The notes beneath the pieces are model-generated. The model worked only from the letters and a program-made list of their open reading frames with translations, ran no database searches and was not told where the DNA came from. Of a DNA stretch of 64,000 nucleotides, positions 1 to 64,000 are shown piece after piece. How positions within the stretch are numbered: position 1 is the stretch's first letter; each line of letters starts with the position of its first letter. A program made the position numbers and the translations under genes. The stretch is from Utricularia gibba (taxonomy: Eukaryota > Plantae > Magnoliophyta), in NCBI GenBank assembly GCA_002189035.1, contig NEEC01000002.1, forward strand, positions 4,278,001-4,342,000, read 5' to 3'.

Positions 1-573
1 AAAAACAATAGTTTACAATTAGGGATTTCATGGGGCAAAAAAGTTTAATACTTTTGGATTATTATAATTTAAATACAAAAACAAGTGACTTATGTATATA
101 AACCTACTACATGAAAAAAAACACTAAATATATATATTTTTTCTGTCTAAAATAGAATCAATTTCTTCTACTTCATTTGATATCGTCACACCCTTTTCTT
201 CTTCCAACACTCAGCAATCCATGTAAAATTCCCCGGCAACACTCCTTGAATCATGCATGGTGTGCTTTTTAAAGATCATGGCATCCATCATCCGATGTTT
301 CATCCTGATTTCTTCAAATGAATATTTCCAGAAGCTTTGCTACGCAATCTTACTAGCTGCTTTTCTGATTCAATATGTGGACTGAAAAGGAACAATAACA
401 CATAAAATCAAGAAATCACAGGTTTAGTAATTCAATATCCTAAGGGCGCATTTGGTTGTTGGGTTTAGATGGGTAGCAGCGTGGGTTTAGACATAAACCC
501 ACGTTTGGTACGTGGGTTTCAGGTGGGTAAAAATAAACCCACCTGTTGACCATAAACCGGGCGGGAACCCTTG

Positions 574-629
574 GAGCTGGGTTTAGCTAAACCCGGGGGG
601 GGGGGGGTCGGTTTAGCTAAACCCAGCTC
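574..629. repeat. Perfect 20-bp inverted repeat around a G13 tract, in the Harbinger left subterminal region
   Basis: GAGCTGGGTTTAGCTAAACC (574-593) and GGTTTAGCTAAACCCAGCTC (610-629) are exact reverse complements; G run at 595-607. Confidence 0.9.
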
Positions 630-916
630 GGCACTTCCACTTTTGCCCTTGTGTGAACTTCATTTGAATGCAGATCTACGACCCAAATTTGTTCGTGGTT
701 TACCGGTGGCGTCGCTTGTTCTTTGAGCGCAAGAGGGTGGGTCTTTCGATAAGTATGCTTTTCTGTTCTTGGTGGGTTGGTCCACGGTAGCACCACGAGA
801 GGCCAACCACGGCAGCACCACATAGTGGATTTTTATTTGTGATTTTCCAATTTCAAAATCTGTGGTGCTGTGTCAGTGAACTTATTTTGCTCGATTTTGA
901 TGACTGTTGAGGGGAC

Positions 917-2229
917 ATGGATTTTTTCACAGAGGGTCATGCCATCTTGAGTGCGACAGCAGGAGCTTTGACTGAATACTTGGTGCAGATGAATGTGTTA
1001 GTATACTTACATTGGAAGAAATACCGTAGGGGATATAGGGTGCGACGCAAGTATTCACTTACACAAAAGATTTCTAGACAAGTTGAGTTTATTAGTAGGT
1101 TGGTGAGTGATGTGAATAGCGCATCCATTGAGAATTTGAGAATCAGCCAAGATGCATTGGGTATTTTATGTAGCCTATTAAAAAATCATTCTAACTTAAA
1201 GGCTGGAAAATATGTAACGGTTCCGGAGATGGTTTGCATTTTTTTAGGAATATTAGGTCATCATAAAAAATTGCGGTGCAGAAGCATGTCTACGGGAGGA
1301 GCACCGAGACTGTGTCTAGGTGCTTCCAAAAGGTGTTGCATGCGGTGCTTTGACTCCATGAGGTGCTGTTAGAGACCCCTATAGTTGCTACAGAACGTGC
1401 ATCCGAAGGGAAGTTTAAACACTTCCAGGTAGACACATCTTTCATGCTTTTTTTTACGAATATGTATCCTAAAATTGATTATGCATTTGCAGGGTTGTGT
1501 TGGAGTTAACAAATGTGATGCTACAAGGTACAGAAATCAAAAGGGGTGATATCCACCAACGTGTTGGGTGTATGTGATGAACACATGAAATTTATATATG
1601 TGCTTGCTGGGTGGGAGGGGTCTGCTGCAGATAGTCGGGTGCTAAACGATGCATTCTCACGATTCGACGGCTTCCGTGTACGCCCAGGTATTTCACTTGT
1701 TTAGCCCTTTCGCATGTGATTCCAATGATTTTATGCACCATGTATACATGATGACACATGAACATATTACCTATGTGACAATGGATATGCTAATAGGAAG
1801 AGCTTTTTGGCACCATATCGTGGGGTCTGTTACCACTTGAAGAAGTAAGGACAAGGAAATGGAGCACCCCAGAATGCGAAGGAGCTATTCAACATGGGGC
1901 ATGCATCAGCCAAAAATGTGATTGAACGAGCTTGGGGCTTGATGAAGATGCGGTGGGGTATACTACGGACGGCTAGCTACTATTCCGTAGACACACAGAA
2001 CCGCATTGTATTAGCATGTGCTTTACTGCATAACCTCATTCGAAAGGAGATGGTGGTCGATCCCTTGGAGGATCAGGTCCCATTGGACTTCCAGGATGAA
2101 GCTGGGGATACGAGTGATCCAGAAGACGTCACGACATCTGCTGGAGGCAATCAAGCATGGAATAGGTGGCGTGACCAGCAAGCCGAGGGGATGTACGTCG
2201 AGTGGCTGGCATCCCACAGACGCCGCTAG
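917..2229 (+). pseudogene. Harbinger/PIF DDE transposase (HARBI1-like), disrupted
   Basis: Motifs RSTETVSRCF, NVLGVCD..MKFIYVLAGWEGSAADSRVL, LCDNGY, FLAPYRG and HASAKNVIERAWGLMKMRWGIL. It has frameshifts, stops and a deletion across the usual GALDGTH segment. Introns lie near 1430-1490 and after ~1688. Confidence 0.88.
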
Positions 2230-3228
2230 TGTAGCACTGTATTAGTAATTGTCGTGCTAGTGGTTTTCCTGAATTCTCGTTCAGAACCTATCGTGTCATT
2301 TGTACTGTATTGCTAAGCACAACTCTGTGCATTGCAAAGTCATGTCCTAAATTCCCGTTTGTACTCCAACCTTGAACTTGAAATTGCCGAGTATTTGGTA
2401 GTTGCTGCACAAATTGTTGGGATTGTACCATAGTGTCATGTCTTACCATGGGGTAACATGGCAAGACATGGTGGATCATTGAAGCCAACACCGTGATCTT
2501 TAGTTGAGGTGCTACAGAGGCTTGTAGGACACCAAAGTTGTTGGCAGCACCACGTGTTTCATCGTATCCGATGCTGACAAAAATTAGATATTAGATGAGT
2601 GGGAAGCTGGTGCATAGTAGGAGGGTAGTTGACAGAATAGGAATGCGCCTTTTCACCAAACACCGCGATCCGTAAACTCCGGTGCTTCGAAACGCCTAGG
2701 CTATGCCCGTTTAGTGCTGCACCGCATGCTTCCTCGTATCCGGTGCTGTCAAGATTTAGAAGTACATGCGTATGCAGTTGGTGCATATTAACGTGGGTGA
2801 TTGGTAGTACAATAATACTCCTTTTGACCAAACCCGCGAAAACATAATCCGGTGTTTATAAACACCTGAGCTACGCTACGCATTCCGCAGCACCACGAAA
2901 TGCATATTCGGTGTTCTGAGTTCCATAAACAAATTGGCAAAAAATATTGCAGTTATCCAGCATTAAATGAGAAGGGCGGTTGACAACCGCCCAGCGCTAT
3001 TAATACCCCCTGATAAAGGCACCTGACATTCTGCACTTTCCAAAATAACTTCATTAATTCCGCTCATCCAACTCCACCCTTTCGGTAAACGTGCAGCAGC
3101 ACCACGAAAATCGACTCCTCGACAAATTCTCAAGAACAGCATCGTGACGATGGGAACCTTTGCCATCAGCACCAAGTGTTTCAAATTCTTCGTTGCCATC
3201 GTTGACTAACACACATATTGTTTTCTAG

Positions 3229-3718
3229 ATGTTGATGTGTGAGAAACTATGTATCCGCTTCTCAATTCCCGACGGTTACACGATATGGGATAAACAACCG
3301 GGCGAAATGTCGGACGGCGAACCGCCATCTAGAGTTGGAGCATCGGGATTCGCCATCAGCACCGAGCACTTTTGGTGTGGATTGCGACTCCCCCCGCCCC
3401 TTTCATGGTGCAGATACTTGCTGTACTCCGGATCCCATTCTCCCACCTCACACCATGTTCTGTGGCGCACATTCTCGCATTTCTGCAGGTCTGTGAAGAA
3501 GAGGACATACCCCGGAAATACATGTCTTCTTTGCGGTTTCTGTTTGTGTCCAACGTAAGGGGAGTCCGCACTACTCGCTTCATGGAAAACCTGGTGTGGT
3601 TCTGGTGACAGACATGAGAAGTGCATATGATGATTGGTGGCACAGTTTTATATGGGTATGCCCACCCACCGCTGCAGAATGGCCAACTACGTTGACAGTG
3701 TTAGAGAATGTGGGACAC
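3229..3718 (+). pseudogene. Transposase_28-like (PF04195-type, Gypsy extra-ORF) domain exon; 5' part of the Harbinger cargo gene
   Basis: Across two frameshifts it reads HFWCGLRLP/PFMVQILAVLRIPFSHLTPCSVAHILAFLQVCEE/HYSLHGKPGVVLVTDMRSAYDDWWHSFIWV, resembling the GLRLP..HLTPNS..F..LCE family pattern. A solo LTR interrupts it at 3719. Confidence 0.7.
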
Positions 3719-5064
3719 TGATGCGTGTCGTTTCCACAACAAGTTTTAATACTTTTAAAACTCATAAAACACAAAAGCGTAGTACGGGTGTCGAACACAG
3801 GGAGTTGTTTTTGAGTGAAAGGTGAGTCACCCCGAATACAACTATCACGATTTGTAAACGGTTTTGAAGGTAAAAGGTGCGAGAAACATTGATGATGAAG
3901 CTTGAGTAAGGGAATGAGAGGGGTTTTGAGCAAACAACTAAAATGAACGTAAGAGATGAACCTTAAATAAAGTAAATGTTCCTGGGTTTCGAATCCTGTC
4001 CAGCAATGTTCGTTGCGTCTTCAGTCTTCTCTGGTCCTCTCAAGTACTCAGTTATAGGAGTAAGGAATTGCCTACCCTCCCTTACACTCTCTTGCAAGAA
4101 GGCACGGGAATAGCCCGATGTTGCTCCTCCTTGGACGAATGTGAGAATAAGAGGTTCTGCCAGCGTACCCTCACGGCCGAATTGCCGTGTGTGCCCGAGT
4201 GTTGCCAATGACCCAATGAGTCCAGATACGAGGTCACTACCTATCCATTGATCCTGAGGTACGGCCACAGACAAAACGTTGTCTTCCTCCTGCCAAAAGG
4301 GCTCAAGTTGGTGCTTTCCACCTTGCTCCTCTCCAAAATCCGCGGGTAGTGATCAGCTAACCATGAACGTTGAACAAGGGGACTGTTACAGAAAGACTGC
4401 AACATAGTCGCGCGAAGACATACGAAACCCATTCGGATTCAGAGAAAATGTGAAGATAAGCTAATGAAACATAGATCTGGTGGTGTTCCAACCCAGAAAC
4501 GGGAGTTTCTAGCCGCGAACGGCCATACAAACTAAAGAAAACGAAACAAGGTTCTAGAGAGAAGCTAGAGGAAAAATCCTATAGAGAGAGAAACAAAAGG
4601 GAAAACTAAACTGAAAGTAAACTAAACTTGTCTGAACAGAACTGAACTTCATTGAGAGTCTGAGATTTCGTGTCCCTATGATTTTGCTGAACTTGAGATG
4701 ACTTGCAAGCAACGTCTGACACTGGTACGCTAATGATGCCGCCTGTCAGAGACTCCCGTGTTCCGCACATCAAGGCTCATGATTAGGTGTCTGCAGTCTT
4801 CCGGGAATCAAGGGAATGTCAGCTCGGGAAGATTCAATTTGTCGCCATCTGATGCCCTCTTTCTCTCATTTCTTGCCACGTGTGCGCCTCTAGAAAAACT
4901 CAATTAAAACTAGTAAAGTTAATAGATAAAATGCAAGATTTAGGATAATTACCCTAAACTAGATAAAAACCTAAATATCATATTATAGACTCCTAATTAG
5001 ACACTTCTAATCACATTTAAACATAAAAACAACCTAAGAAATAATAAGAAAATGACACTTAACA
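3719..5064 (-). mobile_element. Solo LTR, Athila-like family A, nested in the Harbinger cargo gene
   Basis: TG...CA ends and 5-bp TSD GACAC (3714-3718, 5065-5069). Homologous to the PBS-linked LTR at 25558-26865. Confidence 0.9.
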
Positions 5065-5447
5065 GACACCTATCAGGTAACCACACAAAATAATTTTGGT
5101 GTTGCACACGTCTTGTGCAACATTACTCATGTTTGTTGCTGTTTTCGTTGTAGGCATAGAGGTGTTGCCAAAACGTGCGGCAATGAGGTTTGTGAATTTG
5201 TTCTCTTGCAGAACAAAGTCCTTGGAGGATGTCTTGCCCCCTTCGTCAATGCCCCTAGGACACACCATCTGTGGTGCGGAACCCCTCGACATCGTCGACA
5301 ACGTACGAGTACAAATGATGATCTGAGGAGGTGACCCATGAAGAGGAAGAAGATGTGCAGCCAGAAGTCAGGGGCAACACGAACGGGCCAACATCGATCT
5401 AGACACACGACGACGGGTGCGGTGCTGCCACTGCAAAATATATCGAA

Positions 5448-6399
5448 GTGGAGAGACTGTACGCAGAGAATCTTGATCTCTGTGGTTGGCTTGCATGGTA
5501 TGAAGCAAGGTGGCCATATGGTGGACTGTCTAGTGATAACACGGCCCCACCACGGAAATTGCTAATATTTGATGTGAATGGTGTACTTGCGGACATTGTG
5601 TATCCTCGTGAAGTCAGATGGGGGGCACTGAAGCCGGATGCCGTCATTTACGGGCGAAACGGTAATGCTGTGTCATCGATATGCATTTAATATTTGGTGC
5701 GTCTGTCAGTACTATTTCTTGTGCTTGAAGTGTATCTTCGATGAGGTGCACGTGAGTTGATACAGTTTTGCATGGAACACTTTGACGTTGCCATCTGGTC
5801 TTCAAGAGAACGATAAGACTGACCACCTTGTAGGCAAGGGGGTCCGCATTCCTGCTAACATCTGATTTTTCTGACCACATGTGGCAGAGAACAATTGCAC
5901 GATGTGGTTCAGTGGTTACTAGAGCCTGCAGCAGCCAGCAAGCTTGTCTTCCAATGAGATGGATCAAGGTGTGTGGACACAATCTATCTGGTGCACAACA
6001 ACAGGAACAACACGGTTAAGCTTAAGCTTTTGAATCATATATGGGGCACCAACACCGAGTTCAAGGGCAAATATCACCGTCTTAATACGCTTCTCATCAA
6101 TGATGCGCTGTACAAGTCACTGCACAATCCGGTGAGTTTTCGGTAGTGCTCTTCTCCACCGTCTTGCATCCGATGATGTTTACTTTCATTGAAAGCCCAA
6201 AAATGCCATATTCCCAACCACATGCAAGTACACCGCGGTGAATGATTGTTCACTGGTTCGAGAGGGAGATATTAGGTCGTTCCTGGAAGCCCTCATTGAC
6301 AACATGGATGTACCCACGCACGTCAATCGCCAACGGGTAGGTCAACGTCCAATAGACGAGGAACACCCATTGTGGAAGCATTACAAGACTCTTGTCTAA
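5448..6399 (+). pseudogene. FCP1/NIF-homology HAD phosphatase-like domain, multi-exon; 3' part of the Harbinger cargo gene
   Basis: RKLLIFDVNGVLADIVY, FCMEHFDVAIWSSR, KYHRLNTLLINDALYKSLHNP, NAIFP..GDIRSFLE..GQRPI..W.HY occur in the order seen in plant FCP1-homology proteins. Two in-frame TGA codons and one donor reading ATAAG instead of GTAAG. Confidence 0.85.
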
Positions 6400-6885
6400 T
6401 TGATGGCTCACCTTTGCAATTGCATGGATCTTGCGTGAACTATCGTATGCTGACCTTGTTAGTTTTTAATCGATCACTGATCGCAGTGGCACCGCATGTT
6501 GTAAGATCCGGTGCCATCACTGGATTTGAAACCTTGTGTCTAGATGTGGTGCTTCATAATATGCAACACCAATGCGGTGCTAGTCCATCACTACTCGATA
6601 GCACCGCTCTGAATGCGGCGGTAGTTGCAGTACCGTGTTTGCGGAAGAGTGCTCAACAACGAAGCACCGCGATTGTTCTTACGCGGTGCTTCCACGTACA
6701 AAGTCAGAACAATGTCTACCCTTTGCAGTGCTCATATCAGTTTAAAGGATGATTAGAAGATGAAATACATCTAGTCCATGAGTCCAACATAAGGCGGAAC
6801 AGCACACAACAGATTTAAGATCTACATTCGGATACTAAACCAGCACAATAAGCTCTCGCTCACAGTCGCTAGAGGCAAGGAAATA

Positions 6886-7760
6886 TCACAACCTCGCAGG
6901 GTTGGAACTAATCTTCTCTGTTATGGTAAAATGTTCGATGACAGTTAATTGCACCGGCATACCTCTAATGATCTCCCCTGCCTGACGCTGATTATCCACC
7001 AACTCCCGCGCTTGCTGCATCACTGTTAATCCCACGTGACGTAGCTCTTCGCATGTGCGCACGTTAAGCTCCTTCATTTCTGTGATAAACTGCACATCAT
7101 CATCGATTCCCCTCGGTCCCCTGCCGCTTCGTCTAGAGCGCCGCGACGAGTTGGTGCTGCTGTGTGATTCGGAGTCCCTACTAAGCGTGATGTTGACACC
7201 CTCCGCGGCACAACCAATTGGGTCACAAGGTGTGTCAGCATATGAGAATTTCATATCATGTCCAGTGCTATCCGGGTCCCGAGGGCAATCCGAAGATACT
7301 TCCAGATTCTCCCCCACATCTTCCATGAATTTCCTCTTCTTGGTCGCGGCTACATAGCTCATCGTTTTTTCTCCTGTAGCCCAATCCTTTCCAAAGATTT
7401 CCTGCCACTCGATGTAATACAGCCACACCTTGTGTCTTAGGGCGCGCAGTCTAGGTCATGGTGACATAGTAACACGGTCAGCACTGGATATAACATAGCG
7501 AAAACAGGGCATACTTACCTGATCAATCTCCTTCCAAACCTCATCATCTGCGTCTATGGTGTAGGTCAGCTCACTGAAACCGGTGCCTGACCGTGATAAA
7601 AAATCTACAAGGAGGTAGTAGTCTTTTTTCCAAGTGTGCACCTTGCTAGATATATGGGGGTGTGCGCGGATGTCGGTTCCAGGTCGGAGTTCTAGCACTG
7701 CGACAACGGACTGTGAAAGTCGGTGGACGAAGGGGGTAATGTTTATAAAGAGGAACATGT
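6886..7760 (-). pseudogene. Harbinger Myb/SANT-like DNA-binding protein, probably 5'-truncated
   Basis: HPHISSKVHTWKKDY..SGTGF..DDEVW, an intron (GTAAGT donor near 7518), then EWQEIFGKDWATG, as in plant Harbinger Myb/SANT proteins. Confidence 0.8.
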
Positions 7761-8633
7761 CTGAATGGGTAAAGTGGGTGTGAAAGTCGGTGTACGAGTG
7801 TGAAAGTCTATATTGGTAAATTCCCATAAAAATTATGTATAAACCCAATTTTATACCCACCTACCAAACGTGGGTTTATTTAAACTCAAATAATGTAAAC
7901 ACATCAACCAAACATGATTCACAGAGACTAAACCCATAAAACTGGGTTCCCTAAACCCAAATAAAATAAACTTGGGTTTAGGCCAAACTCAGCAACCAAA
8001 CGTGCCCTAAAGGTATTCATGTGATCAACTATACTCAATATTTAAGTAGTTTATTATAAAAAAAGAGACCCTCTTTTATAGAATAGAGTCAATTGGATAA
8101 GGTGCAATTGATTTCATAATTTTAGGAAACTTGATCAAGTACACCATTACCTAGTCTTATGCAAAACTAGGAATTCAGTTACAACCATCAAAGGCTAAGC
8201 CAAGTCTTTGATTTAGTAGTTCTCTTAATTTCCTATTCCAATAATTAGATTATTGTAATTATTACAACACAACATGAATCATATGATCTCTTTGTTCTTG
8301 ATAAATTCTTTGAATGCATGAAATTTTATTTTGATATGTAATAGATTATTCTTTTTATTGAAATAGCTGTATTATTATCAATTAATGATTTGATTACATC
8401 CTTTCGTCAAAAACCCAATCCTCAAGAACCTATCTCAACCAGATATAGAACTTAGTTGCTCATGCAATTGATATGTATTCGACATTCAAAATAGATTGGG
8501 CAATCACCAATTGTTAAGTTAAATGTACTATGTGATGTGCTTTTAGCATCTTGCTTGAATAGCATTTCAATTTTACTTCCTTGATATCAATTGAATGAGG
8601 GTAATAGAATTCAAAATTTGTTGTTCTCTTTAT

Positions 8634-11600
8634 TGTTGGGTTTCTCGTAGACATCGTATGTCTCAAAAGCAGTGGAATTTTAAAATTTTGAGAAACTCCC
8701 AACGCAGATCTTGGAATACGGTATACATCAGACTAAGGGATGCTAAAATACCTTTTAGATGACTCCGTTGTTCACCAACCGCCAATAGGAGACGGCCTCT
8801 ATGATATCCACACGTGGAGCACTCCGTCGATAACCTTCTCAAGGCTCTTGAATGCTGGTCGAATTCCTCAGGTGCTAGTAGAGAAAAACGCTCCCTTGTG
8901 GATTAATAGAGCATGAAGACCCTTGGAGCAGATCTCAAGATCTAAATCTTTTTGATAGATATATGGTAACATATCAAATCATATCTCCGTAAAGATCTTA
9001 TCTTATGGAGATATGTATATGTTCCAAATCTTATCTATATATGATCTTTTATTTTGAGTTTAATCAATATTAATCTCAAAATAACTTTCAATTTAATTTA
9101 TCCACTTTACCAATTACATTTCATGTAATTGTTTCATTCTATTTTATATCGTTGAGTGACTCCACTATTGTGTGCGACCCTATAGGCTTCTTCAATCAAG
9201 GCCGTAATAATGGATTTATTAATTAACTCTTAATTAATCAAATCCATCATTATCGATCATGAGTGATGTCTAGCAATCTATCATGATCCCCAAGATGTAA
9301 GAATAATCAGGTGAACTGATTGAGCCTTTCCATGACCAGCCACCATGCAATGAACAGCTTTCATCATACTTATATCTCATTCGATACTTCAAGTCGTCAT
9401 GATCAGACTGGAAACTTGCATCAGCATATCCTTCCACTTGGAAACCTTTACCACCGTATATCAAGAACATGTCTTTAGTCCTTCTCAAGTACTTAAGAAT
9501 GCTCTTGATTGCGGTCCAATGATCCATTCCAGGGTTCGACTGATATCTGCTTGTAACACTTAAAGCATATGACACATCTGGTCTAGTACACAGCATGGCG
9601 TACATTATCGACCCAATAGAAGAAGCATATGAGATTCGAGCCATCTGATCCCTTTCTTCTTCTGTCTTGGGGCACATCACTTTTGAAAGTGCCTTATGTG
9701 TCATGGGCGTTAAACCTCTCTTGGAATCAGCCATGTTAAACCTCTTTAACACTTTATCGATGTAGGTCGATTGTGATAGTCCAATCAGTCTCTTTGAGCT
9801 ATCTCTATAGATCTTTATGCCCAATATATAAGCCGCATCTCCAAGATCTTTCATTGAAAAGCTCTTGGATAACCAAATTTTTACTGATTGCATTGTTGCA
9901 ACATCATTTCCCATTACTAATATGTCATCCACATACAGTATGAGAAATACGATTGCCAAGCCATCTACCTTCTTGTATACACAAGGTTCATCTTCATTTT
10001 GAGAGAAACCAAACTCTTTGATTATCTCATCAAATTTGTTCCAACTTCTTGAAGCTTGCTTTAGCCCATAGATGGATTTGTTCAGTTTACACACTTTACT
10101 AGGATCTTGTGTGAAACCTTCAGGTTGTGTCATGTACACTTCCTCAGCCAAATTTCCATTTAGGAAGGCTGTTTTCACATCCATCTGTCATATCTCATAA
10201 TCAACACCTTGTTTTTTATGATACCCTTTTGCCACAAGTCGTGCCTTATAGGTAGATATATTTCCATCCATGTCAGTTTTCCTTTTGAATACCCATTTGC
10301 ATCCAATAGGATTTACTCCTCTGGAGCATTGACCAATGTCCAAACATTGTTCTCATACATGGAATCCATTTCTGCCCTCATGGCAACAAGCCATTTACTT
10401 GACTCAGCACTATTGATTGCTTCGTCATAAGTCCGAGGTTCCTCATCTAATATGAGGTCTCCCATGCCTTCGGCATCAACAATGAAACCGTATCTCACAA
10501 TAGGGTTACGTTGTTGGACTGATCTTCTGGCAGAAAACGTGCTTGGTACATTTGGCAAGTCAGATTGCTCAGGTTGATTGCTCACTGGTACATTACCAGC
10601 TTCTGGGACACAATTTCGAGATGGTGAGCCTAGATTACCTTTTGAGTCACCCACTAGCATCTCTATAGGTGTCACTGGCTCGTTCTCAAACATCTCCTCA
10701 AGTTCAAAACGACTCCATTTGCTTCTTTGAGGAGAAACTCTTTCTCCAAAAAGACAACATTCCTCGAGATGAAAACCTTTCCCTCTTGAAGATTATAGAA
10801 GTAGTATCCCATGGTTTCTTGTGGATATCCCAGAAAGAGACACTTGTCAGATTTGTTCTCCAACTTATCTGACTTCAACCTTCTTACATAAGTAGGGCAT
10901 CCCCAAGCTTTGAGGTAGGAGAAACTCGGTTTTCTACCAGTCCAAATCTCATAAGGAGTGGTATCAACCAATTTCGATGGGGCTTTGTTCAAAACATGAG
11001 CCGCTACCTCTAAAGCATATCCCCACATGGACTTTGGTAGTTCTGCAAAACTCATCATGGATCGAACCATGTCAAGCAAAGTTCGATTTCTCCTCTCAGA
11101 AACACCATTGTGCTCAGATGTATCAGGAGGAGTTCTTTATGAGACAATACCATTGTCCTTCAGATGATTCTTGAATTCATTACTCAAGTATTCCCCACCA
11201 CGATCTGATCAAAGTTTCTTGATGGAACGCTCAAGCTGGTTCTCGACCTCCATCCGAAACTCTTTGAACTTTTCAAAGGCTTCAAATTTTCGTTTCATCA
11301 AGTAGATGCGTCCATATCTTGAATGGTCATCTGTAAAAGTGATGAAATACGAGAAACCCCTCTAGCAGTGATGCTCATTGGACCATATACATCAGAATGT
11401 ATTAAATCCAATAAGTTTTCAGCTCTTGCTCCTTTTCCTAGAAAAGGTTGCTTTGTCATTTTTCCCAATAAACAAGATTCACATGTTTCATAAGATTCAA
11501 AATCTTCTGAGTCCAAATATCCCAATCGATATAAGTACTCAACACGCTTCTTGTTTATATGGCCTAAACGACAATGCCAGAGGTAAGAATTCAAGATGTT

Positions 11601-13430
11601 GTCAATCCTTGGCCTTTTTATGCACATGTTAATCTGTTCTGAATCATGCTGATCCAAAATATATATTTCGTTTACTATTGTAGCAGTACCATAATGCACA
11701 CTCCCTCTTTGTATGGAACAACAATTGTTCTTTATATAAAACTCGAAACCAATCTTGTCCAAACAAGAAATAGAGACGATGTTCTTAGACAATGAGGGAA
11801 CACAATAAACAGAATCTAATTCAAGAGATAATCCAGAAGGTAGGGCGATGTGGCAAGTCCCAACTGCCATGGCAGCAACTCGTGCACCATTCCCAACTCT
11901 TAGGTCAACATCGCCTTTCTTCAAGATTCTACTACTCATTAGGTCCTGCATGTTAGTGCAAATGTGAGCACCACAACCAGAATCTAACACCCAAGAACCA
12001 TTCTTGATAGTAGTATTAATCTCAATCATGTGTATACCTAAAGCTGAATTCTCATTCTACTTCTTGCCCTTGATTGACTCTAGATAGGCTTTGCAGTTTC
12101 TCTTCCAATGACCAGATTTCCCACAATGAAAGCATTCACCCTTAGCCGGTTTTTCAATAGGTTTCTTCTTCTTGATCTCACTTTTAGCTTTGAGTTTCTT
12201 GTCTTGACTCTTCTTCTTGGAAACCTTTTTCCTTGAAGAGACAAGCATGACATTCTTATGTTCCTTTGTGATAGTTGTCTCAACAGACTTGAGTAACTGA
12301 ATCAATTCAGGAACAGTTTGATCCATCTTGTTCATCTGATAGTTCATCACAAACTATGAGTAGCTATCAGGTAGTGAGGTAAGGATTAAGTCAATACTCA
12401 AGTCCTTATCCAACACAAAACTAAGAGTGGACAACTTCTCAATGTAACTCAACATCAATGTCGCATGATCAACAGCAGAACTTCCTTCTGCCAAGCGACA
12501 ATTGAACAACAGGTTTGATGTCTTGAACCTTTCAAGTCGTGAGTGCTCACCAAACAGATCATTGAGGTGTGTTATCATCTGTTGGCAAGTCATCGCCTCA
12601 TGCTTTTCGAGATATGCTCCCACTATGTTTTTCGAGATGGCAGCCCCTTACTGACAAAACGAGAAAATCAGATTTTCTTAGTGGGATAGTGTCCCATTTC
12701 ATTCATCTCCACCTTGACTGTAGCCAACAAGTTTTAATGAATGAAACAGGTAGTCATCTCATGCCAATTGTATCTCTCATACAATCACTGCATCATTGAG
12801 TCATCAACTCTTGATGTAAAAACTATTTACCTCAACCTTTCCTCCAATTTTACCAACCTTGGCTTTAGTCAACAAGTTGATAAAATCAGTTAAGCCAACC
12901 CACCGTGAATCTAATTCCATAATTCGAACATGTCATGTGTAGTGGAGAGCTTGACGGTAGTCAACAACTCTATGCACTAAAAATGACTCTCGTTCTCCTT
13001 ATGTTAGTGGAAGGAATAAGCTTAATTATTTAGAAGGGGATTTTTCCATATGCAACTCTTGCATTATGGATATCAATATCGTATCAAATAGGCATCTTGA
13101 CAACCCTTGCCCTTTCGTTCATAACGCATCATATCCCTGGATTTTCACACATAAAGCTCGAAAATCCTAATTGACCCTAGATGTCTTGGTCACAAATAAA
13201 TTATCAAACATCATATGCATCGATAATTCACCAATGTGATCAACATGATCAAAATTCGTGCAAAGGCTATCATGCCCCACGACTACACACATATAAAGCA
13301 TCATCATGCTGTGCATATACACGTAAGATATGATTCTCGAAAGCATCAATCATGAATCAAATTTCGTGCATCCTAAGGCAGCAAAACAATCCAAAATAAT
13401 CAGATTTATGGAAAATAATTAAGGTTTGTT
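8634..13430 (-). mobile_element. Ty1/Copia LTR retrotransposon (Angela-like), truncated and internally deleted
   Basis: 8634 to ~9375 matches part of the solo LTR at 27326-28775. gag-PR-IN-RT order on the minus strand. No 5' LTR or PBS recognised; right boundary approximate. Confidence 0.88.
9376..12623 (-). pseudogene. Copia gag-pol polyprotein, broken by stops and frameshifts
   Basis: Zinc knuckle CFHCGKSGHWKRNC, protease WVLDSGCGAH, GAG-pre-integrase LWHCRLGH, integrase [19 protein letters not shown] and YVDD. Confidence 0.93.
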
Positions 13431-13533
13431 TAATGATGAGGATTCTAAAGTAGAACACTCTACAATGGAGCAGCTGCTCTAAATCTTAAGAAATTGGCTT
13501 TACGCTTATTCTCATTTTTTATTTCATAAGATT

Positions 13534-13660
13534 TCTTCATCATCATGTTGTGAAAGGAATTCGAATACTTATACATTCAGCGAAGAAGAATAAATTAACT
13601 CCTAAACGTGTAGAAAACTTGGCTGCTGTTTATTCAAACCTTCGATTACCTTCTAGAAAA
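13534..13660 (+). pseudogene. hAT transposase C-terminal dimerisation-domain fragment
   Basis: Across a frameshift it reads SSSCCERNSNTY...KNKLTPKRVENLAAVYSNLRL, like the hAT SSSCCERNWS..KRN..AEDLV.VHSNLRL motif. Confidence 0.65.
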
Positions 13661-14290
13661 TATAGGATTTTTTGTCAATGAAATTTAAGAATATTTAATT
13701 GATATTGAGTTGATTCAAATGATTAAACTTTTTTAGATTATGGTGAATTTTAAAATTCAATTATGAAAAATAATAATGATGTGAAGGAATAGCAAAAATA
13801 AGAGTATTGAAAGAAATTGAAAAAGAAATGACAGATCACCTGATAGATGATTATTGATAAATAGTGATCTATTTATACATATTTTGAAAATATATTTTTA
13901 AATTCACGTATTAAATTCTTTAACTTCTTTTGTAATCATCTATAACTTAATAGTAATTTTATTAATAGGTTCGCTTCTTAATTTCGAATCACCCCAATAA
14001 CGAACGAACGAACGTACATGCATGCGTATGTATTTACTAGGGGGCCAAACTGCTGCACCGGAAAACCTTCTGACGAGATACGGGAAAAGAGAAGACATTA
14101 GATTCCACTGACAGTCGTGATGGCTGCTTTTCTTTGGATGGTTGGTTACTGGAGAGAGAAACCGCAAGTTCCATTTCGAAAGGCCGACAACAAATCACGT
14201 TATCCTCCTAAGCGGGCATCGGCAGTATGAATCAATCAGCCTGCCTGCGTGGTTGAGGGACAAAAGGAGTTGCGTTTGCAGGGCCAGGGC

Positions 14291-17200
14291 CTAGCTTGCA
14301 GTAGCTTTTCGATTCATCAGATCATGGTAGTACAGCAACACACACATTGGTTGGCCAACGATACAGAAGGAGCACCAGAACATCATGTTCCCCACCTGGA
14401 AAAACAGTGACATGTCATCATGCCTTTCACACGCCTTATTAGGAGGAGGAAAAATGCCCAAGTTGCATCCCGAGCTTCAAAAACTCCCTTAGTAGCCCAA
14501 ACCCATAAAGAAATAAAACTAGTAGCTACTGAAACAGGAAAAAAAGGTGTGGATGGAAATGATTCTAGACAAAGAGGAATCACCAACCATTGAGCTCTGG
14601 AACTTGGTCTGCAAGTACTTGGTCACAATAACTAAAGGGACCTGCAGGAGGGAAAAAAACGGAAAAGAAAATTCGTGAACATGTTTTTGAAAGCCTCTGA
14701 TAATGCACGAGGCCAGTTTATTTGATGGCGCATGATATTGAAAGGCAATACCTGAAACATAATACCAATAAATGCCCAAAACTTGAATATGTGGCAGGGT
14801 ACACCGACACATATCTATGGAAAAAATCATGGAAATGATACGAAGATTCAGTAGGACCGACGTTGCATCAAGAGAAGGTAAGGCTGTACCTCATGGAAAA
14901 CAGCAGATATGATGAAAGCAATTATAACAGCAATGATCTGAAACAGACACTATGAGATTTCGAAAACCATAAATGAAAGTACAGGTAAATGTTAATAAAG
15001 TATTATCCATGCTACATTCAAGTTCTTAATTCAAGATGCCCAATTATTTGGGCATCTTGCTGCAACTGGTTAAATCTTCCAGTTTTGGCAGATTATGTAA
15101 TGGTGTCATAACAGTAGGGTTATGGCGAAAACATACCTTAGGGATGCCATTACGCAAACATGGAAAGTATATGTGCCGAACCATCCATTTATGTACAGGC
15201 TGAAAGAATAAAATGTTAAGAGGATAATACACCAATAAAGCTATTGAAGCAGGTAAAAGAAGTTTGTAAGAGAAGAAGAAATGAAATGAAAATTGTCTAT
15301 TTCCCTGCAAGTTAGACACAAGTATTTTGGCACAGACATTCATTCAGTCATTGAATATGCGCTCATTACCCAAGCAACTATCAACAAAAATGCTAAAGGA
15401 ATACGGGTACCCCTTGCTCTTTTACACAAAAGGTGTTCATACAGATGCACATATACGTACGGAAAAAGGGAGCGAGGATACTCACTACATTCCACATCCT
15501 CCAATACTGAGAGAGCAGCGATAGATTTCCAATCAACAGACATGTGTAGAGAGAAAGTTGAGAAGCCATGAAATAAATAAAAAAAAAAAGGTTTAGGAAG
15601 TAACACTGTAACCTAAAACATTATACCTCTTCAACTGTCCTGGCATTCCACCAATCTTTGTAGAATTCACGATCACCAAATCTTACAAGTTCTGCAATTA
15701 TGTTTAGCCTATATTGCAACAATGCATGAATTAATCACAGATCCCTTAGCATGAATGATTACTTAAATGAAAGGTGAGCATACCAAAGATGGAAAAAACA
15801 ATAAAACATGCAGAGCCAGACATAGAGATTCGGAATAGAGAGTTTCAGGACCCTCTCAATGGCATATAGAAGATCTCCCTTTAGTGGGTGTTGAGAATTT
15901 CGCACAATAGGATTTATATACTGCACGAAAATAATAAAAAGGCTCAAGTTCATGTAATGAAAGCCAACAGGAATTAGGAAGGAAATAACCTGTTCTATGA
16001 TAAACCCCATTAACCCTGTAAAAATAATGAGCTTAATCATTTGGCGTGCCACCCAACCCTTCCTGATGCATGGTGTGCGAGGATAATTTGGCTAGAGAAG
16101 ACAAATGATTATCAGATCAAGTTAAAAAACTTTCTTTTCGCCTCCACAAATCACCAACCCTAGCCATAAGTATAACACCTATACCTGATAGCACAGCGTA
16201 GGTGCGACCATGAAGTAGACCATACTCCTAAAGCTAACATCATATGAATAGTTCATGTTCCAGTACCTAGAGAGTTCTTCCTTCTGGAAAAAAAAGGAGC
16301 ATATTGAAAATGTGACCACGATTTATTTATCAGCAAGATAACACAATCATAGTTGATTATGAATACAAGTAATGAACTATTCAAAAAATTATCCATGTCT
16401 CTGATCTATTACAGCTACCATCCTGAGCAGGTACATCTTCTCAAAATTGAATCTAGAATGATAGCAGTGGTTATTACCTTCTCATGTGACTTTTCGAGGA
16501 TCCTCAAATCATAATTTGTATGGGCATAAGATACCAATTTCAACCACCAAATGGAAGCACAAAGCATTAAGGTAACACCTGATAAGACAGCTGAATCGCA
16601 CCTGCTCATTTAGATCAAGCGAATCTTTTCATTTTCACAGCTAAGTAAATAGTATGCAGAACTAAAATTCAATAAAGGTATAACAGACGCAGATGTGGTG
16701 GTACAAATTTCGTATATATTCTCCTTGTTTGAAAACAAAATCCAAAACTGAATATAAGAGTGCTCATAGATTAAAGAAGAAGATTTCAGAAAAAGAAAAC
16801 GAAAAAAAATGCAGTAATAGCTTAGACAGCAATTAAATTGCGACTTCAAGGCCTACCAAAGAATGATGATTATCGGGTATAGTATCCCTGTTGTTGTAAT
16901 CATAATGTGAAGAAGGACCGCACCCTGGTCAACATAAAATGGCATTCAAAGTATATACACGGAAGAAATTGAATAGTACTACACCATCTGTCACATATCA
17001 TATTTAAATCATAAAGGAATCAGATAGTGGTAAACGCTCTCCTGATATTTCCTACCGCTAAAAGGCTTTCAATTAAACAACATTGTATTTATGATATTCA
17101 ACTATTAAATCACTAATTTACATATGAATGAACAGAGAGCCAATATTTTGTCTAATGCATGCAAGCTAAAGACAAGCATTAGCGAATTCTCACCCATTCA

Positions 17201-18176
17201 GGAATCCAATTTTTCTGAACCACCTTCTCGACAAGAAATGCAGCCAAAGGAAAAATTGGGAGACTTATACTGCAATGGATAACCCGAAAGACTTCAGCGC
17301 CCAGTTCAGTTAAAAGGCGAACAAAAGAACTTTTACAATATATTTACCAACACATAAAAAGAGGCCAATCCCTCAGTGATTTTGAGCTAAACCAAAACCC
17401 TGATCTGATCAACCAGCCATACTGCATGCCAGAGACAGGAGATAAAAGTTTACTAAAAAAAGGCAATCATATGTAGTCATGAATTTGAACCAAAAACACC
17501 GTGTCGAACACAGCATGGTATTATTTGAATAAGAGTCACCTTCATCAAATTCTCAATTATAAGTCTGCTGTTTACTGCCACAAGCACAACAATACAGAGA
17601 TTGAAGAGGCCAGCATGACTCTGCGATAGGAAAAAGAGTATTTATGAACTCCAAATTCCGACCACAATCATTCAGCAACGGTTGATTTGTATAATATGGC
17701 ATAAGATACCCGACTCTGAGTACCCGTCTCTTAACAAACAAAATGAACGGCAAGGAGAACTTCGGATACACCTAAAGAATTGCATGGAAGGCAATAACGA
17801 CCTGTTTGAATATAGCGTCTGAGCTAAGGCAGCTCTCCTTATTCCTACGATGGGCAGGCGCCGAGGGTCTGTACGCGATAGCGACAGAGGATGCATCCAG
17901 TCTTGTATCCTCCGGTGTTTTCCTATTCTCTTTGATTGTCGCGTTATCTCGACAATCCACTCCAGTAGTCGCCGAGGGAGCATCAATTTTGCTTCGATCC
18001 TCTCTAGTCAAATCAGCTTCTCTGTGATTACACCCGAATTCATTGCCGGCGCTGTCACTGGAATCAGAGTCAAACTGAGTGTCAACGGCGAGCGGACTAC
18101 GCCTCCTACGAAGCGTCTTGTGAGTTTCCGCGGCGGTGGAGGAGGAGGAGGTGTCAAGCGTGAACGATGTGTCCAT
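14291..18176 (-). CDS. DGAT1: Diacylglycerol O-acyltransferase 1 (MBOAT family), 16 exons
   Basis: Spliced translation through GT-AG introns gives [62 protein letters not shown] and [15 protein letters not shown], ending in TAG at 14291-14293. No stop or frameshift seen. Confidence 0.97.
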
Positions 18177-19281
18177 AATCGCAAGGTAGAGAGGTTAGAG
18201 GATGAAAAGACGAGGAGCTAACATTCAGGCGGTAAACAGAGAATCGATTCAGATGGCTGCCTAAATGGGAAGAAAAGATTCGGTAGCATCGAATGACAGA
18301 GAGCCGGACGGAGACGTGAATGCGTACGTGTAGCCCGGCCATTTTATAAACAAAGCTGCTGCATTGCCTTCTCAATAAAAGGTCACTGTTTATCAGCAAT
18401 CCAAAAATATTATCCCAACAGGTAACAACCCATTCATCTAAATTTTGAATAAAAGCATCCACTATTTATTCTTTTAGCTTCAAGCGATGTTATATTATTG
18501 GTGTCGTTGTTTACAATATACAAGACTAATAATTATGTTTCCCGTTGTACTTATGTTGGTCTAAGCACAGGACCGATCTTGCCTTTTAAGGGAAAATTGA
18601 CAATATAAAACTATTTCATTGGTAAATACTTGAGTTTGTAAATATATTTGTGATATACTTTAACTCATATATACATATTGTTAAAAATTAATTAATTTAA
18701 TTTATAATGTATATCACTTCTCATTTTAAAAATTATTAAAAATATGTAGATTATGAAAAAATAAAAAATAAGCATACCATTTTATTTTTATTTAAACACA
18801 ATAATAGTATTATTAGAATTTGAAATATTACTAATTTTGTTATAAATATTTGATCTAATAATTTAAAAATACATATCATTTCAAAATACTGTTAATTTAT
18901 ATTATAAATATTTGAAAATTCTATTTTTAAAAAAATATATATTGTATTCAAACATATGTAACTTCATTGTAATAGTTGAAAATAAACTCTAATGAAAATT
19001 TTAAGTTCATAGCATATAATATTATTTAAAATTAAAAAAACTTATATCTAAAAATATTAAATGAAATTTAAATTTATTTTATTTTTGAATTTAGGTATTT
19101 TCAAAAGTTATAAATATAAGCATAGGTAAATCTTAATCATGATACTATACTCATGCATTTTGCTAATGAAATAGGTTTAACATAGGTACATTGCCAATTT
19201 ATCCTACACTTTAATCTAGGGGAATAAAAATTAAAATTATATATTATAAAATATAAAGAATAAATTTAAAATACTTATATT

Positions 19282-20330
19282 TTATAAATTCATTTTTAAT
19301 TTCTTTATAATCTTGAAGCCTTCAACAATATCATCATAATTATATTTCTCTATAGTTTCAATTTCAAAATAAATCAATAAATTATCTATTGTAAAACTAT
19401 CTCTCTTTTTACTATATAATTTTATCTTTATAATCTTCAAATATGAAAATGCATGTTTAGCACTAGGATTAGAATTTTGAAGAATTATAAGAAGTATAGA
19501 AGTCTATCAATAATAGTAAATCATATTTTTATCACTTTCTATTATGTGTTGACTTAATTTAGTTAATGTACCTATCTTACTCATTTCTGAATCATGAGAA
19601 ATGTCTACAATAAAATATCTTAACTAATCTTCCAATGCAAAAATCTGTTGACTAGTGAAATATTATGGATAACATTTTATATCACTCGATATATTTCAAT
19701 TGGATGAAATGATTTGAAACAATTCAATTAATTTAGTTATAAAGACTAATAGATTCATAACTTTTTCATTAAATCTGAAATTCAATTCATGCAGCTGTAT
19801 AGCAATTGTAACTATAAATGTATCAACTTGATAATAACTTTCATTTATTAAATAATAGTGTTGGTAGCATGCATGCCCTTACATAAAATATAGATGTCAT
19901 CCATTTTTAGAAAAAGAAAATCATAGTTCTCACAAAATACTAAAACCTTATTACAAAATCATTCCAACCATCTTCTCTCATTTTCTGAAAAATATGTTTT
20001 GTAAATCCCATCAAATATCTTCTGGACAAGAGAAGAGCAATGATCATCACCCTCTATTTCCCTGATGAAAAATGAGCATGTGGCATCTACTAGGAGAATG
20101 CCTTATGTAATTAATTTAGCCACATCACTAGTCGGTTCCTAGATAACTTGTAAGTGAAAAATTTAATTTCCTTGGTAGTATTGAGTAAGAGTCGTTAAAG
20201 CCTAGCAAATACTGATCTTTGTTGCTTTTGAGGGCCTTTGCAATGTAGTCCTCAACAATATGCACCATAGGAGGCTCATCATGAGTCAAATTTAATGTTT
20301 AATTATCCTATATCAGCATTTATCAAGAAC
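19282..20330 (-). pseudogene. hAT (ZMYM1-like) transposase C-terminal remnant, heavily decayed
   Basis: QKMREDGWNDF, YYQVDTFIVTIAIQLHELNFRFNEK, KHAFSYLKIIKIKL..LLIYFE. It probably continues beyond the solo LTR (21577 to ~21850). Confidence 0.75.
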
Positions 20331-20338
20331 AAATCCCT

Positions 20339-21571
20339 TGTTACGTGTCGTTACCTCAACAAATTTTCATTTTGAAAACGAAAAATACAAATGTACATAG
20401 AGTGTCGATCTGAAGGCATTGAGTTTTGTGAAAAGTGTCTTATACTAAACTTTACAAATTGTCACGGGTTTAGTTTGTAAAAAGGGGGTTTGAAATACAG
20501 AAACAAAAAATACAATGCAAATAATGAACCTTGACTAAGGAAAGCAGTTTGTTGAAAAGAAAATCCATTTCTTCATTTTGTCTATCCTCACCTCAACTTT
20601 CACTAATTCCTTTTGAATAACTAGTTATAGGAGACATATGAATAGCCTCATGTAATTCCCCTTTGGACGATTGAGAAGATAAGAGGATTACCGTCGATTG
20701 CTCTCAAAACTGAATTCTACATATGTGCCTAGCTATTGCCAATGATCAATGACGGGTACGAGGTCACTATTGGTCCACTATTGCGGTATCCGAGTCACAA
20801 ATAATTTTTTATCTCCCTCAAACTAATAGGGTTGGAGATAGTGTTCTTCATCTTGTTCTTCATCAAAATCCACAAGAAGTGATCTCTTACTAATAGATCT
20901 TGAGTAGGTGATGTTACAAAAAAACTGTAACATGACATGTGGAGATATGCAAAATTCGGAAGAAATTAAGTAAAGAATCGAGATTTATGCTTAAGATGTG
21001 GAATGAAACTTTATCTATTCCTACAAACTGAATAGGTTTAGCTAGGAATAATCATGAAAAACAAAAAACCAAAGTGTTCTTCCTCCCTTTGGTGGAGAGG
21101 AAAGAACAAGTTCAAGTGCCAAAAGTAAAGTGTGAGAAAAGTTCAATCCAAATTATTTCAAATTTCAATTAATTCACTCTCATATACATTAACTTCCTCA
21201 ACTCTCTTTCCATCATTCTTTCTGTCTTGTGTGTGCAACCAACTTTCCCATGCACCCAAGTAAGCACTCAATCATTCTTGCAGACTTTGACATGTCGTAA
21301 GTCAGTCTTCCACCCAATTGCTCCAAGTCATATGCAAGTCACAAAATGTCAGTATCTAATCTCCTGCAAGTCTCTTGCAACATTTCAAGCCTGCCTTTTG
21401 GTACTTTGGGTGAAAGTATATGAAAAAGACAACAAAAATATATACAAATAACAAAATAGAATTTTTGTAATAAAATAAAATACTTATAAATGTAACTCCT
21501 AATTTGAGTGATTTAATACCTAATTAACATGTAATAATATATAATAAATAAGTAGAAAATGATATTTAACA
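20339..21571 (-). mobile_element. Solo LTR, Athila-like family A
   Basis: TG...CA ends; TSD TCCCT (20334-20338, 21572-21576). Confidence 0.9.
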
Positions 21572-21894
21572 TCCCTCATATATTTCCAACCCTAAATAGA
21601 GAAAATAAGCAATCATGCAATCAAATAGTATTCATCTTGGAGATGTATATATGTTGGGACAACTAAAACCATTGTCCTTATAATGAATTTCCTAAAATTT
21701 GGACTTTTCCTATTCCATGATTGAGTAATATCATCCCATATGATCGAAATGGATATTTCATATATGTTCTCTCACTTAAGACATTGCATTGCAATAGTAA
21801 AATGATGAAGCTCCCAAAATTGGTTTAATTAACTAGCGACATCCAACAAAAGGAAGATGGCAATTATTCCAAATGCGTAATTGTTCATTGAGTT

Positions 21895-22468
21895 TAGCCA
21901 CAAAGGGCCATGAAAACAAAAAAAAAAAAAAACAAAATGGAAAGCTAAGGTGTTCTTCCTATCTTAGAGAAGAGGAAGAACCCAAAAGTTATAAGTGTCA
22001 AAAGAAAATGTCAAAAGTTCAAAAGAGAGTGTTCCAAGTTGATTTTATTTCACTCCCTACGTACATTAACTCCTTTTGGTTTTCTTCCCATCATACCTTC
22101 TATCTTGTGTGCACCACCAGCTTTCTTTTGCGTGCAAGTTAACGTTCAATCATTGCTGTAGACTCTTACATGCCGTAAGTCAGGGGCCTTGACTAGTATC
22201 AGTCTTTCGCCCACAATTGTTCCAAGTCGCGTGCAAGGCATGAAAAGTCAGTGTCTGACCTCCTGCAATACTTCTGCACACTCCACGACTTCCTCCTGAC
22301 ATATTTCGGTCAAAGTGTACGAAAAAAATAAAGAAAATATATACAAAATAAAAAATAAAATTTTTCTAAGGAAATAGAATATTTATCAATATAAATCCTA
22401 AATTGGACAACTTAATAGTAGATTAACACAAAATAATATCTAATAAACAACTAGAAAATGTCACTTAA
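21895..22468 (-). mobile_element. Truncated LTR, family A
   Basis: Aligns by eye with ~26310-26865 and ~21050-21571; boundaries approximate. Confidence 0.75.
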
Positions 22469-22910
22469 TGGACCCTTTTTGTTTTTTAACAAAAGCATGT
22501 AGCATATAAACTAGAGTTCGGCTAAAGACATCCAAAATTGAGGATCGAAATGTGATAAAAAGTGAGTTGATCCTCAAGAGTCAATCTAGGTGCCCATCTT
22601 TTTAGTTAAAGAATAAACCAAAACCTATGTATATATGACTTGGGTCCTTAGATTTCAGTGATGTGATTGATGATTTGGGTATGTGGCTTGTATCTTGTGA
22701 CTTTAATTTCTTAAATCACTTCATTTTTTAGTGTTGTTTCAACCGTGTTTTTTTCCCTTCAAGGTTTTCATGTAAATTCTTGATGTTTATTTTCCATCAG
22801 AATCACAAAAATATAGAAATCAATTTTGAATCAAACACAAATGTTCACAATTTATGTTAAGCTACTTCATAACATTCTCTTGAGCTTTTTAGCTAGATAC
22901 TTACTACTGC

Positions 22911-24700
22911 TGATGAGAAAAATTATGGAGGTGAACCTGCATCATTCATAATGTTAGTTTTTTATTTTATAGTTTTAATTATTTTTATGTAATTTAGTGA
23001 ATATATGAATTTTGTATACAAATGGGCTAAATCCTTTGATTCAACCCATTCTATATCACTAACGCATTTTGAGTCTAGCAACAACTCCCAAAAATCAGGA
23101 GACACAATATGGATTTTGTGAAAGTATCAGGTTGTAGAAGAAAAGCAGCATGAAAGAAGGAGCAATGAGTGCATTGTCACACCAGCAAACTACAAGACAC
23201 GGGCAGGAGCAGTAGAGCTGTCAGAGATTGTACTTGCCTTGGGAAATGAGAGAGGAGAAGACAATTTGGAGCAGAGAGAATCACAAAAGGAGAGCTTCGG
23301 GAGCTTCAGTAGCAGCAACACACAGGGTGCTCCTCCAACACTATGAACACATATCAAAAGAGGAGGAGAAGGAGATTCTCACGAAGAAGACTCTTCATCC
23401 TCAAGAACACTACCAAGATCTAGTTCTACACTACTGTTCCATGTTGTGATTAGTAGCAGATGGAAACAAAACATTTTATCTACTTAGTTTTTAAAACATT
23501 TACTTTCGTTAGTTGTTTGTTTGACAATATTGGAGATATTCTCTTTGATTTATGACTATGAAACCTTGCTTTATTTTCTATACATGAGTAGCTAAACCTT
23601 AGGGATGCCTTAAGGTATAGAATGGTTATGTAGGGCTAGGGTTTGTACTATAATTGGTCATTGTTTCTTAACATTTGTTTCTATCAATTCTCAAGTAGAT
23701 CTAAGGGGGGAACAAGTAGCTTCGCAATTCAAATGCTTGATTTAGAGGTAGACCAATAAATTAAGACGAGAGTGATAAGTATTAGTCCAGGTTAGACTTA
23801 GTGCTATATACTTTGCATGTAGGTAAACCTATTTGAATAGTTGACAATGATATTGATGACTATCTTAGCCAAAAACATGATTAATGACTTGGGTAGACTT
23901 AAGTTGTTTGGAGTTGTGAATATAGGAACATGGTAAATTAAATTACATATCTTAGCACCACATCACCTGAATACCCTTGAGGCTTCTAAGTATTATCTCA
24001 TACTTGTTATTTTTTGCTCTGCAACTTGACCTTACTTAAAGAGTTTGTATGTTATTATTAGTTTGACCTTAGACTAAAACTGAAATTATTATGTGATCTT
24101 GCATAGACTAGAACACATAGCAAGCATTCATTTCTTGTTATCGACCCTGAAAACCACTATGCATGTTTTCTGAACTTGTCTTTTGTGAATAGTAGGGTTT
24201 ATAAATTTATTTGATATGGAGTTTGATTTTATTGCAATAATATTCAAATTTTCTATTTATCACTCCGATGATGCTATCAAAGTACATTCATTTCAATTTT
24301 CATTATGGGGATTGGTTAGGAGATGGTTAGACTCTCGACCACCCAAATCTACTTTCACTTTAAAAAAATTGAAAGATGCATATTTGGATAAATATTTTGA
24401 GTCAATAAAGTATTCTAACACCTAGTTTGACATCACCAATTTTTCACAAGATGAGAGATAACATATAGCATCTGCTTGGGAGAAATTCAAGGAAATTACA
24501 TGATTCACGCACAAGCATGATCATAGCCTCACAGCCATAATCATGTGCTTTCATGATGGGTTGATTGTGCAAACAAAGGGATTGCTCAACATGGGTGTTA
24601 GACCCCTAGACCAGGTAAGTCCTAGAAAAGTGTGGGAACTAATGATGAATTTGCAAAATGACAAGCATGATGGACTCAACCAACAAGGAATCTAAAGACT
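22911..24700 (+). mobile_element. Athila-like remnant: family B LTR (~22911-24215) followed by a gag fragment
   Basis: The LTR is the reverse complement of the 47139-48554 type. Downstream DDAIKVHSFQFSLWGLVRRWLDS..TNFSQ resembles retrotransposon gag. Boundaries approximate. Confidence 0.7.
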
Positions 24701-25265
24701 GGAGTTCGGGATGATGCATGATGAACGTTAGAACTTATTGCTAAATGTCGCTGTCTGACATGTTCAATGCATCAAAAGAAATCCATTAGTGTGGCAAGCA
24801 TAGGTTGAATCCACAAAAAATGGTTGCAATTTCCCGAAGTCCTTTACATTTACTGAAAATAGGGAGGTTTTCTAGGGGTTTAGATCTCACGTGCGTAAGA
24901 CATAAAATAACACTAGTTGAATAGGACAAGTTACATGGGTGAAAAAGCATAGAAACTAAAAAGGATGTGTATAAAATATAAAGAGAACCATAGAAGTGGA
25001 ACTATTCGCTTGGTTTTACACCAAGGTTTGATTCTGGAGTCATTCAAGTGAGCTCATAGACTTAAACCTAGTTTAAACACGTCCAAAAATAGAGCAAAGG
25101 GACCGTAGGAATAGTAAATATGTTAAAGTCAAGAACTAAAGACTGAAGAACCTAAACATAAACAAGTTCATAAGTTGAAATAAAGTCTATAGAAGATTTC
25201 TTTTTCACAACAAAACATCAGAAATGTAAAAGAAAGCATGAAAACGCAAATTGTAATAGTAGCAA

Positions 25266-38248: not shown

Positions 38249-39643
38249 TGGACATGACAGGATATTCACATAAGTTATAATAAACAAACTAGATAACATT
38301 CCAAAATAGTTATTAATGCATTCGATTTTGAACAAAAAAATTAAAAACTATAATAAAAACAAATCAATAGTATTTGAATTTTCATTAAATGAGTATACGT
38401 ATTTAAAATCTTTTTTGTATGCCTCATGATTACTTTCTCTCCTGGAAGTCCTATGCAATCGTCCCAAATTATCAAAATATGAATAAAAAAAATGAAAAAA
38501 AAACTAGAAATTTGGAGAAATCTTGAACATGAATTTATAACATCATGTGCGGCTTAAGTCTTATATAAAATCATTACTAGCATCATTACATCATCAGCGC
38601 AACAAGATAATCATCCAAATTCAATGCCAAAAAAATATACAATATATAAAAACAAAAGAAGGATAAATGAAAACATTTTTATGATATTTGAAATGTGATA
38701 TTCATTTTATTAAAATGTGAGATTGATGATTGCCATGATTTGTGAAATAAATAATAAAAGAATACGATCACATTAATGTAAGTTGAATGAATTGAAAATT
38801 GAAACCTTTTTGATCCTTTAAATCTTCCTGAATACATTTAGGGATCAATCTTCCTCCTCCTTACATCCAATAGGATACGATAGGAGCGGAGCCTCATCAC
38901 TTTTGCAACCCAAGGAACTACAAAATCGGTCTAGAATTCATCCATCTGTTGATGCAAAAGGAATTGTAAACCTAGACAACTAAGGTGTGGCTTAATTGAT
39001 CTCCATCCTGGTTTGATGCAAAAGTAATTGCTTGGCATGCTGATCGCAGAAACACACGTCTTCTCTGGTAGCATCAACGGGAGGGAGGGACCGCAACGTC
39101 TTCCCGCCATTGAACTCCATGAGCGTCTTCACGGCAGCCATAGATGTCTACTTTGGATGGTTCTTCCATCGGCGATCAAGGGTGTAATTACAAACATATA
39201 TTATCCCCTGTGTTGTCCTTCAATAAAGATTCTCATTGTTGTTACACCCCTCTGCACCACATCCTGCATTCATTCATTTGCACCACCCACACATGATGGT
39301 CTTTTCTCAAACACGAGAATTCGTTTCTTCAAGTGGGGGTTTGTTGTTTTTACACCGGATTTTTCTAAACATTTCAATGATGATTAAAGAAAACTTTAAA
39401 TAGAAAAACAAAGTAGTTACCCAAAAAAAAAAAAAACAAGAAAAGCCGGAGGTACTCACATACCAAAAAATTGATTTCACTATTGAAAAGATAAATAAAA
39501 TTCTAAATTTATATATTATCAAAATTGAATTTACAATGATATTTATCAAAAAATTGTGTTTATCATTCTTCCCTAGAAAATCTTCAAGAACGTTTTCTTT
39601 AATCAAGATTTGATTCTCTTTCCTTCCTTTTGCGTGTGTCTAT

Positions 39644-40804
39644 TGATGGTAATTCTGCAAGTGCATAGAAACCGTCAAAGTAATAAAATAAGATCGTATC
39701 CATAATGAATTGTTATTGGAATATTCTTTTCAAACAAAGATTCAAAAAGACCGAAAACAAGAAAAAGATTTGGTTTTGAAGAGAATAAGAAAGTGGCCTT
39801 GGATTTAAGATCCACCTTACTTGAAACTCGCCCTTGCGTGTGTGCAAACCTTGGGGGTGTTATTCTAAAGTAGTGCTACTCGGTGATAGTTATAGCACCG
39901 TCCCTTATTTTGTGGGATTATGGAATCAACCACGCCACCAGAGCCATTTCACCTCTTGTGATAACCCACATTTTCCCCACACCCGAATCTAACTTCTACA
40001 TCTCACACCTCGCAAACATATTAGACAGAATGTGTCTTACCAACGATGTCCGATTGAGCCCTTCTCCTTGGTACTTGAGGCCAACCTTTGATTCTCCCAC
40101 ACTCCCTTAGGGCTATATGGTACTAAAGATCACATTAGTAAAGAAAACGTTGCGAAAAACAAAATCAGACCTCAACTTAAATGTTGAAAAACATGGTAAG
40201 ACAGTCACACGCGCGGAACTTACGCAAGCAAGGCTTCACAATAGATCCTTAGCCGCAAGCGCTTACACGCGCATGCTTGACTCTAAACAACAAAAGTTGA
40301 TGAAAAACGAAAGGGAAGGAATCCAAAACATGCTAGACTCGACTCTAAACCCTAATTTGACTCTCTGGTCGTCCACCACTTCCTCTCTTCTAGGTCTTCG
40401 CGTTTGGATCTTTATATAATGGTGGGGATTTGTCGGGTTTTCTTGATGGTCTCACATCAAATCTTCTATCCGAATCTTCTAAGATTTGATACAAATTTTC
40501 TAGGATGAGATCCAAGTTTTCCAAGATAAGATGTGAATCTTATCTTATTCGAGAATCTTTGACCGAGTCTTCATTCGGATAGATCAAATCTTAGCCTCCA
40601 TCAAAGTAGCTCGAAAATCCTCCAAATTATTCTAAATTCGTCCTGAAAAATCACAAAACACACTTTCTCTCCAAAAAGATCAAAATAGTATGAAAGATAT
40701 AAAATTCTTCTAAAAACATAAGGGAAGTGAGATAAAAAGAATGTAAAACCCATCTAAGTGAATCCTAAAAAGTAAAAATATAAGTGACACAAAATCACTT
40801 ATCA
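39644..40804 (-). mobile_element. Solo LTR, Gypsy family C
   Basis: TG...CA ends; TSD TCTAT (39639-39643, 40805-40809); inverted homologue of 53003-54195. Confidence 0.9.
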
Positions 40805-41610
40805 TCTATTTGAAACCAAGAAATGGTTTCATTCTGGAAAAATGAAGAAAATGTTAGAACAAAGTTTTAAGAATCTCAAGAGTCAAGAGCAGCTCGCTCA
40901 TAAATCTTCAACAATTCTTGTTTCAACCAAAAATAGAGTTGATCTCGTTTCATCTATGTGACTTCCCTTGTAGTGTTATATTTCTCACCATAGCTTCAAG
41001 GAATAGTGATATGCCATGTTGAAATATTGTATTGGAAAATTAGAGTTGACAATCCCACATTGCTAGTTGAAATCCATTTCAACTAATTTATGTGAAAAGC
41101 CAAGTCAATATCTTTGATGAGATTGAGAATGAGTTGGGGCTCGCGTGCACATTGAATTCTAATTTATTAAATCGAATTGTGCTTCCAGAGAACTACGTGC
41201 AAGAGGAGTGCAAATCTACCTCAAAAGGCTCTTGCATATGTGCAGTCTAAACACACGTCTTGAATAGCTTTTTGAATTATGTGAATCATGAAATCTTTTA
41301 AGACAATGTTTTGCGTGCCTGGGAAGATTTTAATCTTTTATTCTTCTTTGTGTTCGATTTACAACATGCAAAATTGTGTTTAGGTAAAATGTTAGACATG
41401 TATCGAGGGAGGGGCTTTAGAAGAGTCATGAGGTATCGAATACCCCGCTTCCTCTTCTTATGGCCGCAAGGCTCTTGATGTCCCTTTACCTCAAGGGAAT
41501 GACAACAACTAATTCTCCTTCTGCTTAAAAACCAAGGTATATCCATGGGTTCCTCTGGGATGGGAATTTGGTGAAAAGAATTTTTGGCAATCGGAAGAGT
41601 GAGTATTGTT

Positions 41611-41633
41611 GGGTTGGGTTGGGTTGGGTTGGG
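41611..41633 (+). repeat. (GGGTT)n microsatellite with G-quadruplex potential
   Basis: GGGTTGGGTTGGGTTGGGTTGGG: five G3 tracts with 2-nt loops. Confidence 0.75.
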
Positions 41634-43095
41634 TGTGATGATACCCTCTCTCCCTCCCTCCGTCCCTAGCTTGGGGATGGCCGTACATGTCAGAGGAGTT
41701 AATGCCTCCCTCCTCCTTTTTATCAACTACGCAGTAAGTGGCAACAGGAGGGAGGGAGGGGAGGGAGTGGTCCTCTCGCAAGTTTCATCAACCAGCCCCA
41801 GCCCCACCCCCATGACCATACTTATTGCACTTGTCTCTGTAACAAAGATGTTTCTCCTGGCCTCCAACAGTCGCTAACTATTGCATCGCATCTTTTTTTC
41901 TTTTTTCTTTGTCGCCTGAAATGGGTTGTATTTTTTACTATCCCTCGGTGAAATGGCCACCATGGGCATCTATCTCACATGGGGATGGCCTCCAAACTTA
42001 CTTGCTGAGAGAGAGGACAATTCCCCCACTGGGTCCCGGAGTCGCACAAAAATTTTCAGTTTTACTGGGAGGGGGCGGGGGGGCGTAAAGTCTGAATCCC
42101 AGGTACGGAAAGGAAAAGAACAGGGACCATCCCATTCTATTATTACAACAACACAAGTCTTATAGAAATTGGAGGCTGCTTTAGACAACAAAATGACAAT
42201 CGAGATTAACTTGTATGGGGCCAAAAGACAGGCATTATACTCGGCGGCATCTCAAAAGCACCATGCCCTGCCCTTCCAAACCTTGGCTTTTAGTGACCTC
42301 CAAACAGTCACACTCACACTCACAGTCACACTCACAGTCGCTACGATTAATCTATATTTCTCTGCTTTCCCTAACCTTTTAATCAGCTTTTGATCTGGGC
42401 AAAACAGAAAGAATGGGATCCTTTTAGGCCAGGGAACCGTTTTCGATGGGGGCCTTCTTCTCCATCTCCAATTCAATTCATACTTAACCTGCCCCATACA
42501 CACACAGACCAGAAGCATAGGAAGGACTAAAAAAACTACATTGTAGCTGTGTGTTGTGTGTGTGAGTGTGTTTAACGGATGAAGTTTATAGGACCACTGA
42601 GATCTCAAGAGTTAAATAGCAAAAGTAAATAAAGAAAAATCCTTTTTACATTTGACCACATTTGGGAGTCGTATCTCTTTCGATGGAGTTAGTTGCTCTG
42701 CACTGCTCTAGTAATCCATTACTGGCTGGCGTGATTGTGATGTACCAGTTTTTGGGAGATACAAATATTAAATGCGGTGCTGTGAAAGAGTAAGAGAAGG
42801 AGAAGTTTGGTCCCAAATCTCAAAGAGCAGCAGTATTCAGTATAGATGATGCATGTGGTGATTCGGAAGAAAACTGATGGGATGGGGAAAGATGTTAGTA
42901 GTTTTTCTTTTACATAGCTTTTTGCCTGACTTGGAGCCATTCTCCCTTCTGAGAATGCTGCTCTGCTTCTGCTGCCCACCTTTTTCTTCGTAAGCTCATC
43001 TTTCCAGCATCATCTTCCACCATACAAACTAACTACCTCCGACATACAACACTCCCACTCAAATCTACACGCAGCTGCCGCGCTCCACTTTGTTT

Positions 43096-44151
43096 ATGCA
43101 TATGGCACTGAATCATCATGAATGGGGTGGTGATGGAGAAGACGAAGACTACATAGACATGGAATTGGGTTCTTCCTCGAGCAGAGAGTTTGAGTTCAAA
43201 ATGGACTTCATACGCCATGACAAGGAAACCGCCACTTATCCAGCAGATGAGCTTTTCTACAAGGGGAAACTCCTCCCTCTCCTCCTCCCTCCACGACGGC
43301 TCATGGTTCAAAACCTGCTCCGCCCATCTGCCGACGCCCACGGCGTCGCTGCTTCCACAGCATTGGATAATATTTCTTCAGAGCCAGAGCCGGAGCCAGA
43401 TTGTTATAGCTTCTCAATGCCGCTAAATGTTTGCCCCACAGCTCCATGTAGTAGAAGCTCCTTGAATTCACCGTTGGATATTTCTCCATCAGAATCCTCC
43501 AGGGTTAGCTGTGAGCTGAACCCTGATGAATATTTTGAATGGTCCACTGAATTAAGCAGCTTCATCAACATCAGTGATCGTCACCCCTTAAGGAAGCCAT
43601 GGTCGAAGAAGCTCAAGCTGATCAAGTACTCCCATCTAGGGCAGAAGCTGAGAGCCTCGAGAGCTTACCTGAAATCATGGTTCGCCAAGTCTGCTTGTTC
43701 CGACAAGATCTCAACCGAAGGTAACGCAGAGAGCGTCCCTGAACATGAAAAACTGCCCCAGGAAGAGGAGGGGTTGCCAAGTAAGTACACCAAGGTTTTC
43801 AAGAGAAAACCGTTCGGGAAAATTGCAAGTGCCCCTTGTCCACCTGCTGCAGCGATAGCTTCCATAATCAAGAATGTGGATAAAGACGGCAACTTGGAGG
43901 ACAACAGCCACCGAAGATCGTTCTCCGGCGCGATTAAGCGGCATTCTCCGAGCAAGTGCTTGTCAACGTCCTCATCTAACTCTTCCTCCTCCTCCTCCTC
44001 CACGTCTTCCATCAATTCAAACGGGTTTCATGAATTACAGCTTCTAAGGCGAAGCACAAGTATCACTGAGATTGAAAGCTCCATTGAGGCAGCCATTGCT
44101 CATTGCCGAAAGTCTCAACACGTCGTTGACCCTGAGCCCCAGACGAGTTAG
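43096..44151 (+). CDS. Membrane-associated kinase regulator (MAKR/BKI1 family, MAKR4-like), single exon
   Basis: YIDMEL, REFEF, PADELFYKGKLLPL.LPPR, KPWSKKLKLIK, SRAYLKS, RRSFSGAIKRH, Ser-rich tract, ESSIEAAIAHCRKSQ. Start ATG at 43096 or 43102. Confidence 0.9.
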   Translation: MHMALNHHEWGGDGEDEDYIDMELGSSSSREFEFKMDFIRHDKETATYPADELFYKGKLLPLLLPPRRLMVQNLLRPSADAHGVAASTALDNISSEPEPEPDCYSFSMPLNVCPTAPCSRSSLNSPLDISPSESSRVSCELNPDEYFEWSTELSSFINISDRHPLRKPWSKKLKLIKYSHLGQKLRASRAYLKSWFAKSACSDKISTEGNAESVPEHEKLPQEEEGLPSKYTKVFKRKPFGKIASAPCPPAAAIASIIKNVDKDGNLEDNSHRRSFSGAIKRHSPSKCLSTSSSNSSSSSSSTSSINSNGFHELQLLRRSTSITEIESSIEAAIAHCRKSQHVVDPEPQTS

Positions 44152-44594
44152 TTGATGTATTGTGAGAAAAATCCAGTCTTTGCCCAATATCCGCATTCAT
44201 TAAGTCTAGAAAATGGATCATTCATTGATTCGTGTCTCTCGTATTAGACATAATGATCAAATTCGGCAACCTGCAGAATCCAAGAAAAGGCATGGCTTGT
44301 TCACACAGGGCCTTAATTTGTCATATGGGCTACAAATCCGTACTTTTATATATATAAACAAAAAAAATAGAACAAATCTGGAGATTTTTCGGTTTTTTTC
44401 TCCCCTTCTTTTTGAACATGGTGTTACAGCACTTTTATATATAATCTTGTTCTTTTTGGATTGTGTTTCCCTTTGACTTCATTCTGTGTAAGCGACGATT
44501 ATCAAAGTCTATAGACGTTATCAATGGACAAAATGGAGAGATCTCTAATTATTTGTAATCTGTCATTTCTTTTGAAGATAACAATAGATACTTA

Positions 44595-44884
44595 GATAGT
44601 GTTTGGTTGATGGAAATGAAATAAAATAGATTTAATTTACTTGAGTTTACACAAAAATAATGTAATGAGATTAATTTTTTATATTGTGTTTAGTTATTAA
44701 AATTAGAAATGAGATTAAGTGGTGTTAAGTAAAGTAAAGAAGGATGTGGTTTTAAATAAACTCATGTACATGACATTAAAAAAAATACATGTAATTCCAA
44801 ACTTATTGAAAACTACCAACTAAACATCCTATAATTTATAATACTACTTTTAAATCCATATAATCCCATCAACCAAACACACAA
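44595..44884. mobile_element. Tourist-like (PIF/Harbinger) MITE
   Basis: 15-bp inverted repeat GTGTTTGGTTGATGG (44599-44613) / CCATCAACCAAACAC (44866-44880); AT-rich ~290-bp body. Outer bases and TSD are degenerate. Confidence 0.6.
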
Positions 44885-47138
44885 TAGGTAATTATAGTAC
44901 TCCACTAATTAATTATCCACTTACTAATACAAACTTAAATGAGTGGAGTCATTCAATGAAATTAGATTTAGATTGTAAGGATAAATTGGACTCTGTCACT
45001 AGTGAGATCTTCATACGTAAATATGATTGTCCCAATATTAGATCGTGGCAAGAGGCTGATAGCATGGTCCATTACTCACTATTACATGATATTTCTAAGA
45101 AAATTTAATTCCTATTTTTAATAAGGTAGTTACCGCATGTGAGATGTTGATTTCTTTTAAACTCATTTTAATGATCGAGGCACCTCGATTACATTTCGTC
45201 TTTTCAAAGAGTTGTTTGTATTGGAACAATGAAAAATGGATTTCGTGAATTCACTGGTAATTGCTCTTTTTATCATTTCTCACTTACTGTTTTGCATAGT
45301 TCATATTACTATTTTGATAATCATTATGCTGTTATTCATTGGTTAATTCAATTAGCAAGTGTGTAATGTCATATTATCAATGGTAATGGGTGGTTGACTC
45401 TTGTGCAAAAGCTCATATGATATAAAAGCAAGCTTATATGATATAAATGTCAATTCCTTTTATTCTCAAATTTTAGCTATCTATTCCAAAGTGTAGAAAG
45501 TTTTTTTTCATGCACTATATGAGATGTTTTTTTTAGACAATGTGATGAAATAATGAATAAAACTGATTGTCTTTCTCTTAATCCAATATTGCATAAATCT
45601 TCCTCTTTATCATGACATTTACATATGGGTCATGTCCCATCTCATGTTGAACGTCATTTGATTTTTTCTTGTAATTTAGGTTATCACCATTGTGATTTTT
45701 CAGAATTCACTAATATCCTTATGCTACAATTTTCTTTAAGTCAAAATTGTCCCTTGAGCATGTTTGTCTTCCATTGGTGAAAGATATATATGGGTCTATT
45801 GATAAAACTTTTTATCTTTGTTTGGTATTCAGTCATAATCCTATTTTCCTATTGCCTATAGGTTGGATGAAATTTTTTGGTAAAGGATTAAGGAAATTCT
45901 TTTTTTAATCAGATTACTATTTCATCAAATTAAATTCTCTTGTTTGCTAAAGAAAAAGCATTGAGTATTTTTCTTATTTTTTTTTATAGAATTCTAGTTA
46001 GTCGAATCCTTTGTTGAGTTCTATTCTACCTCTAAAAAAATATGGAAGCAACTAACTGAGTGTTTGGTTTTGATTTTAGTTGTAAACTCAACTAAGTTGG
46101 TGCAACAAAATGGATGTCTTTAAGTGTTTGGATATACCAAACAATGTTGAGTTGAACTCAACAATTGCTGGATCCAACTTATGCTAGAATAACTAATTAC
46201 ATAAATATTCCTGATTTTCCAACAAAAAAAATATTTTTTATACTTCAATCCTAATGCCTGTCATTAGAGTTCCATTGGTAGCATTTCCATCCAAGTTCTA
46301 TAGTTGTTGATTCGATTAGAAAATTACAAGATGATTCAAACTGTTTATGTTTGATTTAATGTCCTCTAGTACTTGTATTCTTTTGAATAGAGTTATTTTC
46401 CAGATCTGAATTAGATTTTCAAATTATTTTAGGTTTACACATGACGTGTTTTTTTGGTTATGCCTTTTTGTTCATCTTCAAAGATAAGGAAATTCTGATT
46501 AGTTTTAGGTTATGCGTTATGCTAAGTGTCATTTTTAGTTGTTTATAATGTATTATTAGGTGTTAATATAGTATTTAGTCGCCCAAATTAAGTGTCTTAT
46601 TGTTAAGCATTTGATTTTATTAGAAAATTCATTTTTTTCTATTTTGTATATATTTTCTTTGTCTTTTTCTTACACTTTGACCAAGATATGTCAGGAGAAG
46701 TATGAGGAGTGATATAAAAGTGAATTAGAACACTTATTTTAGGTACTTTTCATCTTTTGACACTTTTTTCTTATACTTAGAAGTTTTGGGTTCTTCCTCT
46801 TCTCCAAGAGAGGAAGAACACTTAGATTTCATTTTCGATTCTGTTTTTATGGCTCTTTGTGGCTAAACCCTTTTAGTTTCGGGGAGTAGATGAAGTTTCC
46901 TTCCAAGTCTTGAGCACTAAACTTGATTCTTCATTGAATTCACTTCAGATTTTGCATACTTCCATACATCTTGTTGCAGCCTTTAACGACTCATAGTCAA
47001 GGTCCATGAGTAGTAGGTCACTCCTCGTGGGTCTTGATAAAGAGCAAGGTGAAGAGCACCAACTTCAACCCTACCGGTTCGAGGGAAGTAGTGAATTGTT
47101 TGTGGTCGAGATACCGCGACAGTAAATAGGTAGTGACC

Positions 47139-48554
47139 TGATAAACATAAATTTTCCTAGTGTCGTTGCAAAAATAGAAAATTCGTTATCAAATAAATTT
47201 ATAGTCCCTAATCCTCATAAGATACAAATTAAATTGAAAATGCATAGTGGAATTCGGGGTCGATCACAAGGAGATGGTGCTTGCCAAGTGTTTTAGTAAA
47301 TGCATAATTCGGGATAACAGGAAGTCTTAGTCTAAGCTCAGAACAACAGTGGCAAACAAGTTCAGTAAACAAGATAAGTAAACAATATCAGGTCTTAACA
47401 CTAAGGTAACAGGTATTGGTTCTAACTTAGAATAATACTAACGTGCCTTAAGGATCTACAGGTGGTGTGGTGCCAAAATTCCTAATTTAACCTATCATAT
47501 TCCTACACTCACAACTTCAAATGACCTAAGTCTACCCAGGTCATTCATCATATTTTCGTCTAAGTTAGTCCCCCATATCATCATCAACATTGCAATTAGA
47601 TCTACCCGCATGCAAAGCATATAGAATTAGGTCTACCCGGTTCTACTAGTTCTACCCCGGACTAACACCTACTGCTCCCGTCTTGATTTGTTGGTCTACC
47701 TCTAAATCAAGCATCTAAGTTGTGAAGCCACTTGTTCCCCTCCTTAGGGTCTACCCATGGTTTGATAGAAACAAGAGCTAAGAAACAATGACCAATTTTA
47801 TTAAGACTCCTAGATCCACACCACCATGCTTCATCTTAAGGCACTCCTAGGGGTTTAACTACTTATGCTTTGAAGGTAAAAAGTGATGGCATTAATATAA
47901 AACAACGAAAATGTTAAGAACATAGTGCAGAAGTTAGTTGCAGAAGCTAAAAACATAAGCAAACGAAAATAAAGCAGTAAAGTTTTTGGATTCCGTCTGC
48001 CACTGTTCACAAGCCGGAACAGTGGCGTTGAACTGGATCTTGATCTTCTTCCTTCAAGTTGGAGATTCTTCTCCAGAAAAATCACTTTTCTTCTTCCTTC
48101 TCCTTCAGTTTCTTCGTGTTCGAGCTGGGGTTGGGGGAGAAACCCCCTCGTGTGTGTTTTCTGAATTCTGGGGTGAACTCCTCTCTTTTTGCGACTCTCT
48201 CTCCTCATCTTTTCTCTCACCTCCCACTGCCCAAGACAGATACATTCTCTGACAGATCTGCTGCTCTAGGCTTTGACTTGCAGACTATTGCCGTGACAGT
48301 GTACTCATTGCCCCTACACCTTGGTGACTTGCATGAAATCCAAATTTTTCCTTGATTCTTGGGTTGCTGCTAGACTCCAAAATCGAGTTAGACATGGGAT
48401 GGGCTAAATCAAAGGATTTAGCCCACTAATTACACTAAAAATCACATTTTCCTAAATTACATAAAAACACTTAAAATTATAAAATAAACACTTAAACATA
48501 ATTAAAAATTTATAAGTTTGCATATTCTAAAACATGAAAATTTGTGTGTTATCA
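47139..48554 (-). mobile_element. Solo LTR, family B, nested
   Basis: TGATAAACA...TGTTATCA; left flank TGACC, right flank TGCC (TSD with 1-bp loss). The host LTR rejoins as in the copy at ~26020-26050. Confidence 0.82.
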
Positions 48555-48688
48555 TGCCTCATGCCTACCACTGGTCATTGGCAACAACTGAGCATACGCA
48601 CACAATTTGGTTTTGAAGGCAATCAATAGCAATCCTTTTGTCTTCTCAATCATCTAAGGCGGAATTACGTGAGGCTATTTTCGTGCCT

Positions 48689-48810
48689 CCTTGTCAATCA
48701 GAGTGTAAGGGAGAGTAGATTATTCCTTTCCTTGTCAATCAGAGTGTAAGGGAGAGTAGATTATTCATTTCCTTGTCAATCAGAGTGTAAGGGAGAGTAG
48801 ATTATTCCTT
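48689..48810. repeat. Three tandem 41-bp units
   Basis: CCTTGTCAATCAGAGTGTAAGGGAGAGTAGATTATTCCTTT starts at 48689, 48730 and 48771. Confidence 0.92.
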
Positions 48811-51349
48811 GCTCCTATAACCAGCTATTCAAAAGGAATTAGTAAAAATCGATGCGAGGATAGACAAAGGAAGGGGACGGAATCTCATTCCTAGGAACTG
48901 CAACCCTTAGTCAAGATCCATTACTTAAGTTGTATTTTTATTTTTTATATTTCAAAAACCCCATTTTACAAATCCATAACACTTTGTAAATGTTTTCTAT
49001 AAAACACATTTCACAAAACTCAACTCCCTGAGATTGATACTTATACTATGCTCTTTTGTGTTCTACGGTTTATATATTTAAAATTTGTTGAAGAAACGAC
49101 ACGCAACACTTTATTTGTCTTATGTGTTTGTTATTGATCAAGAAGAAATGCTTGGCAAGAATAATGTAGCAACTAGGAAAAAGTTCTTGGACTTCACAAG
49201 ATGAGCCAATTGGAGAAGGTGACACCCAATCTGAGCAGCAGCAAAGGATGTTGCTTTCATCTACAGATATAGAGATTGTTGACCGAGATTATCATGGTAG
49301 CATAATAGAGTTACTTACCATTGTTCTCTTTCACAGCCAACATTTCAAGAAGTGTCTCCTCAGCCTGTCACTATAGCAAAGAAGAATAACAAATATCCTA
49401 CTCAATTAATTTATGATATCTTGCAATTATGGATAGCTATATAAAGCAAAAATCATAAATACACAACTTACAATCAACGATTATAGAAAGTTAGTGAAAT
49501 TCTAGGAAAATTTCATGATCTTCCACACTCCATCAAATTTAGGTTATTCAATATCAGACTCTTGGAAAATAAATTGTAATCTGTCAAAACAAAATTTCAC
49601 CTACCAGAGATATTCCAAATATTAAAATAGAATTATATGTTTTATTATACTTTTATTAAAGATATAATAGTCTTTTTACATCTATAAAAATTAATCCGAC
49701 TCAACCAACACAACAAATCTAAACAATATACCATTTTCAACTAACTACAAATACAACTCAACGCTACTCACTAACAATAACTACAACTTAACTCTAATTT
49801 TTATCCAAACTCCCTTTAAATCATCATGTTATTGTGTCCATTGGATGATGTTGTGCATTGAAGAAATCTCTTGAGAACTTTGACATAAAAATTACAATAA
49901 AAGTTATCGTAATAAGTTATGGTATTAATTGGAAATTTTTAAAATAAGTAACTATTTCATCAAATACAACATCATTCAGATATTTAATTTGATGAGGTAA
50001 TTTCTCACAATAAGAGTATTTTTTATTTGAATATCCATATTAATAGTGGTACATGATGGAAATGAAAACTCTTGTAATATAGAGATGTTAACCAATTGAA
50101 TGCATCACAACAAATGCAATCAATCTAGCACTTGGAGAAACAATAGGAATATTATATTAAAATATAACACAATTGATAAAAAAACTTTATAAGCAAACTA
50201 AGATAACAACCAATTTATGCAGAGAAATCTGTGACATTAGTCGCCAAAACATAATAGTCACAAATATGACTAGGGAAAATAACTAAATCACAACAGTCAC
50301 TATCATAACCATGTAATAACTAAATCATCATTACAATATAACATAACATAATAACTATATAAAATAAAAACAACAATGGCATGTCAATAGTGGTACGACA
50401 ATGCACTCCTTTGTAGAAGGATGTCCACTATAAATCCAAACCACATATTATCTCAATCAAGAAATTTTCAAACATGGTTATACCTGTGCGAAAGAATTTT
50501 GTTCTTTATTTTAAAATTTTGATTGAATAACTCATAATTTTCTTCTCTGATCCATAATTTTAGGGGTTTTCGGATAGGGTAAAATTTGATTTGAAGATAT
50601 GAATGAAGTTAATTTCAGCACTCATAAGAGAAGGAAAATGGATGAATACCCACGAGATGGTAGTTGGGAAAATGTATATACAAAATCGTCTCACCACTCA
50701 CAAAATTTTCACTCTTGTAACTAAAGGGGTGGAAGAAGGGCAAAAACGTTTAGAAAATTTTAGCACATGAACGACTTTGAGATAGCTGTTTGCTAAGTGG
50801 CTTTTGTAAAACCGAATGTGAAGCTTCTTTGTAAGTTCATGCACTCCAATGTGTTAACAAAATCCTGCATACCAAACACTCGTTCTTTCTTCAACACAAG
50901 AGTTTAGCCTTTTAAAGGGAGTATCACTCACCCAAGGTCTCCCTCTTTGCTATATGCAATGCAATGCAATATTCCCATATTTCAATATTTTGAAGACACT
51001 GTTTCAGTAGCTGCTGGTTCCAGCAACACTTCGGGTATCGTCAATAATAACAAAAAAAAAAAACATCTCCTCAAGCTGTGGCGCGATGCATTGATCCACG
51101 TAACATCTATGTGTGGGCAACCACGGGTTTTAGAGAAAGAGGGAGGAAGAGAGGGAGAGGGAGAGAGAGAGAGAAGCTTCAAAAACTAGTAGTTGGATCA
51201 CACGGCATCCGCGATTTTGCTGTATTGAAAACTAGAAGTTGGATCGATCAACAGACGCCAATCTCGGTGTGGCAAGGCCACTCAAATGAAAGGGCAGTTC
51301 AGTGTTCAGCTGTAAAGCAATCTCGAAGACGTCCAAGGCCAAACGAAAA

Positions 51350-52124
51350 TCACACACCAGTCCAACCTACAGTTTTATTTGTAGTGAACCCAGAAGGGAA
51401 GGCATCTTGTCGGGAAGGAGTGGGAGCAGGAGGGCGTGCTTCTCTGGGTCGTGCAGGATCCACGAAAATCACCCACCCATCAAGGAACTTGGCGTTCATT
51501 CCCTCCCTGGCCTTCTCAGCTTCATCCACAGCTTCATAAGTAATAAAACCGAACCCCTTTGATTTACCGGAGGCACGATCAATTATCACCTTCGCTGAAT
51601 GTCGAAAAGGAGGATACGCTACAGATAACCACACGAAACAAATCCATTCAAAGGAAAATGAAAAGAAATCAAAATACCTTCTACAAGCCTCCCAAATGGA
51701 GCAAATGCGTTGTACAGATTTTCATCAGTTGTGCTTCGAGAAAGGCCTGAGCAAGTAAAGGAAGCCAACAACATAAATATTTAGCCTTCAAGGTGCCAAC
51801 AGATTTTCAAGTGTTAGCATCCAGTTCTCCCTTATTCTCCAAAACTAGCAACTGGTGAAGAACCACAGCAGACCAATTCTACTAAACAAAGCTACCAGGC
51901 AATTAACCATCACACATCAAACAATTTCACTACTAATTACTGCAAGAGAGAAAGACTCGGCATAATTCGACATAACAAAAAGCCGAACCGCTAACGAATA
52001 GCTTTGGAGAGGTCAAAGTCGGGATCGTCGAGATGAGGCGAAAGGAAGCAAACTGTGAGCGTATACTCATGCAAGCTGTGGACGATCCCCTCAACACCCG
52101 ACGAAAGGCAGGGGCAAACGCCAT
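51350..52124 (-). CDS. ORRM2: Organelle RRM-domain protein, ORRM2-like (mitochondrial RNA-editing factor family), 3 exons
   Basis: Exons 52124-51989, 51746-51678, 51594-51350. Arg/Ser-rich presequence, TLTSPKLFVSGLSR, RNP1 KGFGFITY, MNAKFLDGWVIFVDPARPRE, GFTTNKTVGW. Symbol from remembered family motifs. Confidence 0.88.
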
Positions 52125-52204
52125 TCCTCTCCAGAAAAATTAGAAACCTAAAACCCTGGGGTCACCAGGATGAAGCCAAAATATTGCAGTGGAGATCCAG
52201 AGTA

Positions 52205-52252
52205 GGCCTTTGGGCCTGGAATTACACCATCAGTAGGCCCGGATAAGGCCCA
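52205..52252. promoter_or_regulatory. Site II-like (TGGGCY/RGCCCA) motifs upstream of the RRM gene
   Basis: TGGGCC near 52210 and GGCCCA near 52246, roughly 85-125 bp upstream of the ATG; such TCP sites are common in promoters of nuclear mitochondrial-protein genes. Confidence 0.5.
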
Positions 52253-52849
52253 ACCAACTGAGATTGCAGAGCCAATTTACTCAATTGCTGCTGTTAGAGG
52301 CGCCGGGGAGACGCTTAGGAGCATCTTGAACATCTTCCGGCGAGTCAAATGACTGGAGCTTGTCCAGCAGAAGACGGAATTATAAACTGTATATCAACTT
52401 TATGTGGTTAATATTTGTACTATTTATCTTGTAGTTACATTTGATTTTCTTTGACATTTACTTAGCAAATGACACCTAAAAAAGTCTTATCTTCTTACTA
52501 GACCATTCTTATTGTCCTGGCATTTCCATAGAAAAGAAAGCCATTGATGTAGTCTCTGTGGGAAAAATTTCACCATTAACTGTGTTTTGATAAACTCATT
52601 CCCAATTTTAACTATTTTTAACTTTTAGTGAAAATAATATTTTTTTCTAATTCATTTTTAACCCCTAATTTATTAATATCTTTCACAATAACGTATATTT
52701 TTATATTTTTACCAAAAATTCTCACATTCATTGTTTTATTATTTTATCTCATCCACTTTTTTTTTTTTAATTTTGTTCTTTCTAATCCTACCCAATCATG
52801 TTTTTTTCATTTTGTTTGAAAAGTTGAGATGTAAGGTGTACCCATTGAA

Positions 52850-55800
52850 GGTGATGATGTCTATCCAAATGAACAAACAAATCATGGTATGTTTATGAAA
52901 TTTATTTTATTTTAATATATAATATATTTTGATGATTTCTATACTTTAATATAATTATGTTTATGTAGAGATTGAGGATTTATCTATTGATGCCAATGGT
53001 ACTGATAAGTGATTTTGTGTCACTTATATTTGTGTTTTTTAGGACTCATTTAGATGAGTTTTACATTCTTTTTATCCCACTTTCCTTATATTTTTTGAAG
53101 AATTTTATATCTTTCATACAACTTTGATCTTTTTGAAGGGAAAGTGTGTTTTGTGATTTTTCAGCACGAATTTGGAATAATTTGGAGGATTTTCGAGTTG
53201 ACCTTGATGGAGTCAAAGATTCAGTATATTCAAACGAAGACTCGGTCAAAGATTCTCAGATAAGATAAGATTCGCATCTTATCTTAGAAAATTTGGATCT
53301 TATCCTAGAAGATTTGCATCAAATCTTAAAAGATCCGGATAGAATATTTGATGTGAGCCCATCAACAAAGTCCGACAAGTCCCCACCATTATATAAAGAT
53401 CCAAACGTAAAGATCAAAAGAGTGAGTCAGGGGTGGACGGCCAGAGAGTCAATTTAGGGTTTAGAGTCGAGTCTAGCATGTTTTGGATGTCTTCATTTTC
53501 GTTTTTCATCAACTTTTTTTGTTTAGAGTCGAGCATGCGCATGTGAGCGCTTGCGGCTGAGAATCTACTATGAAGCCTTGCTTGCACAAGTCCTACGCTT
53601 GTGACTGTCTTACTATGTTTTTCAGCATTTAATTTGAGGTTTGATTCTATTTTTCGCAACGTTTTCTTTATCAATGTGATCTTTAGTATCATATAACCCT
53701 AAGGAAGTGTGGGAGAATCAAAGGTTGGCCTCAAGCACCTAAGGAGAAGGGCTCAATTGGACATCGTTGGTAAGTCACATTCTGTCTAATCTGTCTGCGA
53801 GGTGTGAGGTGTAGGAGTTAGATTTGGGTGTGGGGAAAACATGGGTTATCACAAGAGGTGAAATGGCTCTGGTGGCGTGGTTGATTCCATAATTCCACAA
53901 AACAAGGGACGGTGCTATAACGGTCATCGAGTAACACTATTTTAGCATAACACCCCCAAAGCTTGTGCAAGCAAGTCAGTCTTCAAGGTTTGCACACACG
54001 CAAGAGCGAGTTTCAAATAAGGTGGATCTTGGGTCCAATGCCACTTTTCTTATTGTCTTCAAAACCAAATCTTTCTTTTGTTTTCAGTCTTTTTAAGTCT
54101 TTGTTTTGAAAAGAAAATTCTAATAACAATTCCCTGTGAATACGATCTTATTTTATTACTTCGACGGTTTCTGTGTACTTGCAGAATCACTATCAGGTAC
54201 AATGTTTAATCAATATATAAGTGATAATGATCTCGATTTAGAATATGATATTCACATAAGTGAATGTGAGGGGTTAGATTCACTTAGTGAGGATGACATT
54301 TTATGGGATAGTGACGAAGCCTCTGATTGTGATAATGAAATTGGATATGAAGCAAATATACTTATAGACCCACCACCTACCATTGATTCTTTTGTGAAAT
54401 TAACTAGATGGAATTATTTTGATGGTCATGTTGGTGAACCCCACAAAGGAGCATATTTCAAGAATAAGGAACAAATAAAAGAAGCTTTATCTTTTTATAC
54501 AATCTATATTTTGAGGCGTCCCTTTCTTGTCTACAAGAGTAGTAATTTGGAATATGAAGTTCATTTTTGTCAAAGAAATACTGATGTGAAATGCATGTGG
54601 AGAGTAAGGGTGATACATAACAAAGTCACATAATTTTAGACAGTGAGCATGTATGAAGGCCTTCACACTTGTTTTACTAGTAATTCATGATCCACAAATC
54701 ATCAAAACTCGAGATCACACTTCATTTCAGAAGTTATCATGGACTAAATCAGAAAGGATCCCGATACTCCAATGGCTGACATGATGTCAACAATTGATTG
54801 TCAATTTCACTTTGAAGTTACATATAAGAAAGCTTGGCTTGCTATGAGATATGCTATAAAGAAGTTATATGGTATATGGGAAACATAAGTTCCCCAATTA
54901 CCATTATATCTAGTAGAGATCAAGAAAGCAAATCCAGGTAAAACATTTTTATGCAAAACATGTTAATTTTATTAAAAAAAATTTACATAGATGATTTGAT
55001 ACCTTTTGTTTTTAACTTATAGGTACTATTGTGAAGTATCAACATTATGATTGTGATGATGGTAAGCACATGTTGCATTATATATTTTTCACATTTGGAC
55101 CTTGTAGATCTGCTTTTGAACATTGTTGTCCTATTATTAATGTTGATGCCACGCATTTATATGCAAGATATTGATACAAGCTCCTTATCGCTTGCACAAA
55201 AGATGGTGATAATGTTATAATTCCATTGACATTTACTATTGTTGAGGAGGAGTCCCATGACTCTTGGCTTTGGTTTTTGGAACATGTAGTTTGATATGTT
55301 ATGATATGTACGTGTAAAACTTGTCTTATATCATATCTACATAATGGTTTGCGTTCACCCAGTTAAATGTATTCCAACATTTAATGAACCAGAGGGTGCT
55401 CATCGCTATTGTTTACAACATTTGTGTTCGAACTTATGAAGTAAATATAGATCAAACTCCCTACATTACTTGTTTTGGGCAGCAGCATTAGCATCATGGA
55501 AATCAAAATTCAAGGCCTTCATGAGTGACATTAAAGATCAAGATGAGGAAGCATATGAGTATCTTGCTAGAATACCTCCAAAGAAGTGGACTTTTGTATA
55601 TGATAAATATTACAGGTGAAAAATGTGTACATGTTTGAATTTAAATTTATGAGATTGGTTTTTAACATCTACTTTTTTTATTTCTTTAGATGTGATGTAC
55701 AAAGCACAACTATGTTAGAGTCTACAAATAATGTGTTGCGTGGAGCACGACAGCTTCCTATCAAGGCTCTAGTTGAGACTATTTTTGAGCGATGCGTTTT

Positions 55801-56390
55801 GATTTTTATCCGAAACAGAAAGAAAGTGAATTCATTAACCAAGAAGGGTCATAATCTTTCTACTTACAGCATTGAGACCTATCGAAAATGGAATGAAAAT
55901 TCAACTACTCATATGGTAAAGGAATATAATGAAGAAGATCATATAGCAGTTGTGGTACCAAGAAGCAAATGCAAACCAGATACTACAACTTATATAGTCT
56001 CTTTGAAAAGGTAGGCATGCACTTGTGGAAAATGGATGCAATCTTTCATTCCATATTTACATGCTATTCAGGTTAAATTCTTACTTCCAGTATAATATCT
56101 TTAGAATAATTTAATCAGCCATTTATTATGTTTTCTTAGGTTTTTAAAAAATATGGTGAAGATGCAATGGAGCATATTTCTCATTACTACCAAACAAGGA
56201 CACTTGCAATGTTATACTCAAATCAATTCAATCCCCCTACACCCAAGGACAAATGGGGACCTGCAGGTTTTTACCTTTTTCATAATCTTGCACATTTTGT
56301 CAAGTAAAAAAAAAGAGAGGTCGTGATCGGATAACACCGTATGCAAGTTGCATGGATAGAAAACATCGAAAGAAAATAATCAAGATAAAG
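52850..56390 (+). pseudogene. MuDR-type transposase, disrupted
   Basis: FKNKEQIKEAL..CMWRVR, VDATHLY..LLIA..DG....P..F..VEEES..SWLWFLEH, HRYCLQHL and SWIM-like CTCGKW. Stops plus a solo-LTR insertion; boundaries approximate. Confidence 0.85.
53003..54195 (+). mobile_element. Solo LTR, Gypsy family C, inside the MULE transposase
   Basis: TGATAAGT...CACTATCA; TSD GGTAC (52998-53002, 54196-54200). Confidence 0.92.
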
Positions 56391-58469
56391 ACTCTCATGT
56401 GGTGGATTTTTCTAATTGAGACTTGCTATTATACATGATGATTTAATATTTTTAGTTGAAAATTGATTTTGAAGTTTTCTATTATATTGAAGGGTTTAGT
56501 TTGTGGATTTATTATTGACTATTAGAAGTTCTAATAATTTATTTACTCTAATATCTATTGCATTTTAAATTGTTTGATTTTGATAACATAATGTTTTGTA
56601 TATTCTATTATAAATATGGTTACATGAGTTTTAATATTATTAAATAAATTGTAAAATTTGAAATTCTATTTATTATCTTATTTTCCAAAAAATAATTTAC
56701 AAATTATTCTTCACATAAGCACTATTACAATATTATTATTTGTAAGTAATTATGTAATTATGAATAATTATTAGTTGCATGTATGAATTATATTTTATAA
56801 TATAATATTAAAATATAATATTATCAATTTGACAAAAGAAAGAGTGAAAATCCAAAAAAGACGGGCGTGGTTAGATAAGGTAAGAACAAAATAAAATAAA
56901 AAAAATGGGTGAGATAAAATAATAAAACAATGAATATGGGAAGTTTTGGTAAAAAATGTAAAAATGTGAGTTATTGTAAGAGATATTAATAGATTAGGGT
57001 TAAAAAGGAATTAATAAAAAATATTATTCTCACAAAAGTACAAAAATAATTAAAATTGGAAATGAGTTTATCAAAACACAGTTAATTGTGCGATTTTTCC
57101 AATCTTTATGAGTTATGAGAGAGATTGGACCCTCAATTTTAATATCTGGGGATGAGGCTCCCCTCTTCTTATCCATCAATTCGTTCCTTATTAAGCATGA
57201 GAGCTCATTGCTGGGCATTTCATTCTGGGGTTCTGCTCTCAAGTCTCAAGTCATCTTTCACGACAATATGTACTCACTCGAGTCTTCTTGATATCTTATT
57301 GGGCATTGCTTTTGCTTGCTCCGGGTCGGGTACATCCCGCTCCATATTTCTTCATGCCATTGGAGCCACTCCTTTTTCTCAGATGATTTTGGGTTGCTAA
57401 CTGCGATTTCGGACCATGCTAACGTTATGACATATTGAATGAAATATTGATTTTGTTCAAATTCATAGTTTAAAAAGCCAGTCCCCCATTTAGTTCCCGG
57501 ATTTTCTCAACTACCTCTTACAAAATCTATCCCATCTACTCAACTCTTCTCTTTACTTTTTTAAATCGTTTTCTGAAGCAATCTTATCCTGCTGTGCCTT
57601 CCATCGATCAGATGATTTTCGGTTTCTTCTCCAACTCGGAGTCGGGAAATTCCATTTTCCGGTGGCAGCAGGTGGTCTACGCAGCCAAGTGGACGTTGAT
57701 TCTCGGGTGATGGTTACGGTGGCTGTTTTCATCCCAGAGTTGGCCTTCATGTACACCATGGGCCCTGCCTGTATCTGCACTGCTGACCAAAACACTGCGC
57801 TTCCTTTGGACGTTCCCATGGAGAGCTTCTGCTTCCCCAATCGATTTTTTAACAAGTCGAGAATGGATTTCATCATGCCGCCTATTTACACATCGGTCGT
57901 CTTCATTGGTTCAGTTTTCATGATTATTGGTATGGGATTTTGGGGTTTTGATGATGACGGCGAGGGGGTTTGATAACCAATCCAAAACCCCACCATGCAC
58001 GCGCTTCAAGTGCACGCTGGAGCAACGATGGACTGCTGCTACACCTTTCCGCTAATAAAAGAATCCTTTTTGCAATTGGTGTTGTATTTTTGTTGGACAG
58101 AGAAAGTATTCTTGTGAAGAAGCGGCACCTCTGTTTACATAACTAGCGTATTGAAGCAAATCTAAATCTTACAGAAACGCTTGTATCGACATTCAGTAAT
58201 AAATGAACATCAGATTCAACATTAAAAAAACCTCCGAAATGTTACAACCATTTCATCATCACTTTACAGTCAAAATTTGATTGGCAATTGGAAACAAACA
58301 AGAAGAAATAGGCCTTTGAAATGATTTTCGTTGCATTAGACTGCTTATGTCGATTATCCTTGTTTCACAACAGCAACAAGCTTGAAAGCGTTCTGCTGTC
58401 TTGTTCTCTTCTGTTTTCGTTGGTCCTCTACTTCTTGAGATGATACACTCCTTTTACAGAGGCTCATTT

Positions 58470-59410
58470 TTTAGTTGCACATAACTTCGCACGAGCCAAA
58501 TACAACCTCATGTGTAGCAGATTGTGCTTTTCTACTATGACCAGAAAAAGAATAGCCTCCATCTTCTAACTTCTCCCTCCCTAATGGATCAAGTTCTTTA
58601 GTGTCTCCACTCATGGTGTGGACGTGGGTTGCCACTTCCATCAGGTATCTGTGGAACCATAACCACGTGTTTCCATGTACAGGCTGGAAGGTGCACGTGC
58701 TGGACCTAAGGGAAATGAGGGGTTTGATGATTATCCCATAATCAGCAGTTGCAGCAGGCATGATCATGAAGACGTGAGTGGAGTTCACGGAGGGAATGGT
58801 GTGAGAATTCTATCTATTACTGGGTGCTGCAGGTTGAGTGCTGCTGTCTGTCAAACAAAGCATCTTCATCATGGCTGTAAGGAAGAGTATAGTGGTTGCT
58901 GTGTGTATTGCCTTTCCGATTACTTTAACATAGTGAAATTCTCACGATTGGGAGTTGCTCTCAACATCAGGAGGTTTCCCCATTATTGGCATTTCACCTG
59001 GATAAATCATTGTCTCGTTTCACTATTCATACTACGCATACAAGCATTACTTGAGGTGGTTTGGACTATATTTCCTTGCTCCGCCTACAGTATCCCTGTC
59101 TCAGAACCAGCTTGCTTCATTATGCAACTTTTAATATGACCTTTTTCCATATGGGATGCATTGTGGAAGACCATAAATTGTGCACAACTGGATCCCTTGT
59201 TGTGCCAAGTGGCAGACAGACCTCCAGCACAATACAACAGCCACTGCACCAAATGTCATCCTACAGGAGTTAACTCAGAAAAGGGTCACTCAATCATACA
59301 CTTTCCTGCCAAACAACAAAGGGTCTTCAATAGCCATTGTTATTGAGCTTAAAGGGATCTCGATGCCAAGTATCTTTGCTATGCCTGCACAGCCTCCCAG
59401 GACCTCATGA
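58470..59410 (-). pseudogene. Possible degenerate PPR gene
   Basis: A mostly single frame with many stops has PPR-like fragments (RKVYD, GEMPIMGKPPDV, IGKAIH, HVFMIMP, DPLGREKLEDGGYSF). Weak, by-eye only. Confidence 0.35.
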
Positions 59411-61328
59411 GAATTTGAGCGGCAAAAATGGTTATTTATGTAGGAGATAGAAAAAGTGCTATACTTCACATTCAGTTGTTGAGAATGTTAACTTGTGATT
59501 CACAAAAACAAGAGTGTTGCTTTCTCAAGTGAAACTCTTGCCTATTAAGCAAGATACACACCACACAAGAGCAAATGACCTCATTCTTTCCTTCATGAAA
59601 GATATCATTCGTCTTATGTATAACTGAAATACATGCATTCGTCACATATTGGATGGGGGTTAGGGGTTAACCCCCTATAAATACCCTTGTTCTTGCACAT
59701 TCAATAATTGCAATTTGCGAGAGATATAGGGGGTTCCAATTTTAAGTGATAGTTAATAGGTTAGTTTTTTATTTTTTTCTATTTAGAATTAGTTGTTTAT
59801 TTATTAATTTTTCTACAAAGTTTGTATGTGAATAATTGAGATTGTGTATTAATGTTTATTTTTTTAAAATATCCGTTAATTATATATTATATTTTTGTTG
59901 ATTTATTTTATATAATTATTATTATTTATTAATTATTAAACATGTTGTTTGGAATGAATTTTATACCTTTTTTTATTTGTAGTATGTTTATGTAATTTAC
60001 CTATGTTTTTTAATTTAATTAATAATTATAAGTTTTTATAATAATTTTAAGTTGTTATATTTTATTTCTCTTTCAATATGTTTTTAATATTTTAGAACTT
60101 TCAAGTTGTTAAGTGGATGTCTAAAAGTTTGTTATAATTTTTTGCTCAGATTAAGGAGCAGAAAAGCTTGTCGAATCTTGTAAAGGATACCAACTCCTTT
60201 CTACCTCAAGTGTTCTTGGTAAAGTTACACTCATTAACACATGTATTTATTGTGTTATGCTCATCTTTGTATGCCTAATTTTTGAAAAATGTATATGTAA
60301 TTTATTCATATTGGCATAGTTTATATTAAAATTTGATTTTTAAGTTTTGATTTAAAAGTAGATTAACAAATTAAGATGAGCATAGTAAATATTAATCTTG
60401 AGTAGAACCAATAGAACCGAGTAAACTTAATTTTACATATTTTGGATGTGGGAAACATAAGTGTGAAATAAATGATTATATTAGAGATGGATTTAGTCAA
60501 AAACATAAGAAACAACTTGGATAGATTTTGATTGTTTAGAGTATGTATCTAAACAAAATTGTAAATTAGTTTAGGAACTTGAACACTATATCATTTGAAC
60601 CATATTAAAATATCTTAGTATTATTTTGTGCTTAAAATCTATATTTGTTATTTTTTAAGTTGAGATTTAATTTTATTTATTGAACTTGCAAATTGTTATT
60701 AATTTGATTTTGAATTAAGAATAAAATTTATTTTGAATTCTACATCTTGAAAAGCACTTTATAAGTATCCGTTTTTTGTGATCGATTTCAAAATCCACTA
60801 TACAAGTTTTTTGAATTTGTATTTTATGAAGAATAGGATTTATAAAGTTATTTTGATACTGAATTTCAATTTTTAACAATGACACAAAATTTCCATTTAT
60901 CAATAGTATGTAGAACCGATTTTGCCGAATTTGACCTAGATGTGGTGGTTTAGTCAACATATTGCCTCAAAGATGCATGGAATATTCAAACTGCCCATTC
61001 TCATCGGGCATATCCTTCTCATTCGTGAGAATAAATTCCACCTGCTAAATAATTAAACTCCCAAACTAACGAATTAAAGGCCCAGGACTGAAGAGTTAGT
61101 GTCGCGAAAAGACAAAATATTTTATATCATCAGTGGTACCTTTCCTGATATACATACGATTTTTATTATTTTTCTAGTTTAGCATTTGCTCGTCTATTTA
61201 TTTCTAGTCATGCAGTAATTAATGTAATAAAAATCTCATAAAAAAAACATTGAAAAATACACAATCCGCCTAACAATGTACATAGAAGCGAACAGCTGCA
61301 CATGAATTTATTTAAGAAAAGCTGGTAA

Positions 61329-62533
61329 TCACACCACACGGTGTAGGGGTCCGATACCCAGTTCATCCTCGAGATCATCAACTTCCTCAAAGAGTTTGAG
61401 GAACTTCGCCTGCTCCTGTTGTCTCTTTCTTTTCTCCCAGTACTTACATGCAGCTACCACGCCAATGACAAACGTGCACGATGCTAAAACACTAACAACT
61501 ACAATCAGAACCAAGTGCGTCCTGCCACCATTTGACCTGCTTGGCTCAGATGAATGGTTTGAAGAGGCTGCAACAGGTCAGAACATCCATTAAACAGGCT
61601 ATTCCGTTGTCTCTAAAATACTTTACGGCCAATGAAAAAGTTTAGGCCTCACTATTTTTGTCTAAGACAATTAACTCAAATAGAACAAAACAAGGAATAC
61701 ATTCCAAACTCACGAGTCCCTAAAGAAATGCAGCCTGGGCACAAAAATGTGACGTTCAGCTCCTTTTCTTTGAAATGAACATATTTTCCATCGGGACTCT
61801 TGAAATCAGATGCGCAGACTTCCCATTCATCAAATAAGTCATCTGAAAGCAAGATATCCTTCTCATAAAACCCACAACGCTTACACTTGATGTCATGTAT
61901 TTCCGTTAGAGGCTGTAGACATCATAAGTTTACTTATAAATATCAGTAGACAAACTGCTTGAAACAGCCCCAGGGCTAAAACACAGTTGAATGCAACAGA
62001 ACAAAAGAAAAGCACCAAAGAGCATAAGAGGATGTTTATCAAAGCCATATATTTATTATAAAATTTCCGGGAAAATATAGTTTATACCCACATTAATTTC
62101 TCAAAACCAAATACTGAGTGAGAAATAGATGGGGTTCATAGTTTACCTGCCAGGACTCTTCACCTTTGAACACATAAAGAAGGTTTTTTTCCTCTACATC
62201 TGGTAGAACTGTTCCATTCTCCCCTTTGCACTGGAAGTAAACCGTCGGTTTAGATGGCAGCCACTCATGAGTTCTGAATATCACAATGGAATCGAGAGAA
62301 ACGACCGCACTTGATAAAAATTCTAGAGAAGAACGAAATAGAAACAGATAAGCAATAGGAAACTCTACCAGGCTACACATAAACTGCAAGCATCCGCATC
62401 TCAAAGTAATCCCCATAAATTCAACTTCCGGCGTATATTAGTTGCCGAACTCACCAGGAAATAGCGTAAAAACGATCAAGTATAACAGCAGCAGCTCGTT
62501 AGGAACCCTAGGCTCCCTACCTCGGATCATCAT
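61329..62533 (-). CDS. Conserved uncharacterised plant single-pass membrane protein, 4 exons, 230 aa
   Basis: Exons 62533-62455, 62322-62147, 61912-61714 and 61567-61329 join in phase (693 nt). Hydrophobic N-terminus, THEWL..KPTVYFQCKGEN, KCKRCGFYEKD, a TM helix, then WEKRKRQQEQAKFLKLFEE..D.EDELG. Confidence 0.9.
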
Positions 62534-64000
62534 CGCACGGACGATTAGAATAATGAAATGAAATCAATCGTTTGGAGAGACCGAAAATTCTATCGTGGTC
62601 GCATCCAAGTTTCTCCCACTTTCTTCGAATCTTCGAGCTCGGAGCCTGATTCCAGATGGATCTATCGAGGTAATAACGAATAAGCTTCGCGCGTTTTGTC
62701 AACAGAATCGCCGAGTGCAAAACATTTAGATTCTGGCGGTTGGGGACTACTTTCCCGGATTAAATAGAAACTAATGGGCCTTCCAAACCGAGAGAAACTT
62801 GGTGGGCCAAATTTAGAATTTGAGCCTGAAATAATGTATCAAATTTAAAAGGAATTTCGTATTTTACTAATCGATATAATTTATTTGATTTTAAGATAAA
62901 AAAATATAAAAAAATATGGTTTTAATAATTTTTTGTATAAAGGTACCAAATTATTACTTAATTAAAAAAAACTCAAAGCAATTATTTCACATTTTTATGT
63001 TTTCTCACAACCTCACCTACACCCACAATCAGCATCTTCCTAGGGAACGCAATTTTGCTGTCGAAGCTTCTCTAGAGTTCATGGAAATTAGCAAATCTGG
63101 TAAGTCAACTTTCAAGATTAGTGAGCTTGGCATTGTCGGTTTCATTTATCATATGAGCACTAAACATATTCTTAAAACTATTAAAGAGATCTAGTAAGAT
63201 AAAATTGTAAAGTCAGTGCCTTATAAAGCATTTGTACGGTACCTGTCAGAGTCCCAAATATGTGTGTATACAAAAAAGAACAACAAATTTCTGAAAGGGG
63301 AGAGGAGGGATAGTCACTTGGGCATGGAGAGCGAGGCCAAATGTTGAAATTCATTTGGTAGTAAAGACTCATGTTGTTGTTGGTGAAAGCAAAAGGAGAA
63401 ATGCTGGAAGCATGTGAAAAAGGTGATTTTTTGAGAGAAAAATAGAGAGAAATGAGCAAGAATAAAAAAATAAATAACAAAGGTGCCACAGAAAGAAGGA
63501 ACATAGTAACTACGTTTCTCAATTATAATTTCTAGTAAGTAGTGTTAATGAGTTCAAAAGTCCATAAAATTCATTCCCGTGGTTATTTTGATACAGCTGA
63601 TGTTGTGTTTTATTTTAGTATATCTTTTTTTCTGTTTTAGTAATAATAGAATAGAAATATTTGAGTTTGTGTAGCAAAATATCTTAAAAGCATGTTGATA
63701 TCATAGTTTTTCTCAATAAAAATGCGAACTGACCCAATTTTTACTTGGTCTAAGGGCAAAGTGGGTTTATTGTTCATCAGACCCATCCACACCTAACCCA
63801 TTTGAGTTGTACCACGTAATTTAACCAATTTTTGAAAATATTTTTAATATATGTGCATAACACGAATTACAAGTATGCACAAGAAGTTGAATTAAGAAGA
63901 TATTTTCATTGGGGAAGGGAGTTGTATCCTTTACACCCATCCATTAAAGTAAAAAGCTACTTTCAATTCTTCTACCTAATGTTCGAGGTAGCCCAAGATT

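Follow-up and report, generated by a model that had tools for sequence, protein, structure and literature searches.

Accessory genes are known from plant DNA transposons, among them VANC of the VANDAL elements, for which an anti-silencing role is established, and the ULP1-like protease of some MULEs, while PIF/Harbinger elements are textbook two-gene transposons. A survey of 380 PHIS families reports two ORFs per element (PMC4482050). The Transposase_28 domain (TRP28) has been described as an antisense ORF of Retand Ty3/Gypsy elements, is confined to the transposable elements of angiosperms and is of unknown function, with DNA binding predicted (PMC11963269). A transposon-derived domain paired with a phosphatase-type domain, in cis or in trans, is found in the PMD-PP7 proteins (MAIL3; MAIN/MAIL1 with PP7L), which act on gene expression and transposon silencing (PMC7156037). 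We have analysed a stretch of 64,000 nucleotides of the Utricularia gibba genome (hereafter the window) and observed a PIF/Harbinger element with a genuine third-gene layout, in which Transposase_28 appears to be fused to a HAD-type domain; our literature search on PIF/Harbinger and Transposase_28 returned no description of such a fusion.

Structure and decay of the third gene

The element (444-8008, forward strand) has inverted repeats at both ends, consisting of a 33-nt terminal inverted repeat (434-466 and 7985-8017, 79%, repeat I1), and both ends are flanked by TAA (441-443 and 8009-8011), the 3-bp TWA target-site duplication of PIF/Harbinger elements; GGGTTTA-type repeats are found in subterminal positions. 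Both core genes are recognizable. The DDE transposase gene (917-2229, forward strand) is broken, the frame map showing two or more frameshifts along with stops near 1351 and 1846, and its segment 1894-2226 matches DDE_Tnp_4 (PF13359) with 28.8 bits (E 1.1e-6, Pfam cut-off 24.8), a second match to the same family being found at 1546-1701 (E 6e-4). The putative Myb/SANT-like Harbinger ORF1 gene lies on the reverse strand (6886-7860) as a decayed ORF, whose match to Myb_DNA-bind_3 (PF12776) at 7459-7860 reaches 20 bits (E 1.4e-3), below the cut-off of 23.6; a homologous-protein search with the 180-aa ORF on this side, carried out in a length window of 0.55-1.75, was empty.

Between these two genes a preliminary description of the locus had placed a third one, and this is borne out by a forward-strand gene of five exons at 3229-6399, which has the same orientation as the transposase gene. 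Upstream of it, tandem units that measure about 172 bp and have diverged from one another occupy 2487-3210 (forward strand; direct-repeat families D1-D5 and D9, spacing 170-172), and each of them contains the motif GCACC[AG]C according to a motif count. Exon 1 carries the start codon and the Transposase_28 domain (3229-3718) and is split by a solo LTR of 1,346 bp (3719-5064, forward strand), beyond which only its last 7 nt (5070-5076) precede intron 1. The LTR has TG..CA ends, is bounded by a 5-bp duplication, GACAC (3714-3718 and 5065-5069), contains no internal retrotransposon region and has relatives elsewhere in the window (25558-26867 and 49108-46997); in addition, contigs derived from other LTR copies stop at 3719 and 5062/5064, with 50-86 contigs per LTR site. 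As had been proposed, removal of the LTR and one duplication restores the frame (..ENVGHLS-G), and intron 1 (5077-5153, GT..AG) has its donor at 5077 and its acceptor at 5152-5153, with phase 1 at both sides.

Exon 2 (5154-5661) comprises a linker, in which NLDLCGWLAWYEARW is the conserved motif, as well as HAD motif I, LLIFDVNGVL (5559-5588), exon 3 (5731-5812) contains GARELIQFCMEHFDVAIWSS, and exon 4 (5888-6131) has NTLLINDALYK at the position of HAD motif IV. Following intron 4 (6132-6195, GT..AG, phase 0), exon 5 (6196-6399) terminates at TAA 6397-6399. One frame is maintained from 5322 to this TAA across the introns, all four of which are 64-77 nt long. The gene is complete in this copy (copy 1), from start codon to stop, and the phase-matched introns support the prediction that its two domains are parts of one spliced gene.

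Copy 1 is nevertheless dead: its reading frame changes three times and is interrupted by three stops, one splice donor is mutated and the solo LTR has been inserted, so that the disabling lesions number at least eight. The frame of exon 1 is shifted by two 1-nt deletions, one in the C-run 3390-3396 and the other at about 3509, and in the linker the frame has to change near 5322 and is interrupted by a TAG stop at 5400. The preliminary description had reported these two linker lesions correctly, but undercounted the total damage, having missed both exon-1 frameshifts, the TGA stops at 5742 (exon 3) and 5955 (exon 4) and the donor of intron 3, which at 5813 reads AT instead of GT.

Contigs of the family, obtained from the DNA run X2 at 13-38 per site on the third gene, show that several of these lesions are private to copy 1: at 5742, 19 contigs carry a C, resulting in CGA and no stop, and at 5813, 26 contigs carry a G, which restores the GT donor. 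Some family contigs have one additional C following positions 3396 and 3509; they make up only about a fifth of the depth, so that exon 1 may already have been disrupted in much of the family as it spread. In three sequencing runs presumed to be RNA no reads matched the gene, which is not proof of silence.

The two domains of the encoded protein

The domain assignments were evaluated in copy 1 and in a further copy of the fusion gene (copy 2), which is both truncated and decayed and was detected on the reverse strand at 36387-35175 as five colinear tblastn matches with about 45% protein identity to copy 1. The Transposase_28 ORF of copy 2 is intact (36387-36019, 123 aa). Transposase_28 had been claimed for exon 1, and the PF04195 profile indeed matches copy 1 at 3333-3605 with 25.4 bits (E 1.7e-5), falling short of the cut-off of 26.2 by 0.8 bit because the domain is cut by frameshifts, and matches copy 2 above the Pfam cut-off (32.4 bits, E 1.1e-7). 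Copy 1 aligns to copy 2 across the entire domain, the three frame pieces of exon 1 tiling on the intact ORF with 48, 39 and 45% identity, and in the Atlas, a protein-language-model comparison, the copy-2 ORF scores 0.96 against Transposase_28 clusters. Taken together, these results support the view that exon 1 encodes a Transposase_28 domain. A homologous-protein search with the copy-2 ORF was empty, which says little as full-length fusions fall outside its length window of 0.55-1.75, and an AlphaFold2 model of this ORF, built on a four-row alignment, was unusable (mean pLDDT 44.5). A nested Retand fragment as the source of the domain was considered and rejected: retrotransposon flanks are absent, and the start codon and the N-terminal 40 residues are common to both copies.

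A distinct situation is found for the remaining exons. Exons 2-5 would encode a HAD-type domain with an FCP1/SCP-like motif order, whose membership in NIF/FCP1 is only indicated. The spliced translation of copy 1 presents hhhhDxxG, RxG..FL....hhhWSS, K and hhhNDxxYK..NP..NAhhP, in what we take to be the motif order of Scp1, and over the six frames of the window the HAD motif-I pattern occurs in the two gene copies only, with 0.03 occurrences expected. Among the Atlas neighbours of the segment 5403-5687, the three best named ones are NIF clusters and the ten best all belong to the same clan; likewise, five of seven weak PDB profile matches are HAD phosphatases aligned at motif I, with motif-I E values of 0.5-1.4 that are not significant. 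The FCP1-like domain that had been claimed thus draws support from these neighbours and weak matches, but the PF03031 profile remained blank on the pieces searched. In fact, none of the stop-free, exon-sized HAD pieces, each of which covers no more than 48 residues of the domain, gave a significant match in Pfam, NCBIfam or a PDB phmmer search.

These blank searches leave some room for another HAD-like domain, or for an unrelated sequence with a DxNG-like motif, in place of FCP1/NIF, and in the same direction point the Atlas scores of 0.85-0.88 for 5403-5687, which below 0.9 are a lead at most, and the neighbours of the last exon, which are unrelated glycosyltransferases. We consider this improbable in view of the NIF neighbours and their clan, the HAD phosphatases aligned at motif I and the motif order of the spliced translation. 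Further searches with 5403-5687 contributed little: HMMER against 1.84 billion representatives gave no match at E ≤ 0.001, the 95-aa query being probably too short, the homologous-protein search was empty within the same restrictive length window, and a metagenome scan gave 274 pattern matches, none of which was confirmed. Overall, protein and metagenome searches with single pieces found no public homologue of the fusion.

As to catalysis, the DxDx(T/V) motif I of NIF and FCP1/SCP phosphatases was not found: in both copies motif I is DVNG, so that the nucleophile Asp is kept and the second Asp is replaced by Asn; motif IV of copy 1 is ND. In the chemistry of Scp1 and other HAD enzymes, Asn at the general-acid position is unfavourable to normal phosphatase turnover, and its presence in both copies argues against such turnover here. 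Catalysis by the HAD part is thus doubtful.

Antiquity and origin of the fusion

In copy 2 the Transposase_28 ORF is followed by an AT-rich intron, the linker motif and LIILDVNGMF, after which the copy ends. The two copies therefore have in common the start codon, the domain order, a nearby intron position, the linker motif and DVNG, and yet blastn found no similarity between them at the DNA level. Such a matching layout indicates that the fusion is one old gene and speaks against chance juxtaposition of its domains, a possibility that we rejected on finding order, intron, linker motif and DVNG repeated in a deeply diverged copy. An accidental neighbourhood of two unrelated pieces, Transposase_28 from Retand and NIF from a host gene, that never formed one gene would account for the frame change and the stop in the copy-1 linker and for the absence of transcript evidence in the three presumed RNA runs. 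However, it is highly improbable, given that intron 1 is phase-matched and that the shared features recur in a copy to which blastn is blind.

In the comparison between copies suggested in the preliminary description, identity at the three codon positions is 57, 66 and 34%, and over 195 codons pN is 0.385 versus a pS of 0.79, the synonymous sites being saturated and the non-synonymous sites remaining below saturation. With synonymous sites saturated, copy 2 cannot have arisen from copy 1 by recent rearrangement. From these observations we consider it probable that 3229-6399 represents a third gene, now a pseudogene, in a dead copy of a multi-copy PIF/Harbinger transposon, and that the ancestor of this gene was a single five-exon protein-coding gene long under purifying selection. 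The ancestral product would have comprised an N-terminal Transposase_28 domain, a variable charged linker and a full HAD-fold domain laid out as in FCP1/SCP (NIF).

The main competing origin is passive cargo, that is, a Transposase_28-NIF gene taken from the host or another element as DNA with its introns by an ancestor of this Harbinger family and of no service to the element, in the manner of Pack-MULEs, with copy 2 as an independent fragment capture. We regard this as rather unlikely, and yet several observations are compatible with it: copy 1 retains its introns; copy 2 is an incomplete fragment whose setting is another one, non-autonomous and with direct repeats on either side; all copies seen are broken, the exon-1 frameshifts seeming common to most family contigs; RNA support is absent in the three presumed RNA runs; and the pN/pS ratio fits selection in the host or in the element alike. 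Contrary to typical Pack-type fragments, however, the gene of copy 1 is whole from start codon to stop, and Transposase_28 has been reported from transposable elements only (PMC11963269). Selection as seen in the comparison of the two copies possibly stems from a life outside transposons, which is a point against the reading as a selected Harbinger gene.

Possible role and relation to known systems

If the fusion was indeed a selected gene of the Harbinger lineage, its product may have acted as an accessory factor for the element. Tethering to DNA or chromatin could be the task of the TRP28 part, and the HAD part, owing to the Asn at its general-acid position, would more likely bind or trap a phospho-protein than turn it over. 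An FCP1-like phosphatase action on the Pol II CTD might also be envisaged, and a role of the protein in transcription or silencing is speculation. In its most specific form, to which we assign a low probability, the lineage would keep a selected regulator in which TRP28 binds DNA within the GCACC[AG]C-rich regions of the element itself (790-862, 2547-3099 and 6489-6683) and an FCP1-like pseudo-phosphatase binds the phosphorylated CTD or a silencing factor, thereby promoting transcription or counteracting silencing as a counterpart of VANC. Copy 1 is too wrecked to be a functional example. Still, a TRP28-HAD fusion that forms an entire spliced gene within a DNA transposon would connect two classes of transposons by way of an accessory domain common to both, offers a second context for learning what TRP28 does, and is a candidate for the short list of plant transposon-encoded regulators.

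The comparison with described systems delimits this candidate further. The element resembles canonical PIF/Harbinger transposons in its terminal inverted repeats, TAA (TWA) duplication, DDE_Tnp_4 transposase and putative opposite-strand Myb_DNA-bind_3 protein, and differs from them in the complete third gene of five exons between the core genes. With Retand TRP28 it shares the PF04195 domain, which is a stand-alone antisense ORF there, whereas here it is spliced, fused to a HAD part and carried by a DNA transposon. FCP1/SCP proteins (NIF, PF03031), including plant NIF-like proteins, are similar in HAD motif order and are the nearest language-model neighbours, but the fusion has DVNG instead of DxDx(T/V) in both copies, ND as motif IV in copy 1 and no profile match on pieces. 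VANC and the ULP1-like proteases, which are carried family-wide, are likewise extra genes beside a transposase; they have no sequence relation to the fusion gene, for which anti-silencing is a conjecture. Finally, as in PMD-PP7, a transposon-derived domain would be paired with a phosphatase-type domain; however, PMD-PP7 proteins are products of host genes with a PMD domain and a PPP fold, whereas the present gene is borne by a transposon.

Architecture of the Harbinger element

The plant DNA of the window is rich in transposons and contains a PIF/Harbinger element (444-8008) that is bounded by a 33-nt terminal inverted repeat (434-466 and 7985-8017, 79% complementary), with TAA at both ends, and by additional subterminal inverted repeats. 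The transposase gene is represented by two plus-strand pieces matching DDE_Tnp_4 (1894-2226, 28.8 bits; 1546-1701, E 6e-4) and has been disabled by frame changes and stops, at least two of each; a weak Myb_DNA-bind_3 match (20 bits) is found on the minus strand at 7459-7860. Just outside the element, a 304-aa open reading frame (9270-10184, minus strand) appears from its translation to resemble a Copia-type reverse transcriptase fragment.

A third gene (3229-6399, plus strand; hereafter copy 1) lies between the other two. Diverged tandem units of ~172 bp, about four in number, are found between the transposase stop and its start (2487-3210), as direct-repeat families spaced 170-172. Outside the LTR, the element contains 17 occurrences of the heptamer GCACC[AG]C, counting both strands, where some 1.1 would be expected from shuffled sequence (at most 5 in any of 500 shuffles); the density elsewhere in the window is 0.12 per kb. 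Its clusters lie 5' of the transposase gene (790-862), upstream of the third gene (2547-3099), with one heptamer per 172-bp unit, and in the interval separating the third gene from the Myb gene (6489-6683), and these are candidate protein-binding sites. We consider it quite probable that the element is a decayed three-gene Harbinger whose third gene encoded an accessory protein combining Transposase_28 (PF04195) with an FCP1-like, probably non-catalytic part, for which a role in transcription or silencing is proposed. The main rival reading, according to which this gene is passive cargo captured from elsewhere, appears unlikely.

Gene model and decay of copy 1

The three-gene reading involves a third gene with the following structure: exon 1 (3229-3718 and 5070-5076), interrupted by a solo LTR; intron 1 (5077-5153, GT..AG, phase 1), whose donor at 5077 and acceptor at 5152-5153 had already been recognised in the preliminary description; exon 2 (5154-5661); intron 2 (5662-5730, GT..AG); exon 3 (5731-5812); intron 3 (5813-5887, AT..AG in copy 1); exon 4 (5888-6131); intron 4 (6132-6195, GT..AG, phase 0); and exon 5 (6196-6399), which ends in TAA. 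When joined from 5322 on, the exons run in a single frame to this TAA, with in-frame stops at 5400, 5742 and 5955. That all four short introns preserve the frame argues strongly that this was once a genuine spliced gene.

The solo LTR (3719-5064, TG..CA ends) is flanked by a GACAC duplication (3714-3718 and 5065-5069), and excision of the LTR with one duplication restores the frame, joining ..ENVGH to LS-G as previously proposed. Its family has several diverged members within the window, as evidenced by relatives 68-88% identical at 25558-26867 and 49108-46997. Contigs from a DNA run of this organism cover the LTR at 50-86 per site, those of other LTR copies breaking off at 3719 and 5062/5064.

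Copy 1 carries at least eight lesions: 1-nt losses in the C-run 3390-3396 and at ~3509, the LTR insertion (3719-5064), a frame change near 5322, TAG at 5400, TGA at 5742, a splice-donor mutation at 5813 and TGA at 5955. The preliminary description was essentially right in what it observed, but its damage count was too low. The gene is multi-copy, since 13-38 contigs per site of the same DNA run align to it at 80-99% identity. Several lesions are private to copy 1, as these family contigs carry undamaged bases: C at 5742 in 19 contigs (codon CGA, not TGA), G at 5813 in 26, giving a GTAAG donor for intron 3, and in some an extra C after 3396, 3509 or 5322, or in two a T after 5323. The extra bases in exon 1 account for only about a fifth of the contig depth, so the exon-1 frameshifts may be common to much of the family. 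C>T or G>A changes make up 59% of the differences of copy 1 from the family, the pattern that long methylation of a repeat should leave. Family contigs also vary in the C-run after 5236, where eight of them, roughly one third of the depth, have an additional C. This would place the early linker in another open frame with many basic residues (RHRRQR, KRKK), and either frame may thus be the ancestral one. Three sequencing runs guessed to be RNA gave no matches to the gene, which does not prove silence.

A diverged second copy

A minus-strand paralogue (36387-35175; copy 2) is defined by five colinear tblastn matches with E values of 1e-12 to 1e-3, and blastn between the two copies found no DNA similarity. 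Codons 1-123 of copy 2 form an intact open reading frame, which matches PF04195 at 32.4 bits (profile positions 2-67), reaches a score of 0.96 with ESM Atlas clusters of Transposase_28 and is tiled by three frame pieces of copy 1 at 48, 39 and 45% identity from a shared Met. The intron that follows lies no more than a few codons from the intron-1 position of copy 1, the comparison of phase being blurred by indels. Beyond it, NEELCYKLDLYESCWAY and then LIILDVNGMF correspond to NLDLCGWLAWYEARWPY and LLIFDVNGVL of copy 1, and copy 2 stops after this segment. The intron (~35375-35900) is packed with AT-rich short tandem repeats, and direct repeats bracket the copy (34845-35131 and 36951-37188; 118 nt at 81% and 82 nt at 73%, ~2.1 kb apart), without obvious inverted ends.

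Across 212 aligned codons the two copies agree at 57% of first, 66% of second and 34% of third codon positions, and for 195 codons pN is 0.385 and pS 0.79 (saturated), the alignment having been chosen at the protein level. With that caveat, these values bear the signature of prolonged purifying selection acting on a single protein in which both parts were already joined. A chance juxtaposition of the two domains is excluded; the fusion claimed in the preliminary description is real and old.

Domain assignment and known systems

In copy 1 the PF04195 match (3333-3605, 25.4 bits, E 1.7e-5, profile positions 11-50 of 69) falls just below the cut-off of 26.2, the remainder of the domain being in the two other reading frames. 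The proposed match to NIF (PF03031, the FCP1/SCP-type phosphatase family) was not recovered: no stop-free piece, each of at most ~48 domain residues, matched significantly in Pfam, NCBIfam or PDB. In the ESM Atlas, the three best named neighbours of 5403-5687 are NIF clusters (0.85-0.88, scores that count as leads only), and the ten best all belong to the same clan. Of the seven PDB sequences retrieved by a two-copy profile, all weak matches within E <= 10, five are HAD phosphatases aligned at their own nucleophile motif, among them a HAD hydrolase, T4 polynucleotide kinase/phosphatase and KDO8P phosphatase. When the window is translated in all six frames, a HAD motif-I pattern is confined to the two copies (0.03 expected), and the motifs of the spliced copy-1 translation follow the FCP1/SCP order known from Scp1. 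A HAD fold is likely for the C-terminal part, and membership of the NIF family probable. Motif I reads D-V-N-G in both copies, with the nucleophile Asp present and the general-acid Asp changed to Asn. HAD phosphatases, Scp1 among them, lose turnover when this Asp is replaced, so binding or trapping seems a more likely role than catalysis.

Canonical PIF/Harbinger elements have two ORFs, as found in a survey of 380 PHIS families (PMC4482050), whereas the present element carries a third gene besides. Transposase_28 is known as an antisense ORF of Retand Gypsy elements, of unknown function and predicted DNA binding, and without similarity outside transposons (PMC11963269). Searches for public relatives of the fusion gene found none, blanks that are uninformative given short pieces and a restricted length range, and searches of the literature on Harbinger with FCP1, NIF or CTD-phosphatase, or on Transposase_28 with phosphatase, turned up no account of the fusion. 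Conceptually, the PMD-PP7 module found in MAIL3 and in MAIN/MAIL1-PP7L comes closest (PMC7156037).
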